Assembly (NCBI GenBank): GCA_965223425.1 | Contig: OZ245003.1 | Location: forward strand, 64,001-128,000 | Source: Nitrosopumilus sp. | Lineage (GTDB): Archaea > Thermoproteota > Nitrososphaeria > Nitrososphaerales > Nitrosopumilaceae | DNA: 64,000 nucleotides | Direction: 5' to 3' | Shown here: one piece after another, positions 1 through 64,000 of the stretch | Layout: every line of letters starts with the position of its first letter | How positions within the stretch are numbered: the stretch's first letter is position 1 | Program-made: the position numbers and the translations under genes | Notes under the pieces: model-generated | Told to the model about the DNA's origin: nothing | Database searches by the model: none | What the model saw: the letters and a program-made list of their open reading frames with translations, nothing else

Positions 1-2
1 GA

Positions 3-320
3 CTATACAGTGTATGTTGTGCAATTCAAAATTTGTGGCTATCGGCAAGAACAGAAGGCGTAGGCCTTGGTTGGGTAAGTATTCTATCAAATGAAATTCT
101 AAAAGAAACTTTGTCATTACCAGAACATGTTGTTCCTATCGCATACTTGTGTTTGGGATATGTTGATAAATTTGCAGAAAAGCCAGATCTTGAAACTTCT
201 GGTTGGTTACCAAGGCTTGATCTAAAAGATGTCGTATATTTTGAAAAGTGGAATGATAAAGATAATAAAAATTGGGATGTTATTAGAGAGATGATTGAGG
301 ATAATCTTGATTATGCTTAA
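3..320 (+). CDS. bluB: 5,6-dimethylbenzimidazole synthase (nitroreductase family), 5'-truncated by window edge
   Basis: Frame reads YSVCCAIQNLWLSARTEGVGLGWVS...AYLCLGY, the BluB signature region. Confidence 0.85.
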   Translation, partial: LYSVCCAIQNLWLSARTEGVGLGWVSILSNEILKETLSLPEHVVPIAYLCLGYVDKFAEKPDLETSGWLPRLDLKDVVYFEKWNDKDNKNWDVIREMIEDNLDYA

Positions 321-447
321 ATAATTAACAGTAGTCAAATGTATACACTTAACATTAAATTTCTTTGATAAATTCTTCTTGTGATATATCTGCTTGAATT
401 AAAATACTTTTGAGAGATCCTATATTAATTGGATTCTGTCTTCAGTA

Positions 448-1541
448 TACTGTCACTCAAATGTTCTTGAGGTCTAGGGACTTCCTACAGATAAACTTCA
501 TTGCATCAAGCCCCGGCCGCGCAGTCCTGAAATACTCCGACATTGCGTGGCGCATCTGTCCCACTGTACCGTAATACTCAGAGACCAACACGTCGCGTTT
601 TGACTGGTGCCAGTATTCCTCTGTAACGCTGAGCTCGGGAGTTGCAGTCGGAAGCCATATGACCTTGACGTTCTTGTTTCCCTTTAGGAATTTGCTTACA
701 ATTATTCCCTTGTGCTGCGGCGCGTTGTCCATTATTATGGCCACCTTTCCAAAATGCCTTGCCAATTCCTTCAAGTATTGCAGTACGGTCTCCTTGTCGA
801 ATTTGTCGTACGTCCGGAAGAACTGCCTGCCGTCAATCCCGATGGAGCCATACGCCACAACCCTGCCGTGCCGTCCCTTGTACGTCGTTATGATCGGCTG
901 GCCCTCAGGCGACCAGTACTTTGCGCCGGATGTCGGGTCGTCGATGAAGATGGCCTCGTCAAATACCACGACGGCAAAACCCAGTTTTTTCAGGCGTGAA
1001 ATCTGCCTTTTTGCGCTGCGCTGCCATTTTTTGATCTCGTCGATCTCTGCCCTGTTGATGTGGATTCGCCGTACCGTCTTGGCAGTCAGGCCGAGTTTGC
1101 GCATTATCTTTCTGACGTTTGTGATGTGGTACTTTACGCCGTACTTTTTGCAGATGTCTTCTCTTAGCTGCATGGGAGCGATGATGCTGTCAGTCTTGTA
1201 TAACATCTTTTCAATCTTTTTGAGTTTGACCTTTGGCGGCCTTCCGCTCTTGGGAAGATCCCGGAGGGCGTCTATGCCGCCCTCCCTGAAGCGTTCCACC
1301 CAGAAGGAGACCCAGTTCGGGCACTGCATGAGCGAGTCTGCTACATGTTGAATGCTTTCATTGTTCATGCACACCATGTTTACTGCGGCCATCCTCTTGA
1401 CCACCTTGGGATCCCTCTCTTTCTTGTACGCCTTCCTGAGGTCTTCCGGTTTTGCTGCTGGCATTGTAATGCGTGGTACTAGGTGATCAAAATGTATTAC
1501 CATCTAACATGTTTGACCTCAAGAACTTTTGAGTGACAGTA
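448..1541 (-). mobile_element. IS630-family element, apparently intact
   Basis: TIR TACTGTCACTCAAATGTTCTTGAGGTC vs GACCTCAAGAACTTTTGAGTGACAGTA (1 mismatch), flanked by TA on both sides (446-447, 1542-1543). Confidence 0.9.
457..1503 (-). CDS. IS630 transposase
   Basis: HTH + winged HTH, then catalytic VFDEA / MDNAPQH / LPTATPELSVTE motifs. Confidence 0.92.
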   Translation of the reverse strand: MVIHFDHLVPRITMPAAKPEDLRKAYKKERDPKVVKRMAAVNMVCMNNESIQHVADSLMQCPNWVSFWVERFREGGIDALRDLPKSGRPPKVKLKKIEKMLYKTDSIIAPMQLREDICKKYGVKYHITNVRKIMRKLGLTAKTVRRIHINRAEIDEIKKWQRSAKRQISRLKKLGFAVVVFDEAIFIDDPTSGAKYWSPEGQPIITTYKGRHGRVVAYGSIGIDGRQFFRTYDKFDKETVLQYLKELARHFGKVAIIMDNAPQHKGIIVSKFLKGNKNVKVIWLPTATPELSVTEEYWHQSKRDVLVSEYYGTVGQMRHAMSEYFRTARPGLDAMKFICRKSLDLKNI

Positions 1542-2864
1542 TAGTTGGGATTGTACCGTTCCAAAACAGCCCACAAATCACCCGATAGGCGGTGGTCACC
1601 TGGCATACACACATGCTACAAACACGCAGATTATCCTGTTTAAAACACCGGCAAGTGTCACATGATATCTTTGTCTGCCCACCGTGCGACGCAGGTCTAT
1701 CCATAGTAAGTATATAAAAAAACTGAATCATTTTGACAATTATTTTTGGCCAAAAGATCCAAGATCAGCCATACCGCACGCACCTACATGTACAAACAAA
1801 AAAAGAGACAGGTTGCAAGGGGAGCAAAATTTCTGCCAAACACCGGCCGTTGCAGACCTCAAAAAGGCATACAAAAAAGAGACTGATCCCAGAAGACGTG
1901 ACAGGCTGCTTGCGTACATGCAGCGCAAGGACGGCGTGCCGCTAGACAAGATCGGAGGGATGCTAGGAAGGCCCAGGTCAACCATATCTGCATGGCTCAA
2001 CCGCGCACAAGACGAGGGAATGCGCGCAAGATTCGAGCGCAGCGGTAGGGGACGAAAGCACCTGCTAGACGGGCCGCAGGCAAAACAGCTTGCAGCAGAC
2101 CTGGATGCAGGCCCGGAGTCATGCGGCTTTGAGAGCAGCTTGTGGGATTCCAACCTAGTAAGGCTGCACATCAAGAGAAAGTTTGGCGTGCAGTACAGCA
2201 AGACAGGCGTGCTGCAGCTGATCAGGGAGACGGGCTTTTCGTGGAGCAAGGCGCGTCCAAAAAACCCAAGATCAGCCTCAAAAAAAAGAGCAAAAAAAGT
2301 TTCAGGAGCGGGCAAAAAAACCCGTTGCAGAAAAGTCGGCGCAGGGATACGCCGTACTGGCCGGCGATGCATCCTCGATTCAAAAGGCATCAAACAGGCC
2401 CGGCTACGGATGGAGAAGGCGCGGCAAGCGCGCCACATCCACCCCCCCACTCTGTTTTGTCACGCAAGAGAAGATACATCTTTGGAGTCCTGTCAGCAAG
2501 CGCATTTTACTTTATGTCTTATGAAGAGTCAAACAGCGACAGCTTTTGCAGCTTTTTGGAACGGGTTCACAAAAGATTTGGCAGGGTGGTGGTGGTGCTG
2601 TTTGTAGACAATGCGTCATATCACAAATCCAAAAGGGTAAAGGAGTTTCTGGAAAAATACAATGACGGGATAGTTCTGGAGTACCTGCTGCCGTACACGC
2701 CGGAGCTTAATCCCATTGAGACGCAGTGGATGGTGATAAAACGGGTACTGTCTGCAAAGGTGTTTGGCACGCTAGGTGGGATGGAGCAGTCAGTACGTCG
2801 TATGCTGTTTGCCAGAAAGGAGATTCTGCCTGTGAAAATGTTCAGTTATTTAATGTGCTAACTA
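1542..2864 (+). mobile_element. IS630-family element with frameshifted transposase
   Basis: Ends TAGTTGGG...GCTAACTA; ORFs 1684-2607 (HTH part) and 2142-2861 (FVDNASYH, YTPELNPIE); indels in A- and C-runs near 2280 and 2445. Confidence 0.85.
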
Positions 2865-3002
2865 TAGTTTGCAAGGAATGTTTATAAAGAATTCACATGG
2901 ATATGCATAAAGTCTACTGATGACTAGCGGACCGACTTTCCATATATTACATATTAGGAATTATAGGTAATTATTTAAATATCTCTGAGGAATAAATAAT
3001 CC

Positions 3003-3188
3003 ATGGGGAAATCAAGTGCCCCGTTTTTGACAAGAGTAGCAAAGGCCAACACTTCAGACTCGTTAAGAACTACTATACCAAAAGAAATCGTTAGAGAATT
3101 TGATCTTAATGCACATGATGTTTTGGTCTGGCAAGTGAATAAGAAAACCAATGAATTTATTATAAAAAAATGGAGTGGCAAAACATGA
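3003..3188 (+). CDS. AbrB/MazE/SpoVT-type DNA-binding protein
   Basis: SLRTTIPKEIVREFDLNAHDVLVW matches the swapped-hairpin AbrB motif; ATGA overlap with the next gene. Confidence 0.75.
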   Translation: MGKSSAPFLTRVAKANTSDSLRTTIPKEIVREFDLNAHDVLVWQVNKKTNEFIIKKWSGKT

Positions 3189-4294
3189 ATAGAATAATGA
3201 CCCATACACAAAAACGAAGATCTACAAGAACACCCGGAAAAAAATTAACAATCCAAACAATCCAGAATGTCTCAAATCCAACATCGATACATGGAATATA
3301 TCCATACCGTGGAAAAATATCTTCAATTGATGTAATAAATGTAATATCTCAGATGGCATCAGGTAAAAAATTATTAGATCCGTTTTGTGGGACTGGTACC
3401 ATAGTCTATGAAGCATACAAAAAAGGTCTTGATGTAGTGGGAGTAGATCCAAACCCCCTTGCTAGGATTATCACTAATGGTAAAATGAATCTTCGTTTTG
3501 TTAATAGTAAATCTATATATGTCGAAGTAGAGAAATTAATCAAAAAGACTCAAACTACTAATAAAAAAAATAAATGCCCCGCAAATATTAGATGGGCATT
3601 TCATAAAAAAACAATGCACCAGATAATGCAAATGGCTTCATTATATGATGAAATGTCTGATTACATAAAGGCGGTTTTTTGTGGAACTATTTGTTTGGCT
3701 GCACGAGGATGTAATCATTACAAGTGGACATCTACTGCTGTTGGAAAAAATATCACACCTAAAAGATATATTGATTTTTATGAAAAATTTAGAACAAAAT
3801 CAAAAAAACATTATTTGCCATTAAAAGATGATCACAGTGCAGAAATACATCAAAAAGATTCACGTATGTTGTCGAGTTTTATTAAACCAAAATCAATAGA
3901 TTATGTTTTTACTAGCCCACCATACTTTGATGCGTTAGATTACACAGCATATTATGCAAGATTTGTATTTCCAATTTTAGGAATTGATCGTGATTCAGTA
4001 AGAAAACAACTCGTACAATCTATCAAAACATACGAGGAAGATATGAAACTATGTCTCTCAGAGATAGAACAAGTTACAAAAGATGATGCCATGATAATTT
4101 TTGTTGTGGGTGACAAGAAAATTAAAAATAATATCATAAACGGTGGAGATTTTTTCTCAAAAATGTTTTCACATCGCCCAACAAAGATAATTGAACGAAG
4201 CTACAAAGGATCAGCCAGCAAAGTTTTTGATATATTAAATAAAACTAATCGAAAAGAACAGATCGTGATATGGGATAAATCAGAGTGGAGATAA
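3185..4294 (+). CDS. Amino-DNA methyltransferase, probably m4C, alpha motif order
   Basis: HGIYPYRGK, motif [10 protein letters not shown] near the N-terminus, motif IV TSPPY near the C-terminus. Confidence 0.9.
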   Translation: MNRIMTHTQKRRSTRTPGKKLTIQTIQNVSNPTSIHGIYPYRGKISSIDVINVISQMASGKKLLDPFCGTGTIVYEAYKKGLDVVGVDPNPLARIITNGKMNLRFVNSKSIYVEVEKLIKKTQTTNKKNKCPANIRWAFHKKTMHQIMQMASLYDEMSDYIKAVFCGTICLAARGCNHYKWTSTAVGKNITPKRYIDFYEKFRTKSKKHYLPLKDDHSAEIHQKDSRMLSSFIKPKSIDYVFTSPPYFDALDYTAYYARFVFPILGIDRDSVRKQLVQSIKTYEEDMKLCLSEIEQVTKDDAMIIFVVGDKKIKNNIINGGDFFSKMFSHRPTKIIERSYKGSASKVFDILNKTNRKEQIVIWDKSEWR

Positions 4295-5134
4295 TTGGCA
4301 GATTTTTTTATTAAAGATAGTACATTCATGGACGAAGTAAAAGATGCGTCAGTAAGCCTTATAATAACTAGTCCGCCATATTTTGATCTTAAAAACTATG
4401 ATCAAAAGAAAATGAATAAAAATCAAATCGGTTCATCTAAATCATATGATGATTATTTATCAAAACTGAACGCTGTGTGGAAAGAATGTGTTAGAGTTTT
4501 GATCCCAGATGGTAAATTATGCATAAACATCATGCCTCTTTTTTTATCAGGTCATGAAACTGAGTTTAAAAGAAGAGTTACAAAATTAATGATTACCGAT
4601 TTAGAAGACTTCATGGATTCCACAAAAAAAATGTTTACACATGCTTTATTTATTTGGGACAAGAGGAAAATCGTAAGATTTAGCTCATTTGGGAGTTATC
4701 CATACCCACCAAATATTTTTTCAACATTTCCCTTTGAATGGATCATAGTGTTTTCAAAAAAAGGAAAAAGGCCGAAAGTCACATCTAAAATAAAAAAGAA
4801 ATCAAAACTAACTACTAAAGAATGGCAGGATTGGGCAATCAATTCAGTATGGGAGATGAGCCCCGCAAAAGCAAAATCACTTGGCCATCCTGCACCATTT
4901 CCAGAGGAGTTGCCTCATAGATTAATCAAAATGTTTAGCTTTTATGGTGAAATTGTACTAGATCCATTCATGGGGACTGGGACTACTGCTCTGGCTACGG
5001 AGAAATTAGGAAGGCGTGCAATAGGATATGAAATTAATAACAAATATGTCAAAATTGCTAAAAAAAGATTACTTGAAATTTCTAATGAAGAACCTGTGAA
5101 GACGTCTTTATCTCGTTCGATAAAGGTTCTATGA
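4295..5134 (+). CDS. Amino-DNA methyltransferase, probably m4C, beta motif order
   Basis: IITSPPY at the N-terminus; HPAPFPEEL and VLDPFMGTGTT at the C-terminus. Confidence 0.92.
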   Translation: MADFFIKDSTFMDEVKDASVSLIITSPPYFDLKNYDQKKMNKNQIGSSKSYDDYLSKLNAVWKECVRVLIPDGKLCINIMPLFLSGHETEFKRRVTKLMITDLEDFMDSTKKMFTHALFIWDKRKIVRFSSFGSYPYPPNIFSTFPFEWIIVFSKKGKRPKVTSKIKKKSKLTTKEWQDWAINSVWEMSPAKAKSLGHPAPFPEELPHRLIKMFSFYGEIVLDPFMGTGTTALATEKLGRRAIGYEINNKYVKIAKKRLLEISNEEPVKTSLSRSIKVL

Positions 5135-6113
5135 CATATTTGCCATTATTTACTTTTACGACTCCAGCAGTTAGCAATCCAAGCACATCTGGAGAGTTAA
5201 ACACCTGAGGAAAGAATTTATCCCAACATATCTTTCTATCATTAATAATTCCGTTCATTGCAAGAATCCATATTGCATTTGCTGAAATGAATTTGATTTT
5301 ATGTTTTATGATATCCTTATAAAATTTTTCAGATTGATCTCCTATTTTTGTAGTACAATCCCTGTGTGAAGGAGGGAAGAGATGTGTTTCCTTTCCACCA
5401 ATGACTAGAAAAATATAAAAAATTAAATTAACTTTGTTGGCATCAAAATATTCACTGATCTGTCTTTCACATTCTTTAGCATATTCTGGAATCTTCTCTC
5501 TGTATCTCTCATCATCCATCATGGATAGAAAGTTTGTTTTTGTTTCAAAAATCAATACATTAGAATTGCTACGTATACACATATCTAATCTGTTAGGTCT
5601 TGAAGAATTTGGTGTGTCTATTTCTATCTCCGTTCCAATTATCGGATTATTATTTGAGCTTAAAAATTTGAGCATAGATGTAACCCACAATGCAATGTGT
5701 GTAGTTTCATCAGTGCACGTAAAACATTCTAAACTAAAAAAATTCCTTTGGAATCCGCCATATGTTGGAAGTTCAATTCTATTTCCTGTAAAGATACAAT
5801 CTATGTTTTGAATATTTCTAACTGTATCAGTTTGAGTAAATAATTGATTTAATAATTCTGTTTTTATTGGCTCATCAATAGTACGAAATGATTCTTTTGA
5901 GGTAATGCATGAAAGACAACCTATGCATTTTTTTTCATTGATAGTGATGACACCATCGTGAATTTCCAAAGCTTCTATGTCTGTACTACATGTAGGGTAT
6001 TCTCTATTTTGTTCAATATTATCAGATAAAAAATTTAAAAATTGTTTGTTGATGGGGCGGTTAGAATATCGTGGAATATTGAATCTAGATTCTAAGTAAT
6101 TACTGATGCTCAT
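5082..6113 (-). CDS. [4Fe-4S] ferredoxin-like domain fused to PD-(D/E)xK nuclease
   Basis: CSTDIEAL...KKCIGCLSC (CxxCxxC plus remote Cys); E...RLDMCI...LIFETK nuclease motif. Confidence 0.7.
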   Translation of the reverse strand: MSISNYLESRFNIPRYSNRPINKQFLNFLSDNIEQNREYPTCSTDIEALEIHDGVITINEKKCIGCLSCITSKESFRTIDEPIKTELLNQLFTQTDTVRNIQNIDCIFTGNRIELPTYGGFQRNFFSLECFTCTDETTHIALWVTSMLKFLSSNNNPIIGTEIEIDTPNSSRPNRLDMCIRSNSNVLIFETKTNFLSMMDDERYREKIPEYAKECERQISEYFDANKVNLIFYIFLVIGGKETHLFPPSHRDCTTKIGDQSEKFYKDIIKHKIKFISANAIWILAMNGIINDRKICWDKFFPQVFNSPDVLGLLTAGVVKVNNGKYVIEPLSNEIKTSSQVLH

Positions 6114-6114
6114 T

Positions 6115-7311
6115 TTATAACAGCTTTTCCGTTATTTCCTGCACTTTTGGTATTAATTCCGGTGGAGCACCTGTCTGAAGAACTTTCAAATTAATTTGAG
6201 TCAGAGGTTTTAAATTACCATTATTCGTTGTAAATGGAATACCTGCAATTCCTGCTATTTCTCTTTCTTTTTCCATTACTTCCAAAAATTTATTTTGATT
6301 GATTATAAAATCATTCGGATGTTCTGATAGCAAGTCGACAAATTTTCTAAAATTCATAGATTTATGTTCTTTAGCAATTTGTCCAAGACAATACACTAGA
6401 GCAAACCTTCGATTCTTAACTATACCATCATATTGCAATGACATACTTCGAGTTATTTGTTGTCCTCGTTCTCTTAATGATTTAACCGATTTTGTAAGCC
6501 CTGAATAATGTAGTGGTCGTTCAACTTTAGAAGTACCATCAAAAAGAGTTGGAGGTATTAAAATATCATAATTGTGATCAGGCCAGTTTTTTCTTTCTAC
6601 AAAGTCTCTCATTTCTACATGCCATTTTAGCATATTATTTGGTTTTTTGTAATTAGAAGGCATCACAAATCCGGCAGTCGTAGCCCAAGCAAATAATGCT
6701 GATCTTGTTCTTGTAAGGGTATCTTTCTTCGAACCGGTAGATAGTCTGACAAGTTCGCCTTCTGAAGATCTCATAGTTTCATCAGTGTTGGGAAATCCCA
6801 AACTAATTTTTGATTTTAATACTTTATTTGAACCATTTATACTCTTTTTTTGAATGCTGTGTAATAACCCAATAAACGGGCCATATTCCAAAACTGCTTT
6901 CCTAATAATCTTAAGCCACTCTTCTGAATCAAACTTACAACGTGCAAAACTTCTTCCCATATCCGTCAGTTCTAAATCATTTTCCGTCCTATTGATAAAC
7001 CCTAACCCATCTAATGCGTTAACAGCATCACTAGCTGATTTACTTTTTTGTGTATCTAGTTGAATGCTTTGTGTCAAATAACATTTTGCTTTACTTAATG
7101 GGTTGTCCAAATATGGGCATACTTCTGTTTCTAGTGAGGGTTTTTGTATTAAAAGATCACAAAAATCTGTAATGTTGGACTTCGATTCAGCATCATATTT
7201 TATATCCCTAATTGAAAATTTGCTTTGATTGAATTTCTTGTTTAATGTTTGTGTTAACGCATGAAGACAAATCAATCGCCCAGTTGGATTTCGATTTATT
7301 AAAATTGCCAT
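6115..7311 (-). CDS. Putative winged-helix DNA-recognition subunit of restriction system
   Basis: ASDAVNALDGLGFINRTENDLELTDMGRSF and TRTRSALFAWATTAGF resemble wHTH segments of restriction recognition domains; operonic between the two Fe-S proteins. Confidence 0.55.
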   Translation of the reverse strand: MAILINRNPTGRLICLHALTQTLNKKFNQSKFSIRDIKYDAESKSNITDFCDLLIQKPSLETEVCPYLDNPLSKAKCYLTQSIQLDTQKSKSASDAVNALDGLGFINRTENDLELTDMGRSFARCKFDSEEWLKIIRKAVLEYGPFIGLLHSIQKKSINGSNKVLKSKISLGFPNTDETMRSSEGELVRLSTGSKKDTLTRTRSALFAWATTAGFVMPSNYKKPNNMLKWHVEMRDFVERKNWPDHNYDILIPPTLFDGTSKVERPLHYSGLTKSVKSLRERGQQITRSMSLQYDGIVKNRRFALVYCLGQIAKEHKSMNFRKFVDLLSEHPNDFIINQNKFLEVMEKEREIAGIAGIPFTTNNGNLKPLTQINLKVLQTGAPPELIPKVQEITEKLL

Positions 7312-7330
7312 CTAAAATCATATCATCATT

Positions 7331-8038
7331 TCAAGTAAAAAACATCTTTTCCAAATTAGGTTCTTTTCCATCTATCTTATCTTTTAAGACTTTCCATGCT
7401 TCTTTTATTGTTAAAATTTTGAAATTGTTTTCTTGTTTCAACATTGCTATATGTTCATTAACTAGCTCATCATTATTCTCGTGTATGGTCATTGGAACTA
7501 TGACTATTTTTGGAATTCTATAGTTATTCTTTTTTATCAATTCTACTATATCTGTTAACACATTTATTCCATGTTCGATATCATTAAATGAATTAACTAC
7601 TTTTACAATAATTGGTTTTTTATTAATTATCATTAATAATGGAATTTTTTTATAACGATATCCGCCTTTAACTTTTACTTCAAAACCACATAAATTATTT
7701 TGTGAGTTACCTGTAAATACCAATCCCAACCATGTTGTTAGAAATTTTTTATCACTCATTATGTATTTAGCAAATTTGATAAAAGAATCGGATTCTTCTT
7801 GAAAATTAATAAATTTTTTACACGAATATGCACATAATAAACAATCAACACATCTTTCTTGATTTACCCTGTGCTTATCTAATTCTAATGCATCTGTAGG
7901 ACAAGTGAGGATGTCTTCACATCGCATATTTCTTTTATTTAAGAAATTGATGTATGTTCCATCCACAAGAATATTATGTTTAGAATAATCTATCATATTA
8001 TGTATCTTTGAGGCTTTTTCTTTATCGATGTATATCAT
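7331..8038 (-). CDS. [4Fe-4S] ferredoxin-like domain fused to degenerate PD-(D/E)xK-like domain
   Basis: CEDILTCPTDAL...CVDCLLCAYSC; C-terminal half parallels 5082-6113 but lacks the D and ExK residues. Confidence 0.6.
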   Translation of the reverse strand: MIYIDKEKASKIHNMIDYSKHNILVDGTYINFLNKRNMRCEDILTCPTDALELDKHRVNQERCVDCLLCAYSCKKFINFQEESDSFIKFAKYIMSDKKFLTTWLGLVFTGNSQNNLCGFEVKVKGGYRYKKIPLLMIINKKPIIVKVVNSFNDIEHGINVLTDIVELIKKNNYRIPKIVIVPMTIHENNDELVNEHIAMLKQENNFKILTIKEAWKVLKDKIDGKEPNLEKMFFT

Positions 8039-8089
8039 TGGTGTTTTTGAAAGCAGTAGTGTAAAAATATCTTCCTAGCCCCACCTAAC

Positions 8090-8270
8090 TTTACACCCGT
8101 ATGAAAATTGTGAAAGCCCTAGCCAACTTTCCAGTGTATCTTTTTTGGCTTTATCTTCCAAGTATTCTAAGGATAGTTGAATTGCTTCTTTCATGTTTTG
8201 TTTTAATTCTTCTAGCGATCCACCTTGACTAATAGCCCTGATATTTCCAAACATTGACCACTATAACCAG
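8090..8270 (-). pseudogene. HicB-like antitoxin remnant
   Basis: Minus strand GYSGQCLEI / AISQGGSLEELKQNMKEAIQLSLEYL with a 1-nt frameshift; 5' end replaced by the IS110 remnant. Confidence 0.6.
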
Positions 8271-8620
8271 TAGTTCCGATTGTGCTCCCGTCTACCTGCC
8301 AGAATTCTGGCATCTGCCTTATCAGTCTTCTTTTTGGATTCTGCTATCATCTTGGTGGTGTACGGGTTTGGCAGTGACGCGTCCATCCTCATCTCGTCTC
8401 TTATCTGAAAGAATGGTATCTTCCAGACCGATGAGGATTCCATCACAAGTTTGAGTCATTATGTAAATAGCTGACGTTGTCCCTGATGTCTTTGGTGGTG
8501 TTAGATATCTTTTTGTTGAGCAGTTCCTCGCCGTTTTTATCCATGACAGACATCTGGATGGTCTTCTTGTGGACATCCAGGCCGGCATGTCAGCTGTCTT
8601 TGTAGCCTTGGATCTAGGGC
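8271..8620 (-). pseudogene. IS110-family transposase N-terminal remnant
   Basis: HAGLDVHKKTIQMSVMDKNGE...MESSSVW...KKTDKADARILA (DEDD domain), frameshifted and truncated. Confidence 0.8.
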
Positions 8621-8641
8621 TGTGTGTTTGTTTGCATTTCT

Positions 8642-8723
8642 AATCCTTTTAACAGTTGGATCTTTTTGAATTTGAACTATTCTTATCATCATCTAATTTC
8701 CTTGATCGGAGCGCATAAGATTA
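8642..8723. repeat. Degenerate MITE-like repeat, second copy at 36893-37083
   Basis: Shares TTTGAATTTGA...TCTTATCATCATCTAATTTCCTTGATCGG.GC.CATAAGATTAC with 36920-36975 plus 37078-37082. Confidence 0.6.
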
Positions 8724-8771
8724 CGATTTTTCTGTTATTATGTTTAAATAATTAAGAATGTTTTTTTTGCT

Positions 8772-8863
8772 GGGCTTGTGGCGCAGAGTCATTTGACGCG
8801 AAATATGGATAGCGTGGTAACCTCCTAAGTTACAGGTCGAGGGATCGAAGCCCTCCAAGCCCG
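8772..8863 (+). tRNA. tRNA-Arg(CCT) with 17-nt D-loop intron (8787-8803)
   Basis: Acceptor GGGCTTG/CAAGCCC; anticodon arm GTAAC-CTCCTAA-GTTAC; T-arm GAGGG-ATCGAAG-CCCTC; BHB-like motif in the D-loop. Confidence 0.9.
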
Positions 8864-8903
8864 TTAAATTTTAAAAGTTATGGAAATTTAAATATAAAGA
8901 CAA

Positions 8904-9446
8904 ATGGTTGGAGATATGAAAGTTGTAGTTATTTCCGGAAGTCCAAGAAAGAATGCCCTCACACAAGTTGTAATGAAGTATGTCTATGAATATACCAAAT
9001 CAAAAAATCAAGATACAAAGTTGATCAACCTGTCAGATGGTCAAATTGAATGTTACAGAGGACCTGATGAGGAATACAATGAAGCTACAAAGAATGCAAC
9101 AAATGACATAATGGATGCTGATGTTTGGCTAATAGGATCACCAATCTATAATTCATTTTTTAGTTCTGCATTAAAAAATTTGTTCGAGTATGTCAATTAT
9201 AAAAAAACTGAAGGGAAAGTAGCAGGAATGGCGATTTTAGCCGCAGGAAATATTGGATTTATAGATGTCCAGACATTAATCACGCAGTTGCTGTCATACT
9301 TTAGAGTGGTGACAAATCCCAAGGCTGTATTTTTAACCACAGAATCCGTTTCTGACAATTCTATTGCCGATGCAGATGCTCAAAGCAGACTAGAAGAGAT
9401 GGTGGATGAAACTTTGAAAATCGCTTCTAAATTACAGCAAGACTAG
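8904..9446 (+). CDS. NAD(P)H-dependent FMN reductase
   Basis: VISGSPRK, GSPIYNSFFSSALKN flavodoxin-like motifs. Confidence 0.9.
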   Translation: MVGDMKVVVISGSPRKNALTQVVMKYVYEYTKSKNQDTKLINLSDGQIECYRGPDEEYNEATKNATNDIMDADVWLIGSPIYNSFFSSALKNLFEYVNYKKTEGKVAGMAILAAGNIGFIDVQTLITQLLSYFRVVTNPKAVFLTTESVSDNSIADADAQSRLEEMVDETLKIASKLQQD

Positions 9447-9748
9447 AATGCAGATATCAAGCAGGATTTTAACAGCATAGAAATTTTAAAAATATTGTCA
9501 GCTTGTTTCCCAAGGTGTTCTTCAAGAATCATCATGTTCGCAACAACTATCAAGAGTTTGAATAAAATAAATTATTTTAATGGTTTTAAGAACATGGTTT
9601 TAAATTAAAATATAATATCACCGAATTACCATGTAATTCCCAGAAAAATAATGTTTCAGGTGGTACATATTCATACTTGGAATAAAGTCTGTTCAAATTT
9701 ATCATGTGCAAGCTGAAAAAGACAAATAGTAACATAATGTAAAAAATT

Positions 9749-9874
9749 ATGCTATTGAGCTTAAAGGAAGACCCAACTGAATTGTGTTCGTGTAAATGCC
9801 ATTTTGGTGGTGCTGTAAGTTGTCCTAGCTGTAAGGACAGTCATGGCATAGCATGTTCTCATTGTGAAGATTAG
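9749..9874 (+). CDS. 41-aa Cys/His-rich small protein
   Basis: Read manually: MLLSLKEDPTELCSCKCHFGGAVSCPSCKDSHGIACSHCED. Confidence 0.5.
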   Translation: MLLSLKEDPTELCSCKCHFGGAVSCPSCKDSHGIACSHCED

Positions 9875-9876
9875 AG

Positions 9877-10356
9877 TTATTTACTCCTAGTTTTTCGTTC
9901 AGAAGCTAACATTTTCAGATTAGCTAGTTCGGTTTTTAACGATTCAATCTGGACAAGAGTTTGTAAATTAGAAATTTCTTGATTCAGCCGTTCAATTTCA
10001 CTATCTTTTAGTTTTACAGATTCTTTTATGTCGCTTAGTTCAGAAGACAGTTCATTTTGAATTTGTTTTATTTCTGAAATAGTATTTTGTTTACTTGTTG
10101 TGGTTACAATAGTTTGTGTATTACTCAAGCTTTTTTTTTCGTTATTGGCATGCTCTGGTGCGTGTGTGTGCATATAATCAGTACTTTTCTGAGCTAACCA
10201 ACACATCAACGTAAGAAACCATGTAATGGAGACCGCCATCAGGAATACAAAATTCAATATCGGTGCAAAATCAACAAAGTATGGCCAAAGTCCTGTTAGA
10301 ACAGCGGCAAAGATGCCGGTTGTTATTGTTGCTAAGTGATTTCTTAAATACCCCAC
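9877..10356 (-). CDS. Membrane protein with C-terminal coiled coil
   Basis: Two hydrophobic helices followed by a heptad-rich tail. Confidence 0.7.
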   Translation of the reverse strand: MGYLRNHLATITTGIFAAVLTGLWPYFVDFAPILNFVFLMAVSITWFLTLMCWLAQKSTDYMHTHAPEHANNEKKSLSNTQTIVTTTSKQNTISEIKQIQNELSSELSDIKESVKLKDSEIERLNQEISNLQTLVQIESLKTELANLKMLASERKTRSK

Positions 10357-10439
10357 AAATTATTTGAAAAAATCATTGTTTATAACAGTAATGCTAAAAA
10401 TCAAAAAATAATATAATTAAAAAGAAAAAAAGGCTGAAT

Positions 10440-10670
10440 TTATTCGTCTTTCTCAGAGGCAGTGGCTGCTTTAGGCATGTCAGATTGTAGAATTTGGATC
10501 TTTTGTATTAATTCAGTTCTCAAATCTCCTGCAACTCTCCTTACAGTTGGTCTTGGAACGCCAAGCTTGTCAACTACTTTGGTATAGATATCCTGTTTGT
10601 CTGTAACCCCTTTGTCAAGATAAGAATTAATCGCTTCTTTAATTACCGTGCTTTGGTTTGTACGATTCAA
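10440..10670 (-). CDS. Small HTH-like hypothetical protein
   Basis: DIYTKVVDKLGVPRPTVRRVAGDL HTH-like segment. Confidence 0.65.
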   Translation of the reverse strand: MNRTNQSTVIKEAINSYLDKGVTDKQDIYTKVVDKLGVPRPTVRRVAGDLRTELIQKIQILQSDMPKAATASEKDE

Positions 10671-10912
10671 TGAATTCTAAACTTTATTTGTTCTATATAA
10701 GACTATAACTTTTTGATCTCTAAAATGTCATATAAAAAAAATTCAGATTTTTTTAATTTATACAAGACTGATTTTTCAAAGTCTTCAATTGTAAATTTAT
10801 CAACGAAAAACGTATTGATAGTTATGGATTTTTCAAAATACTTAAAGTATCTATAAAAAATTTTTACCGGGATTTTCGCAAAAGACTCTTATGATAAGAT
10901 ATCAGATTAATT

Positions 10913-11392
10913 TTGATGGGTACGATAAACATTGAAACTAATTTTGGAAAGATTTCTTTTAACCTCATACCTGAATTGGCGCCAGAAACGGTCAGAAATT
11001 TTGAAAAATTAGCAAAAGACGGATTTTATGATGGTACTCTTTTCCACAGAGTTGTTCCTGGATTTATGATTCAGGGGGGCGATCCAAATACAAAAACTGA
11101 CAACAAAGGTTCGTGGGGAATGGGAGGGCCAGGATACAGTATCAAGGCTGAATTTAGCTCAAGGTCTCATCTGCGAGGCATGGTTTCTATGGCTAGATCG
11201 CAAGATCCGGACAGCGCAGGCTCACAATTTTTCATTGTAACCTCAGATAGTACGTTTCTGGACAGACAGTATACGGTGTTTGGTGAGGTGACAGAAGGCA
11301 TGGATATTGCAGACAAAATTGTAAATCTTGAAAGAGATGATAATGACTGTCCTTTAGAAAAAGCACAAATGATTCGTGTAGCTGTGGAATAA
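10913..11392 (+). CDS. Cyclophilin-type peptidyl-prolyl isomerase
   Basis: FHRVVPGFMIQGGDP, SAGSQFFI, YTVFGEV. Confidence 0.95.
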   Translation: MMGTINIETNFGKISFNLIPELAPETVRNFEKLAKDGFYDGTLFHRVVPGFMIQGGDPNTKTDNKGSWGMGGPGYSIKAEFSSRSHLRGMVSMARSQDPDSAGSQFFIVTSDSTFLDRQYTVFGEVTEGMDIADKIVNLERDDNDCPLEKAQMIRVAVE

Positions 11393-12289
11393 ATGAATGC
11401 AAAAGATTTTGGATTTTTATCAATTCTGTTGGTCGTGTCTGTTGTTCCTGTGGCTGACGCACAGATCTCAATTGGTGAGAAAGCTGAACAAAAATCCATA
11501 GATGTCATTATTAATGCAGTTGGAGATGTACATGTCAAACATGTCATCAATTCATCAATTTTACCAAAACAGGTTGAATTGATTGAAGGTCAAGTTTCAA
11601 ATCTTTCAGTAACAAACGAACAAGGAGAAGACAAACAGTTTTCAGTCATTGGAGAGAATGAAGGGGTACTAATTTTGCCTTCAGAATTAGATTCTATTAT
11701 AGAATACGATCTTAATGGCGTACTTTCTCAAAAAGACAATGTATGGACATGGAGTTTCCGATATCTTGAATCAACCACTTTTATTTTTCCTGAACAGGTT
11801 GACTTGATTTTTTCTAATGAAAGCCCTGTTTATTTGGATAACAAGAAAGGAATTGCCTGTCACGGATGTCAGATGCTGTTAGAATATTCCATCGATGAGC
11901 CAAAAATATTTGAGAATGTGAAATGGGAAGATAATGAATTTGTAGTAGAAATTAGAAGTCATTCCAATATTGATAAATTCGTTTTTGATCAACCAACAAA
12001 GAGTATTACTTTTGAGATTTCTGATAAAAGCAAGTATGTCACCGCGATAATTCCATTGGAGTTGTTAGGGCAGCCATATACTGCATTTCTTGATGATAAA
12101 AAAATATTTTATCACGAATATATCAATAATGGAACTCATGTTTGGCTTAACATGAAACCTGATACAGCAGGGAAGATCACAGTTATAGGAACTACAGTCA
12201 TTCCCGAATTTCCAATGGTTGCTCCATTGGCAATAGGATTTTTAATGATTTTTGTCATGCCATTAATAAGAAAATTTAATCTCCGCTAG
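11393..12289 (+). CDS. Surface protein with PEF(G)-CTERM sorting signal
   Basis: Signal peptide; C-terminal VIPEFP + TM helix + basic tail. Confidence 0.8.
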   Translation: MNAKDFGFLSILLVVSVVPVADAQISIGEKAEQKSIDVIINAVGDVHVKHVINSSILPKQVELIEGQVSNLSVTNEQGEDKQFSVIGENEGVLILPSELDSIIEYDLNGVLSQKDNVWTWSFRYLESTTFIFPEQVDLIFSNESPVYLDNKKGIACHGCQMLLEYSIDEPKIFENVKWEDNEFVVEIRSHSNIDKFVFDQPTKSITFEISDKSKYVTAIIPLELLGQPYTAFLDDKKIFYHEYINNGTHVWLNMKPDTAGKITVIGTTVIPEFPMVAPLAIGFLMIFVMPLIRKFNLR

Positions 12290-12431
12290 AACCACATGAA
12301 CAAAAACCATATTCATCAATCCTCACGTTGCAAATTGGGCATTTTTCACCATAATCCACTTCCCACGGTTCCTTTCCAAAAAGTTTGAAATGATCATCAA
12401 TTTCCAGTGGGACGTCTCTTTTCTTTTCCAA
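12276..12431 (-). CDS. 51-aa zinc-ribbon small protein
   Basis: Read manually (TTG start): MEKKRDVPLEIDDHFKLFGKEPWEVDYGEKCPICNVRIDEYGFCSCGSSGD. Confidence 0.6.
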   Translation of the reverse strand: MEKKRDVPLEIDDHFKLFGKEPWEVDYGEKCPICNVRIDEYGFCSCGSSGD

Positions 12432-12479
12432 TGATTTGTATGGGCATTACAACTATACATACATTATCGGAGAAAAATT

Positions 12480-12671
12480 ATGAAGATTGAATGCGGTTGT
12501 CATTGTATAAAATGTAAGAGTATAGATCTTGAATCAAATAGAATTGGAGATGTTGAGAGAGACGGATATTTCAGCATGCACCACACCTGTAATCAATGTA
12601 ATACGCATTTTGATCATTTGGATGGGGAGACATTTTCTAATTGTGAAAAATGTAATTATTTTTCTAGTTAG
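12480..12671 (+). CDS. Small Cys-rich zinc-finger protein
   Basis: CxCxCxxC, CxxC, CxxC in 63 aa. Confidence 0.7.
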   Translation: MKIECGCHCIKCKSIDLESNRIGDVERDGYFSMHHTCNQCNTHFDHLDGETFSNCEKCNYFSS

Positions 12672-13149
12672 CTGCTAATGGTTCTTCGACAAAATAGCGA
12701 GTTCTATTTTCATCGGAATTTTTCATAATTTCTTTGTTTGATGCCATTTTTGCCAAAGCCTTTGATACGTCTAATGGACCTGCGGCCCAACCATATTCTC
12801 TGAGTTGTTGAACAGTTTCGGTAACTGTTCTTGGTGAATCAAAGAATCTACTTGTTTCTAAAATTCTTAATTTTGATTTAATTTCATGGGAGGCAATGTA
12901 TTTTGGTTCATTAAATTCTGGTTCATATGCTTCAGCGTCGTCTAGGTATTCCAAGCCATGTTGGGCCAAGTCTTCAGAATTAGTTGATTTTGTAGGAGAT
13001 TCGGCCTCGTAGACAATTTTAGCATGGCTTTCTGGTAGATGGTGTGAGATATTTTCTATAATTTCACCAATTGTCTGATTATCAACATAGAAATCTCTAG
13101 AGTCAACTTCAATCTCATTTTCTCCAAGTTTGAGCTTAATTCTAGCCAA
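12664..13149 (-). CDS. Hypothetical protein with C-terminal winged helix
   Basis: FFDSPRTVTETVQQLREYGW...VSKALAKM wHTH-like segment. Confidence 0.7.
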   Translation of the reverse strand: MARIKLKLGENEIEVDSRDFYVDNQTIGEIIENISHHLPESHAKIVYEAESPTKSTNSEDLAQHGLEYLDDAEAYEPEFNEPKYIASHEIKSKLRILETSRFFDSPRTVTETVQQLREYGWAAGPLDVSKALAKMASNKEIMKNSDENRTRYFVEEPLAAN

Positions 13150-13274
13150 TGAGCAATAATCACCTGATTTTGATTTATTTTGTTAGCTCTAAGGAGGTTT
13201 AAGATTAGATCAAAACTTTTACACAACTTATTTGGATTTTTTTCCTTTTGAGTTAAAATATAGTTTTACAAGTA

Positions 13275-13727
13275 TTGACCATGAATTCATCCAAAAAAAG
13301 AGGCTTGATCGTACTCTTTGTGCTAGGCATGAGTATTTTTGGATATTCACAATATGCATCAGCATCACAAATTGGGGTGAGTGTCACTCAAAGTGAATTA
13401 TTGCACGAAAATGAAAGAGGTTCAGATTATAACATAGAATTACAATTTCAAAATCCTTCATTGCTGATACTAACTGCCGGTGAAACCAAATTCTTTGTCA
13501 TTAATAATGATAAAATGGTAGGAGAAGGCCAGTTAGAACCATTCACGTTGCGCCCGTTAGATAACAGCTACGTTAAGGGTACTTTCCATACAGATTCTAA
13601 CATGGATGAAGAATCTCAATCTGTAAAAATTACAGGAACAACAAAGTATGATGTATTCTTTACATCTTTGGATGTTCCATTTGTTTACTATCCAACTGAA
13701 GAACAGGCAAGAGAATTTATACATTAA
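13275..13727 (+). CDS. Membrane-anchored LEA14-like hypothetical protein
   Basis: N-terminal TM helix, FQNPS motif, beta-rich body. Confidence 0.6.
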   Translation: MTMNSSKKRGLIVLFVLGMSIFGYSQYASASQIGVSVTQSELLHENERGSDYNIELQFQNPSLLILTAGETKFFVINNDKMVGEGQLEPFTLRPLDNSYVKGTFHTDSNMDEESQSVKITGTTKYDVFFTSLDVPFVYYPTEEQAREFIH

Positions 13728-13744
13728 AATTAGTTTCTTTTTAA

Positions 13745-14638
13745 ATGCTTACTGTTTTTGGCTCTGTCGCATTAGATACAATTAGAACCCCAAAAAAAAC
13801 ATTAAGGAATGTTCTCGGAGGAGCGGCAACTTTTGCAGCAATTTCCGCAAGTAATTTTGTAAATACTGGATTGCTAGCAGTTGTTGGAAAAGATTTTCCA
13901 AAACAACATCATAAAGTTTTATCCAGATACTTGGATTTGGAGGGATTGACCATCAAAGATGGTAAGACATTTCGCTATGATGGAAAATATGACAATACAC
14001 TTAGCACAAGATCTACTTTGAAGACTGAGCTAAATGTACTTGCGGATTTTAAAGCAACTGTTCCTGAAGCTTATAGAAAATCACAGTTTGTGTATCTTGC
14101 AAACAATGATCCTGAACAAAATATTTCAGTAATTAAAGAATTTGACAGGGTAAAGTTTTCTATGTGTGATACCATAGACTTTTGGATATCTACAAAACGG
14201 GAGACGGTAATTAAGATGATAAAATCTGTTGATGCAGTCGTAATAAATGATGAAGAGGCCAAACTTCTAACAAAAGAGTTCAACTTGATTAAATGTGCAA
14301 AAAAAATGATGCAGTGGGGGGCAAAATATGTGATTATCAAGAAGGGAGAGCACGGTTCCCTGATGTTTTATGACGATGTAATTTTTCCAACCGTAGGATT
14401 TTCGTTGGAAGATGTGGTAGATCCTACCGGCGCAGGTGATTCTTTTGCAGGAGCAATGATTGGATATCTGGCAGACAAAAAATCAACTAGCCAATCTGAG
14501 ATTAAGAAGGCAGTCGTTTATGGAAATGTTCTAGGATCCTTTGCAGTTGAAAGATATGGTTTGGGGGGATTACTGAAAACCAAAAAGAGCGATATTGCAA
14601 AAAGAGTCAAGATGTATGAAAAAATGATCAGGTTCTAA
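13745..14638 (+). CDS. PfkB-family carbohydrate kinase
   Basis: GGAATF and DPTGAGDSFAG signatures. Confidence 0.93.
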   Translation: MLTVFGSVALDTIRTPKKTLRNVLGGAATFAAISASNFVNTGLLAVVGKDFPKQHHKVLSRYLDLEGLTIKDGKTFRYDGKYDNTLSTRSTLKTELNVLADFKATVPEAYRKSQFVYLANNDPEQNISVIKEFDRVKFSMCDTIDFWISTKRETVIKMIKSVDAVVINDEEAKLLTKEFNLIKCAKKMMQWGAKYVIIKKGEHGSLMFYDDVIFPTVGFSLEDVVDPTGAGDSFAGAMIGYLADKKSTSQSEIKKAVVYGNVLGSFAVERYGLGGLLKTKKSDIAKRVKMYEKMIRF

Positions 14639-14670
14639 AAAGATTTAAATCAATTATTTCTAAAATTAAT

Positions 14671-15024
14671 TTGTCATTGTCACAAGAAATTACTGAAGAC
14701 CGATTAGTCGCTATATTCAAACTTCAAAAAGGTCTATCAGAAATGATGAAGCTTGATAGATATCCTAAAGACTCTGAAGGCAGGGTTTCTGCCTTGTCTA
14801 CTGCAATTATGCATGAAGCAGTAGAACTTCAAAGAACTACAAATTGGAAATGGTGGAAGACGCCAACTGAGTTTAATGAGGCTGAAGCAAGAGAGGAATT
14901 AATTGATATATGGCATTTTGTCGTTCAGGCATCACTTGAGCTTAATCTTACGCCAGATGACATTGTAGATGAATACAAAAAGAAGAATGAGATTAATCGA
15001 GAAAGGCAGAGAAATGGATACTAG
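14671..15024 (+). CDS. Dimeric (all-alpha) dUTPase
   Basis: HEAVEL, WKWWK, EELIDIWHF motifs. Confidence 0.88.
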   Translation: MSLSQEITEDRLVAIFKLQKGLSEMMKLDRYPKDSEGRVSALSTAIMHEAVELQRTTNWKWWKTPTEFNEAEAREELIDIWHFVVQASLELNLTPDDIVDEYKKKNEINRERQRNGY

Positions 15025-15497
15025 TAGAATCGAATTTTTTTCACTATTGTTTCAAAATTAGATTCATTGATTAGATTTACAAGAGCAACTTTATTTTGAA
15101 AATATTGTATCTGGGGTTTAGAAACGGTAAGATATGGATCCGGACTGGTTGAATTAATTATTTTGTTGTTTTTATCAACTCCATTTTTGTGTAACTCAAA
15201 CAATGAATGGCCAGATTTGTGTCCCCAGACATCTTTTCCACAGACGATGAGGGTGTTTATTTTTTGATTTTTATTTACATGTTTAATAATTGAATCAATG
15301 CCTTTGTTCTCAGAAAGCAGCCTGCCCACTATTGAAATATGATTCAGGACTTTGGAATTTGCAAATTTTTTGAGTAAATCCATACTTGAAAGTGTACACA
15401 CTGCCATTGATGAATTAGGATTTCCAGAATATGATTCCTCAGGAATGGGCAAAACAGCCTTGCATAATTCCCCAACTGCCTCACCTATAGCATTCAC
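15021..15497 (-). CDS. MtrA-like corrinoid-binding protein
   Basis: AVCTLSS, ENKGID, VCGKDVWGHKSGHSL (MtrA corrinoid His motif). Confidence 0.85.
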   Translation of the reverse strand: MNAIGEAVGELCKAVLPIPEESYSGNPNSSMAVCTLSSMDLLKKFANSKVLNHISIVGRLLSENKGIDSIIKHVNKNQKINTLIVCGKDVWGHKSGHSLFELHKNGVDKNNKIINSTSPDPYLTVSKPQIQYFQNKVALVNLINESNFETIVKKIRFY

Positions 15498-16576
15498 AAT
15501 ATATCACGCATGGTTTTGGCAATAAATTCAATATTTTTTTGAGTTACTTTTGGATGAATTGGCAAAGAAACAACATGAGATGCGGCCCAATCAGTAACAG
15601 GAAGTTTGGTTTTTAATTTGTAAAATGGGGTTTTATGAACTGGTGTAGGATAGTAAGATGCGGCACCAATTCCTTTTTTGCTAAATTCCTTTAAGAGTTT
15701 ACCACGTTTTTCAGTGGCAATGGTGTAAAGATACCAATTAATATTTTCATTTTTTCTTTGATGAGGAAGTTTTATTTTAAGATCAGAAATTAGCTGTGAC
15801 AAAAGTTTTGCGTTGTTTTTTCTGGACTTTAGAAATTTTGGAAGTTTTTTCATTTGGATGTCTGCAATTGCAGCGTTAATTTCAGGCAATCGCAAATTTA
15901 GGCCAAATGTTTGAGAATCATGTCCATATACCATTCCATGATTTCTAATCATCAGTAATTTGTCTCGGAGTTTTTTGTTGTCAGTAACAATAAAACCACC
16001 TTCTCCAGATGTCATAACTTTTGCAGGATACATACTATAGCACCCCATTTCAAAGAAAGTACCAGTGTGTCTTCCTTTGTAGGTGGAACCTAAAGATTGT
16101 GCTGAATCTTCGATGATTGGCATATTGTGTTTTTTAGAAATTTCAGACAATCTCTCCACATATGCTACGTTTCCATAAAGATGAACTGGAATAATAGCAC
16201 GGGTTTTTTTTGTTATCTTCTTTTCTAAATGATTTGGGTTTATAGTATAATTGTCTTTTAGAATATCAACAAAAACGGGTTTTGCTCCTGTTGAAACAAT
16301 AGCATTTGCAGTAGCAACAAAGGTAAAAGACGGAACTAGAACTTCATCGCCTTTTTTGATATCTAATGCATAAAGAGCAGCCTGTAAGGCAGCAGTGCCA
16401 GAATTGACAGCAATAGCGTATTTTGATTTTACAAAAGAAGTTACAGATTTTTCAAAAGCTTGGACATGTTTGCCTCCTTGATTAGCAGATGAGGTTAAAG
16501 CACCATCTCTAAGAATAGAGGTGACTGCGGAGATCTCTTCTTTGCCTACAATAGGAACGTTAATCGCGATTTTCAA
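15494..16576 (-). CDS. DegT/DnrJ/EryC1/StrS PLP aminotransferase
   Basis: NSGTAAL, FTFVATAN, EDSAQ, SMYPAKVMTSGEGG. Confidence 0.93.
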   Translation of the reverse strand: MKIAINVPIVGKEEISAVTSILRDGALTSSANQGGKHVQAFEKSVTSFVKSKYAIAVNSGTAALQAALYALDIKKGDEVLVPSFTFVATANAIVSTGAKPVFVDILKDNYTINPNHLEKKITKKTRAIIPVHLYGNVAYVERLSEISKKHNMPIIEDSAQSLGSTYKGRHTGTFFEMGCYSMYPAKVMTSGEGGFIVTDNKKLRDKLLMIRNHGMVYGHDSQTFGLNLRLPEINAAIADIQMKKLPKFLKSRKNNAKLLSQLISDLKIKLPHQRKNENINWYLYTIATEKRGKLLKEFSKKGIGAASYYPTPVHKTPFYKLKTKLPVTDWAASHVVSLPIHPKVTQKNIEFIAKTMRDIL

Positions 16577-16643
16577 TAGTAATTCTGTTTATAACTAGTC
16601 TATAAATCCCGTTGAGGATACATGAATTTTTATATTTCAAAAT

Positions 16644-17231
16644 TTGGCAAACGGCATAATGAAACCACGTCATCTTGAAAAAACAGATACAGGCTACAAA
16701 GTTTATCTGTATATTTTCTATGTTTGTGCTTTCATAATGTTGGCATCATTTGCTTTTGGTGTTTATGTAACAATGATAGAATGGATGGAAAACGGAATTT
16801 ATGTAATGGGTGAAGCAATCCATAACACAGCTATTCCTTTTGAAAATTTTGCAAGAATATCAACTTGGATATTTTTTTCTACCATAATTGGATGGTATTG
16901 TGTTTCTAGAATCGGTTGGAGAAGAACAGCTGGAAACAAGATTGTTGGAACAAAGATGGCATTACTTCAGCTAATGTTACTAGGATTTTCAATTATTGCG
17001 CTCTATGAGGTGTTATACAATTTTACAGTATTGAATGCACAGATAGCTGCTGGAACTGTTAATGGAGTAGTTCCAGATATTGACAGGCTATCAGTTGCAT
17101 ATCCAGATTCTGATAGGCCATGGAATTTGGTTTTTGCAACCAAAGTATTCCTAGCATCTTTTATCATTAGTACTCATGCATTTTATCTAAGTATAAAACC
17201 TAGAAAAAGCTTAGATGAGCCAGAAATATAA
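16644..17231 (+). CDS. Four-helix membrane protein
   Basis: Four hydrophobic segments. Confidence 0.75.
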   Translation: MANGIMKPRHLEKTDTGYKVYLYIFYVCAFIMLASFAFGVYVTMIEWMENGIYVMGEAIHNTAIPFENFARISTWIFFSTIIGWYCVSRIGWRRTAGNKIVGTKMALLQLMLLGFSIIALYEVLYNFTVLNAQIAAGTVNGVVPDIDRLSVAYPDSDRPWNLVFATKVFLASFIISTHAFYLSIKPRKSLDEPEI

Positions 17232-17297
17232 CCGATCAGAAATTTTTAGTGGTTTTATCTAAAAACTATTTTTTCTAGTATGTGATATACTTTCATT

Positions 17298-17486
17298 ATG
17301 GGATTATTTGGAACCAGTAAAAATGAATTAAAATGTAAAAAATGTGGTACGGTTTTACCAGATTCTGATAGACTGAAGAGACATCAGGAGAAAGCACATA
17401 ATAGGAAAAAAGAGAAATGTCGAGTTTGTGGAACTGAGTTTAATACTCAAGATGATTTAAGAAAGCATAAGAAAAATTGCAAGTAA
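17298..17486 (+). CDS. C2H2 zinc-finger protein
   Basis: CKKC...HQEKAH and CRVC...HKKNC. Confidence 0.8.
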   Translation: MGLFGTSKNELKCKKCGTVLPDSDRLKRHQEKAHNRKKEKCRVCGTEFNTQDDLRKHKKNCK

Positions 17487-17533
17487 ATGTTTAGAATAAC
17501 TTTATAGGCTTAGATCTTAAAAGTTGTTTTGAT

Positions 17534-18580
17534 TTGGATATTACAGAAAAGGTAAAGTTGGTCGAGAGGCCGCCAACTGAGGAAGCAGTAACACATGATG
17601 AATTAACTGAATTATTCAAGATAAATTCTTCACCAAAACATTACATTGGTTTAGAAATTTCTGGATTTTTACATCTTGGCAGTTTAATTAACACTGGTTT
17701 CAAAATTAATGATTTCGTAAAGGCGGGCATCAAATGCACAATTTTTCTTGCAGATTGGCATACTCTGATTAATGATAAACTAGGTGGAGATTGGGAGACC
17801 ATCTCAAAAGTTTCAAAATATTACCAAGATGCGTTCAAAATTGTTTGTCCGCATGCAGAAATTGTTTTAGGATCAAAATTGTATGAAGAAAAAACTGAAT
17901 ACTGGTCTGAGCTTGTTAGATTTACAAAACACATGTCTCTAGCTAGAACAATGAGAACTCTCACAATTATGGGACGTTCTGAAAACGAAGAAAAAATTGA
18001 TGTAGCAAAATTACTTTATCCTGCAATGCAAGCAGTGGATATTCATTCATTGGATGTAGATATTGCACATGCAGGAATGGATCAAAGAAAAATCCACATG
18101 TTAGTAAGAGAAGTTTTTCCCAAAATGAAATGGAAAGTTCCTGTTGCTGTTCATCACAAACTATTACCAGGACTTTCAAAACCTGCAGATTCCAGCGATT
18201 CTAAGATTGTAGGAAAAATGAGCAAGTCAGATCCAAATTCAGGTATTTTTATTCACAATACAGATGAGGAGATAAAGAAAAAGATTAGCAGAGCATGGTG
18301 TGAAGAAGCAAATACACAGAATAACCCATTATTAGAGATGGCAAGAACTGTGATTTTTCATGAATTTGATGAGATGAGTGTTGAGAGACCAGAGAAATTT
18401 GGTGGGAATGTATCGTATGCTAACTATAATCAGCTAGAAACAGATTTTGCTGAAAAGAAACTACATCCTGGAGATTTGAAACAAACTGTTGGAGATTATT
18501 TAGTAAAGATAGTTTCTCCGATTAGAGATAAGCTGAATCTTAGTGAAGAATTACATGAAACAATAAAGAAGAGCTTTTAG
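17534..18580 (+). CDS. tyrS: Tyrosine-tRNA ligase (archaeal type)
   Basis: HLGS, YPAMQAVD, AGMDQRKIH, KMSKS. Confidence 0.95.
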   Translation: MDITEKVKLVERPPTEEAVTHDELTELFKINSSPKHYIGLEISGFLHLGSLINTGFKINDFVKAGIKCTIFLADWHTLINDKLGGDWETISKVSKYYQDAFKIVCPHAEIVLGSKLYEEKTEYWSELVRFTKHMSLARTMRTLTIMGRSENEEKIDVAKLLYPAMQAVDIHSLDVDIAHAGMDQRKIHMLVREVFPKMKWKVPVAVHHKLLPGLSKPADSSDSKIVGKMSKSDPNSGIFIHNTDEEIKKKISRAWCEEANTQNNPLLEMARTVIFHEFDEMSVERPEKFGGNVSYANYNQLETDFAEKKLHPGDLKQTVGDYLVKIVSPIRDKLNLSEELHETIKKSF

Positions 18581-19371
18581 ACCTTAAGATCTGGGTTAGT
18601 TTGTTCTTCTAAATTATATTTTGATTTATAGCCCCTTGGGTTTATCATCAAATCTTTGTAAGTATATGTGGATGAATTTCCAATAATTACGGTGCTAATC
18701 ATGCCTAATTTGTCTGAATGGTTAGGCAAATTTTCTAAATCTGTCATAACGATAGTTTCAGATTCTCTAAATGCCCCTTTGATAATTGCAACAGGTGTTG
18801 TGGGCTTTCTGTATTTTAAAAGGAGCGTTCTAGTATCTTGTAATTGATGGATTCTTTTTTTGCTTGCAGGATTGTAAATGACAATTACAAAATCACCTTG
18901 TGCTGCAGCTTCAACTCTTTGTTCAATAATTTCCCATGGTACCAGCAAATCACTCATACTAACAACTGCAAAATCAGTCATTAGGGGTGAGCCAACTATT
19001 GATGCGCAGGAATTTAGTGCAGATACGCCTGGAATAATTTCGACTTGAAGATCATCTTTAGGATTCCAGCCACTTTCAGCAAGCGTCTCATAGATTAATC
19101 CAGCCATTCCGTAAATTCCAGGATCCCCACTAGATACAAGTGAAACAATTTTTCCTGATTTTGCAAGATCAATACATTGATGAGCTCTTTCAACTTCTTG
19201 TGTCATTGCATAACGATAAACTGTTTTGCCTTCAATTAGATCTTGAACTAGGTTAACATAAGTTTCGTATCCAACAATTGTATCACTTTCAGCAATTACC
19301 TCTTTTGCCCGAAATGTCATATGGTCATGATGTCCAGGACCAACACCCACGATGTAGAGTTTACCAGTCAA
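18577..19371 (-). CDS. cbiH: Precorrin-3B C17-methyltransferase
   Basis: VGVGPG, SSGDPGIYGMAG, SMSDLLVPWE, NPRGY. Confidence 0.93.
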   Translation of the reverse strand: MTGKLYIVGVGPGHHDHMTFRAKEVIAESDTIVGYETYVNLVQDLIEGKTVYRYAMTQEVERAHQCIDLAKSGKIVSLVSSGDPGIYGMAGLIYETLAESGWNPKDDLQVEIIPGVSALNSCASIVGSPLMTDFAVVSMSDLLVPWEIIEQRVEAAAQGDFVIVIYNPASKKRIHQLQDTRTLLLKYRKPTTPVAIIKGAFRESETIVMTDLENLPNHSDKLGMISTVIIGNSSTYTYKDLMINPRGYKSKYNLEEQTNPDLKV

Positions 19372-19420
19372 TTTTAAAACAAATCTTTTGTCAAGTAATT
19401 TATCCGTTTAGTGAGGAGGC

Positions 19421-20881
19421 CTATTGGAACGGATCTATAAATGGGCAGTTAACTATGTGATCACTGTTAATTGGTCGTGCAATGCTTACAGATAACAAGT
19501 CATCTGCACGAAATGAATCAATATCAGATTTCGTTTCTAGAATTTTTGCTGAATTTTTATCATTCCACTCTACTAGATAAATTCTCCACATAGGACTGTA
19601 GTTGACATCGCCCAAAGCAGCGCTGGCGATTCCCGCTTGGAATCCTAATGGACCTGATCCTTTAATTCCGTTTTTGAATTGGAAAAGATCAACTGCTCCA
19701 GAATTAGAAACTAGGCTAGAAATAGAAGGGGATGAAACAACTCCCATTGCTTCTGCAGGTCCTGAAGGAGTAGCATCAGTAACAATATAGTATATTGTTC
19801 TACCATCAGGCCCCCAACCTCGATGAGCAACAAAGGTTACAGTCATTTCTTTTTCATTAATTTCAGTTATTTGACCTCCACCATACGACATTTCATCTGT
19901 AATTTCTTTATCAGAACGCACTACCATTTGCCCACTAGGCCAAACAATTTGCGGGGTGTTAAGGACAATTCCTGTTTCATTAAATTCAACTCTTCCACCC
20001 GCTTCTGCAGCTATAACATCAGCTGCAGATTCAAAAACTATTTCTTTTTGACCTATTTTCCACGTAACCTCGATTATAGAACTTAGTGCGCTATATTCTG
20101 ATTCTTGTGATGGAATACTTGAAAATACTTCATCTTGAAATCCATAAATTCCATCTCCCTTAATTCCATTTTTAAAGATGAAAACTTTTTGAAGCGCTTC
20201 GCCGGGTACGTCTGCAATTGGTTTGGCAAGTTCAACATTCCATCCTTGTTTTTCTGAAAGGGTCTTTGCATACTCTTCGTCGCTACTGTCAGTTATGATG
20301 TAAAGAATTTGGTTTCCCTCATAGATTCCCTTATGCATTGGGATTGTAGCAGGTACATTAGTTCTTGAAAGTAACTGTGACTGCTCTTTTTCTAATTCAA
20401 TTTTTTGCATAATTATTTCAGTTGGCTGTCCTCGTATCCAACCATCGACACTTACAGTTGTGGTGAATTCTTTTGAATTAGGTGAATGTAACGCAAGAGC
20501 AGCTCCTGTGAACTCAAAAGAGCCTGATTTTTCTTCTAGGGGGATCAGAGACAGGCCATAAACAGTTTTTCCGTCTACAGTCCAGGTAGGCTGACCTTTT
20601 ACCTCTTGGGAATGAATTTCATGTAAAACAACTATCTGAACAGGCTCACTGGCAGTAAATGTCATAGAACCATCATAAATCGTTCCTTTATTTGGCGATA
20701 GAACAAGGGCTAATTGCTCATTTTGATGACCTTGTCCTGGATCTTGAGAAGATGTAATGGTTTGGGTAAAGTGAACTTTTTTTCTAGAACCTGCATCTGC
20801 AAATTGATCAGTTATTGAAGAGATAGAAATTATACCAGCTACAAAAATTCCAATAATGAAAACAGCAATTAATTTATTCAA
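19421..20881 (-). CDS. Secreted hypothetical protein with internal duplicated domain
   Basis: Signal peptide; repeated YIITDSS...FKNGIKG.G..GFQ / YIVTDAT...FKNGIKGSGPLGFQ. Confidence 0.8.
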   Translation of the reverse strand: MNKLIAVFIIGIFVAGIISISSITDQFADAGSRKKVHFTQTITSSQDPGQGHQNEQLALVLSPNKGTIYDGSMTFTASEPVQIVVLHEIHSQEVKGQPTWTVDGKTVYGLSLIPLEEKSGSFEFTGAALALHSPNSKEFTTTVSVDGWIRGQPTEIIMQKIELEKEQSQLLSRTNVPATIPMHKGIYEGNQILYIITDSSDEEYAKTLSEKQGWNVELAKPIADVPGEALQKVFIFKNGIKGDGIYGFQDEVFSSIPSQESEYSALSSIIEVTWKIGQKEIVFESAADVIAAEAGGRVEFNETGIVLNTPQIVWPSGQMVVRSDKEITDEMSYGGGQITEINEKEMTVTFVAHRGWGPDGRTIYYIVTDATPSGPAEAMGVVSSPSISSLVSNSGAVDLFQFKNGIKGSGPLGFQAGIASAALGDVNYSPMWRIYLVEWNDKNSAKILETKSDIDSFRADDLLSVSIARPINSDHIVNCPFIDPFQ

Positions 20882-20919
20882 TAAATTTAACTAGGTGTAT
20901 TCCCTTAAATGATTTTGTT

Positions 20920-22323
20920 TTAATTTATTTTATCAAGTGCGAATGCATTATGTATAGCTCGTACTGCAGCATTTGTGTCGGAATTTTTTACAACTAATGC
21001 AAGATTGAGTTCAGATGAGCCTTGAGTAATCATTGATATGTTAATCTTATTTTTCTCAATTGCTCCAAAAACTTTTGAGGCGACTCCAACGGTTCCTCTC
21101 ATACCTGAACCGATTAGTGCAATGATAGCTACATTTGTAGTGACTTCTAATTTTTTGATAATTTTTCCTAACAATTCCATTTCTAATGTGCTAACTGCTT
21201 TGTCAAGATCGGCATTCTTGACTACAATTGTAATACTTGATTCAGATGGATTTTGTGAGATCATCATTACATTGATTCCAGCTTTTGCCAATGTTGCAAA
21301 TATTTTTGCTGCAGTTCCTGGCGTTCCAACCATACTACCGCCTCGAATGTCAATTAATCCGTTATTATGGATATTACTCACACATTTTACTGTGTTTTTA
21401 ACAGACAAGGAAGTAGATGCAGTTACTAGGGTTCCCTCATTTTTTACATTGAGGGAATTTCTTATCTTCATGGGGATTTTCTTTGTTAGTAGAGGCTCAA
21501 ATGTACGTGGATGTATTTGTTTTGCCCCAAACAGGGCCATTTCAATTGCCTCGACGTAAGATACTTCTTTGAGTAGTTTTGCATTTTTGACAATCTTTGG
21601 ATCTGCTGTCATTAGTCCATCTACATCGCTCATTAGCCAAATTTCATCTGCCTTGATACAGGAACCGATAGTTGTTGCAGAATAATCCGAACCGCCTCTT
21701 CCAAATGTAGTTACATGTCCATGTTGATCTGCACCGGCAAACCCCCCCACAACAGGAATTGTTTTCTTTGAAAATAAAGCATTCACCGTTTTTGATACTC
21801 TGAGTCTAGTTGTATCCATAAGCGGTTTGGATTCACCAAAGTTAGAATCAGTTACAATTCCAACTTCTTTGCCAGTAAGAGAAACTGATTTTTTACCTGA
21901 ATCATTAATTGCTGCTGAAACTAATTTTATTGATAATCTTTCGCCAAATGAGACTAGGTAATCCATCGATCTGGGGGTAATTTCTCCCAGTAAGATCATC
22001 CCATCAATTAATGCAACAAGTTCTGAAAAATCCTGATCTAATTTTGTTGATAATTTTTTCCGTACATCTGATTTTTTGATTGTTTGTTTCGCTAATTGTT
22101 TATGTCTGTTTGTAATTTTTGATACAAGTTGTTGAGCTTTAGATTTATTTTCTTTTTTTATAGACTCAGATATTCCTATAAGATCATCAGTAGTTTCACT
22201 TGTTGCAGAACAGACAACAATAATTTGATGTTTATTTGATAATGAGTTAACATGTTTAGCTACAGCTTGAATGTCTTTTGCAGTAGAAATTGATGTTCCA
22301 CCATATTTTATCACTAATCTCAT
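20920..22323 (-). CDS. lysC: Aspartate kinase
   Basis: KYGGTS, GRGGSDYSA, DVDGLMTADP, two ACT domains. Confidence 0.95.
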   Translation of the reverse strand: MRLVIKYGGTSISTAKDIQAVAKHVNSLSNKHQIIVVCSATSETTDDLIGISESIKKENKSKAQQLVSKITNRHKQLAKQTIKKSDVRKKLSTKLDQDFSELVALIDGMILLGEITPRSMDYLVSFGERLSIKLVSAAINDSGKKSVSLTGKEVGIVTDSNFGESKPLMDTTRLRVSKTVNALFSKKTIPVVGGFAGADQHGHVTTFGRGGSDYSATTIGSCIKADEIWLMSDVDGLMTADPKIVKNAKLLKEVSYVEAIEMALFGAKQIHPRTFEPLLTKKIPMKIRNSLNVKNEGTLVTASTSLSVKNTVKCVSNIHNNGLIDIRGGSMVGTPGTAAKIFATLAKAGINVMMISQNPSESSITIVVKNADLDKAVSTLEMELLGKIIKKLEVTTNVAIIALIGSGMRGTVGVASKVFGAIEKNKINISMITQGSSELNLALVVKNSDTNAAVRAIHNAFALDKIN

Positions 22324-22358
22324 TTCAAAATACCTGAATTAGTTAATCTTTAAATGCT

Positions 22359-23105
22359 TTAACTTTCCACGCGTGGAGCCAAGTAAAAGTGAATTCTGCC
22401 AATATTTGCCACTTTGAATTCAATTCTAAGTGGTTTTGCGCTTGAAAATTCACATGTAACCAGGCCTGCAGTAGTTCCAACAGCTTTTATCACTGGATTA
22501 AGATATTCAAGGCTGTAAGTACCAGTACTGTCTTCTTTTGAAGAGACTTCCTCAATATCCTCATCGTCCTTATCAAGATCAATTACAACTTCGCCAGAGT
22601 CACCTTTACCTGAAAAATCTGCTTTTGAATCAGATGTCTGAATTGTTAGATAGTCAGATATAACCTGTACATCTCCTAAAATCTTGTCAAATTTTGAAGA
22701 AGACAAAATAATTTTTGAATCATATGGAATTTTTGGCAGGGGAGTATCAGTAGCAGAGCTTTCAATTAAGCGCATTTTGTATTTTTTATTTTTACCAACT
22801 GTTACAAGCAACATATTTTGATCAGAGATACTGATTTCTATACTGTCTTTTTTGTCTGCTCTTTTGATAAGTTTTGAAAATTCATCTATTCTTACTCCAA
22901 ATTTTATGTCACTGTCACATTCATATTTTTCAAATGCAGAGTTGGGCCAGGATATGTCAATTAAAGCAACATGCGACGGATCCATTCCTCTAAAAGTGAT
23001 TCCTTCTGCCGTTGCGACAAAAGTGGCTTCTTCGACAAGTGTTGATATTGCAGAGATGATTGCTTTTAGATCGTCAGAACCGCTTGTTTTTGCGCCAAAG
23101 GTCAA
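22359..23105 (-). CDS. pcn: DNA polymerase sliding clamp (PCNA)
   Basis: MDPSHVAL, YSLEYL, FYLAPR. Confidence 0.96.
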   Translation of the reverse strand: MTFGAKTSGSDDLKAIISAISTLVEEATFVATAEGITFRGMDPSHVALIDISWPNSAFEKYECDSDIKFGVRIDEFSKLIKRADKKDSIEISISDQNMLLVTVGKNKKYKMRLIESSATDTPLPKIPYDSKIILSSSKFDKILGDVQVISDYLTIQTSDSKADFSGKGDSGEVVIDLDKDDEDIEEVSSKEDSTGTYSLEYLNPVIKAVGTTAGLVTCEFSSAKPLRIEFKVANIGRIHFYLAPRVES

Positions 23106-23139
23106 ATCAATTTTCTTGACTTTATGCTCCTGTTAAACG

Positions 23140-23460
23140 TTATGCGTAATTTCGCCAGGTATGCTTGCATTTAATACAACGATAGAACTGTGTTGTAGGT
23201 TCATCAGCGCTTCTTGTTTGAAGCATCCACCAAACTGCCTCATCATTTCCACATTTTTCACATTCAATTTTGATTGTTGGCAGAGTTTCTTCTCCTTCAT
23301 TGCCTTCAAAAGCAAGAATAGATTCGTCGGGTGTTTGCTCCTCTTCAATAATTTTTTTTGTTTGTTTTACCTCCTGGCCTTCTGTATATCCACATTTTGA
23401 ACACTGGAGACCAGAATCACTCTTTCTTAGCTTGACCTCACATTTGGGGCAAAATTTCAA
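23140..23460 (-). CDS. tfs: Transcription factor S
   Basis: N-terminal CPKC...CSKC; C-terminal QTRSADEP zinc ribbon. Confidence 0.95.
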   Translation of the reverse strand: MKFCPKCEVKLRKSDSGLQCSKCGYTEGQEVKQTKKIIEEEQTPDESILAFEGNEGEETLPTIKIECEKCGNDEAVWWMLQTRSADEPTTQFYRCIKCKHTWRNYA

Positions 23461-23461
23461 T

Positions 23462-23740
23462 CTAATTTACCTTAATTTTAGAATTAAATAATTGTTTTAA
23501 CTCTTCTGCAGTTTTTATTGCTGAATCCGTGGATCTTTTGATTGTCCCTAACGGTTTTGTGCTAGAACTGATTCTCATCCAACATTCATTGGTAAGGGGA
23601 TGTTTTATGATAACGCCTGCAAAATTGATATTTGATTCCTTTAGAAGCTCGTGTTGAATAACGTATAGAATTCCTATATCAGTCTCTGTGATTGAAAGGT
23701 TGATTTCCTTAGGTTTTGAACTGATCACTTGAGCGTTCAT
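23462..23740 (-). CDS. rpoL: RNA polymerase subunit L (Rpo11)
   Basis: FAG..KHPL motif; synteny with tfs and PCNA. Confidence 0.85.
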   Translation of the reverse strand: MNAQVISSKPKEINLSITETDIGILYVIQHELLKESNINFAGVIIKHPLTNECWMRISSSTKPLGTIKRSTDSAIKTAEELKQLFNSKIKVN

Positions 23741-23791
23741 GTATTCGGAAAAAGCACTTATTGTGGATATAAATCATTATGAACGATTAAG

Positions 23792-24328
23792 GTGGGAGAA
23801 AGCAGAATTTCAGATATTCAGTTAGTGAAGTCCAAGGATGAGTACTCATCTGACGAAAATGTTGAGATTAATGTCCAGTTTTTAGTTGAGGGGGATCTTA
23901 GAGACACCTTCAATGAGGCAAATTGGACCAAAGCATACAACAACAATGATGTATCTTTCAAATTGAAACATGGTACAAAATTGACGTCAGGGGGATTCAG
24001 AAAAAAGGAATTAGGTAGAACTGTTGACACCTACAGAAAGGCATCAATTTTTTGGACAAGAAATCCAAAATTGGTCAATCCTATGAAAGATAAGAGAATT
24101 TGGGTCCAGGTTGCCAAAAATTTTGAGCCTTTTATCAGGCTTTCAGAAGAAGAAGTAAGAGAGGAATTATTTGACTTTGATGAGAAATTTGTATTCAAAG
24201 CATCAGACTTGGGAAAAGGCAATCACAAGATTAGTGCTGAAGCATTTGCATCATGGCAGAAACATGACTATACAGAACCAGGAAGTATCAAGAATAGTTC
24301 TAGTGAAATTGAGATCACAATCAATTAG
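23792..24328 (+). CDS. Hypothetical protein
   Basis: 178-aa ORF with host-like composition. Confidence 0.7.
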   Translation: MGESRISDIQLVKSKDEYSSDENVEINVQFLVEGDLRDTFNEANWTKAYNNNDVSFKLKHGTKLTSGGFRKKELGRTVDTYRKASIFWTRNPKLVNPMKDKRIWVQVAKNFEPFIRLSEEEVREELFDFDEKFVFKASDLGKGNHKISAEAFASWQKHDYTEPGSIKNSSSEIEITIN

Positions 24329-24583
24329 GGTTAGGTTCAAGACTTGCTAAAAATGACGACCGGGGGTTTTTAACAGTAATTGATCTACGTGTCTTGATGG
24401 CAGATCGAGTCAATTACAACAATGCAGAACAGACTTTGCAAGCGTTTCTTGATTCAGGCTATGCATTATCACACAGTATTAATGCCTGATTCATCAAGCA
24501 ATTTTTCCATGCGATCAAGGGAGATAGTCTAATTAGACTCAGCTGCCATTTTGGGATAAAAATGGACGCAAGAAAAGAGTATG

Positions 24584-25276
24584 TTATTTTGTCACACGGT
24601 CTTTCAATTTCTTAACGATTTTTCTTACTTCTTTATCAGATAGTGCATCATTTCGGTTTTCAAGAAATTTGTTTATGTTGTTGATATTAGCTACGAAAAC
24701 CATTTTGTATTTCGGATCATATTTTATATTTCCTTTAATTGATAATACCACGCTAGAAACTCTCGGAGTCTTTCTCCATGATTTTAAGACATGCCACAAT
24801 AGCCTACCAGCCCTTCCTGCTTGTTCATGAGGACTAAAGTAATTTTTTTGTTCAACATATTTATCACTCCAGTTTTTAACTTCAATTGCGTATACGCCTT
24901 TTTTAGAAGCAACCACAAAATCAATCTGAGCAGATTTTAGATTCTTTTTTCCATTGTATGAGATAAAGTATGGCAATCCAATTCGTACTCCACATAAGAC
25001 ATGATATTCATCATCAAGTTGGGATAATTTGTCAAGGACTTTGTTCTCTCCTTTTGCACCTGCATGAAATGGATCATTCCAATTTTTTTCAAATTTTGTG
25101 TATTGTCTCTTTAATCTCCATCTTTGAAACTTTGCAACAAGCCCTTTGGCTTCGGCCTTGAGCTCTTCTTGCATTTCCGCCTCAACTTTAGTAATATCAC
25201 CAATTTCTTGGACTCGTTTTGGATACAAATCTAGAAGCTGTTTTTCACTATCTGCTCGACCATAAATGATAGCCAT
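24584..25276 (-). CDS. NERD-domain nuclease
   Basis: GAKGENKV...QIDFVVASKKGVYAIEVKNW...PHEQA; start placed at MAIIYG. Confidence 0.85.
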   Translation of the reverse strand: MAIIYGRADSEKQLLDLYPKRVQEIGDITKVEAEMQEELKAEAKGLVAKFQRWRLKRQYTKFEKNWNDPFHAGAKGENKVLDKLSQLDDEYHVLCGVRIGLPYFISYNGKKNLKSAQIDFVVASKKGVYAIEVKNWSDKYVEQKNYFSPHEQAGRAGRLLWHVLKSWRKTPRVSSVVLSIKGNIKYDPKYKMVFVANINNINKFLENRNDALSDKEVRKIVKKLKDRVTK

Positions 25277-25366
25277 GATTAGGGTTGTTTTGGATAAAAT
25301 TAAGAATTTATGATGAATCCTCCAAGAATAGTAATCCTCTTTAGATAAAAAAACCAAGTCTAATCC

Positions 25367-27047
25367 TTGAGTCTTTTAGATAACTTTCCGTCCAATCTAC
25401 AGGTAAGGGGCATTCAAAAAGAAATTCTTGACGGAATACAACAAAAGCTAAAGTCAGGATACAGGAAGATTATACTTTCAGCTCCTACAGGAATAGGCAA
25501 ATCTGCAATTGCTATGACGTTGGCAAAAAGCTATAAAAAATCTTTTGTTGTTACTTCCTCAAAAAATCTTCAAGATCAATATATTGATGATTTTGATATA
25601 TTAGTCCCAGTTAAAGGCAAATCTAATTTTTCATGTTTTAAGGCTATGGAACAGAAAGATATTGATCTGCAAGAATGCGAGGTAGCCATACGTCAAGGTC
25701 TTACTTGTGATAAAGGTGAATGTGAAGAAAAAACTGAAAATGGGAAAAGGCAAAACTGTAAATTTAAACCACGCATACAAGACTTTGAAGCTAAAACATT
25801 TCAAGAGATTATTTGTCCTTACTATGAACAAAAATACTCAGCATTGCTTTCAGATCACTCGGTATGGAATTATCATTCTTATTTCCAGATTGTTAAATAC
25901 AATCTAAGCGTTTATGGGGATTATCTAAATAGAAATATCTCTATTTTTGATGAAGCTCATTCAATAGAACAACAAATTATTCAATTCGTTGGAATTGAAA
26001 TTATTAAAAAACACGTTGATGAATGCGGAATTAGAATCAAGTCATATGATCTGTCTGATATAGAAATGATTACTCAGTTATTACATAATCTGGCGGAATT
26101 TTATGCACGTGAAGTTAAAGAAATTCGAGAAAGCAGAGCTTATCAAGAAAATCCCGATTATAATCGAATTAGGATATTTAGATTATAATTATGAAAGATT
26201 TGCAAGGGCTAGAATTGAGATTGTTTCTGATCCAGAAAATTTCATCATCAATAAGCCAAATTATGAGAAGGGAAAATTCAAATCAATTACGATAAAACCC
26301 CTTGATATTTCGAAATATGTTAAATCGTTTTTTATAACTCCATTTCAAATTTTCATGTCAGCAACGATCGATAAGGACGCTTTTTGCCAAAATATGGGAT
26401 TTTCACCTGATGAAATAGCCATGGTGGATACTCCATGCTCCCCATTTCCTTTAGAAAATCGCAAAGTAGAGTTTCTAAATACCGCCAGACTGTCATATAC
26501 GAGTCCTTTAGTAATTGAGAATAGGCTATGGTTAAAGATTGATGAAATCTTATCCAAGCACAAAAACCAAAGAGGGATAATCCTTACCTCTTCTATCTAC
26601 AGATGTAAAAATATTGTAAAAAATCTCTCTTCAAAAAATAAGAACAGGGTTAGAATTTGTCATGCTAGAAATCCAAACGGAAAAACACAAGACGACATTA
26701 TAAAAGAACACTCTGACTCAGAAGATGGTGTTTTAGTTTCTTCATCACTTTGGCAAGGAGTAGACTTGAAGAATGATCTGTCAAGATTTCAAATTATTGC
26801 AAAGGCCCCGTATCCAAATTATACTGAGAAATGGATTGAATCTAAAATGGAAAGGTATCCGCTTTGGTACACATCACAAACAATCACCAAGATATTGCAA
26901 GGGTTTGGCCGTTCCATAAGAAATAAACAAGATTGGGCCATAACTTATGTTTTAGATTCGGCTGTTGAGCCCTTGCTTAATAATTCAAAGAATTTAGTTC
27001 CTAAATCATATTACGATGTTCTTGGATGGGATGTGTTATCGGAATAA
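25367..27047 (+). pseudogene. DinG/Rad3-like SF2 helicase split by a frameshift near 26170 (real or sequencing error)
   Basis: APTGIGKS, Fe-S-type Cys, DEAH in 25367-26188; MSAT, WQGVD, QGFGRSIR in 26103-27047. Confidence 0.85.
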
Positions 27048-27323
27048 AATTGGAATCATATCATGTCTTCAAAAATATCTTACCTTCAGTTTATGAAGAA
27101 ATTAAAAATTTATCAAATTAGGATATAAGATCCAAATTTTGACAAAAAATTCCTTGGGGCTTGAAGAGTATTTTGATATTTTGTCTGAATCTATCAAAGT
27201 ACACTACTATACAAATGGAAAATTACTTTTTCAATCAAGCCCAACAAATAAAACATATGTAAAATTGGTTTTTGATATAGATCGAAAATTTTCATTGAAT
27301 TCGCTTGATAAAATAGAATAAAA

Positions 27324-27819
27324 ACCAACTATGATTTCATCAGACGTAAAAAATTTTTGTAGATTGTGATGAGACAGGTGCAAGAGCACTGCCCTGCCTG
27401 TGTCTATTGGGATGTTGATGTCCTGTCTGGGCTTCCACAGATCACGCTCAAGATTCAGCTCCACGTCTTTCTGCTTCAGCTCCTTGCCCTTCTGCTCCAG
27501 AGTCTTCTTTAGTTTTTTGTTCTCCTGTTGCAGCCTGCGTATGGTCTGATCAGAGGAATTTGGCGTTTGGTGTGTGGCGTGATCATGTCTGATCTAAACT
27601 TATTGGTGTGGGTTCGGATGGATCATGCATAATCTCTTATGTGTATTTTTTTAAAACTATTTGATCACTCAGATCTAGCGATCATCGTATATCATTATCA
27701 AAGTTATATCAATATGAATGTCATAATGTGGCATGCAACACTTGCCTCTGCACATCAGGCATGAAAAATATGCCAAACCCGAAGAATCGTGATTTATTGA
27801 CGATTAGGTCATAGTTAGT
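27324..27819 (-). mobile_element. Internally deleted IS5-like remnant
   Basis: Minus strand SSDQTIRRLQQENKKLK..LKQKD resembles 40531 MESSEQTIRRLQRELKQKD; imperfect ends ACCAACTATGA / TCATAGTTAGT. Confidence 0.55.
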
Positions 27820-27874
27820 ACAAGTCCTCATGAAAGTTTTAAAAATACCAGATCGTCGTAACATATGAGAGGAA

Positions 27875-28567
27875 ATGGCAGAGGAAGTAGAATATCAATC
27901 CATTGACTTGAAAAATTTGCTAGGTAGTACGTTAAATGACATTGAAGAAAAATATGCTCCAGAAACAATTTACTACAAAGGATCAATAGAAATTCCGTTA
28001 CCATGTGCTAGAGTTTCGGTTATTGGTACAAGGGAACCAACAGAAGATGGACTTGAAGCTGCTGAACAAGTTTCAAAGATTCTCATAGAAAACAATGTTG
28101 TTATTGTAAGTGGACTTGCAAAGGGAATTGATACAGTAGGACACAAAACTGCCATGAAGAATGGCGGTAAAACCATTGCAGTTATTGGAACGCCCCTAAA
28201 CAAGACATATCCAACAGAAAATACCGAACTGCAAGAAGAGCTTATGAAGAATCATCTAGTTATTTCTCAATTCCCAGTAGGTCACATTACAACAAAGAAA
28301 GACTTTGTATTCCGAAATCGTACAATGGCATTAATCTCTGATGCTTCCGTAATTGTAGAAGCTGGAGAAGGTAGTGGGACATTATATCAAGGATGGGAAA
28401 CCTTACGATTGGGAAGACCGTTGTTTATTTGCAAATCAGTAGTTCATAATCCAAAATTAGAATGGCCAAAAAAGATGATGAAATATGGTGCAACAGAACT
28501 TGATGATCCTGCAGACATTTTAGAAATTCTTCCATCAAATATTAAAATGCCAGAATTGTTTCAGTGA
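27875..28567 (+). CDS. DprA/Smf Rossmann-fold protein
   Basis: VIGTR, VSGLAKGIDT, FVFRNRTMA, IVEAGEGSGT; lacks the SAM and C-terminal wHTH domains. Confidence 0.92.
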   Translation: MAEEVEYQSIDLKNLLGSTLNDIEEKYAPETIYYKGSIEIPLPCARVSVIGTREPTEDGLEAAEQVSKILIENNVVIVSGLAKGIDTVGHKTAMKNGGKTIAVIGTPLNKTYPTENTELQEELMKNHLVISQFPVGHITTKKDFVFRNRTMALISDASVIVEAGEGSGTLYQGWETLRLGRPLFICKSVVHNPKLEWPKKMMKYGATELDDPADILEILPSNIKMPELFQ

Positions 28568-29223
28568 TATTCACAATGGACATATCTGAAATAGAATTTG
28601 GTTCTCTATTGAGTTATTCGGTGCGTGGTACATCGAAAAAAGCTGAAGAATCTAAATCAGCTATGAGAAATCTTAAACAGGATAATGTTTTGAGTTCAGA
28701 AATTTTAACGTCAGAATATGTTGCACAGGCATTGAGAAAAAAGATCAAAGAATATCCATTTGCAGATTTTTTCAATTCTGATACAATTCTTGTACCCATA
28801 CCAAGAAGTTCATTACCAATACTAGGAATGCTTTGGGTATCAGAACGTATTACAACAGCACTAATCAACAACGGGCTAGGCAGATCATCTGAACCATGTT
28901 TAGAACGGGTTAGTGCTGTAGCAAGATCATCTGGCCAAAGAATTGGATTCAGAAGAGCAAGTCCATCAGAACATTATGAATCAATGAGAGTTAGAGAATT
29001 GTTGTTTGAACCTAAAGAAATCGTTGCAGTTGATGATGTTGTTACTAGAGGGTCAACATTTCTAGGAGGAGTAAATAGACTTGCAGAAGCATTTCCCAAT
29101 GCAAAGATCCGTGCATTTGCGGTTATGAGATCAATTTATGATGCAGGTGATTTTTCAGATGTTGTTGATCCTTGTATAGGTAAGATTACTATGTTTAATG
29201 ATATACCACAAAGAAGACCATAG
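28564..29223 (+). CDS. Phosphoribosyltransferase (ComF-like PRTase domain)
   Basis: LVPIPRS and VDDVVTRGST PRPP-binding loop; overlaps the DprA stop. Confidence 0.88.
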   Translation: MIFTMDISEIEFGSLLSYSVRGTSKKAEESKSAMRNLKQDNVLSSEILTSEYVAQALRKKIKEYPFADFFNSDTILVPIPRSSLPILGMLWVSERITTALINNGLGRSSEPCLERVSAVARSSGQRIGFRRASPSEHYESMRVRELLFEPKEIVAVDDVVTRGSTFLGGVNRLAEAFPNAKIRAFAVMRSIYDAGDFSDVVDPCIGKITMFNDIPQRRP

Positions 29224-29581
29224 ACTTTTCTTGAAGACAGATTTACAGATCCAAATTACAATTCATACAATACCAATTGTCCTTTGGGGGTTTTATCTCT
29301 TATTCTTTTGGGATGTTTGCATTCTCAAACAAGCTCCTTTCTCAAAGAATCCAAAATCAGAACATTTTGATCCAAGTTCCGCAAGTGTTTGAACAAAACT
29401 GAAATTGATCATTGTCAGTTCCACGTCTTTGAAGGATCTACCATTTCGTCTCTTAGCTTAGTGTTCCTTTCAACATAAATCTACCAAAAAACTGCTTTTT
29501 TTGTAACCATCAGGCTCAAAAAACTAAAATAGAAAAAAACAGAACTGGTCAACAAATGCAGTCCTGTAATAGACTGACATG

Positions 29582-30936
29582 TCAGTAGTTCCCAGATGTA
29601 GACTTGTGCCCAGATGCAGGTTTGTGCCCAGATGCCGGTGCGTTACCGCATAACTGCAATGCAAAGATCCAGATTAGGCTATGGTGTGCAAGATGTCATG
29701 AGCAATCAAACACACGACGATCTGATCGCACACCAGTACAACATAACGTCAAACCGGTTTAAAATCCTGCGCTCGTCGTTTCAAAAGCTTGGCATGCCAA
29801 TGTCTGAGAGGCACAACGCCGTATACGGATGCAACGACATACTGGACGTGCCAATCAGGGCGTCTGAGAGAAACACGTTTGTAGAATCCCTCGTACGGCG
29901 CAGCAGGCTTCAAGACACGGGTGCACGTACGCCTGGCGCAGACCTGGTCATGTCTGCAGTCCGTGGCGTCGAACCGGCAGACGTGCAGGCCTGGTGTGCA
30001 AGGACGCTGGCACGCACGGTGCGGCACGCCCGCCATACAGGAATGCTGCAGGACATCGACGCCATTGCAATAGACGTTACGGACATACCATACCATGGGG
30101 AGCAGCTGCAGGAGCATACAAGAAAGTCGCGTCCAAGGGCAGGAACATCCACGTTTCTCTCGTATGTCGCAGTGCACGGAGTCGGCAGGGACTCCTCGCA
30201 GGTTGTCCTGGAATCGAAGCTGCTGCCGGCAAAGGAAAAACTGGCCGATTTTATAGCCAAAACACGCACGAAAATCCTCAGAGGGGGGGCGCACACTCAA
30301 AGACTGTGTTCCTGTACGACCGCGCCTTTTACAGCGTTGACTGCATGACAGAGGCAGGAAAGGGCGGGTGCCGCTACATCATGCCTGTCATCATGAACTC
30401 CAAGATCAAGAGGATAGTCAAGATGTACGAGAATGGAAAGGCAAGCCAGGTATCGCAGCAGTCAATGACCAACAAAGACGGCGTAACTGTGACCTACAAC
30501 CTTGTAATTGTCAAAAGAGACAGGAAGGAGAAGGAGGAGGAGGAGCAATACATTGCGTTTGCAACAAACATTCCCATCAGGAGCGCCAGAGCCATGACAG
30601 ACATCATACCGGAGCAGTACCGCAAGAGATGGGGCATCGAGACGGGGTTTCGCGTCATAAAGGAAATCATGGGCAGGACATGCAGCAACTCCCTGTCTGT
30701 GAGGCTGCTGATGTTTTACCTGCCGCTGCTGTTGCTGTACAACCTGTGGAGGATTGCCAGGTTCTGCCTTGATGCAGGAAAGAGGCACGGAAGAGCGTCT
30801 TCTGCGGGAAAAAAACTCACCATGGCGTTGTTTATCGTGTACATTACAAGCAGAAACGAGTTGTTTGTCAATGATCGAGGCAAGTAGAACCGATGCCAGT
30901 TGCGGTTGCGGTAAATCTACATCTGGGAACTACTGA
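29582..30936 (+). mobile_element. ISH3/IS4-type element, transposase frameshifted at G-run ~30283
   Basis: TIR TCAGTAGTTCCCAGATGTAGA at both ends; 4-bp TSD CATG; AIDVTD, YDRAFY, YRKRWGIETGFR motifs. Confidence 0.9.
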
Positions 30937-31618
30937 CATGGAGCCTGCCATAAAATCTGCGCTGTCACTGCCTGACAAAAAGCTTGCAGAGACCAGACAG
31001 ATATCAGACATTCGGGAGCTGGCATGCGCCTTTCCTGGGCTGCACGCAATCATTGACGCATCAGAGCAGCAGATTCAAAGGCCCAAGAACAAGTCCATGA
31101 GAAAAACACACTATTCGGGCAAAAAGAAGACGCATACGGTCAAGACACAGTACGTTGTAAACGCAGACGGCATGATTATGCACAGGACGCCGCACTCGCC
31201 TGGAAGCAGGCATGACTATTCTGTCTTCAAGTCAAAGTGCCCAAAACTTTCAAGAGATCTGAAAATCCTTGTGGATCTTGGATATCAGGGGATACGGAAG
31301 GACTATCCGGAGCTTGACGTGTTGATCCCGTACAAGAAGCCAAGGGGCGGCAAGCTTGATGATGCGCAGAAGGAATTCAACCGGGAGCTGTCCAGAGCAA
31401 GGGTACTGGTGGAGCATGTCATCTCAAGGATCAAGAAATTCGGCATAATGAGGGACAAGTTTAGGAACAGACTGTGCAGGTATGACTGCATCAATGCCAT
31501 AATCTGCGGCCTGATCAACTACAAGCTGAAGACGCGCGATTTTGTTGTGATACCATGACGTAACAAGGAATCAGTTTGGTGAAACGTCAGGTTTTGTTAG
31601 TAATTACAGATCAGGTCT
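30937..31618 (+). pseudogene. IS5-family (DDE_Tnp_4) transposase lacking N-terminal HTH, interrupted by the ISH3 element
   Basis: IIDASEQ, YSGKKKTH, VDLGYQG, RVLVEHVISRIK; right end ...TCAGGTCT; possible left end AGAACTGGTC at 29541. Confidence 0.8.
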
Positions 31619-31657
31619 ACTATTAGTACCAGCAAAATGGAAAAATCGTTTCTTTAT

Positions 31658-31921
31658 TCAATTTTGATCTGATGGATGAATATCATTTGTTGGTAAATTA
31701 ATGTAAACTGATTTAAAGAAAACAAATCTTAATTTTATGGGTTTAAAAATAGTTTTTAAAACATCTTCTAAAAAGCCATTATTTGTTTTAGGTATCCATA
31801 CTTCTTCTTTTGTTAACGTATGTTTACAAAATATAGTAGATCCGCCATCAGGATCACGTACATTAAATCCCAAAATTTTTAATGCTCGTGATGTGTCCTT
31901 CGCATTGTATCTTTGATCCAA
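31658..31921 (-). CDS. HicA-like toxin
   Basis: RALKILGF...GGST...KH...VWIP...VLKTIF pattern; lies downstream of the HicB-like gene. Confidence 0.6.
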   Translation of the reverse strand: MDQRYNAKDTSRALKILGFNVRDPDGGSTIFCKHTLTKEEVWIPKTNNGFLEDVLKTIFKPIKLRFVFFKSVYINLPTNDIHPSDQN

Positions 31922-31927
31922 GTTTTA

Positions 31928-32143
31928 TCACTTCAATTGCATTTCTTTCATTGGTGTGTTAAAAATCTCATCACGTTTTTCTGGATAAATTTCTAAATAT
32001 TCTCGTATTGATTGTATCAAGTTATTTCCTGCTTCTTCCTCTGTTGTTCCAAATGCTGTTACTTTGTCATTCGTACTACATCGTGAAACATAGCCTTCTT
32101 CAACTTTATCTAATGTATAGGTAACAATCAACTTATCCTTCAT
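31928..32143 (-). CDS. HicB-like antitoxin (short, no DNA-binding domain)
   Basis: EEGYVSRC...TAFGTTEEEAGNNLIQSIREYL. Confidence 0.75.
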   Translation of the reverse strand: MKDKLIVTYTLDKVEEGYVSRCSTNDKVTAFGTTEEEAGNNLIQSIREYLEIYPEKRDEIFNTPMKEMQLK

Positions 32144-32246
32144 GTTTAAATTTACTATTAGGGGTAATTATTAATCTTTACTAAGAAATTCAGATCTAAA
32201 AGTGAAATCCTATTGAGTAACAATGATCTCTTTACCACGGATAATA

Positions 32247-32346
32247 GTAACAGTTCGGATTTATGAAGCGTTGTGCCTGAATTGATCGTAAAATCCGTAA
32301 TTCTGACGTATTTTACACACCCGACTCCACAAATCCGAACTGTTAC
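32247..32346. mobile_element. 100-bp IS66-type MITE
   Basis: Perfect 16-bp TIR GTAACAGTTCGGATTT; 8-bp flanks GGATAATA / GAATAATA. Confidence 0.8.
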
Positions 32347-32530
32347 GAATAATAAATTTTAATTTTTTAGGGTTACGTAGTTTTTCTACTATTGGTTTTG
32401 GGACTATACAGATTGCGCCTCTTGACTCACCAAGATTCAAACTTACTGTAAATTCTACCTCATCTTTTTTCTATCTTGTCAATTCCTTCAGTGTTTTTGA
32501 TATCTATATTAACCTTAAGGATAATAGATG

Positions 32531-33983
32531 GTAAGAGGCTAGGTCTCTAGTACAGTCTCAGTATCTCTTCTTGAATGCTGGTGCCCCTTTTCTGCCATGT
32601 CAGCAAGCAGCTCACAAGTATGCCAAATACCTTCATGCCTGCTTCGGTGACAAGACGCTGTCTAATCTTGCGCGATATGACGACCCGGCGAAGCATCCTT
32701 TCTGATTCGTTGTTTGTGGGATCCATTCCGGGATGCTTTAGAAACGTAAACAGGTTTGGTGTGGCCTTTTCCAGCTTGTCTCCGAACTTGCAGTCCGGAC
32801 AGCCCTTGTACGAATCCGCAATTGCCGTGCAGGAGATCACAAACGAGTCATAATGCGTGTGCGCGTCAGGCCGCAGCGCAACCTGCTTTGCATCGTGGTA
32901 TAGCAAACGCAGTTTCTCATACAGCATGGTTTTTGGTTCATCATCACCATCACCATCATCCTGTTCAAATTCGGCATCACACAGTATGTGCGACCGGCAC
33001 CGTTGAATTGTTCTGAAACTGTTGTATGCCGCATAACCGTCGACTGTCACGGGAATATCCCAGTGAGGAAAGTGAAGATCCAGTACGGCAGCGGCCCTGC
33101 TTCTGTCCACATGAATCAGTACCGCATCATCACCGATGCATACCCAGACATATCCCAGTTTGTCGTATATTGTATATGACGTCTCATCAAGTTTCAGGTA
33201 TTTTGATCTGCCAATATTTTCTTTCCATGACTCTACCTCTGACTCCAACGCTCCTCCTAATGCAAACAGCGCGTTTTGTATTGTTTTTTTGCAGATTGAC
33301 GTGTCATACAGGCTTGCTGCCTCCCTGATTGAGTTCAGGCTGCAGCCTTGTTTATACATCGACATGATTATTGTCATGAGGTTCTTGCCAATCGATGTTC
33401 CGTCTATTCCGACCCGGGGCGTTGTGACATGTCCGCACCTGCAGGTGCAGTGCTGTATGACGTTGTTTGTAGATACGGTCCTTGGAATCTCCGGAATGTC
33501 GACTGTCATCTTTGTCGTGGTCTTTGTAACTGTAATGCCTTTGCTGCCGCACTTTGCGCATTTTTTTGGCCTGTGCACCGTTGTGTGACAAGGCCTTCTC
33601 TTGTGGGATGCGCCGACGTGGCCTGCCCTTGCTCCGCCCTTGTTTGGAGGGGAGGAACCGCCTTTTGCACGGTCTGCCTTTTTTCGGCGCGTGGGAATGG
33701 AGTTTGCCGACGGCGGTGAGTGCGGATTCTCGTAGAACGCTACGCGCCTCTTTAGTTCCGCTATTGTCAAATCCTTCTCGGCTTCCCTTGCCTGTAATTT
33801 TTTTACATCGCCTGCCAACTGGCTGACAATCTTTCGCAAGCTGTCGTTTTCAGCAAATGATTTTGCCAGAGCATCCCGTAATATCTTGATCTCCGAGTCA
33901 CTCATTAGACAGAATCAGGGATCATCGAATTTGGATCAGTATGATCTAGAATGTTTGAGTTCGTGACTAACCTAGCCTCTTAC
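32531..33983 (-). mobile_element. IS66-family element with a single ORF
   Basis: TIR GTAAGAGGCTAGGT / ACCTAGCCTCTTAC; no matching TSD. Confidence 0.9.
32547..33905 (-). CDS. IS66 transposase (TnpC-like)
   Basis: Leucine zipper, Zn finger, LDETS, VDGYAAY, QRC.SH, PTNNESERMLR. Confidence 0.92.
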   Translation of the reverse strand: MSDSEIKILRDALAKSFAENDSLRKIVSQLAGDVKKLQAREAEKDLTIAELKRRVAFYENPHSPPSANSIPTRRKKADRAKGGSSPPNKGGARAGHVGASHKRRPCHTTVHRPKKCAKCGSKGITVTKTTTKMTVDIPEIPRTVSTNNVIQHCTCRCGHVTTPRVGIDGTSIGKNLMTIIMSMYKQGCSLNSIREAASLYDTSICKKTIQNALFALGGALESEVESWKENIGRSKYLKLDETSYTIYDKLGYVWVCIGDDAVLIHVDRSRAAAVLDLHFPHWDIPVTVDGYAAYNSFRTIQRCRSHILCDAEFEQDDGDGDDEPKTMLYEKLRLLYHDAKQVALRPDAHTHYDSFVISCTAIADSYKGCPDCKFGDKLEKATPNLFTFLKHPGMDPTNNESERMLRRVVISRKIRQRLVTEAGMKVFGILVSCLLTWQKRGTSIQEEILRLY

Positions 33984-34238
33984 CATGCAGCAACTCCCTG
34001 TCTGTGAGGCTGCTGATGTTTTACCTGCCGCTGCTGCTGTACAACCTGTGGAGGATTGCCAGGTTCTGCCTTGATGCGGGAAAGAGGCATGGAAGAGTGT
34101 CTTCTGCGGGAAAAAAACTCACCATGGCGCTGTTTATCGTGTACATTACAAGCAGAAACGAGTTGTTTGTCAATGATCGAGGCAAGTAGAACCGATGCCA
34201 GTTGCGGTTGCGGTAAATCTACATCTGGGAACTACTGA
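33984..34238 (+). pseudogene. 3' fragment of a second ISH3 copy
   Basis: Near-identical to 30679-30936 including the right TIR. Confidence 0.9.
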
Positions 34239-34315
34239 TGTGGCTGAAATGTCGGTTATTATGAAAAATTATTCTGGTCAATTAGGGATATAAGGAACTT
34301 TTTGATGGAATCAAC

Positions 34316-34468
34316 ATGGCAAAATACGATGGTCTGTTAGGACAGCCAATACTTGAGGTGGAAGAACCTGATAAAGAAGGCGGAATTACCTTTATTTTCA
34401 AAGATAACAGGTTTATGTTCATAAAAGCAGTTGACGGAAAGATTGAGACCGTATCAATTCCAGAATAG
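34316..34468 (+). CDS. 50-aa small protein (paralog of next gene)
   Basis: Read manually: MAKYDGLLGQPILEVEEPDKEGGITFIFKDNRFMFIKAVDGKIETVSIPE. Confidence 0.7.
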   Translation: MAKYDGLLGQPILEVEEPDKEGGITFIFKDNRFMFIKAVDGKIETVSIPE

Positions 34469-34474
34469 GCGAAC

Positions 34475-34624
34475 ATGATGGAAAAATTCGATCCAATCAA
34501 AATGCTTGAACTTGTAAAGGTAGAAGATCCTGATTCTGAAGGCGGACTAACATTGCTCTTTCAAGAAAATAAAACTTTGAAGATCAAGGTTGTTGATGGA
34601 AAACTAGTGTCAGAATTAACCTAG
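34475..34624 (+). CDS. 49-aa small protein (paralog of previous gene)
   Basis: Read manually: MMEKFDPIKMLELVKVEDPDSEGGLTLLFQENKTLKIKVVDGKLVSELT. Confidence 0.7.
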   Translation: MMEKFDPIKMLELVKVEDPDSEGGLTLLFQENKTLKIKVVDGKLVSELT

Positions 34625-34625
34625 A

Positions 34626-35120
34626 CTAATTCCTTACATGTTTTTCATAAAAGCCGATAGCTAACTCTTGTACTTTAGATTGAATAGAGCCAGGTCTTTC
34701 ATCTCTAATTTTTTTGATTGCTTCATCTGTTGAAAATTTTTTATATTTTACAAAGTAACAGGCAAGAATTGTTCCTGCTCTTCCCATTCCAGCAGCACAG
34801 TGAACCATCACGGACTGATCATTTTTGATTTGCTCATGAATGAAATCTACTGCTGAATCTATCTCATCCATGTCAGGAGCAGTAAGATCAGGGGTTGGCA
34901 CATGTAAATAATCAATATTTTTTGTCCAATTATCTGGGAGAGCATTTTCAGTCATAGTTACAATGGATTTTACTCCTTGATCAAGAATCCAATTAAATTC
35001 ATCAAAACTTGTTGGCATTCCAGAACCAGCTAGCTTTTTGTCAATTAGCCAAGAGAAGTTAGTTGGTTTTTTTGTTATTTTCCCATGGACTTTTCTCCAG
35101 ATATTTCCAGGTTTGCTCAT
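34626..35120 (-). CDS. Dual-specificity protein phosphatase
   Basis: VHCAAGMGRAGT (CX5R). Confidence 0.93.
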   Translation of the reverse strand: MSKPGNIWRKVHGKITKKPTNFSWLIDKKLAGSGMPTSFDEFNWILDQGVKSIVTMTENALPDNWTKNIDYLHVPTPDLTAPDMDEIDSAVDFIHEQIKNDQSVMVHCAAGMGRAGTILACYFVKYKKFSTDEAIKKIRDERPGSIQSKVQELAIGFYEKHVRN

Positions 35121-35174
35121 GTTAGATGTCAGTATTTTCTATAGTTTTAGCATTACGGAGTTGATATGGGTAAA

Positions 35175-35816
35175 TTATAATGCAATTGCTCTTACAGGAG
35201 AGCCTGTAGCATCTTTTAGCTTTAGTGGGAGAATTGTAAAACTAAGCTCTGTTGATGAAATTTTGTTCAGGTTTGCTAAATTTTCTACAATCAAAATATT
35301 ATTTTTTGATAAAATGTGATGGACGCTAAATGATTCATCTTTTCCGATATCAATACTTGGAGAGTCTATTCCAACTAGATTGATTTTTTTTAATGCAAGG
35401 TATTTAGCTGCAGAGACATTCAATCCGGGATTTTCTGTAAAATAATTATCTTTTTTCAAATTTTTTTGCCATCCAGTAAAGAAGAAAACGGAAGAACGGT
35501 TAGGAATTTTTCCATTCTTTTTTTCAAATAGAATAATGTCTGACTTGGTAATGGCTGTATTCTTAGTTTTTTTGAGTTTGATTATTGTGGCTTTTCTTAC
35601 GAGTCTATCAAGTGGAATTTGATCGATTTTAAGACCATTTTTAACAAAATGATAGGGCGCATCAAGATGAGTTCCAGTATGTGAACTCAAGAATAATAAT
35701 TCAAGATTATATCCATCTTTTTTGATATCAGACCACAGAATGAATTGGGGTTTTGGAGAGCCGGGGAAGGTTGGAATGGATTCGGACAGTGTAAGGGTTA
35801 GATCAATTGGTTTCAC
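35175..35816 (-). CDS. Cyclase family metal-dependent hydrolase (kynurenine formamidase-like)
   Basis: HTGTHLDAPYHF, VGIDSPS, IVENL, GSPVRA. Confidence 0.93.
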   Translation of the reverse strand: MKPIDLTLTLSESIPTFPGSPKPQFILWSDIKKDGYNLELLFLSSHTGTHLDAPYHFVKNGLKIDQIPLDRLVRKATIIKLKKTKNTAITKSDIILFEKKNGKIPNRSSVFFFTGWQKNLKKDNYFTENPGLNVSAAKYLALKKINLVGIDSPSIDIGKDESFSVHHILSKNNILIVENLANLNKISSTELSFTILPLKLKDATGSPVRAIAL

Positions 35817-35856
35817 ATCAATAGATTATGGTGGTGATTAATCAGTTTTTGAACAG

Positions 35857-36350
35857 TAGTTGGGATTGTACATTTTGGATAGTCCAAACTGATCACTTTA
35901 AGAACAAAACACGATCAATCAGATCCAAATACAAGGCATATTCACCCACCTTGGCTTGTACGGAAAAGATGGGCAAACACACCAACAGAAGGAAGATATC
36001 AAGGGGTTTAAAATCTTCCAGTCCGCACTGCAGCGCCTGAATCTTGCCTTTGGCACAAGACACAACAGACTGCTGTACTGCCTCAAGGATGCAGCGCACG
36101 TGATCTTGGTTTGCCCGGTATCAGCATGCCGTCTGGCAGCTGGTTGCTCAGAAAACTGCGCCTCATAAACTCTAAATGAACACCTGTTTGAAAACGGTGA
36201 AAACATCCTAAGATTCAACAGTGTAATAACAGGTTCATTGGTTAGTTGACGGATGATTTCCAACTTTTCAAACAATTGTTTAGTTTCAGGCGATAAAACC
36301 AGTTTGAAAATTTGGTGTAAAGTTTAGAGTGATCCTTGTATGTCCAACTG
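35857..36350 (+). mobile_element. Non-autonomous IS630-related remnant
   Basis: Left end TAGTTGGGATTGTAC identical to 1542-1556; right end ...TCCAACTG; GC-richer interior without a full ORF. Confidence 0.55.
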
Positions 36351-36364
36351 TAAGAGACTAGACA

Positions 36365-36645
36365 TTGGCTGGAGCAATAATTTGTTGGTGTGGACATCAT
36401 GCCAAATACCACAGCACACAAATTCCAAATAGATGTTCCAAGCGCGATAAATGCCAGTATTTCAATCCCATATCACGAAGTTTAAAGTCAAGGAAAAAAT
36501 ACAACGGTATAATGAAGGCAAGATTCAACGGAACATGCAAGGTATGCAATTTGGAGATAAAGGCAACAAAACAGAGATTACAAAAGACGACAACGGCAAC
36601 TGGATTCATGCAAGCTGTTCTGATACCAAAGATGAGATTCCATAG
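36365..36645 (+). pseudogene. Small zinc-finger protein(s), frameshifted
   Basis: CWCGHH...C...C and MKARFNGTCKVC.../TEITKDDNGNWIHASC across a frameshift near 36565. Confidence 0.5.
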
Positions 36646-36651
36646 CATAAA

Positions 36652-36873
36652 ATGAGAGAATACCTCAACTCCAGGGAGAGATGCATGGTTTGTTTCAAAC
36701 CTCCCGAAAAAGACTATGAGTTAATAGTTCATCACGTGAGTTATTTTCCAGAGATATGTTGCTTTGTTCATTATTTGTGTCACAAAAAAATTCACGATAT
36801 TGACAACCCAATACGTGCCTTGATTCAATACAAGGATGGTGATTCCAGAGAATTTTATAAAAAAAATCCTTGA
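36652..36873 (+). CDS. Small HNH-like protein
   Basis: CMVC...IVHHVSY...HYLCHKKIH. Confidence 0.65.
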   Translation: MREYLNSRERCMVCFKPPEKDYELIVHHVSYFPEICCFVHYLCHKKIHDIDNPIRALIQYKDGDSREFYKKNP

Positions 36874-36975
36874 ATTACATTATGGAAAAAATAATCTTAT
36901 TACTACAGACCAGGTTAGATTTTGAATTTGAGTCACTCTTATCATCATCTAATTTCCTTGATCGGGGCACATAAG

Positions 36976-37074
36976 AGACCTTATGCGCAATCGACTAAAA
37001 ATTCAAAATCAAATTGGTTTGCTAAGGCAAGAATCATCTAGCAATATTAGTTTGATCGATTACGCATAAGGTCT
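36976..37074. mobile_element. 99-bp IS5-type MITE, copy 1
   Basis: TIR AGACCTTATGCG(C/T)AATCGA; 3-bp TSD AAG; near-identical copy at 43916-44014. Confidence 0.92.
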
Positions 37075-37219
37075 AAGATTACTTTTCAAGACTTCAAGAG
37101 ATTAGCTTGGGCCAACAGCTATCTTTACCATTAGACAACCAGCCAAGCCCTGAGGTTTCAAAATATTGTTTGTCTCTCTCCAAGTGTTCTTTTGAATCCA
37201 ACCAGTAGGAGTTACCTTG

Positions 37220-37460
37220 ACAAAACCGAAATTAGAAATAATAAAAGCCTTAGGAATGAGCAAACAAACATTCTACAGGTGTTTTGAAGATCTAGGAAAA
37301 TACGAATTAGTAACACCAAATAGGAAAAGCAAAGCTCTACAAAATTAATCAAGAAAATCCAATGGTAGAAATGATTATTGATTTTGGAAAAAACATGTCA
37401 GAGATGCAGATTGCAGAACGTGAAGCAGTGGAGATGGCAAAAGTAGTTCCTGCAAAATAG
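37220..37460 (+). pseudogene. Winged-helix regulator remnant
   Basis: EIIKALGMSKQTFYRCFEDL.KYELV...KLYKINQENPMVEMI with frameshift and lost 5' end. Confidence 0.55.
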
Positions 37461-37493
37461 ATCTATTAATCGAATTTTTATTCATAACAAAAA

Positions 37494-37740
37494 AGCTGAC
37501 AGGCGAGGATCACTTGCTCTCATCAAAGTGTCAGCTATTAGTCAACGGAACCGGTGAGTTAACGGGAGCTGATTTCTCGTAGAAAGCGTTGTGAGATGGG
37601 CTTGTAAAGTTGCCGATCAAAGTTTGGTTTAGAATTGTTGGTTTTTAATGTCTCAAAGTTTGAGTTTTGAGTAAAACCGGGTCTCGGCTCTTAACAGTGA
37701 GAAAAGTTCATCGTAGGTCTGGATTGCTTAACAGAACCGA
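37494..37740. ncRNA. Candidate structured RNA (unassigned)
   Basis: ORF-free and GC-elevated; stems AGCTGACA/TGTCAGCT, GAACCGGT/ACCGGGTC, TCGGCTCT/AGAACCGA. Confidence 0.35.
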
Positions 37741-37779
37741 ACTATGAAAGGTTAAATACTCTTTGATGAAAAATTTCGT

Positions 37780-38037
37780 GTGCCAACTGCATACGTTTTA
37801 CTGAATTCTGATTTAGGATCAGATGAATCAATCATTAATGAGGTAAAACAGATTCTTGCTGATGAAGATGTTACATCTGAGGTTCGAGGGGTTTACGGGG
37901 TATATGATATTGTCTTAAAATTATCTTCTAATGATGCAGAAAAATTACGGGCAATTATTACCAACAAAATTAGAAAAATCAGCAAGGTTCAATCTACATT
38001 GACTATGATGGTAATCGAGGAACAAGAAAACCTATAA
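37780..38037 (+). CDS. Stand-alone Lrp/AsnC ligand-binding domain protein
   Basis: AYVLLN, GVYGVYDIVLK, KVQSTLTMMV. Confidence 0.9.
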   Translation: MPTAYVLLNSDLGSDESIINEVKQILADEDVTSEVRGVYGVYDIVLKLSSNDAEKLRAIITNKIRKISKVQSTLTMMVIEEQENL

Positions 38038-39183
38038 TTTTTTTAACGCATTAATTACTTGAAGTATTTCTGATTCTGTATTAAAAAAGTGGGGGGACGC
38101 TCGTATAATTTTTTGCTCCATAATTTCTCTTACTGCTAGAACAATACCCTGTTTTTCAAGTTTATCCACTGTTTCTTGCGAATCAGACCCTTTGATGTTA
38201 AAAGAGACAATGCTTGTTCTGTCATTTGGATTCTCTGGTCCGTATAATATGACATTTGGAATTTTTGATAATTCATCTCGGAAAAGATTTGATAAATATT
38301 GGTTTTTCTTATGAATGTTTTTCATACCAAACTTTTGCAAGTACTGCATGGATGATGCCAATCCAACAATTCCGACATAGTTTCTAAAGCCGGTTTGGAA
38401 TTTATCAGGCAGTTCCTTGAAAGCAAGATTCGTATCATCATAAAGAATTGCAGATTCGCCGCCAATTGTAATTGGATCTAATAATTCACTTGACTTTCCA
38501 TCACAATAAAATAAACCAGTTCCCATTGGACCGCAAAGCCATTTGGAGCCATTAAATGACATGAAATTACATTTAATCTTGGAGACATCAATGTCACCTA
38601 TACAGCCTACAGTTTGTGCGCTATCAATAAAGAATGGTACTCTGTCTTGAAGAATACTTCCAATTTTTTCTACGGGCAGTATTGAACCTGTATTGTATAG
38701 TGCATGGCTTAGTGATACTAGTTTGGTATTAGCATCAATGTGGGATTCTAGATCATCTAATTTGAAAAAACCATTTTTATCTATGGGTAAATTTTTTATT
38801 GAAATTTTTTCTTTCAGTTTAATCCAAGGATAGAAATTTGAATGGTGTTCATGTGCCATTCCACGGATTATTATGTTGGAATTGGCATCAAACGAGAGGC
38901 CATTTGCTACAATATTGATCCCATCAGTTGTGCTTTGAGTTAGGATAACTTCATCAGGTTGACAGGAGATAGTTTCTGAAACAATTTTTCTTGCGTTTCG
39001 TAGCTTTTCAGTTACAAACGAATCAGAATCCTTAGAATCAGGACCGATAGAATTGTACGAAATCAGAAATTCTTTCATGGCTTCAATACTTTGAGAAGGC
39101 ATCAGAGATACTGACGCACTGTTTAGGTAGATTTTATCTGAACCAGGAAAATCATCTGAGATATCTTTGGATGCTAAATTCAT
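38032..39183 (-). CDS. Class V aminotransferase / cysteine desulfurase-like
   Basis: YLNSAS, EHHSN, DSAQ, KWLCGPMGTG, IRASPHFFN. Confidence 0.9.
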   Translation of the reverse strand: MNLASKDISDDFPGSDKIYLNSASVSLMPSQSIEAMKEFLISYNSIGPDSKDSDSFVTEKLRNARKIVSETISCQPDEVILTQSTTDGINIVANGLSFDANSNIIIRGMAHEHHSNFYPWIKLKEKISIKNLPIDKNGFFKLDDLESHIDANTKLVSLSHALYNTGSILPVEKIGSILQDRVPFFIDSAQTVGCIGDIDVSKIKCNFMSFNGSKWLCGPMGTGLFYCDGKSSELLDPITIGGESAILYDDTNLAFKELPDKFQTGFRNYVGIVGLASSMQYLQKFGMKNIHKKNQYLSNLFRDELSKIPNVILYGPENPNDRTSIVSFNIKGSDSQETVDKLEKQGIVLAVREIMEQKIIRASPHFFNTESEILQVINALKKL

Positions 39184-39206
39184 TATTATATCTGTAAAAT
39201 GCTAAA

Positions 39207-39830
39207 ATGGTGTTGGATAAAAGTCCTGAGCAGGTTTTAGATAATGGTTTAACACAAATTCAAAATGAATTTAGAGAAAATATGCCAAGCATGATACTAT
39301 GTTTGGAACCTTTCAATAAAACAGATTTTCTTAACAGGCTGATCAATTCTGTTGAGGATCCCATCATCTTTGTAGATATGGATTTGCTATACACTGGATA
39401 TGTTAAATCTGGAATGATTCAGGAAAAGAAAAATGTAACAATTTTTCATCCTGATAAGACAAGTTGGAAAGAAAAACTAGCTAAAGTCATAAGTAAGGTA
39501 TCAGACGAAAAATTCTTGGTTATAATTGACTCATTTAACGGGGTTTACAATATGTTTGATGATCTCGAGTCTGCCAGATTCATCAATTCATGCATCATGC
39601 TGCTTTCATCTATTGGAAGACAAACAGATTCATCCGTTGTTATAGCTGCAATGGTTAGAAAAAAAGAAGACGGAGAAATGGTCATATCACCAGGAGGAAA
39701 ACAAATCATAAGCTCAGAAAAAACTGGCATTTTTTTTCTGAAAAAAATTGGTGATGACTTGTTGTTAAGTACGTTAGAAGGCACAGATGTCAGTTCAAAA
39801 ACATTCAGGATAGAACAAGAAAATGATTAA
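39207..39830 (+). CDS. Hypothetical protein, degenerate RecA-like fold
   Basis: IIFVDMD and LVIIDSFNG Walker-B-like strands. Confidence 0.65.
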   Translation: MVLDKSPEQVLDNGLTQIQNEFRENMPSMILCLEPFNKTDFLNRLINSVEDPIIFVDMDLLYTGYVKSGMIQEKKNVTIFHPDKTSWKEKLAKVISKVSDEKFLVIIDSFNGVYNMFDDLESARFINSCIMLLSSIGRQTDSSVVIAAMVRKKEDGEMVISPGGKQIISSEKTGIFFLKKIGDDLLLSTLEGTDVSSKTFRIEQEND

Positions 39831-39850
39831 TTCGGTTTGGATGCGATCAG

Positions 39851-39891
39851 AATTTAGAAACGCCGTTATAAAATCAGAAACGCCGTTATAA
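39851..39891. repeat. 20-bp tandem direct repeat upstream of ferredoxin
   Basis: AGAAACGCCGTTATAA twice, 20-bp period. Confidence 0.8.
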
Positions 39892-39944
39892 CTCGAGAAT
39901 TTTAGGTAAATTATATTAAGACCAAATTAAGAATGAATTTTGTT

Positions 39945-40244
39945 ATGCCAGTAGGAATTATTCCAGACATCAGCGAACAAATGTGTATCGGATGTGCACT
40001 ATGTGTAGAAATCTGTACCACGTTGGGACCAGATGTACTCAGAGTAAAACCAGTTGAAGGCTGGAAGAGAGGTAAAGCATTTGTATTTTATCCAGAAAGA
40101 TGTATTTCTGATGGTGCATGCATCGGTGTATGCCCAACTAAAGCAATCTTTTGGATGAGACCAATGGACTTTACTGTTGGACAACCAGTTCCACTCTACA
40201 AGAACTCAGTCTTCGTTAAAGGTTGGACCGAATTAATCGATTAG
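39945..40244 (+). CDS. 4Fe-4S dicluster ferredoxin
   Basis: CIGCALCVEIC and CISDGACIGVCP. Confidence 0.93.
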   Translation: MPVGIIPDISEQMCIGCALCVEICTTLGPDVLRVKPVEGWKRGKAFVFYPERCISDGACIGVCPTKAIFWMRPMDFTVGQPVPLYKNSVFVKGWTELID

Positions 40245-40587
40245 ATTAGTTCAATCATTTTTTAATTTCTTTTTATTATTTTAGATTTTAACGGCATCTG
40301 GTTTGCTTTGTGAAATATTTGGCTTTTTCGGCTAGCTAGACATCATCATTCCTTGACACATTTGTAGATTACACTAGACGTATGGATCAGTTAGACTGAT
40401 GCCAAAAGGCATCCGTGAACAAAAAATACGGCCGCATGATCTATCCCGGTGCACAGAAGACTTTATGCACAATTGAATCGTTAAAATTTTTCCGAAAGAT
40501 TTAGATCCATTTTGATCGCCGCAACAGGTAATGGAATCTTCAGAACAGACTATACGCAGGCTGCAAAGGGAGCTCAAGCAAAAGGAC

Positions 40588-40671
40588 AGAGCAATCAAGC
40601 AGAACAACAGAGCAATCAAGCAGAACAACAGAGCAATCAAGCAGAACAACAGAGCAATCAAGCAAAAGGAC
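40588..40671 (+). repeat. 21-bp tandem repeat encoding heptad RAIKQNN
   Basis: AGAGCAATCAAGCAGAACAAC x3 plus one variant. Confidence 0.9.
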
Positions 40672-41004
40672 GCAGCAATCAGCAGGCGCGAGAAGACAAT
40701 TGGCCTGCTGCGCGAGCAGCTGCTGCGCGAGGACAGCCTGTGGGCCGTTACAGATGCAGGCCGCTCTGATACGGACACGTCGCTGCTACTGCACAGCAGG
40801 GAGGTGATCCACGGCATACTGCACAACAGCGCAAAGCTTGCAGGGATTACCGTATGACCTTGACCAGTTTGACTACACCTGCAATGACTTTGTGGTAGAG
40901 TCAAAGAGGCACAACAAAGACGCGCCGCTCTTTTCAGAGGACGAAACACCGGATCCCGGAAACCGCTGCCTGCTTGACCGCAGGTCCGTCCTGCTGCTTG
41001 CGCT

Positions 41005-41112
41005 GTTCCGCAAGCGCTCAAACGTGACGCAGGATGCACTCTAAAGTTAAAGAGCAAGCCCCTAATCAGCCTACAAGTTCCGCAAGCGCTCAAACGTGAC
41101 GCAGGATGCACT
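41005..41112. repeat. 36-bp direct repeat flanking a 36-bp unique insert (single repeat-spacer-repeat unit)
   Basis: GTTCCGCAAGCGCTCAAACGTGACGCAGGATGCACT at 41005-41040 and 41077-41112; insert 41041-41076. Confidence 0.9.
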
Positions 41113-42613
41113 GGGAGTGCTGTTTGATGTGGATCAGTCCACCGTGTGCAGGTACCTCAAGTTTGCAGATTCCGTGCTGGCAAAGATTCTGCCTACTGCA
41201 GACAGGATGACCCGTCTGGTAAAAAAGGCCGAGACATCAGAGCAGCTAGAGCAGCTAATGCCGGACAGAACCATCATAATTGACGGCACCGAGGTGGTGC
41301 CAAGGCAGCGTCCGCAGGACAAGGATAAAAGAAAAAACACGTACTCTGGCAAAAAGAAGCGCTTTACGATTAACACCACCATAACAACAAACAAGGCAGG
41401 CCTGATACTTGCAGCAGGCAGGTCCTTTGAGGGCGGGACGCACGACCTTGCCATGATAAGAGAGGATCCGACAGACTGGCAGGTGGTCTAAATCCATGTA
41501 CAAAAAAGACACTCCGGAAAAGGACAGGATACGGTGCTTGCAGACAAGGGGTACCAGGGATGCCAATCACTACGAGGGAATAGCACTTGAGATGCCGGAA
41601 AAAAAGAGGCCGCGGACGGAGCTGACGCAGCAGCAAAAGGACTCCAACAAAAGGATCAGCGCCAAGAGGGTAAAGGCGGGGCACGCCATCGGAAGAATAA
41701 AGCAGTGGGCAAGGATGACAGACCCGTACGACGGCACGGTAGAGGAGTTTCGCGAGGAGCTGGCTGTGTGTACCGGCCTTGCAAACTTTGGTTTGCTGTG
41801 GGATGCAAAAAGAAAGCGGCCGTCACTTGGTTATTGACGGTACGATACTGGGTGCATGATGATGATGATGATGATGACGCATCGCAAGAGTGCGCACGGA
41901 TTTCTAATTTCTGCGAATTTACAATGATCTTTTGCATCAAAATTAAATAATTTCCTGGACTGGCTTTGTGTGTCTTGGTAATGTATGCTGCAGAAAAAAT
42001 TTGACGGGTCAATTATGCATAAAGTCTATTGTATATGACGTCTCATCAAGTTTCAGGTATTTTGATCTGCCAATATTTTCTTTCCATGACTCTACCTCTG
42101 ACTCTAACGCTCCTCCTAATGCAAACAGCGCGTTTTGTATTGTTTTTTTGCAGATTGACGTGTCATACAGGCTTGCTGCCTCCCTGATTGAGTTCAGGCT
42201 GCAGCCTTGTTTATACATCGACATGATTATTGTCATGAGGTTCTTGCCAATCGATGTTCCGTCTATTCCGACCCGGGGCGTTGTGACACGTCCGCACCTG
42301 CAGGTGCAGTGCTGTATGACGTTGTTTGTGGATACGGTCCTTGGAATCTCCGGAATGTCGACTGTCATCTTTGTCGTGGTTTTTGTAACGGTAATGCCTT
42401 TGCTGCCGCACTTTGCGCATTTCTTTGGCCTGTGCACCGTTGTGTGACAAGGCCTTCTCTTGTGGGATGCGCCGACGTGGCCTGCCTTTGCTCCGCCCTT
42501 GTTTGGAGGGGAGGAGGAGGAGGAGGAGGAACCGCCTTTTGCACGGTCTGCCTTTTTTCGGCGCGTGGGAATGGAGTTTGCCGACGGCGGTGAGTGCGGA
42601 TTCTCGTAGAACG

Positions 42614-43746
42614 TAGTGAATTGGATTAACAATCGCTCACAAAACAGACAACATTATTCAACCACAAGATCTAGATCCCAGTGTATGGCAGAATCCGCAT
42701 GAAATACAACGATTCCATAGTAATACCGGCAGACAAAAGATTCCTGTCCGGCGTCTCCAGTGCGCGCCTGCGCAGCATGCAAAAAAAGGAGACAGATCCC
42801 AGGGCCGCAACAAGACTGCTGGCATATGCCATGCGCAAGGAGGGCATGTCCATACGCCGGATATGCATGGCCCTCAACAGGTCATATTCCACAGTACGGG
42901 GCTGGCTTGTGCGCGCCGCACAGCTTGGCACCGACGGCAGATACGACATCAAAAATGAAGGCGCGCCAAACAAGCTCGATCCGGAACAGATAGAACAGCT
43001 GCGCGCAGACCTGCTGGCAGGCCCGCGCAGTTGCGGCTTTGAGTCCGGAGTGTGGACGGCACCGCTGCTGGCCGTACACATCAGAAAAAAGTTCGGCGTG
43101 CAGTATGCCACTGTCAGCATATATGACATACTGCACAGGATGGGCTTTTCGTGCAGAAAGCCGCGTCCAAAGCACCCAAGTCAGCCTCAGAATCAGAGAA
43201 AAAAAAGTTTAAAAAAAAGCAGAGGAGATAATCCAGAGTCATCCAGACCATACGGTGATTACAGTTGACGAGGCCTCCTTTATCATTGGGTGGAATACCA
43301 AGAACGGGTGGTACCCCAAGGGCAGGCCCGTCACCACTCCAGTCAGCCTGTCGCGCAAAAGGTTCTACTCGTTTGGGGCGCTGTACGACGGCGGCTTTGA
43401 CTGCAGGTTCTATGCCAAGGCCGACAGCTACGGCTTTGTGGACATGCTCGGACACCTGCATCTCAAGCACGGCAAGATCATCGTCTTTCTTGATAACGCA
43501 TCGTACCACAAGTCAAAGATGGTCAATGATTTTGTCGACTCGTATGACGGCGACATAGTCCCTGTTTACTTGCCCGTGTACACCCCGGAGCTGAATACCA
43601 CGGAGGGGCAGTGGAGGCTGTTAAGAAGGGCCACTGCAAACGTGATGTATGAAAGCACAAAGGTGATGAAGGAATCCATATGGACAATGCTGTATAGACG
43701 TGAGGTCAGGATAACAAGGATGAGCGGTTATTTATCCTAGTCACTA
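42614..43746 (+). mobile_element. IS630 element (CG target) with frameshifted transposase
   Basis: Ends TAGTGA...TCACTA flanked by CG; close copy of 62845-63976 with two single-base deletions. Confidence 0.92.
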
Positions 43747-43915
43747 CGCTACGCGCCTCTTTAGTTCCGCTATTGTCAAATCCTTCTCGGCTTCCCTTGC
43801 CTGTAATTTTTTTACATCGCCTGCCAACTGGCTGACAATCTTTCGCAAGTTGTCGTTTTCAGCAAATGATTTTGCCAGAGCATCCCGTAATATCTTGATC
43901 TCCGAGTCACTCATT

Positions 43916-44014
43916 AGACCTTATGCGTAATCGACTAAAAATTCAAAATCAAATTGGTTTACTAAGGCAAAAATCATCTCGCAATATTAGTTTGATCGAT
44001 TATGCATAAGGTCT
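43916..44014. mobile_element. 99-bp IS5-type MITE, copy 2
   Basis: TSD ATT; empty site visible at 33901-33912. Confidence 0.93.
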
Positions 44015-44090
44015 ATTAGACAGAATCAGGGATCATCGAATTTGGATCAGTATGATCTAGAATGTTTGAGTTCGTGACTAACCTAGCCTC

Positions 44091-44423
44091 TTACGATTCT
44101 TCTTCTTTCCAGAACTCTTCACAAAAATCATCAAACATTTGTTCACGTTTTTCAGGATCTGCAGTGGCAAAGGTTTGAAGATCAGCATTAAGCAGAAAGT
44201 TTCTAATGTTATCAACTCCAATATCGTTTATTTCCATTATTTCAAACTGTTTTTTCAAGACATGATTTTGAAGCATTATACCATCAAACATAACGTCTAT
44301 TTTTTCCTCTAAACTTCCAGATTCATTAAATTTCTTTTTAAGATCTTTTCTAATCTTGTCTAGCATATCGTGCATCTTAAAAATATTCTCATCTAATTCA
44401 AAATCGATATCTTCCTCATCCAT
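44091..44423 (-). CDS. Acidic hypothetical protein, possibly truncated
   Basis: Its stop codon is supplied by the IS66 terminal GTAA. Confidence 0.55.
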   Translation of the reverse strand: MDEEDIDFELDENIFKMHDMLDKIRKDLKKKFNESGSLEEKIDVMFDGIMLQNHVLKKQFEIMEINDIGVDNIRNFLLNADLQTFATADPEKREQMFDDFCEEFWKEEES

Positions 44424-44506
44424 GATCTAACAAAAATTAAACTATGTCTTAAAGATGCTGATCACTGGATTTACCAGAACCTGATAATTTCATAAACTAA
44501 TTAGAT

Positions 44507-45583
44507 CTACTGTGGAGAATCAGGATCAGATGAATGAATTATAAAATCTATAGATTCGTTGACAAGCTGATAGAAAGTTCCCGCCCGGTCATAATCCACC
44601 CTCTGCTCTATATCTAGTTGAAAAGGCCTGTCATACATATGCGGACTATAATAACTAGTATTAATAAAAAATTCAAAAGTCCCGCCACGTGTATCAACCT
44701 CACATCTAGTATCTGAAAACTGCCAGACTTGACCACTAGCTATATGGTCTCTACAAACAGGTACAAGCAGATTTCCATCATTTGCCTCTCTAACGTCAAC
44801 TCTGTAAGTTACTTGTAGATCATCATGGTAACTTCCATCTTCATCATGCAGGTTCTCAGGAAGAGGGAAAAAACTGCCCGTAATCGTAATTATGTCACCG
44901 GCGACATATTCAGTTTTGTCAGTGGTCATATGAAAAGCATCCTGATTCATTGCCCTCGTTTTTTCTTGAAGGGCCATTAGTTCATTACCAATTATTGCCA
45001 TCTCTTTGGATTTCTCTATATACATTGCAGTCAATCTATCAATTTCGTTGGCAATTTGAGAAATAGTTTCAGTTTCCGGTTCCGGCTCTGGTGTTGGATC
45101 CGGCTCTGGTGTTGGATCCGGCTCTGGTGTTGGATCCGGCTCTGGTGTTGGATCAGGATCCAATATGGTAAGAGTTACACTATCAGTGTGGATCTCAACG
45201 GCCTCTCCATTCACGTAATCATAAAGAAAAGATTTTACCTCATACTCACCAGGAGGGCAATCAACCGATATTTCACTAATTCTAATTTCAGGATTTTCAT
45301 CCACTTTGTACATATAACGATAGTCACCCATGCCCCATCCCTCGCAGATTTCTCCAAGTCTAATATTCATGACATCAGCCCTGAAAATATAATCTGTGGT
45401 CTGTTTGTTGTTATCAAAGTCCAAATCATTGTATAGCATTGTGACGGTAACCAATTCACCTGCAGTTACTGAGTATCTTGTTAGCCCGATCTCAGTCGTA
45501 TCTGCAAAGGCCGGCATTGATAAATTAATCATAATAAATGCAAACGCTGCAATAATGACAATCTTGGGCATAGTGACCATCAT
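44507..45583 (-). CDS. Secreted/surface protein with PEPDPT linker
   Basis: Signal peptide (AFA), Pro-rich linker, TTDKTEYVAGDIITITG Ig-like module. Confidence 0.8.
   Translation of the reverse strand: MMVTMPKIVIIAAFAFIMINLSMPAFADTTEIGLTRYSVTAGELVTVTMLYNDLDFDNNKQTTDYIFRADVMNIRLGEICEGWGMGDYRYMYKVDENPEIRISEISVDCPPGEYEVKSFLYDYVNGEAVEIHTDSVTLTILDPDPTPEPDPTPEPDPTPEPDPTPEPEPETETISQIANEIDRLTAMYIEKSKEMAIIGNELMALQEKTRAMNQDAFHMTTDKTEYVAGDIITITGSFFPLPENLHDEDGSYHDDLQVTYRVDVREANDGNLLVPVCRDHIASGQVWQFSDTRCEVDTRGGTFEFFINTSYYSPHMYDRPFQLDIEQRVDYDRAGTFYQLVNESIDFIIHSSDPDSPQ
45081..45152. repeat. 18-bp tandem repeat x4
   Basis: TCCGGCTCTGGTGTTGGA x4, encoding the PEPDPT linker. Confidence 0.9.
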
Positions 45584-45861
45584 ACGCTATCTCTAAAACA
45601 CGTATTAATAAAGTGTAACATTTGTGATTTTTGTGATTTATTGAAAAAAAGTAAGTTTGGTAAGTCATGCGGTTAGCTGTTTTTATGGCTTACCGGACTT
45701 GCCTGTTATTGTGTGATTGATTAGTTTCTGCATCAGCTCGGATTTTGACATTTTGTTTTCATGTGCAGCTTGATCTACTGCCCTCCAAACGTCAGCAGGT
45801 AGGTGAAACCATACAACCGGCTTGATTAAAACTTTAAAGTTGAGTCAGGTTAACCTGCATT

Positions 45862-46365
45862 ATGCATCCTGTAGAAAAGGGCAACATGTTGCTATCTCGT
45901 GGCATGTTCAAAGAGGCGATGAAATTTTTCGACAAGGCAATCAAGATGGATCCGGACGATGAGAGAGGACACGGCGGCAAAGCTGTGGCACTTTTCAGCC
46001 TTGGCAGGTACAAGGAGGCAATCCCATACTATGACAAGTCGATCCAATGCGAGCCTTGCAGAGCAGCTACATATGGGGCAAAAGGGACGGCACTTGAGGA
46101 ACTCGGCAGGCTGGAGGAATCCCTGGAGTGTTATGACAAGGTGATCGAACTTGCGCCAAATGACATAGGGGGGTATTTTCGCAGGGCACTTGTGTCCGAA
46201 AGACTCGGCAGGCTGGAGGAGGCAATAGAGTATTATGACAAGGCAAGCACGGTAGAGCCTGATGATGATATCGGATACGAACTGCGCGAGAAGGCAAAAA
46301 AGACGCTTCAGATGATGATGAAGGTCATAGACGAATACGATCCAGATGCAACTGACCAGAGATAA
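45862..46365 (+). CDS. Tetratricopeptide-repeat protein
   Basis: Four 34-aa repeats of KG..L..LGR.EEA..YYDK.I...P type. Confidence 0.9.
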   Translation: MHPVEKGNMLLSRGMFKEAMKFFDKAIKMDPDDERGHGGKAVALFSLGRYKEAIPYYDKSIQCEPCRAATYGAKGTALEELGRLEESLECYDKVIELAPNDIGGYFRRALVSERLGRLEEAIEYYDKASTVEPDDDIGYELREKAKKTLQMMMKVIDEYDPDATDQR

Positions 46366-46504
46366 AATTATCAATCAGGAATTATTTGGCTACTTGTGTA
46401 CGTGAGACTTGTGTGTTGTTATGACCTATATGGAGATGCAGTTATCGTATGTTGTGGGCTTGCCAAGTACCAAGTGCTAGGGATTATTTTCAGAAAGGAT
46501 ACCA

Positions 46505-47659
46505 CTAGTTTCTGGAGAATCCAAATTTTGATGCCCAGCCATTTTTTTGTCTTTTAGCCGGCTTCTTTGAAAGATTGTCCAACATATCATACGTAATTGT
46601 AAATCCATACCCGACCATAGTGGCATCTTTTCCATAGCTTTCTTTGTTGGGGACAAATTTATCATCCAAGTCTTTGATTTTTTTGGTTTTTAGATCAAAC
46701 AACCTAATTTTCTTGCCGTTTTCAAGCTTGATGACTGCGTCACCGCTCAGTCCCTGAATTGAAAAGTTTTCAAAAAATCGTATCAGGCCGCCCTGCTTTA
46801 GTTCAATTACGGAATCATAGGTGAGTTTTCCTCCGTAGAACAAGATCTCACGTGCAGTTATTATTGCATCATCTTCCACATTAAGGACGATAACTGTATC
46901 AGCGTCAAGCGAAACAGTATTTGCCAGATTTTCAGCGACTATTCTTCCATTTGGAGCTGAAATGCGTGTTCGGTGTTCTTGAATTTGGAATACCCCAACT
47001 CGCCCCTCTGGATCTTCAACTCTAAATTTTCGACCAAAGACATTTCCCACTATGATGTCTCCGTCATCTACAACAATTCTGGCACCATTTTCAATTTTAT
47101 ATTTATTTTCTAAAGCATTGATAAATTTGAAATCTCCTTTAGTGAGATGTATGTTTGTCCTAAATTCTTGTGTCCATGATGGACTGGTGATGCTTCCCTG
47201 CATGATTATTGGCCCATCGTAGGTTAGACTTCCAGCCATAAAATTTCCTTTAATTGATAAAGCACCGTTTGCTTTTCTTTCCAGTTCAATTTCACCAAGG
47301 GTTTTTGATCCAAACAGTCTTGTGGCAGTCGAGTTTGATCTGTTCAATGCTGCTGCCCATTCTTCAGCAGTTTTCATTTCTTTTGACAACTCTTGACCTA
47401 AAATCTGATTTTTTCTTCTAACATCAGCTTCAGAATCGCCAGAATAAACTCTAGAGTTTTTTATTTTTTCAATATCTGTATCAGGATATTTTTTGCCGAT
47501 TTTGAGATCCTCATATGCCTGTTTAATTTTGATGAATTGGTCGTTTTCTCCGCCACGATCTGAGTGATATTGAAGAGCTAGGCGCCTAAATGCATCTCTA
47601 ATTTCCTTTTCAGTTGAACCCTCTACAATTCCCAAGATATCATAATTACTTTCCACCAT
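46505..47659 (-). CDS. J-domain (DnaJ-like) protein
   Basis: NYDILGI...AFRRLALQYHSDRGG...FIKIKQAY; HSD in place of HPD. Confidence 0.85.
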   Translation of the reverse strand: MVESNYDILGIVEGSTEKEIRDAFRRLALQYHSDRGGENDQFIKIKQAYEDLKIGKKYPDTDIEKIKNSRVYSGDSEADVRRKNQILGQELSKEMKTAEEWAAALNRSNSTATRLFGSKTLGEIELERKANGALSIKGNFMAGSLTYDGPIIMQGSITSPSWTQEFRTNIHLTKGDFKFINALENKYKIENGARIVVDDGDIIVGNVFGRKFRVEDPEGRVGVFQIQEHRTRISAPNGRIVAENLANTVSLDADTVIVLNVEDDAIITAREILFYGGKLTYDSVIELKQGGLIRFFENFSIQGLSGDAVIKLENGKKIRLFDLKTKKIKDLDDKFVPNKESYGKDATMVGYGFTITYDMLDNLSKKPAKRQKNGWASKFGFSRN

Positions 47660-47727
47660 ACTTACACCAGCTAGCTAATTTTTCACAATTCCTATACTTG
47701 TAGGTTATTGAACTGCTATGATAAAAT

Positions 47728-48387
47728 TTAGTTCTTTTTTGATTTCACTAGTGCTAATACCGCAATCGAAATTCCAACAATTCCAACTCCAATCCCAACA
47801 TATCCCACATTCGTTTGCTGTTTTGTTTGTTCTAGATTGCTTACCGATTCTTTCAAATCATGGATATCTCCAATCAATGTTGTGTGTCCATCAATTATTT
47901 GGGTTATTGTAAGATCTGATGGTTCAGGAAATTCAATGTAGCCACGTTCAGCAACAGGTGGCGGATGCATTGATAGGCTGATTGGGGTGTCTGCAATTGT
48001 TCCCAACATATTTGCTTGATAGTATCCAGCAACTGTCGGATTGACAAAGGCATAGTATTTTCCAGGGATGTTATGATCAGGGGAAAGTGGAAGCGTGATG
48101 CTTTCATCTTTGTAGATTAATTGCATTTTAACAGTTTTTTTCAGTCCTTTGACTCCATTTTGAAATTCCTGAGACTGTGCACATTTGATTGCTTCTGAAA
48201 TCCCAGAACACGGAACTAGTGGGCTAACATAGAACTCGATTGCATTTGTTTCTCCAGAAACGACAGGTTCATTCATCCAGCCAATTTCCACTCTATAGTC
48301 ACCAACAGAATCAATCGTGTGTCCGCTTGCAGTTACAACGAGACTTGGGAGAATCAGCAGGGATAACATTAAGAATTTTAATTCCAA
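47728..48387 (-). CDS. Membrane-anchored surface protein
   Basis: Signal peptide ending ASG-H, GWMNEP, C-terminal TM helix plus lysines. Confidence 0.75.
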   Translation of the reverse strand: MELKFLMLSLLILPSLVVTASGHTIDSVGDYRVEIGWMNEPVVSGETNAIEFYVSPLVPCSGISEAIKCAQSQEFQNGVKGLKKTVKMQLIYKDESITLPLSPDHNIPGKYYAFVNPTVAGYYQANMLGTIADTPISLSMHPPPVAERGYIEFPEPSDLTITQIIDGHTTLIGDIHDLKESVSNLEQTKQQTNVGYVGIGVGIVGISIAVLALVKSKKN

Positions 48388-48467
48388 TATTGAAAAAACC
48401 AGACATGATTTTAAAAATGTTCTATTTGTTTCCCTTAATTGAGTTTGAGTTTTGATGGTTGTACCAG

Positions 48468-49913
48468 TTAGGCATCTGCATACATTGAGACTTCCCAGGC
48501 TGTAGGGGTTTGTGCAAATGCTGTATATTCTTTGTATTTCAATTCAGAATATTTATCAAGAAAATCCTTTGTAAAAACATCTTCCAAAAATTTCGAATCA
48601 CTTGCTAAAGAGTCAAGTGCTCCTTTCAGAGAAACCGGCAAAGAGCCAATATTGAGTTCACGTTTCTTTTCTGTAGAGAGTTTGTATACGTTTTCTTCTA
48701 TGGGATCACCTGGATCCATTTTATTTTTTATTCCATCCAGACCAGCTAACAGTAATGCGGCTTCTAGTAGATAGATGTTGGCAGTTGGATCAGGTACGCG
48801 ATATTCAAGTCTTTTACTTTTTTCTTGATTTCGATTATACATCGGAACCCGAATTGCAGCAGATCTGTTCCCCAATCCCCAACAAACGTTAACAGGTGCT
48901 TCAAACCCAGGAACAAGACGTTTGTAAGAATTTGTTGTAGGATTTGAAATTGCACATAAAGCTGATGCATGACTTAGGATTCCACCAATATAATATCTTC
49001 CGGTTTGACTCATTTGTGCTATTTCATCATCTTGATCATACATTGCATTTGAGTTGTCATTCCACAGACTTTGATGTGTGTGCATGGCTGATGCGTTATC
49101 GCCAAAAATCGGTTTTGGCATAAAAGTAGCAACTTTATTTTTTCGTTTGGCTTTTACCTTTACCAAATTTTTGACTGCAATTACATTATCTGCCATAACA
49201 ATCATTTCATCATAAACTAGATTGATCTCACATTGACCGGAGGTTGCTACTTCATGATGTTCTGCTTCAATTTTTATTCCAAAATAGCTGTACAGATCAT
49301 CACATACGTCTTTTCTAAATCCCTCAAGTGTATCTTTGGGTTGTGATGGGTAATATCCTTCTTTGATGTCTATTGCAGTACTTACATTTCCTTTAGCCCA
49401 TGGTGATTCTTTAGACTCTATAGAATAACCAGAGCCTCCATAGGAATGAGTTGCAGCATATGGTGACGGATAAACATTGATTGTATCAAATACAAAAAAT
49501 TCTATTTCAGGCCCCCAGTTGGTATGAGTAAATCCAAATTCGTGAAGTTTTTTAGATGCCTTGTGTGCAATTCCCCTAGAATCTCGATTATATCTTGATT
49601 CTTTGCTTGTACTTCCATCATACAGATCACAAAATATTCTTGCATTCTTTCTATTACCTGGATCATAGTCATTTGGCAAAATTTTAAATGAACTTGGATC
49701 AGGCATCAGAATCATATCTGAGTTATTTACTGATTTGAATCCGACAATCGAGCTTGCATCAAGTTTTTCAAGACCGTTTACAAAACTATTTTTATCGATT
49801 GCATAGCTTGGCATTCCAACATTATGAAGTTCACCGAAAATATCCACAAACCAAAAATCAATGAACGAGATATTTTCATCTTGTATAGTCTGTATAACTT
49901 GATCTGGGTTCAA
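48468..49913 (-). CDS. glnA: Glutamine synthetase type I
   Basis: GPEIEFF, HHEVA, FMPKP, NSYKRLVPGFEAP, EYRVPDP. Confidence 0.96.
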   Translation of the reverse strand: MNPDQVIQTIQDENISFIDFWFVDIFGELHNVGMPSYAIDKNSFVNGLEKLDASSIVGFKSVNNSDMILMPDPSSFKILPNDYDPGNRKNARIFCDLYDGSTSKESRYNRDSRGIAHKASKKLHEFGFTHTNWGPEIEFFVFDTINVYPSPYAATHSYGGSGYSIESKESPWAKGNVSTAIDIKEGYYPSQPKDTLEGFRKDVCDDLYSYFGIKIEAEHHEVATSGQCEINLVYDEMIVMADNVIAVKNLVKVKAKRKNKVATFMPKPIFGDNASAMHTHQSLWNDNSNAMYDQDDEIAQMSQTGRYYIGGILSHASALCAISNPTTNSYKRLVPGFEAPVNVCWGLGNRSAAIRVPMYNRNQEKSKRLEYRVPDPTANIYLLEAALLLAGLDGIKNKMDPGDPIEENVYKLSTEKKRELNIGSLPVSLKGALDSLASDSKFLEDVFTKDFLDKYSELKYKEYTAFAQTPTAWEVSMYADA

Positions 49914-49985
49914 TTGATATTTTTGGTGGATTTGTTTACAAATGTTATCTAGTAAGATAGATTTGTCAAGATTGTCATGTAAATT

Positions 49986-51347
49986 CTAGGAATCAGCATT
50001 CTTAGTTGTCTTAGATGCTTTAAAATTCTCCAATTCATCTTCGAAGAAGAATTTTTTGGAAAATGCCGGTTTTAGATCGTCTAACCATATTGCGTTTTCA
50101 TCATATTTAGCAAAAAACAGTTCATGAGCCCAATTAGGATTTCTACCTTGCAAAAATCTCAAAGTTATTACCTTCTGATCATTAATAGCTGAAGTTCCAA
50201 CGACCTGTACTTTTCCTGGAGTTGCAGACATGCTAGGTCCACGAACTGTTCGTGCCAATCCACTTACAGAAGAATATGCCTTGCTGAAAATTTCATATGC
50301 CTTTACTAGAGGAATTCCAAAGTAGTGTTGAGCACCAGTGTCTCTTACCACAAACATGTAGTAAGGAATACAGCCTAGCTGAACTTGTGTGACCCACATT
50401 TTTGCCCACATTTCTGAATCATCATTTATGTGTGCCAAAAGCGGGGATTGCGTTCTAATTTGAGCGCCAGTGTCTATAACTTGTTTAATTGCAGATTTTA
50501 CAGCATCTGTTGTTAATTCATTTAGATGGTTAAAGTGACCCATAAATGCTAGATGCAAACCGCTATCAGTAATTTTTCTGAAAACATCTAACATTTCCTG
50601 TGAATCAGGATCTGTTAGAAATTTGTAAGGCCAGTAAGAAAGAGCTTTTGTTCCGATTCTAATTGTTTTGAGATTTGGAAGTTTGGATTCAACAAGAGCA
50701 TCAATGTATTTTGAAAATATTTTTGCCTTCATAATCATTGGATCACCTCCAGTGAACAATACATCGCTGATTTCTGGATGTTCTGAAACATATTGTACTA
50801 GTTGTTCTCCTTCTTGCATAGCAAATTTCATTTCATCCATTCCAACAAATTGTGGCCACCTAAAACAAAAACTACAATATGCATGACAAGTCTGACTTTG
50901 ACTAGGGAAAAAGAGGCATGTTTCTTTGTATTTATGCTGCATGCCATACAGCTTAGTACCATCTTTTAATGTTGGAACATTTAATTCCATTTGTCCTGCC
51001 GGATGTGGATTTAGTTGCAAACGAATTTCATTTGCAACAGATGCTATTTCTTTTTTATCAGAATCATTTTTTAAAATAGTTTCCATTTTTTTATAATGTT
51101 CTGGTTTTAACATTCCCTTTTGAGGGAATGTTAGAACATACATCGGATCGTGAGGGATGTTGTTCCAATCAATTAATTGTTCGACAACATAGTTGTTTGC
51201 TTTAAAAGGTAACACATTTCCTACAACTTCCATCTCAAATTGAGTTTCTTCAGAAAGATTTTGGATTTGTGGAAGTCGACGGAAATTGGACAATGTATAT
51301 GATTTTAATGATGGTGAATCGTCCCAAACCGATTCTTGGTGGGTCAT
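49986..51347 (-). CDS. KamA-family radical SAM enzyme
   Basis: HKY, CHAYCSFCFR, LFTGGDP, IRIGTK. Confidence 0.9.
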   Translation of the reverse strand: MTHQESVWDDSPSLKSYTLSNFRRLPQIQNLSEETQFEMEVVGNVLPFKANNYVVEQLIDWNNIPHDPMYVLTFPQKGMLKPEHYKKMETILKNDSDKKEIASVANEIRLQLNPHPAGQMELNVPTLKDGTKLYGMQHKYKETCLFFPSQSQTCHAYCSFCFRWPQFVGMDEMKFAMQEGEQLVQYVSEHPEISDVLFTGGDPMIMKAKIFSKYIDALVESKLPNLKTIRIGTKALSYWPYKFLTDPDSQEMLDVFRKITDSGLHLAFMGHFNHLNELTTDAVKSAIKQVIDTGAQIRTQSPLLAHINDDSEMWAKMWVTQVQLGCIPYYMFVVRDTGAQHYFGIPLVKAYEIFSKAYSSVSGLARTVRGPSMSATPGKVQVVGTSAINDQKVITLRFLQGRNPNWAHELFFAKYDENAIWLDDLKPAFSKKFFFEDELENFKASKTTKNADS

Positions 51348-51476
51348 TTAGTAGATAATACGCAAACCCTTGTTAAATGTTGCAGATATCTTACGCACGA
51401 TATTTTTTGAATTTAATGATAATGGGGTTAACCTTTGTATTCTAGAACATGAATTTGATTAGAATGGTGGTTAAAC

Positions 51477-53219
51477 ATGGCTGAGGAAGATTTATCGCAG
51501 ATTTCTGTAGGCGAGTTTGAAACCGTTTCGCAGCTTTTAGCGTCATCTGAGTCACTTCAAATTGCATTTTTTGTAATGATTGTGGGCGTAATTGGAATTG
51601 TTATTGGTTATAGAAAATTTTCATCTTGGGTAGGTTCACAGAAATTTTATTATCAAAAACCACATTGTTCCAGGTTTGTACGGAGAGCTGTTCTTCCATT
51701 TTTTGCAATTGCGTTAATTACTGCAATCAACGTTCACATACAAACTGGTGTTTTGTTAGGAGAGAACCTGTCAATAATGGCAGATAATCATGTATCACCT
51801 CAAGAGACATTTGCAAAGATTCTCAATACTTTTAATATTTTGGTGATTGGTTATACGGTTTCTCATCTTGTTCCAATCGGTCTTACTAAACGTGAGAAGT
51901 CCACCTTGGAAAGAGAGGATTTTGATGCTTGGTTTGAAATGAGGGGGTTTGTCGATGATAAAGACGATCTATTTCATAAATTGTACAAATGGGTTCCACC
52001 AAAGATGATTCCAGAAGATTTTGAGGAGGAAAAGTTCAAGGAAATGCTCAAGACAAGAGAAGGAATGCTGCAGTTGGAACAGTTTCGTACAACAAAAGGA
52101 AATCCAATTGGCGGATATGAAAAATTAGTTGGTAAACCATTTGAAGAATGGAAAAAATCAGAGCGTGTAAAGTATCAGAAATACTTTGAAAACTGCGTTA
52201 CTGGCAATAATCAGTCTGGAAGAAAATTAAAAGCAGGTGCAAAACCTGATGAGATATTTCCAATTGATGTATGGAGGGAGGAAAAAAGAGTGCATGGATA
52301 TGAACCGATAATTCCAAGCTCCCGTCCTTCAGGATACGCAAAAAAGAAAAGAGAAGGAATTCCAAAGTCTGCAAAACAAATTCTTCCAGTGGGAATTTTT
52401 ATTGCAACAGTTTTGGGAGTTGTTGCATGGTGGGGAGTGGACTTGATTGTACTTGCTACAGCTACTGGAGGGTTGGCAATTGGATTAGGTTTAGCATTAC
52501 AAGAAACCATGCAAAATTATTTTGCGTATATCTTCATTCGAAAGGACAAGGTGTTTGGGGAAGGTGATCGTGTAAAACTCGATACGGGATATAATGGCTA
52601 CGTACACAAAATTACGCCTAGAGTGACCTATGTTAGAGATGCATTAAACGAGTCAATGGCAGTGATTCCTACAAGACAGTTAGTTAATGCTCAGGTGGTT
52701 AATTATACAAAGGGAGTAAAGATGGTACCTGCTATTGTAGATGTAGGTGTTTCTTATCTTAATGATCCTAAACAAGTTTCAGCAATTCTTGTAAAAGTTG
52801 GAAAACGTGCAATGAAAGAAGTTGTCGATGGCAAAGGCAGACACCTTATTAGACAAACACGATGTCCGTATTTAAAAAACAACCAACCAAGTTGTGGTTG
52901 TGATAAAGATATTCATGTTGATATAAATCAGCCAGTTGTGAGATTCAACCAATTTAATGACTCCTCATTGAATTTTTCATTATGGGTTTACGTTAGAGAT
53001 TACGGTGCACAATTCAAAACTAAAACAGACATGAGAATAATCATGTATGAAGAGTTCAAGAGATATGATATCAGAATCCCATGGCCAATTAGAACGGTAT
53101 ACCAAGGAGATGAAAAACGCGAACAGGAAGAGATCGACAAGCTAAGGAAGCAGAGAGACGGGGTTATTGATGAATACGGCGTAGGCGATCTTGGCCGTGG
53201 TAGTAATGAAGATGAATGA
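51477..53219 (+). CDS. MscS mechanosensitive channel family protein
   Basis: GLALQET..NYF, GDRV, C-terminal IRIPWP. Confidence 0.9.
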   Translation: MAEEDLSQISVGEFETVSQLLASSESLQIAFFVMIVGVIGIVIGYRKFSSWVGSQKFYYQKPHCSRFVRRAVLPFFAIALITAINVHIQTGVLLGENLSIMADNHVSPQETFAKILNTFNILVIGYTVSHLVPIGLTKREKSTLEREDFDAWFEMRGFVDDKDDLFHKLYKWVPPKMIPEDFEEEKFKEMLKTREGMLQLEQFRTTKGNPIGGYEKLVGKPFEEWKKSERVKYQKYFENCVTGNNQSGRKLKAGAKPDEIFPIDVWREEKRVHGYEPIIPSSRPSGYAKKKREGIPKSAKQILPVGIFIATVLGVVAWWGVDLIVLATATGGLAIGLGLALQETMQNYFAYIFIRKDKVFGEGDRVKLDTGYNGYVHKITPRVTYVRDALNESMAVIPTRQLVNAQVVNYTKGVKMVPAIVDVGVSYLNDPKQVSAILVKVGKRAMKEVVDGKGRHLIRQTRCPYLKNNQPSCGCDKDIHVDINQPVVRFNQFNDSSLNFSLWVYVRDYGAQFKTKTDMRIIMYEEFKRYDIRIPWPIRTVYQGDEKREQEEIDKLRKQRDGVIDEYGVGDLGRGSNEDE

Positions 53220-53261
53220 TCTTCTCAAAACTTAAGAATCCCATTAAATCACATTTTCTTA

Positions 53262-54137
53262 TTGAATAAACTATCAGTAATTGCCGGAAAATCTTCAGAA
53301 GACTTGGCAAGAAAGTTGTCTGGAAAGATAAAAGCAAATCTTATAAAATCACAAGTTAGAATTTTTGCCGATGGAGAAAGTAAGATTACGCTTAGCGGAG
53401 ATCTATCCAAAAGAAAAACCATTGTTGTACAGTCGATTTATCCCCCTGTTGATACCAATCTGGTTCAAGCATTATCATTAATTTCAAAAGCCAAGGAAAA
53501 ATCATCCGAGGTAATTGCAGTGATTCCATACATGGGATATGCAAGACAAGATAGAGAATTTTTACCAGGAGAGATTGTTACAATGAAAGTTCTTGGCAAA
53601 TTGTTTAAAGGAGCAGGCGCATCAAAAATTATCGCAGTCGATATTCACAGCATTATTGGACTCAAACACTTTGCTATAAAAACAAAAAATGTAACTGCAA
53701 TTCCAGACTTGGTAAAACATTTCAAAAAATTGAGCCTAAGAAATCCTTTGGCGGTCTCCCCTGATCAGGGTGGAAAAGATAGAGCAAGAGAATTTGCAAA
53801 AGAATTTGATTCAGAATACATTGCTTTAGAGAAAAAAAGAGACAGAAAAACAGGTAAAGTGAAAATTAAAACAAAAAATACAGATGTCGTTAATAGGGAT
53901 CTTATTTTAGTTGATGACATGATAAGTACGGGAGGAAGCATAATCAAGGCAACACAGTTTCTTAAAAAACAAAAATGTAAGAGGGTCTATGTTGCATGTA
54001 CACATGCTCTTTTAATGAATAATGCTGAAAAGAAAATAAGAAAAGCAGGAGTTACAAGTATTGTTACTGCAAATACAATTCCCGGTAAAACATCAATAGT
54101 AGATGTTTCTAGTACAATTGCAAAGGCAATAGTGTAA
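53262..54137 (+). CDS. prs: Ribose-phosphate pyrophosphokinase
   Basis: FADGE, PYMGYARQDR, VDDMISTGGS. Confidence 0.95.
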   Translation: MNKLSVIAGKSSEDLARKLSGKIKANLIKSQVRIFADGESKITLSGDLSKRKTIVVQSIYPPVDTNLVQALSLISKAKEKSSEVIAVIPYMGYARQDREFLPGEIVTMKVLGKLFKGAGASKIIAVDIHSIIGLKHFAIKTKNVTAIPDLVKHFKKLSLRNPLAVSPDQGGKDRAREFAKEFDSEYIALEKKRDRKTGKVKIKTKNTDVVNRDLILVDDMISTGGSIIKATQFLKKQKCKRVYVACTHALLMNNAEKKIRKAGVTSIVTANTIPGKTSIVDVSSTIAKAIV

Positions 54138-55084
54138 TGCCAGAAAGTTTTTTTATTTTATCTAAAGATTATCTGGAACTTGCAAGTAATGAGATAGCTT
54201 CCATAGCAAAAATGTATGATAAATTTGCTAAAATTAAAATAATTTCTAATTTGATAATTATTCAATCAAAAACAAGTTGGATTAAAATTGCTAAACGTGC
54301 ATCATTTGTCAAGGTTTCCGGACAAATATTACGAAAGATGTCAGGATTGTTTTTAGACGAAGATAATTTTAAGGTATTAAAAAATGCTAAAACATTTAGC
54401 TGTAGAATAATTAATCTATCATCAAAGGAATTCAATGTTCCAGAATTAGAAAATTCTATGGGAGACATGATATCAAAATTCTCTCATGCAAAAGTAAGAT
54501 TAGATGATCCTGACATCACTGTATATCTAATCTTTACTGATAAGGAGAGTTTTTTTGGATTTTCAAAACGAATTAAAAAAGAAGATAGGCCAAAAAAGAT
54601 CAAAAATCATCCTCATGAACTAGATTGGAAACTAACTAGACTCATGATAAATTTGACTGGGTTAAAAGAAGGAGAGACCGTATGTGATCCATTTTGTGGT
54701 ACTGGCACTACTCTGCTAGAGGCCGAATCTATGGGAATTCATGGGATTGGCTTTGATTTTGATGAAAAAATGTACAACATTTCAAAAGAAAATCTCAAGG
54801 CAAATGGGTATAAATCAAAGATTTTCAAGTCAGATTTCCAAGAATTATCTAAAATCTCTGGAAAATTTGATGGAGTTGTCACGGATTTGCCATATGGAAG
54901 AGCGTCAAAATCGTCAGAAAAACCCGAAGAGATACTGAAGAAGTTTTTCTCAATCATGCCCAGACATAAGAGAATGGCAATTATGTACAAAAAAGAATTT
55001 GATAGAAATTTGAAGCTAGATGGATTAAAGAAATACAAAATCTATAGGCATAAAAGCTTGACTAGGACAATTTTGATTAAATGA
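54137..55084 (+). CDS. THUMP-domain tRNA methyltransferase (Trm11/TrmG10-like)
   Basis: [21 protein letters not shown]. Confidence 0.85.
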
Positions 55085-55980
55085 AACTTGTATTCTTAGG
55101 AACATCAGCAGCACAACCAACTGAGAGTAGGGGGTTATCGTGTATTTGTTTAGAAAGAGAGGGAGAAATTATGATGTTTGATGCAGGTGAGGCTGCACAG
55201 ATTTCCTACATGAAATCAGGTTTGGGATGGAATAAAAAGATGAAAATTTTTGTTTCACATCTTCATGGAGATCATTGTTTAGGAATTCTTGGATTATTAC
55301 AAACAATGTCAATGCAAAATAGAACTGAGAGCATAGAAATCTTCGGTCCAAGTGGAATTGATGAATTTATTGCGGCAAATATAAAAATATTAAATTTTGG
55401 ATTATCATTTTCTGTTTTAATTAATATCATAAAAGAAGGAAAAATATTTGAAGACGAAAAATTTTCAATACATGCATGTAAAGCTAGCCACTCAGTCACA
55501 TCATTTTCATATAGGTTTGAAGAGAAAGATAAGCCTGGACGATTTAATGTTGAAAAAGCTAAAGAATTAGGCATACCAGAAGGAGAATTATGGAATAGAT
55601 TACAGAACGGAAAAGAAATTATCATTAATGCAGAAACAATAAAACCAGAACAAGTATTAGGAGAAAAACGTTCAGGAAAAAAAATAGGAATTTCAGGCGA
55701 TACAATGCCAACAAAAGAATTAGAAGAATTTTTTGCCGGGTGTGATTTTCTTGTATTTGATTCAACATTTCTTGAAAAAGAAAAAGAAAAAGCACAAGAT
55801 GCATATCATTCTACTGCAAAACAAGCTGCAACTTTAGGAAAAAATGCAAATGTAAAAAATTTAGTTCTGACACATTTTTCAGCTAGATACAAAGATGAGA
55901 CTGAGCATTTGAAGGAAGCACAGCAGATTCATAATTCGGTAATAGCTGCAAAAGATCTATTAGAAATAGAAATCAAATGA
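55081..55980 (+). CDS. rnz: Ribonuclease Z
   Basis: [25 protein letters not shown]. Confidence 0.95.
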
Positions 55981-56705
55981 AAATGTTTGAATCAATTAAA
56001 GATAAAATAAAAGATGTCAGAAAAATTGTGTTTGTGACGGGAGCTGGAATTTCACAAGAGAGTGGAATTCCCACATTTAGAGGAAAAGATGGATTATGGA
56101 GAAATTACGACGCAATGAAATTGGCAACTATTGATGCTTTTTACAGCAATCCAGAACTGGTATGGGAATGGTACAATGAGAGACGAAAAAATATCTTTTC
56201 AGCAGAACCAAATCTTGGTCACAAGGCTATTGCTGAACTTGAAAAATATGCCCAGATTGTGGTTTTGACGCAGAATATTGATGGACTTCATCAACAAGCT
56301 GGTAGTTCAAAGGTGTTGGAATTGCATGGAAGTATAGTGAAAATCAGGTGTACAGTGTGCGATTTTAAAGATGAGACAATGACTGAATTTTCTAAAATCC
56401 CACCTCTATGTAAGTGTGGAAATATACTTAGGCCAGATGTAGTCTGGTTTGGAGAACCATTACCACAAGATGTATGGCAAGAATCTATAGTTTTTGCAAG
56501 TCAATGTGATTTGATGGTAATTGCTGGTACATCTCTTGTTGTATCACCTGCAAATACACTACCAATTTATGCAAAACAAAATAATGCAATTTTGATTGAA
56601 GTGAATCCAGATAACACTGAGATGTCATCAGAGATGAATTTAGTTATAAGAGATACTAGTGCAGCAGTATTACCTGAATTTGTTTCAATGTTTAGAGAAA
56701 ATTAA
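55977..56705 (+). CDS. cobB: Sir2-family NAD-dependent deacylase
   Basis: [35 protein letters not shown]. Confidence 0.95.
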
Positions 56706-56938
56706 ATTATGATTGTAGAAATACGCCATTAATGTTTGTATCAGAAGCATCTCCAAGATTATGCACTGGGGATGTAATTGCACCATAATCTTCATGATCA
56801 GCAGTCATATCCATAAAATAAGGAAACGTGTGCAGCATCATTTACGGTAGCTTCAAACATTGAAGAGTAAAATGTGCCTGAAAAAAGTTCTTTTTGCCCG
56901 GTTAAGTACAACTTGAACGCTTGGTTTTTTGACTGGAA

Positions 56939-57295
56939 TCAGAATCCTGTAAAAATATTTTTAATTGATTCAATAGGATCAAAATTCGAAATTTCTTCAG
57001 TAATAGTTTGTTGAGATGATTCTTTTATTTCAGATATTTCATTATAGATCTTATTTCCAGTTTCACTAATTTCATTAGTTACAGCATTGCTTGTATTGTC
57101 CGTTATTTTATCAATTGATTCATCTATTCGTTGTTCAACAGAATCTGATGCTTTAGCACTAAAATTGGTTACATCCTCCTTTAAAGAGTCAATTACAGTA
57201 CCAGAAGTGTTAGGAAACAAAGTATCGATTTCATTTGAGAATATCATTCCTCCCAAGATCACAATGCCTGCAATTATGCCTAATTTTATGAACAT
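56939..57295 (-). CDS. Membrane-anchored hypothetical protein
   Basis: N-terminal TM helix, acidic helical tail. Confidence 0.65.
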   Translation of the reverse strand: MFIKLGIIAGIVILGGMIFSNEIDTLFPNTSGTVIDSLKEDVTNFSAKASDSVEQRIDESIDKITDNTSNAVTNEISETGNKIYNEISEIKESSQQTITEEISNFDPIESIKNIFTGF

Positions 57296-57369
57296 CTAGT
57301 AATAATTCTAAAAAATGAATTTTAGATTCAAACTTAAAAAAATACTCAAAGATGATTGAATTTTCTTAG

Positions 57370-57786
57370 CTAAGTTTCATACTCTTTAGATGTCATCCAG
57401 TCAATAATTCTATCAATTTTTGATGAGGTAAGAACCACCTTAATTGGTCCTAAAGGAGATTCATCTGCATTTTCACAAATTGCTATTTTTTCAACAAAAG
57501 CAGCTTGTTTGTTTAGATAAAACCAAGTAGTATTATTTTCTAAATTTTGTTCAAGATTACGCCTATAGATTTTTTGAGATTTTCTTGCATGAATTGTTTC
57601 ATAAATTTTTTCAGAGGATTTCAAATCTTTGGATTGTCCATTAATTGAAAAACTTTCGGTGGCAATAGTTGAGTATGGAAAAATATTTGAGATAGCTTTT
57701 TTTATTTTGTCTGAATCTTCAGAAGACTTTACTGAGCTGAACATCTCTATTTTGCAGTCAATGTTTGGGATATTCATTCTATCCAA
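57370..57786 (-). CDS. UPF0201/DUF54 putative RNA-binding protein
   Basis: SEDSDKIKKAISNIFP, LNKQAAF, ESPLGPI. Confidence 0.85.
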   Translation of the reverse strand: MDRMNIPNIDCKIEMFSSVKSSEDSDKIKKAISNIFPYSTIATESFSINGQSKDLKSSEKIYETIHARKSQKIYRRNLEQNLENNTTWFYLNKQAAFVEKIAICENADESPLGPIKVVLTSSKIDRIIDWMTSKEYET

Positions 57787-58322
57787 CTTTGAATAATTTG
57801 AAATGCTGATTCAACAAGTTCATCTTTTGTTAAACCGGTATTAGATATTGCATCATCAGATAGTGCAATTGGATTACTAATTCCAACACCTAATTCACGA
57901 CTATCTCTTTCTACGAAATGATCTTTTGTTTGAGGATCATCTGATCGTCCTCGTTTTTGTAAGAAATCAAATCTAGTATCTGTTGATGCATGAATAGCAA
58001 GTAATTTTACATTATCAAATTTTCTAAGTACTTGTATCTCATCAATTGATCTTATTCCATCAACTAAGATCACGTTAGCTGAAGATGATTCTATTTTTGG
58101 TTTAATTAGTTCTGCAACAGCACCAAGACCATTTTTTTCTCTAAGTTCTAGCATTAATTTTCCAAGATTTGATCTTGATGGTTCTAAGTTCTGTTTTGTT
58201 GCCTCCTCCCTAACAGCATTTCCCATATTGATTACATCATATCCTTTTGATTTGAGTCCGTCAGCAATTGTAGATTTTCCAGCTCCAGGCATGCCTGTTA
58301 GGCATACAATTAGTTTTGTCAA
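57774..58322 (-). CDS. UPF0200 dephospho-CoA-kinase-like P-loop protein
   Basis: GMPGAGKST, VDGIRS, RGRSDDP, RDSRELGVG. Confidence 0.88.
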   Translation of the reverse strand: MTKLIVCLTGMPGAGKSTIADGLKSKGYDVINMGNAVREEATKQNLEPSRSNLGKLMLELREKNGLGAVAELIKPKIESSSANVILVDGIRSIDEIQVLRKFDNVKLLAIHASTDTRFDFLQKRGRSDDPQTKDHFVERDSRELGVGISNPIALSDDAISNTGLTKDELVESAFQIIQSWIE

Positions 58323-58393
58323 TACATATCAAAAAAAAGTCTGCTCTATGAAGCTACCGGAAATTATTATAAAGATGCACCAAAGAATGTTAT

Positions 58394-58936
58394 ATGCGAA
58401 CTTTTGTGGCAGTTGAAATCTCAAATAGTAATGTAATTAATTCCATAAGAAAATTTCAGGATGAAATAAACATTAGTGTAAAACCAGTAGAATCCAGAAA
58501 CTTTCATTTTACACTACAATTCTTAGGCGAGATCTCGGATGAAATTGCCCAAAAAATCATTCAGGCGCTTCGTACAATTGAGTTTTCAAGCTTTGCTGTT
58601 TATTTGAAAGGGGTTGGTGCATTTCCCAAGGCAAAATTTCCTAGAGTCGTTTGGGTTGGAACAGACGATGAAGGGGGCAATATGCTTGCTCAGTTATCAA
58701 AAAGGGTTGAAAAAGCATTAGAGCCATTGGGGGTTTTTTCAGACAAGCCATTTAAACCTCATATCACAGTATTTAGAATTAAAAAGAAGATAGGAGACAT
58801 AACAAAAGAATTGGATAAGCAACAAACTGTAGATTTTGGAAAACAAGAAGTTACTAAAATAAAATTTAAAAAAAGTGAACTTACACCAAATGGACCAATA
58901 TATTCTGACTTGGAGGAAATTGATGCAATAAAATGA
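58394..58936 (+). CDS. thpR: RNA 2',3'-cyclic phosphodiesterase (2H family)
   Basis: HFTLQFLG and FKPHITV motifs. Confidence 0.92.
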   Translation: MRTFVAVEISNSNVINSIRKFQDEINISVKPVESRNFHFTLQFLGEISDEIAQKIIQALRTIEFSSFAVYLKGVGAFPKAKFPRVVWVGTDDEGGNMLAQLSKRVEKALEPLGVFSDKPFKPHITVFRIKKKIGDITKELDKQQTVDFGKQEVTKIKFKKSELTPNGPIYSDLEEIDAIK

Positions 58937-60264
58937 AAGATATTATTTCTAAAGTTACCAAAACTGTCATTCCATCAAAAACAGTGGAAAAATCAAAAAA
59001 ACATATTGCTGAATCTGCATTTAAGCTAGTTGAAAAAGAAGTTAAAAAATTTCCAGAAGTAATAGGATTGGAATTTGGCGGTTCATTTGCAAAAGGAACT
59101 TGGTTATCAAAAGATGCAGATGTAGATATTTTTCTTAGGTTCAAGAAATCAACATCAGAAGAAAAATTTGAAAAAATTTCAAGAGAGATCGGTTTCAAAT
59201 CACTAAAAAAACACAAGCCCTATGTGAGATATTCAGAACATCCCTATGTTGAGGCTAAAATCAAGGATACTATGATCAATATAGTTCCATTTTATGATGT
59301 AAAAATTGGCAATTGGAAAAGCTCTGCAGATAGATCTACATTTCATACAAAATTTATGAAAAAATCACTAACATCAGAAATGAAAAATGAAGTTAGAATT
59401 CTGAAAACATTTCTTAAGGCAAATGGAGTCTATGGAGCAGAAATTGCAAAACAAGGTTTTAGTGGTTATGTCTCAGAAGTACTAGTCTTACATTTTGGAA
59501 GTTTTGAAAAAGTAATTAAATCAATATCAGAAATTAAGGAAAAGAAAATCATTGGAGACACTTCAAAGAAATTTGAAACTTCAGTAGTAATCATAGATCC
59601 TGTCGATAAGAATAGGAATTTAGCTGCAGCAATTTCTGATGAAAATCTAGGAAAGTTTATTCTATCATCTATAGCATTTAAAGAAAAACCTAGCCTAGGA
59701 TTTTTCAAGAATAAAAAATCCAGAATATCAGAGGAATATTCAGAAAATTTGTTGGTAGTAAAATTTGAATTTAAAATTAGAAGTCCGGATATAATTTGGG
59801 GACAGATTAAGAGAGTCACTTCATCATTGTCTACCCAGTTAGAGTTAGGAGGGTTTAATGTGCTACGAAGCAAGTCTCATACAGACCAACAAAAAGAAGC
59901 CTATCTCTTTTTCTTATTGGAATCTATAAAAATTCCTAGCATACATCAAAAAAATGGACCAGAGTTTTTCAGAGAAAATAGTTCCAAGAGGTTTATTTCT
60001 AAAAATCTGAAAGATTTAGAATTGATGTGGATTGGAAACAATAAAAAAATAATTTCGTTAGAAAAGAGAAAACATGCAGATGCTGCCAAATTCATGACAG
60101 AATTTTTGAAGAATAATATTCAGACAGGCATGCCAAAAGGTCTTTTGAATGATTTCAAACGAGGTTTCAAAGTTTCGGTGGGAGACAAAAATTTAAGCAA
60201 ATCAATTAAAGAGGCTGCAGATGAATTGATTTCAACAGATGGTACACTCCTTTATTTCAATTAA
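58933..60264 (+). CDS. cca: Archaeal CCA-adding enzyme
   Basis: GGSFAKGTWL..DADVD, YSEHPYV, GFSGYVSE, DPVDKNRN. Confidence 0.95.
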   Translation: MKDIISKVTKTVIPSKTVEKSKKHIAESAFKLVEKEVKKFPEVIGLEFGGSFAKGTWLSKDADVDIFLRFKKSTSEEKFEKISREIGFKSLKKHKPYVRYSEHPYVEAKIKDTMINIVPFYDVKIGNWKSSADRSTFHTKFMKKSLTSEMKNEVRILKTFLKANGVYGAEIAKQGFSGYVSEVLVLHFGSFEKVIKSISEIKEKKIIGDTSKKFETSVVIIDPVDKNRNLAAAISDENLGKFILSSIAFKEKPSLGFFKNKKSRISEEYSENLLVVKFEFKIRSPDIIWGQIKRVTSSLSTQLELGGFNVLRSKSHTDQQKEAYLFFLLESIKIPSIHQKNGPEFFRENSSKRFISKNLKDLELMWIGNNKKIISLEKRKHADAAKFMTEFLKNNIQTGMPKGLLNDFKRGFKVSVGDKNLSKSIKEAADELISTDGTLLYFN

Positions 60265-61000
60265 AAAATTTACTAAAGAACCATACTCAGAAATCCTTGG
60301 ATATCCAAAAGCTACTACTCGCCAAATAAAATCACGAATTAACGAATTAGAAAAATTGAAGATCAAGTCAATTTCACTAACAGGTTCTACTACGATTGGA
60401 AAGCTGGTAATTTTAGGAAAAGGATACGTTGGAGTTGTAGTTTTAGCAAAAAAAGGTAGCAAGCAAGTTGCATTAAAAATTAGAAGAACAGATTCGCAAA
60501 GAAAAGAAATGAAAAATGAAGCAACTTTGTTAAAATTGGTAAATTCAGTTAATGTTGGACCAAAGATGTTTCTTGCCAGTAAAAATTTTCTAGTTATGGA
60601 ATACATTGAAGGAGAAAAAATCATGGATTGGATACATGTGTTGAAAGGAACAGGTAGTGCTAAAAAATTAAAATCTACAATTAAAAGCATCTTAGAAGAT
60701 TGTTATAGATTAGACCAAATTGGATTTGATCACGGTGAGTTGAGCAATATTTCAAAGCATGTCATTGTAGGAAAAACAAAATCCACTATAATTGATTTTG
60801 AAAGCTCTAGTACTAAGAGAAGGCCATCAAATGTAACATCAGTTACTCAAGCAATTTTTATTGGATCAGGTATTGCAAAAAAAGTTCAGAAAATTTACAA
60901 AAATCCATCTAAGAAGAAGATCATAGGTGCATTAAAACAGTACAAACAAGAAAAAACACAAGAAAATTTTGATAATCTATTGAGGATCCTAAAAATATAG
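60239..61000 (+). CDS. RIO-like Ser/Thr protein kinase
   Basis: LGKGYVG, VALK, HGELS, IIDFE. Confidence 0.88.
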   Translation: MVHSFISIKKFTKEPYSEILGYPKATTRQIKSRINELEKLKIKSISLTGSTTIGKLVILGKGYVGVVVLAKKGSKQVALKIRRTDSQRKEMKNEATLLKLVNSVNVGPKMFLASKNFLVMEYIEGEKIMDWIHVLKGTGSAKKLKSTIKSILEDCYRLDQIGFDHGELSNISKHVIVGKTKSTIIDFESSSTKRRPSNVTSVTQAIFIGSGIAKKVQKIYKNPSKKKIIGALKQYKQEKTQENFDNLLRILKI

Positions 61001-61191
61001 TGGAACCGGTAGGATTTTGTATTATATGAAAATTGGTTCTGTAACAAATTGGGGACATGAATGTGATTCGTGGTTCCGGTAAATTCCAACAATCTGATCA
61101 CCAAAATCTTCCGGAACCGCAAAGTTCAATGCGCCTGTTGCCGCAACCTTGCATTGAGATCATCATCTTTATATGAAATTTTTATATTAAA

Positions 61192-62118
61192 ATGGGAATG
61201 GTGGACAGTTATATTATTCCGATATTAGTTGGACTGGCAGTGTTGGCTGTCGCATTTGTGGCATTTGGGAATGGCAACGAGTCCCAGAAAGTGATGACTG
61301 TCAGCAGTGATGGCGAGTACTGCAAAGTGTCCGGTTCCAGCTATGACTACTACACTTATGGCTGGTGGAAAAGAACGCACACTGTTGCAGTAATGCCGCC
61401 TCCACCATATGCCGATTCAAGTATTGCCCTTGATTCTGTGGAGATGGCAATCAAGTCATGGGAAGACATCAATCCCGAACTGGACTTTGAAATTGTTGAC
61501 GGTGAGGCAGACGTGAGAATAGAGTGGGAGAGTTCGCTGGGTTCAGACAGGATAGGTGAATATAAACCCCCATCTGGATTTGGATGTGAATGTACCGGGA
61601 ATAATTACGAATGCGTTCTGCCAACATCAACAATCCGTGTGGAGCTGGGCAATACTGACTGCAGGGGCCGATACAGTCTTTATTCAGAAGATACTTTGAC
61701 GGACACGGTAGCGCATGAAATGGGACACTATAACGGCCTTAATCACACCGATAATCCAGATCACCTGATGTTCGGAGATTCTGATCCTGATTATCCGGCC
61801 GTTCCGCACGACATGTTTGAGACGCTCGGTCTGTCGATTCCTGCACAAATAGCCGGTGCGACTTATTTTTTGGACCAGGAAGGGATCCAGCATGAGATGG
61901 ACAGGCTCGACACAAAGCTGGATGATCTTAACTCAGAGTACGACAAACTTTTGGCAAAATATGAAGTGTATCCTGATGTGATATCAGACGATAGAAAATA
62001 TGCCGAGGCGATGCAGATCTATGCCGACATTGAGGATCTCGGCGGCCGAATCAATGTATTGGGGGACAAATACAACCGGTATGTGGATGAGTACAACTGC
62101 TTTTCAGAACACAGGTAG
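61192..62118 (+). CDS. Matrixin-family (metzincin) metalloprotease, membrane anchored
   Basis: HEMGHYNGLNH plus Met-turn LM; N-terminal TM helix; C-terminal coiled coil. Confidence 0.9.
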   Translation: MGMVDSYIIPILVGLAVLAVAFVAFGNGNESQKVMTVSSDGEYCKVSGSSYDYYTYGWWKRTHTVAVMPPPPYADSSIALDSVEMAIKSWEDINPELDFEIVDGEADVRIEWESSLGSDRIGEYKPPSGFGCECTGNNYECVLPTSTIRVELGNTDCRGRYSLYSEDTLTDTVAHEMGHYNGLNHTDNPDHLMFGDSDPDYPAVPHDMFETLGLSIPAQIAGATYFLDQEGIQHEMDRLDTKLDDLNSEYDKLLAKYEVYPDVISDDRKYAEAMQIYADIEDLGGRINVLGDKYNRYVDEYNCFSEHR

Positions 62119-62844
62119 GCCTCGGTCTTTGAACCTGCCCACAGGCTCTTGCATGTGCAACAGATGATGACCCGCATGACAAAAAATCCCGTTCGGCTAA
62201 ACAAGTTAAGGCCTAGCGGAGAATGACGTTTTTTGTAGATGCGTCAAAGTTTCCAAGTCTGTCTGATGCCTCAAACTTTACAATTACGGCATCGCCGCCT
62301 GACGGCGGCTCATCGCCAAGACAGCCGTATCCGAGAAATCCGGTGCCGTAGTCAACATACTAAATAATCGCTCAGCTTGACGGGAAATATCACGTTCTTC
62401 CTGATCATCTTGCGGATTGACTTTACCATCTCGCGCGTGTTGTCGTATACCCTGTTGCCGATCGCGTCCCTCATCACGTTCCACTGCGGCTCCTCCGAGT
62501 TCAGTTCCGGCGTGTGCGGCAGATAGTACCTCAGCTTCACCTCCCCGTTGAACTCCATGAGCCCGTCCCGCACGGCAGCCGACCTGTGCCACGACGCGTT
62601 GTCCACGAACACAAGCACCGGCCCGAACCTGCGGTGCAGGTGCCTCAGGAATGCGAGGAACGCTTCGCTGTTCTGCGCGTCACAGAATCTGAAGCAGAGC
62701 TCGCCGTCGCCCAGCGCGCCGAACACATGCTTCTTCTTTCTGGAGAGCGTGACTGGCGCCGTCCTCTTTGTGCCGCGGAGCTGCCACCCGTATCGGGGCC
62801 TCCTGTCCCCTATCGTCAGGGTGCATTCGTCGGCAGTCAGGACG

Positions 62845-63976
62845 TAGTGAATTGGATTAACAATCGCTCACAAAACAGACAACATTATTCAACCACAAGA
62901 TCTAGATCCCAGTGTATGGCAGAATCCGCATGAAATACAACAATTCTGCAATACCGGCAGACAGAAGGTTCCTGTCCGGCGTCTCCAGTGCGCGCCTGCG
63001 CAGCATGCAAAAAAAGGAGACAGATCCCAGGGCCGCAGCAAGGCTGCTGGCATATGCCATGCGCAAGGAGGGCATGTCCATACGCCAGATATGCAGGGCC
63101 CTCAACAGGTCATACTCTACAGTACGGGGCTGGCTTGTGCGCGCCGCACAGCTTGGCACCTGCGGCAGGTACGACATCAAAAACAAAGGCGCGCCAAACA
63201 AGCTCGATCCGGAACAGACAAAGCAGCTGCGCGCAGACCTGCTGGCAGGCCCGCGCAGTTGCGGCTTTGAGTCCGGAGTGTGGACGGCACCGCTGCTGGC
63301 CGCACACATCAGAAAAAAGTTCGGCGTGCAGTATGCCACTGTCAGCATATATGACATACTGCACAGGATGGGCTTTTCGTGCAGAAAGCCGCGTCCAAAG
63401 CACCCAAAATCAGCCTCAGAATCAGAGAAAAAAGAGTTTAAAAAAAAAGCAGGGGAGATAATCCAGAGTCATCCAGACCATACGGTGATTACAGTTGATG
63501 AGGCCTCCTTTATCATTGGGTGGAATACCAAGAACGGGTGGTACCTCAAGGGCAAGCCCGTCACCACTCCAGTCAGCCTGTCGCGCAAAAGGTTCTACTC
63601 GTTTGGGGCGCTGTACGACGGCGGCTTTGACTGCAGGTTCTATGCCAAGGCCAACAGCTACAGCTTTGTGGACATGCTCGGACACCTGCATCTCAAGCAC
63701 GGCAAGATCATCGTCTTTCTTGATAACGCATCATACCACAAGTCAAAGATGGTCAATGATTTTGTCGACTCGTATGACGGCGACATAGTCCTTGTTTACT
63801 TGCCCGTGTACACCCCGGAGCTGAATACCACGGAGGGGCAGTGGAGGCTGTTAAGAAGGGCCACTGCAAACGTGATGTATGAAAGCACAAAGGTGATGAA
63901 GGAATCCATATGGACAATGCTGGATAGACGTGAGGTCAAGATAACAAGAATGAGCGGTTATTTATCCTAGTCACTA
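62845..63976 (+). mobile_element. IS630 element (CG target), intact
   Basis: Ends TAGTGA...TCACTA flanked by CG. Confidence 0.93.
62912..63970 (+). CDS. IS630 transposase, single ORF
   Basis: TVDEASF, FLDNASYH, YTPELNTTE. Confidence 0.93.
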   Translation: MYGRIRMKYNNSAIPADRRFLSGVSSARLRSMQKKETDPRAAARLLAYAMRKEGMSIRQICRALNRSYSTVRGWLVRAAQLGTCGRYDIKNKGAPNKLDPEQTKQLRADLLAGPRSCGFESGVWTAPLLAAHIRKKFGVQYATVSIYDILHRMGFSCRKPRPKHPKSASESEKKEFKKKAGEIIQSHPDHTVITVDEASFIIGWNTKNGWYLKGKPVTTPVSLSRKRFYSFGALYDGGFDCRFYAKANSYSFVDMLGHLHLKHGKIIVFLDNASYHKSKMVNDFVDSYDGDIVLVYLPVYTPELNTTEGQWRLLRRATANVMYESTKVMKESIWTMLDRREVKITRMSGYLS

Positions 63977-64000
63977 CGGTATAGCCCAGCCTGCGGTACC

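Follow-up and report, generated by a model that had tools for sequence, protein, structure and literature searches.

A probable Type IIS-like restriction–modification cassette with ferredoxin-derived modules in an ammonia-oxidising archaeon

What kind of system is encoded by an intact gene set that lies among decayed DNA in an archaeal genome? The window analysed here, 64,000 nt of Nitrosopumilus sp. contig OZ245003.1 (GCA_965223425.1), carries cassette open reading frames (ORFs) at positions 3003–8038, which the original prediction, made from the sequence alone, had read as a candidate restriction–modification system with an architecture not recognised from Types I–IV. We asked what the individual proteins resemble, whether the genes stay together in other genomes and whether the system falls among known restriction enzymes.

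A conserved mobile gene cassette

All six ORFs, with the motifs and overlaps described for them, were verified in the ORF translations. On the forward strand, a 61-aa small ORF (3003–3188) overlaps by 19 nt the gene of the 374-aa M-alpha protein (3170–4294), which is abutted by the gene of the 279-aa M-beta protein (4295–5134). On the reverse strand and convergent with these lie the genes of RA (235 aa, 7331–8038), RB (398 aa, 6115–7311) and RC (343 aa, 5082–6113), with spacers of 19 nt between RA and RB and 1 nt between RB and RC, and with a 53-nt overlap of the RC 3′ end with the M-beta gene. The heavy decay that had been noted near the cassette was evident on both sides: two IS630-type (DDE_3) transposase genes occupy 457–2861, one of them broken across two frames, and the short ORF fragments at 8075–8692 gave no Pfam match in any case. 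The GC content is 0.48–0.52 at 501–3000 versus 0.28–0.34 over the cassette.

The gene set recurs in 78 related loci, among which only evaluable loci, or those with long enough flanks, were counted. RA adjoins RB in 72/72 evaluable loci and RC does so in 57 of 58, the sole exception being a locus (L028) in which unrelated sequence interrupts the RB gene around residue 338. Both methyltransferases were present in every locus with both flanks long enough (26/26), confirming that the homologs co-occur with them, and the five-gene set is complete in 53 loci (24 convergent and 29 colinear) from archaeal and bacterial hosts. RB was absent from all 60 of the related genomes searched, M-beta of this archaeon is 67–71% identical to its counterparts in bacterial loci, and IS elements flank the genes; because of these features we regard the five core genes, judged by their sequences, as a conserved mobile cassette that was acquired horizontally and is intact.

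RB resembles the FokI recognition domain

The AF2 model of RB (pLDDT 92.4, pTM 0.92) comprises three winged-helix subdomains and superposes on FokI (1fok_A) in VIA-align with Z 20.9 and 286 residues aligned, spanning model residues 1–390 and FokI residues 7–385, at a sequence identity of approximately 16% in the structural alignment. FokI was also found by Foldseek at E 6.9e-6, and an independent Atlas features search with RB reached the cluster of FokI D1/D2/D3 recognition domains at 0.92. Residues 7–286 of Nt.BspD6I matched the model at Z 9.0–9.3. The family link between RB and FokI was not found by HMMER alone. Among 146 RB cluster representatives the longest is no more than 448 aa, and therefore no fused RB–nuclease form was found. 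On the strength of its model, RB is predicted to be a stand-alone FokI-type DNA-recognition domain, which bears out the separate specificity protein that had been proposed.

Winged-helix units could also make up a transcription regulator, in which case RA and RC would be a mobile-element nuclease or redox enzyme beside two orphan methyltransferases and the locus would encode no classical restriction enzyme. This reading would suit the sole Pfam match of RB (AAA_assoc_C, with a score exactly at the cut-off), the lack of any PADLOC defence model matching RA, RB or RC, and the public records, in which each of the three is a 'hypothetical protein'. We nevertheless consider it very improbable: RB covers the entire three-subdomain recognition domain of FokI, whereas single winged-helix regulators match its model at Z 7 or less; RC resembles cleavage domains from the same enzyme families (below); the five genes are linked, in either of two arrangements, in archaea and bacteria alike; and separate slots are held by small regulator genes.

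RC is the putative catalytic subunit and RA its degenerate paralog

The best structural match of the RC model (AF2, pLDDT 84.1) in VIA-align was N.BspD6I residues 364–602 (Z 9.3–9.4), and FokI (Z 8.3) and the BspD6I small subunit (2p14, Z 8.1) were also matched; these similarities are moderate (Z 8–9.4), with a top Foldseek E of just 9e-3. The catalytic core, residues 136–192 (5538–5708, reverse strand), includes E136, E162, D177, E190 and K192 and carries the motifs RLD at 175–177 and ETK at 190–192. E136, E162, R175, D177, E190 and K192 are invariant in 54/54 sequences. The fold match and these residues identify RC as the putative catalytic subunit, with a FokI/BspD6I-type PD-(D/E)xK cleavage domain and a full E...D...ExK site, in agreement with the prediction of one nuclease subunit with an intact site. 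As also predicted, no ATPase or helicase domain was found by Pfam in RA, RB or RC.

RA is related to RC by BLASTP (E 8e-7) and by comparison of the two families in hhalign (81% probability, E 1.2e-5, 170 columns). In an alignment of 64 RA sequences, R128 is present in 64, R at 131 in 63 and K146 in 62. The position of the ExK acid (144) is acidic in none of the 64 and hydrophobic in all of them, and position 133, equivalent to the Asp, has Pro in 32 sequences, Asp in 19 and Glu in 13, the window RA being among those with Pro. The two RA columns with 70% or more acidic residues, 155 and 160, do not align with any RC catalytic position, and the RA/RC family comparison found no conserved RA counterpart of the RC helix residue E136. 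Sequence comparison thus points to a full-length RC paralog that has lost the catalytic acids, a predicted pseudo-nuclease, consistent with the degenerate nuclease subunit of the original prediction.

Residual RA activity is conceivable because PD-(D/E)xK enzymes, BspD6I included, sometimes draw catalytic residues from another part of the protein (Pingoud et al. 2014, PMC4081073). With residues recruited from non-canonical positions, RA could cut the second strand like the small subunit of R.BspD6I, and the system would be a true two-site Type IIT enzyme. The full-length paralogy of RA to RC, its constant presence (72/72 loci), its nearly constant K146 and the D or E at the Asp-equivalent position in 32/64 sequences would be in keeping with such activity; the uniformly hydrophobic position 144, the Pro at position 133 in the other half of the family and in the window, the placement of the two acidic columns and the missing equivalent of E136 argue against it and make it improbable.

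An accessory module derived from ferredoxin

Both RA and RC carry a Cys module at the N terminus. In RA (7820–7903, reverse strand) it consists of CPTDAL, containing C46, and CxxCxxCxxxC (C63, C66, C69 and C73); in RC (5907–5990, reverse strand), C42 and CxxCxxC (C63, C66 and C69) are four candidate ligands of one [4Fe-4S] cluster. The Pfam Fer4 scores of the two proteins, 15.8 and 18.7 bits, are below the cut-off of 21.1 (E 0.0015 for RA). A module profile from 28 homologs, searched against solved structures, matched 4Fe-4S proteins with E values of 3.3e-10 to 1e-5, among them 3.3e-10 for RnfB, 5.6e-10 for an Fe-S subunit and 1.3e-8 for the clostridial ferredoxin 1fdn, and the alignments shown cover the upstream Cys through CxxCxxC. 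CxxCxxC is present in 47 of 54 RC homologs, and in the Atlas clusters nearest to RC 97–100% of members carry Fer4. The ferredoxin-like modules first proposed for these subunits are thus upheld, and the profile matches indicate that the N-terminal module of RA and RC is ferredoxin-derived, from the part that supplies the four Cys of one cluster (C...CxxCxxC).

A Cys4 site can also bind Zn, and in the same restriction system the module might be a structural zinc site that descends from ferredoxin and holds no iron–sulfur cluster. This option is a serious one, though unlikely on balance. It would account for the subthreshold Fer4 scores, for a window RC that falls short of the canonical CxxCxxCxxxCP by its fourth Cys and its Pro, for an aerobic host (one carrying archaeal amoA) and for the dispensability of the module in some systems. 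Against this stand the match to bona fide 4Fe-4S domains (E 3e-10) at precisely those four positions that ligate one cluster, and the spacing of 15–22 residues from the upstream Cys to CxxCxxC, in line with the approximately 17 of clostridial ferredoxins. Clostridial RA, moreover, retains eight Cys in a dicluster-like pattern, and RC of the colinear type preserves CxxCxxCxxxC, with P, V, I or T as the next residue and G after it.

We compared 50 distinct cassettes for the presence of the module: 17 have it in both subunits, 26 only in RC, and 7 lack it altogether. Because 7/50 cassettes have it in neither subunit, the Fe-S-bearing nuclease subunits of the original prediction are not a defining trait, and the module, as read from these sequences, is accessory and not essential to the mechanism. 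Its uneven distribution speaks more for an accessory or structural function than for an obligatory gate controlled by redox state or iron. We found no description in the literature of a ferredoxin-derived module in a restriction enzyme. AddB and Dna2 also pair a nuclease with a four-Cys cluster, and their Cys ligands, like those of Cas4, flank the nuclease fold (an 'iron staple') with no ferredoxin domain; the module described here is, by contrast, a separate N-terminal ferredoxin-derived unit, and none of these three proteins was among the RC structural matches. Cas4 likewise joins a four-Cys cluster to a nuclease of the RecB or PD-(D/E)xK type (PMC4176176).

Methyltransferases and the upstream gene

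M-alpha and M-beta both match Pfam N6_N4_Mtase (39.4 and 160.5 bits, respectively; cut-off 26.7) and PADLOC MTase_II (E 3.7e-18 and 1.7e-70). M-alpha has the alpha order, with an FxGxG-type motif at about residue 70 and SPPY at about residue 245; M-beta has the beta order, with SPPY at residues 26–29 and the FxGxG-type motif at about residue 222, and its closest solved relative is 2zie (E 4e-40). M-alpha is present in every cassette with a long enough flank, and its identity is 48–52% in loci L002–L006. These assignments and the co-occurrence with RA, RB and RC agree with the predicted pair of strand-partner methyltransferases. The SPPY motif, the sole pointer to the target base, suggests N4-cytosine; a Clostridium homolog of M-alpha is labelled both N4-cytosine-specific and adenine methylase in public sources.

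The 61-aa product had been called AbrB-like. It matches Pfam MazE_antitoxin, which we take to be a SpoVT/AbrB-type fold, at E 6.4e-5, and since its 23.3 bits fall just below the cut-off of 24.7, it is a probable rather than an established SpoVT/AbrB-type small DNA-binding protein. The gene lies ahead of the methyltransferase operon, in the slot of a controller gene, and is not kept with the cassette (no homologs across the 78 loci by jackhmmer); in other loci this slot holds small HTH_3, HTH_17 or RepB-RCR_reg-like proteins.

Comparison with known systems and proposed mechanism

The cassette is built from the parts of FokI and heterodimeric R.BspD6I (Type IIS/IIT), spread over three polypeptides, and its architecture is therefore not outside Types I–IV. 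As in FokI (Type IIS; 1fok, 2fok), whose D1–D3 recognition domain RB matches as a whole and whose nuclease domain RC resembles, there would be one catalytic site per recognition unit, here predicted to be active. FokI is a single polypeptide, whereas recognition and cleavage here are separate proteins, with an additional dead nuclease paralog and ferredoxin-derived modules. R.BspD6I/BstNBI pairs a 604-aa nickase with a 186-aa catalytic subunit; RB and RC correspond to the N-terminal and C-terminal matched segments of the large subunit, and in both systems the DNA would be read by one subunit only, as described for multi-subunit R.BspD6I (PMC4081073). In R.BspD6I, however, the recognition domain shares a chain with one nuclease domain, and the two nuclease units are both active, whereas the present system has stand-alone recognition, a degenerate second nuclease unit and Cys modules.

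The Type IIT heterodimers BbvCI and Bpu10I have adjacent paralogous R subunits, two methyltransferases and an asymmetric site (PMC4081073; PMC6326814). The present cassette likewise has paralogous subunits and two methyltransferases; in BbvCI and Bpu10I, by contrast, both subunits recognise and cut, with no separate specificity protein, and neither enzyme was matched in structural searches with the RB and RC models. BslI, a Cys-rich enzyme compared by description only, is likewise a multi-subunit Type II enzyme, set apart by its palindromic, interrupted site; because that site is palindromic, it needs no strand-partner methyltransferase pair. It is an alpha2:beta2 heterotetramer (Pingoud et al. 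2014, PMC4081073).

In the mechanism that we propose, RB would recognise an asymmetric site and bring in RC, probably paired with RA in a pseudo-dimer, and RC would cut at a fixed offset from that site. Because there would be a single active site in each RA–RC pair, breaking both strands would probably require that two RC domains meet, in the way that FokI brings its cleavage domains together. This account of double-strand cleavage is a guess, and the enzyme may only nick. Each methyltransferase would protect one strand, and the 61-aa AbrB-type protein could serve as controller protein of the methyltransferase operon. Each Cys module may hold one [4Fe-4S] cluster as a structural element or as a contact to DNA or another subunit, rather than as a component needed for catalysis or redox chemistry. 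Heteromeric IIT enzymes generally come with a methyltransferase for each strand, two in all (Pingoud et al. 2014, PMC4081073). The current Type IIT definition demands two different catalytic sites (PMC4081073), and since RA is predicted to be dead, the system would lie outside that definition.

Together, these results make it likely that the locus is a Type IIS-like (heteromeric, IIT-style) restriction–modification cassette, transferred horizontally into an ammonia-oxidising archaeon, in which a FokI-type enzyme is distributed over three proteins. The system would be a variant within the Type IIS/IIT kind and no new type; what sets it apart is that two of its subunits carry a ferredoxin-derived module and that FokI-type recognition and cleavage would reside on separate polypeptides.

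Organization of the cassette

All six ORFs of the original prediction were found where it had placed them. On the plus strand, a 61-aa ORF (3003–3188) overlaps by 19 nt the gene for M-alpha, a 374-aa N6_N4 methyltransferase (3170–4294; 39.4 bits against a Pfam cut-off of 26.7), which abuts the gene for M-beta, a 279-aa N6_N4 methyltransferase (4295–5134; 160.5 bits against 26.7). Both methyltransferases contain the predicted SPPY motif, one in alpha and one in beta motif order, and the Cys motifs and RLD...ETK of the R proteins were likewise seen as described. On the minus strand, a tight run of three R genes begins with RA (235 aa, 7331–8038), which is separated by 19 nt from RB (398 aa, 6115–7311); a single nucleotide then precedes RC (343 aa, 5082–6113), the 3′ end of which overlaps the M-beta gene by 53 nt.

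The cassette, with a GC content of 0.28–0.34, is flanked on one side by a pair of IS630-type (DDE_3) transposase genes (window 457–2861) whose GC is about 0.5 within a genome region of approximately 0.32, one intact (348 aa, 457–1503, minus strand) and the other split over two frames (1684–2607 and 2142–2861, plus strand). On the other side are short ORF remnants of 51–88 aa without Pfam matches (8075–8692, minus strand), which by eye may be what is left of an antitoxin-like gene and an IS transposase, and a tRNA-like element (8793–8858, plus strand) that scored 27.3 bits against the Rfam tRNA model, just below the gathering score of 29, and received no ARAGORN call. Given its position at the island edge, this element could be an integration target or a tRNA interrupted by an archaeal intron.

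Methyltransferases and putative controllers

m4C is a candidate product, to which only the SPPY motif points. Among solved relatives, m4C and m6A enzymes appeared at similar E-values, and the public names of the methyltransferase homolog conflict. The 61-aa protein matched MazE_antitoxin (SpoVT/AbrB-type, PF04014) with E 6.4e-5 and 23.3 bits, just below the cut-off of 24.7, and jackhmmer searches with this probable AbrB-type protein gave no matches in the 78 related loci that we compared. The slot upstream of M-alpha is occupied in other loci by HTH_3 (L003, L033 and L034), HTH_17 (L017 and L027) or a RepB-RCR_reg-like protein (L012), and a Cro/C1 HTH gene stands directly upstream of RA in L004, with a near-identical ORF at that place in L005. 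Unrelated small DNA-binding proteins thus replace one another non-orthologously in the M-alpha upstream slot, as is typical of restriction–modification controllers, and it is solely by analogy with this replacement in other cassettes that we infer a putative controller role for the 61-aa protein of the window. ORFs of 58–73 aa just upstream of M-alpha in L004 (10697–10918, minus strand) and L005 (10758–10934, minus strand) looked AbrB-like by eye, a reading that was rejected: they had no Pfam match, and their BLASTP comparison with the 61-aa protein reached no better than E 8.4. Their public name, 'sucrose-6-phosphate hydrolase', is impossible for proteins of this size.

RB is a free-standing FokI-type recognition domain

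RB had been proposed as a separate specificity subunit, and its structural model bears this out. From 40 homologs, AF2 produced a confident model (pLDDT 92.4, pTM 0.92), and the sole significant Foldseek matches were the FokI chains of 2fok and 1fok (E 6.9e-6 to 1.7e-5). In VIA-align, 286 residues were aligned with 1fok_A (Z 20.9, rmsd 4.0), such that model residues 1–390 correspond to FokI residues 7–385, that is, to the recognition domain, with the cleavage domain not covered. Alignment with residues 7–286 of Nt.BspD6I gave Z 9.0–9.3, and single winged-helix regulators gave Z 7 at most. An independent search with language-model features ranked the FokI D1/D2/D3 cluster second (0.92). The link to FokI was not shown by sequence methods alone: Pfam searches of 40 RB homologs returned AAA_assoc_C for 20 and FokI_dom_2 for one, at E 0.088. 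On the strength of the FokI structural matches and the features search, RB is a free-standing FokI-type recognition domain with three winged-helix subdomains (D1–D3).

RC as the catalytic subunit and RA as its degenerate paralog

The RC model (pLDDT 84.1) is least confident at residues 41–80, the position of the putative cluster. Foldseek matches to it were weak (best E 9e-3) and nearly all to PD-(D/E)xK nucleases. A second structural comparison gave Z 9.3–9.4 with the N.BspD6I cleavage domain (residues 364–602), Z 8.3 with FokI and Z 8.1 with the BspD6I small subunit 2p14, 159 of whose 186 residues were aligned; we regard these scores as moderate. Weaker leads came from the Atlas, namely clusters of FokI_cleav_dom (0.80) and RE_AlwI (0.79). 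Residues E136, E162, R175, D177, E190 and K192 are invariant in all 54 distinct RC sequences. We conclude that RC is the catalytic subunit, with a FokI/BspD6I-type PD-(D/E)xK domain and intact catalytic residues.

The first 60 residues are common to RA and RC (BLASTP E 8e-7), and hhalign paired the two families across 170 columns that take in the nuclease core (81%, E 1.2e-5). Conserved among 64 distinct RA sequences are R128 (64/64), an arginine at 131 (63/64) and K146 (62/64). At RA 133, the counterpart of RC D177, 32 of the 64 have Pro, 19 have Asp and 13 have Glu, and the position equivalent to RC E190 (RA 144) is hydrophobic in every one and never acidic, in agreement with the degenerate nuclease anticipated in RA. 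Because the catalytic acids are missing in this alignment, RA is most probably a pseudo-nuclease; its presence everywhere the cassette could be evaluated argues for a structural role. RA would then be the putative partner of RC in a pseudo-dimer. Prediction of the complex of RA and RC with RB as partner gave a score of 0.19 against a mark of 0.32, which speaks neither for nor against such a complex.

A ferredoxin-derived Cys module

The N-terminal unit common to RA and RC, here termed the Cys module, was turned into a profile of 56 positions from 28 RA and RC homologs and searched against solved structures. The matches included RnfB (E 3.3e-10), an oxidoreductase Fe-S subunit (5.6e-10) and clostridial ferredoxin 1fdn (1.3e-8); 219 sequences were found at E <= 1, and the best 60 of these 219 are all Fe-S proteins. 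The alignments displayed cover the stretch from the Cys before the linker up to and including CxxCxxC. We take this Cys and CxxCxxC to be the four ligands of one cluster, following the pattern of clostridial ferredoxin. The residues concerned are C42, C63, C66 and C69 in RC and C46, C63, C66 and C69 in RA, and in homologs the upstream Cys lies 15–22 residues ahead of CxxCxxC. As single sequences, RA and RC of the window fall below the Pfam gathering score for Fer4, which was detected at E <= 0.1 in 9 of 17 RC and 4 of 24 RA members. In the Atlas clusters nearest RC, the proteins are about as long as RC and 97–100% of members carry Fer4; Clostridial RA contains eight Cys, spaced in a dicluster-like manner. 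The profile matches to solved 4Fe-4S proteins, the Fer4-bearing Atlas clusters and the eight-Cys Clostridial RA make a ferredoxin origin of the module, as originally predicted for RA and RC, well supported at the level of sequence.

Among 50 distinct cassettes in which all three R genes are complete, 17 have the module in both subunits, 26 have it only in RC (every one of them colinear) and 7, a type seen in L027 and L029, are without it. In a quick tree of RB, which is unrooted and was given a midpoint root for drawing only, six of the seven cassettes that lack the module group together as the sister clade to that of the window, and cassettes carrying it in RA as well as RC fall on both sides of the midpoint; this quick unrooted tree fits loss of the module rather than gain. 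Because it can be lost, the Cys module is accessory, and we take it to be a putative structural or contact element.

Conservation and spread of the mobile cassette

In a word-indexed protein collection, only 13 relatives of RC and 5 of RA were found, alongside at least 102 of RB. A full HMMER scan of 1.84 billion proteins with the RB profile yielded 146 cluster representatives of at most 448 aa. Species genomes scanned with the RC alignment contained five loci, in four Clostridia (among them the cultured carriers Clostridium tyrobutyricum ATCC 25755 and Haloimpatiens lingqiaonensis KCTC 15321, loci L004 and L005) and an Omnitrophota MAG, and metagenome contigs scanned with the RB alignment contained 73. 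All ORFs of the 78 loci were searched by jackhmmer with the six proteins of the window, and only loci with a sufficiently long flank were taken as evaluable for presence counts. This check of the neighbourhood upheld the predicted association, as the five-gene set recurs: RA adjoins RB in 72 of 72 evaluable loci, RC adjoins RB in 57 of 58, and both methyltransferases accompany RB in 26 of 26, with all five genes together in 53 loci. The gene order is convergent, as in the window, in 24 loci and colinear (M-alpha, M-beta, RA, RB, RC) in 29. The single locus that misses RC is L028, where the RB gene ends at approximately residue 338 and unrelated sequence follows; this locus (1184–2434) is a decayed cassette copy, with no RC or methyltransferase within 4 kb downstream.

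RB was not found in any of the 60 related genomes scanned for it, of which 36 belong to the same genus. M-beta of the window archaeon is 67–71% identical to that of bacterial loci, and the host genome encodes an archaeal AmoA (G000:C1:2249938–2250486, locus L081; 392 bits) and therefore belongs to an ammonia-oxidising archaeon, an aerobe. From these three observations, the cassette is a horizontally acquired island. The cassette of this aerobic archaeal host is otherwise known from Clostridia and many metagenomes. No match to RB was obtained by tblastn in plasmid and phage collections, and none was found in viral contigs scanned with the RB alignment. In the Omnitrophota MAG (L002, 3127–9098), the cassette stands beside very large ORFs (1139 and >480 aa) that are repetitive, lectin- or fibre-like and, by eye, phage-tail-like; there it may ride on a prophage.

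Comparison with known restriction enzymes

The original prediction did not recognise this architecture among Types I–IV. It is not outside them: its components are the ones that make up FokI and heterodimeric R.BspD6I. On such enzymes, Pingoud et al. (2014, PMC4081073) describe BspD6I as having a large subunit that reads DNA and cuts one strand and a small subunit that cuts the other, state that BspD6I-like heteromeric enzymes are usually accompanied by two methyltransferases, and redefine Type IIT by a pair of distinct catalytic sites, each serving a single strand. In FokI, recognition and cleavage reside in one polypeptide, whereas each of the 58 loci holding both RB and RC encodes them by separate genes, and a fused form of RB was found in none of the 146 representatives. 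The cassette also departs from the redefined Type IIT, as RA is without catalytic acids; it agrees with Type IIT in the original sense (different R subunits and two methyltransferases) in the 53 five-gene loci. What is new is that the recognition domain stands alone, that the second nuclease unit is dead and that the nuclease subunits bear a ferredoxin-derived module. We file the cassette as a new variant that would work like FokI and Type IIT enzymes and is a member of neither, because it lacks the single polypeptide of the former and the two sites that define the latter. As with FokI-type Type IIS enzymes, its predicted cleavage would fall a fixed distance away from an asymmetric site.

Public records name RA, RB and RC 'hypothetical protein'. 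PADLOC returned no family for the three proteins at E <= 1, its only models being MTase_II on the methyltransferases, and in PADLOC and NCBIfam no family exceeded its cut-off for RA, RB or RC. Nothing useful came from phmmer searches of the three against solved structures, where the best matches were a designed protein (E 0.0031) and HycB3 (0.01). BslI did not occur among the matches of these phmmer searches, of the structural comparisons of RB and RC or of the Cys-module profile search. In open-access PubMed Central and bioRxiv, we found neither a description of this RA/RB/RC family nor a report of a restriction enzyme with an iron–sulfur or ferredoxin module. Two papers were set aside: PMC11779793, promising by its title, mentions ferredoxin solely as a promoter, and the sole mention of 'iron-sulfur' in PMC12602166 is a DndC reference.

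Implications

A bolder reading, which we consider improbable, goes beyond a structural or contact role for the module: these would be the first restriction endonucleases dependent on an iron–sulfur cluster. Either assembly with RB or the cleavage step would then be under the control of the putative [4Fe-4S] modules of RA and RC, and oxidation or iron shortage would turn restriction off as a built-in restriction-alleviation switch. As a separate element of this reading, the stand-alone RB would serve as a targeting module that is exchanged in nature, the nuclease being held in common.

The recognition and cleavage domains of FokI are textbook separable modules. In the new FokI-like variant, separate FokI-type reader and nuclease proteins, plus a dead nuclease paralog, are kept in at least 78 archaeal and bacterial loci. 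Such systems have gone unreported as restriction barriers because their R proteins are labelled as hypothetical, C. tyrobutyricum ATCC 25755 being one carrier. A restriction enzyme with an iron–sulfur or ferredoxin-type module may be a first; should the cluster prove real, restriction enzymes would be added to the lengthening list of DNA enzymes that have one. The question of how a protein that reads sequence recruits and licenses a nuclease without specificity of its own can be readily approached with this cassette.

What the first reader, a model, noticed from the sequence alone, without database searches (positions are those of the whole stretch)
41005..41112. Repeat-spacer-repeat scar in a transposase: possible off-target CRISPR spacer integration
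Seen: 36 bp of IS5 coding sequence beginning GTTCC is exactly duplicated around a 36-bp unrelated, AT-richer insert (CTAAAGTTAAAGAGCAAGCCCCTAATCAGCCTACAA). The insert adds an in-frame TAA. Removing 72 bp restores LALFRKRSNVTQDALGVLFDV. Established: Cas1-Cas2 integration duplicates a repeat-length target around a spacer-length insert, many repeats begin GTT, off-target integration has been shown experimentally, and IS TSDs are far shorter. Inference: a natural ectopic acquisition (a one-spacer 'neo-array') that disrupted a transposase. No cas genes are in this window.
Basis: partly seen in the sequence, partly recalled or inferred. Interest (0 to 1): 0.75.

Follow-up and report, generated by a model that had tools for sequence, protein, structure and literature searches.

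The report
Stray CRISPR spacer insertion in transposase
A 36-base stretch of a jumping-gene copy is duplicated around a 36-base foreign insert, exactly the shape that the CRISPR memory-writing enzyme leaves, and the same archaeal chromosome carries about twenty more such stray insertions, half of them copied from the cell's own genes.

Summary
Window 41005-41040 and 41077-41112 are identical 36-mers around a 36-nt insert that occurs nowhere else in the genome. Twenty other copies of this IS5-family element have one 36-mer and no insert.

The genome has a complete type I-B cas locus. It has two CRISPR arrays with 36-nt repeats and 34-38-nt spacers.

The unit is one of about 22. A genome-wide scan for isolated two-copy repeats gave a sharp peak at period 71-75 (29 of 47 pairs). 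Eleven inserts copy spacer-length pieces of unrelated chromosomal genes. Four of those 11 sources lie within 30 kb of the only orc1/cdc6 gene. Eleven of 22 duplicated targets begin GT, like both ends of the array-1 repeat (P 3e-6). Empty sites exist for 6 units.

Best reading: ectopic Cas1-Cas2 spacer integration.

Caveats:
- Public-run contigs did not cover the insert, so this unit is not confirmed by reads.
- The insert's source and the PAM are unknown.
- The periods fit array 2 better than array 1.

The parts
41005..41040 (+). First copy of the duplicated 36-bp target (IS5-family transposase coding sequence, begins GT).
   Evidence: It is identical to 41077-41112, and the other IS copies hold it once.
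41041..41076. 36-nt spacer-length insert, 42% G+C by my count of the sequence, unique in the genome. It brings an in-frame TAA at 41042-41044.
   Evidence: No match in phages, plasmids, IMG/VR, JGI metagenome contigs, GTDB genome contigs or 100 same-genus genomes.
41077..41112 (+). Second copy of the duplicated 36-bp target.
   Evidence: 100% identical, spacing 72.
40453..42032 (+). The IS5-family element that was hit, with 40-nt terminal inverted repeats at 40453-40492 and 41993-42032. This copy has further frame breaks.
   Evidence: I1; more than 20 related copies at 92-96% identity; ORF structure of the copies: intact 430- and 431-aa ORFs in two of them; NF033581.
40838..41044 (+). Transposase reading frame cut off by the TAA of the insert.
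41096..41837 (+). Downstream transposase fragments (41096-41491 and 41496-41837), which match IS5-family transposase.

Best explanation
The scar is the product of an off-target (ectopic) CRISPR adaptation event. A Cas1-Cas2 integrase of this archaeon's type I-B system captured a spacer-length DNA fragment of about 36 nt. It joined the fragment's two 3' ends to opposite strands of the chromosome, 36 bp apart, at a site in an IS5-family transposase gene whose 5' end (GT...) resembles a repeat end. Repair of the two single-stranded gaps duplicated the 36-bp target on either side of the insert, just as a repeat is duplicated in a true array. The event broke a transposase copy that has other frame breaks as well.

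It is one of about 22 such fixed events in this chromosome. About half of the inserts were copied from the cell's own genes. Such self-derived spacers can persist at ectopic sites because no real repeat flanks them, so they should not be made into crRNA.

Shown: the anatomy, the empty sites, the matching array geometry, the presence of cas genes, the self-derived inserts and the GT bias.
Inferred: which enzyme did it, the order of the two strand attacks, and the absence of crRNA.
For: 1. Anatomy: 36 + 36 + 36 nt, with an exact duplication and a unique insert.

2. Insertion proven by empty sites: 20 other IS copies have a single 36-mer and none has the insert.

3. Matching machinery and geometry: there is a full-length cas1, plus cas2 and cas4, next to a type I-B effector set. 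Array 1 has 74 identical 36-nt repeats and 73 spacers of 34-38 nt. Array 2 has 7 repeats of 36 nt and 6 spacers of 35-38 nt.

4. Not a one-off: among isolated two-copy repeats, 21 of 45 (exact scan) and 29 of 47 (mismatch-tolerant scan) have period 71-75. No other period holds more than 3 pairs. After curation there are 22 distinct units, with duplications of about 34-38 bp and inserts of about 34-39 nt.

5. The inserts behave like spacers: 11 of the 22 have a near-identical, full-length copy elsewhere in the chromosome. These copies lie in unrelated genes; blastp for two target/source pairs found no paralogy. Sources include PolD DP2, TFB, a radical-SAM protein and a ferredoxin.

6. Target bias: 11 of 22 duplicated targets begin GT on one strand, against 10% expected (binomial P 3e-6). 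Positions 4-8 are A-rich, like both ends of the array-1 repeat. The passages I read of PMC6698737 report the same kind of rule for P. furiosus Cas1-Cas2 in vitro: off-target sites one repeat length apart, with G1/T2 preferred.

7. Further empty sites: for unit C1:168273, both flanks align in 10 of the 12 same-genus genomes that matched and share one copy of the target. The overlap is exactly 36 bp in G003, G004, G007, G008 and G011. In-genome empty copies exist for units 275655 (3), 280165 (1), 1565093 (9) and 2466835 (35).

8. Signs of real history rather than artefact: 6 units have 1-3 mismatches between their two repeat copies, and several inserts differ by 1-2 nt from their sources. The 4 units inside long open frames (437, 417, 301 and 1117 aa) are all in frame (period 72 or 75) and stop-free.

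9. Only two Cas1 hits exist in the genome, both of CRISPR type, so there is no casposase-like extra Cas1.
Against: - No source (protospacer) was found for this unit's insert, so neither a PAM nor an orientation can be checked.
- No consistent PAM is visible by eye next to the 11 self-derived sources. The system's PAM could not be derived, because array-1 spacers hit nothing in phages, plasmids or 150 genus genomes.
- The ectopic periods (mean 72.7) are longer than those of array 1 (mean 71.3; Mann-Whitney P 1e-5). They equal those of the orphan array 2 (72.7, n = 6), whose repeat does not begin GT. Which adaptation module acted is therefore unclear.
- Nine of 22 targets have no GT end.
- The unit at C1:252320 and 532096 lies in a repeated element with both copies filled and no empty copy, so it may be something else.
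Confidence: 0.85

Rival explanations
1. Same mechanism, different enzyme. The integrations were made by a second adaptation module: either the now truncated cas1 fragment plus cas2 at C1:1.38 Mb, or a module that once came with the orphan array 2 on an integrated conjugative-type element. On this view the intact module beside array 1 was not responsible. This rival is nested inside the best explanation.
For: The ectopic periods match array 2 (mean 72.7 against 72.7) and differ from array 1 (71.3, P 1e-5). A second cas1 (C-terminal fragment only) and a second cas2 exist. Array 2 lies beside VirB4- and VirD4-like ATPase genes.
Against: The GT target bias fits the array-1 repeat, which begins GT on both strands. 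It does not fit the array-2 repeat, which begins AT on one strand and GC on the other. Array 2 has only 6 spacers, so its length distribution is weakly known. Seventeen of 23 listed units have identical repeat copies, so they are recent, whereas the second cas1 is a fragment.
Confidence: 0.2
2. The unit is an assembly or sequencing artefact and is absent from the real chromosome.
For: I have no positive evidence for an artefact. The one reads look neither showed nor excluded the insert; it is described under Tried and rejected.
Against: No known artefact duplicates exactly one CRISPR-repeat length around one spacer length at about 22 places. Nor would an artefact produce a GT target bias, inserts copied from unrelated genes, diverged older units, or in-frame survival inside long ORFs.
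Confidence: 0.04
3. A mechanism that does not involve Cas, such as template switching or repair-associated templated insertion, or an unknown integrase, made the duplication and insert.
For: Templated insertions copied from elsewhere in a genome are known from repair pathways in other organisms (recalled, not tested here).
Against: Such processes give no fixed geometry. Here 29 of 47 isolated pairs fall in a 5-nt band of periods that equals the genome's CRISPR period. Duplications are 36 +/- 2 bp, inserts are spacer-sized, and targets begin GT like the repeat. No Cas1 beyond the two CRISPR-type ones was found.
Confidence: 0.05
4. The structure belongs to the IS itself: a long target-site duplication, a small nested mobile element, or an internal repeat of the transposase gene.
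For: The element does hold internal 21-nt tandem repeats further upstream (D1).
Against: Twenty other copies lack the insert and have one 36-mer. The insert is unique in the genome, so it is not a mobile-element end. The same kind of unit occurs in unrelated genes.
Confidence: 0.02

Closest known systems
Off-target ('non-canonical') Cas1-Cas2 spacer integration, also called neo-CRISPR generation (Nivala, Shipman and Church 2018, E. coli type I-E)
   Same: A spacer-length insert sits between two copies of a repeat-length stretch of non-CRISPR DNA, made by the adaptation integrase away from an array. I saw this work only as cited in passages of 10.1101/148544 section 16, PMC7054753 section 5 and PMC6698737. 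The paper itself is not held.
   Different: Those events were detected in cultures that over-produced Cas1-Cas2. According to 10.1101/148544 there was only 'circumstantial evidence' for two other species. Here the events are natural, fixed in an assembled archaeal chromosome and made by a type I-B-type system. There are about 22 per genome, half with self-derived inserts. None has grown beyond one spacer.
In vitro off-target integration by Pyrococcus furiosus Cas1-Cas2 (PMC6698737; abstract and passages read)
   Same: Full-site integration occurs at non-CRISPR sites where the two attack points lie one repeat length apart. Guanine is preferred at the attacked position, and G1/T2 are conserved. 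Here the spacing is 36 bp (the repeat length), and GT is found at one end in 11 of 22 targets.
   Different: That work used a plasmid in a test tube and a 30-bp repeat. Here the record is chromosomal and evolutionary, with a 36-bp repeat. The internal repeat-like positions were not tested here beyond an A-rich stretch at positions 4-8.
Canonical CRISPR array expansion at the leader-proximal repeat
   Same: The same chemistry is implied: staggered attack, repeat duplication, and one spacer added. The repeat and spacer sizes are the same.
   Different: There is no leader and no CRISPR repeat sequence. The duplicated 'repeat' is transposase coding sequence, so Cas6 processing is not expected (inference).
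Ectopic spacer acquisition inside arrays (Streptococcus thermophilus CRISPR1/CRISPR3; PMC7999890 and PMC5338259, search listing and abstract starts only)
   Same: Integration away from the leader-proximal repeat.
   Different: Those events still use a true repeat inside an array. Here the target is non-CRISPR DNA.
Casposon integration (Cas1-family casposase)
   Same: A Cas1-family integrase makes a target-site duplication.
   Different: Casposons carry kilobase-sized cargo with terminal inverted repeats and make short duplications (recalled). Here the cargo is 34-39 nt and different at every site, and no extra Cas1 is present.

Membership tests
Off-target Cas1-Cas2 integration product (single repeat-spacer-repeat unit) | The duplicated target has the length of the genome's CRISPR repeat. 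| tested here: met
   The duplication is 36 bp. Both arrays have 36-nt repeats.
Off-target Cas1-Cas2 integration product (single repeat-spacer-repeat unit) | The insert has the length of the genome's spacers and is unrelated to the target. | tested here: met
   The insert is 36 nt. Array spacers are 34-38 nt. The insert is unique in the genome.
Off-target Cas1-Cas2 integration product (single repeat-spacer-repeat unit) | An empty site exists: the same DNA with one target copy and no insert. | tested here: met
   Twenty other IS copies show this. For a sister unit, 10 same-genus genomes do.
Off-target Cas1-Cas2 integration product (single repeat-spacer-repeat unit) | cas1 and cas2 are present in the genome. 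| tested here: met
   Cas1 216 bits and Cas2 56 bits, with cas4 and the type I-B effector genes alongside.
Off-target Cas1-Cas2 integration product (single repeat-spacer-repeat unit) | The target resembles the repeat at the attacked ends. | tested here: met
   The target begins GT. Across the units this holds for 11 of 22, against 10% expected (P 3e-6).
Off-target Cas1-Cas2 integration product (single repeat-spacer-repeat unit) | The insert derives from a protospacer that carries the system's PAM. | tested here: inconclusive
   No source was found for this insert. Sister units have sources, but no consistent flank motif is visible by eye, and the PAM of the system is unknown.
Off-target Cas1-Cas2 integration product (single repeat-spacer-repeat unit) | The structure is present in sequencing reads of the organism. 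| tested here: inconclusive
   Only contigs of four runs could be laid. None covered 41040-41076, and the tool states that a hole proves nothing.
Off-target Cas1-Cas2 integration product (single repeat-spacer-repeat unit) | Integration is catalysed by this organism's Cas1-Cas2. | not testable with these tools
   This needs biochemistry or genetics.
Functional CRISPR array (or neo-array) | Repeats share the sequence that Cas6 recognises; a leader is present; there are two or more spacers. | tested here: not met
   The repeats are IS coding sequence, unrelated to either array repeat. There is one spacer only. No unit in the genome has more than one.
IS target-site duplication, MITE or nested mobile element | The insert recurs in the genome, has terminal repeats and makes a short duplication. 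| tested here: not met
   The insert is unique, and every unit has a different insert.
IS5-family insertion sequence (the element that was hit) | A DDE transposase of the IS5 family, terminal inverted repeats, and multiple copies. | tested here: met
   NF033581 at E 7e-8 and 5e-8, below the curated cut-off. There are 40-nt inverted repeats and more than 20 copies.

The most novel reading that the evidence does not exclude
This archaeon's type I-B adaptation machinery has repeatedly written spacers into ordinary chromosomal DNA, leaving at least 22 fixed events. Ectopic units escape autoimmunity, so they preserve a natural, largely unselected record of what Cas1-Cas2 captures. About half of that record is self DNA, with a hotspot around the single replication-origin gene orc1/cdc6. 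The same process acts as a mutagen: it breaks genes, or adds 24-25 residues in frame to proteins that stay open. It also supplies the raw material from which new arrays could arise.
Probability: 0.6. Interest if true: 0.88.

Novelty: new member of a known kind. Interest (0 to 1): 0.8.

Why it matters
Off-target spacer integration has been shown with over-produced Cas1-Cas2 in E. coli and in vitro. Natural cases are, in the passages I could read, only 'circumstantial' (10.1101/148544). A search for 'neo-CRISPR' found that term in a single paper of the library.

A chromosome with about 22 clean, datable events turns several open questions into simple sequence analysis:
- How faithful is integration in nature?
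- What does the integrase recognise when there is no leader? Here, a GT end plus a 36-bp ruler.
- What does naive adaptation capture when autoimmunity does not remove self spacers? Here, core genes with an origin-proximal hotspot.
- Can stray units seed new arrays?

The result also identifies CRISPR adaptation as a source of gene disruption and of in-frame protein insertions. Finally, it gives a simple detector that could be run on all genomes: isolated two-copy repeats whose period equals the local CRISPR period.

Tried and rejected
**Reads.** Six DNA runs hold 0.43-0.70 of the sampled words of window 40850-41300.
- I laid contigs of X1, X3, X4 and X6 on window 40300-41400. None covers 41040-41076, although both flanking 36-mers are covered.
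- No 'skips 72' joint was listed.
- X1 (depth about 364) and X3 (depth 4) each hold a contig identical to 40300-40512, which spans the unique flank and the IS end. So the same IS insertion site is present there.
I therefore count the insert as neither confirmed nor refuted. If the hole is real, the unit is polymorphic among close strains.
- One X1 contig (depth 19.8) joins 41175 back to 41144 through 39 other letters. Most of those letters read as the reverse complement of the array-2 repeat. That makes a period of 71 and a duplicated stretch that begins GT, which hints at a different, sub-clonal ectopic event. It is one contig, and I did not follow it up.

**Source of the 36-nt insert.** None was found in any collection:
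- phages: best hit 84% over 32 nt, E 0.4
- plasmids
- IMG/VR, exact match
- 100 same-genus genomes, up to 3 mismatches
- JGI metagenome contigs and GTDB genome contigs, exact match

**PAM.** Array-1 spacers hit nothing in phages or plasmids. They found no protospacer in 150 genus genomes; 12 of those carry similar arrays. Flanks of the self-derived sources show no consistent motif by eye.

**Empty sites in relatives.** For units 849893, 1271799 and 722645, the target DNA was not found in the 5 relatives searched, so it looks like accessory DNA.

**Paralogy.** I tested whether target and source genes are paralogs, which would point to gene conversion. They are not: only the spacer-length piece is shared.

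**Rows dropped before the count of 22.**
- Tandem or protein-repeat pairs at C1:602280, 1104350 and 1736939.
- Weaker pairs at 1702987, 1706820, 1716318 and 1722817 (repeats of 20-33 nt, inserts of 40-52 nt, partly similar flanks). All lie in a 1.70-1.74 Mb region that may encode periodic proteins.
- 252320, counted together with 532096 as one ambiguous unit.

**Generalisation.** I scanned a 398-kb sample (18%) of relative G073, which carries the same repeat family. It gave 2 isolated pairs. One, with period 75, looks like a protein repeat. The other has period 72, 33-nt repeats with 1 mismatch and a 39-nt insert. For that one, no source or empty site was found in 5 genomes. A lone hit at G073:1362547 is a solitary repeat and not a unit.

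**Other dead ends.**
- The GC-skew profile did not give a clear origin.
- Rfam found nothing at C1:146-151 kb.
- Supplementary files of papers were not consulted. The Nivala 2018 paper is not held, so what it says about natural cases is known to me only at second hand.

Full report
**The observation**

Window 41005-41040 and 41077-41112 are identical 36-mers, 72 nt apart start to start. The 36 nt between them are unrelated to the 36-mer.

The window is C1:64001-128000 of a 2.64-Mb genome with two contigs. In that genome the insert occurs only here; the next best match is 13 nt.

The structure lies in a 1580-bp element bounded by 40-nt inverted repeats at 40453-40492 and 41993-42032. The element's ORF fragments match IS5-family transposase (NF033581, E 7e-8 and 5e-8, below the curated cut-off). 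The insert places a TAA in the transposase frame.

Twenty other copies hold the 36-mer once and have no insert, and none has the insert. So this is a 72-bp insertion made of a 36-bp target duplication plus 36 nt of other DNA. This IS copy has further frame breaks, and two other copies keep an intact ORF of 430 or 431 aa.

**The machinery**

The genome encodes one full-length Cas1 (216 bits) and Cas2, and a second Cas2 beside a C-terminal Cas1 fragment.

The intact pair sits with cas4 on one strand. On the other strand lie a 557-aa gene without a family match, then cas7 (Csh2), cas5b, cas3 (HD plus helicase) and cas6. This is a type I-B locus.

About 80 bp beyond cas4 begins array 1. It has 74 identical 36-nt repeats and 73 spacers of 34-38 nt: 22, 21, 17, 11 and 2 spacers of each length in turn. 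As transcribed, the repeat ends ATTGAAAC, and it begins GT on both strands.

Array 2 is 320 kb away from the cas locus. It has 7 repeats of 36 nt and spacers of 35-38 nt. It lies beside VirB4- and VirD4-like ATPase genes.

The geometry is exactly 36 nt with spacers around 36 nt.

**The unit is one of many**

I scanned the whole genome for isolated two-copy direct repeats separated by unrelated sequence.
- With exact seeds, 21 of 45 pairs had a start-to-start distance of 71-75.
- With up to 2 mismatches per 30 nt and periods 40-130, 29 of 47 did. No other period held more than 3 pairs.

After removing tandem and protein-repeat cases, and counting one locus that appears twice as one, 22 distinct units remain. 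The dropped rows are listed under Tried and rejected.

In these units the duplications are 32-39 nt as observed. They come to about 36 +/- 1 nt where the insert's source fixes the border. Inserts are about 34-39 nt. All units are on C1 and none is on the 123-kb contig C2. No unit has more than one insert.

**The inserts behave like spacers taken from the cell itself**

Eleven of the 22 inserts have a second, near-identical copy of their full length elsewhere in the chromosome. One copy is 100% identical over 36 nt, and the others are 94-100% identical over 34-38 nt.

Similarity stops at the ends of the insert. For the two target/source pairs tested, the genes share nothing else.

The source genes are ordinary core genes: the DP2 subunit of DNA polymerase D, TFB, a radical-SAM protein, a ferredoxin, DUF371, a substrate-binding protein and an ArgZ-like enzyme.

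Four of the 11 sources lie within 30 kb of the only Orc1/Cdc6 gene, at C1:149165-149425. One lies just upstream of it. The binomial P for that window is 9e-5. The P for any such cluster anywhere is 0.0025. The window was chosen after seeing the data, so the second figure is the fair one.

The insert of the unit in hand has no source in the genome or in any collection searched. It may be foreign.

**The targets**

Eleven of 22 duplicated targets begin GT on one strand, against 10% expected (P 3e-6). Thirteen do if a 1-nt border shift is allowed where the duplication is longer than 36 nt. The unit in hand is one of the eleven.

In the GT-oriented set, positions 4-8 are A-rich, as at both ends of the array-1 repeat. 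This matches what the passages of PMC6698737 report for P. furiosus Cas1-Cas2 in vitro: paired attacks one repeat length apart at non-CRISPR sites, guanine preferred, and G1/T2 conserved.

Targets include three other transposase families, an SNF2-helicase/PLD protein and a matrixin-like peptidase. The four units that lie in long open frames (437, 417, 301 and 1117 aa) have periods of 72 or 75 and no stop, so the proteins gain 24-25 residues. That is the filter expected for real mutations under selection.

**Independent proof of insertion**

For unit C1:168273, both flanks align in 10 of the 12 same-genus genomes that matched, and they overlap on a single copy of the target. The overlap is exactly 36 bp in five genomes. 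In the other five it is about 36 bp once the ends of the aligned pieces are allowed for. The insert's source gene is conserved in these genomes as well.

Empty copies inside the genome exist for units 275655, 280165, 1565093 and 2466835, and for the unit in hand.

Six units have 1-3 mismatches between their two repeat copies, so the events span some evolutionary time.

**Mechanism**

The best-supported account is full-site integration by Cas1-Cas2 at a repeat-like site without a leader. One end is chosen by sequence (GT...), the other by a ruler of about 36 bp. Gap repair then duplicates the target.

Shown: anatomy, empty sites, geometry, cas genes, self-derived inserts and target bias.

Inferred: the enzyme, the order of the strand attacks, and the idea that such units are not processed into crRNA, which would explain why self-derived inserts are tolerated there.

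One canonical spacer, the third from the leader in array 1, also matches the chromosome perfectly at C1:198216-198249. I did not examine it further.

**What does not fit, or is open**

- The ectopic periods (mean 72.7) are longer than those of array 1 (71.3, P 1e-5) and equal those of array 2 (72.7, n = 6). Yet the GT bias fits array 1 and not array 2. Possible reasons are looser trimming or a looser ruler off target, a different module, or selection for multiples of three: 10 of 22 ectopic periods against 17 of 73 array-1 periods.
- No PAM could be defined.
- Reads: contigs of four public runs did not cover the insert, although two runs hold the exact flank-IS junction.
- One X1 contig suggests another ectopic event in a related IS copy, with period 71, a target beginning GT, and an insert mostly made of array-2 repeat. 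This is a hint only.

**Comparison with what is known, and novelty**

Off-target integration that spawns 'neo-CRISPR' units was shown in E. coli that over-produced Cas1-Cas2 (Nivala et al. 2018). I know that work only through passages of 10.1101/148544, PMC7054753 and PMC6698737, because the paper is not held. According to 10.1101/148544, it is 'unclear' whether this is common in nature, with circumstantial evidence in two other species. A full-text search for 'neo-CRISPR' found that one preprint only. The other searches gave no report of many natural ectopic units in one genome.

The unit is therefore a new, natural member of a known kind of event. It is not a CRISPR array: it has no CRISPR repeat, no leader, and only one spacer. 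The extent of the phenomenon in this genome, the self-derived inserts and the origin-proximal hotspot are, as far as these searches reach, new observations.

A 398-kb sample of one relative with the same repeat family held one unverified candidate.

**Verdict**

Interest is 0.8.

Noticed in passing
G000 C1: 21872, 168273, 275655, 280165, 311394, 532096 (= 252320), 722645, 849893, 926657, 1123482, 1174183, 1271799, 1298803, 1303385, 1565093, 1714194, 1730908, 1887992, 1924360, 2401614, 2466835 (all outside the window): Twenty-one further single repeat-insert-repeat units with period 71-75. Eleven of them have inserts copied from elsewhere in the chromosome.
   Followed up: yes
G000 C1:141958-174135, around orc1/cdc6 at C1:149165-149425: Four of the 11 chromosomal sources of ectopic inserts cluster within 30 kb of the only Orc1/Cdc6 gene, and one lies just upstream of it. 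This may be an origin-proximal hotspot of spacer capture.
   Followed up: partly
G000 C1:1362329-1362362 (array 1, third spacer from the leader) and C1:198216-198249: A canonical array spacer matches the organism's own chromosome perfectly. The match lies in a 168-aa ORF with no Pfam family.
   Followed up: partly
window 40574-40699: There are 21-nt tandem repeats near the 5' end of the IS, coding a heptad-like AIKQNNR/AIKQKD repeat. The copy number differs between IS copies, whose lengths range from 1498 to 1618 bp.
   Followed up: no
G000 C1:1682473-1682941 and C1:1629277-1629310: An orphan 7-repeat CRISPR array lies 320 kb from the cas genes, beside VirB4/VirD4-like ATPase genes and a TBP paralogue (possibly an integrated conjugative element). 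A solitary degenerate copy of its repeat lies 53 kb away.
   Followed up: partly
G000 C1:1371059-1371160 and C1:1379717-1380419: Beyond cas6 there is a degenerate array-1-type repeat followed by a copy of the array-1 trailer, which looks like the remnant of a second array. A second adaptation module is reduced to a C-terminal cas1 fragment plus cas2.
   Followed up: partly
run X1, contig laid at window 41144-41175: A low-depth contig (19.8, against about 364 for single-copy DNA) repeats 41144-41175 around 39 other letters. Most of those letters are the reverse complement of the array-2 repeat. The period is 71 and the target begins GT, so this may be a sub-clonal ectopic event with an insert captured from a CRISPR array (table 5c).
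   Followed up: no
G000 C1:1702987-1736939: Several weaker direct-repeat pairs with period 69-75 (repeats of 20-33 nt, partly similar flanks) lie in a 34-kb region. They may be old degraded units or periodic protein repeats, and I did not count them.
   Followed up: no
G073 C1:360797-360901 (L079 2597-2701) and G073 C1:1362547-1362586: A relative with the same repeat family holds one candidate unit (period 72, 33-nt repeats with 1 mismatch, 39-nt insert) in a 398-kb sample. It also holds a solitary CRISPR repeat far from its arrays.
   Followed up: partly
window 29000-34000, 42000-44000, 61000-64000: Further islands of 45-55% G+C sit in a background of about 33%. They are probably other insertion sequences. 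ORFs at 42681-43740 look like another transposase but were not annotated.
   Followed up: no
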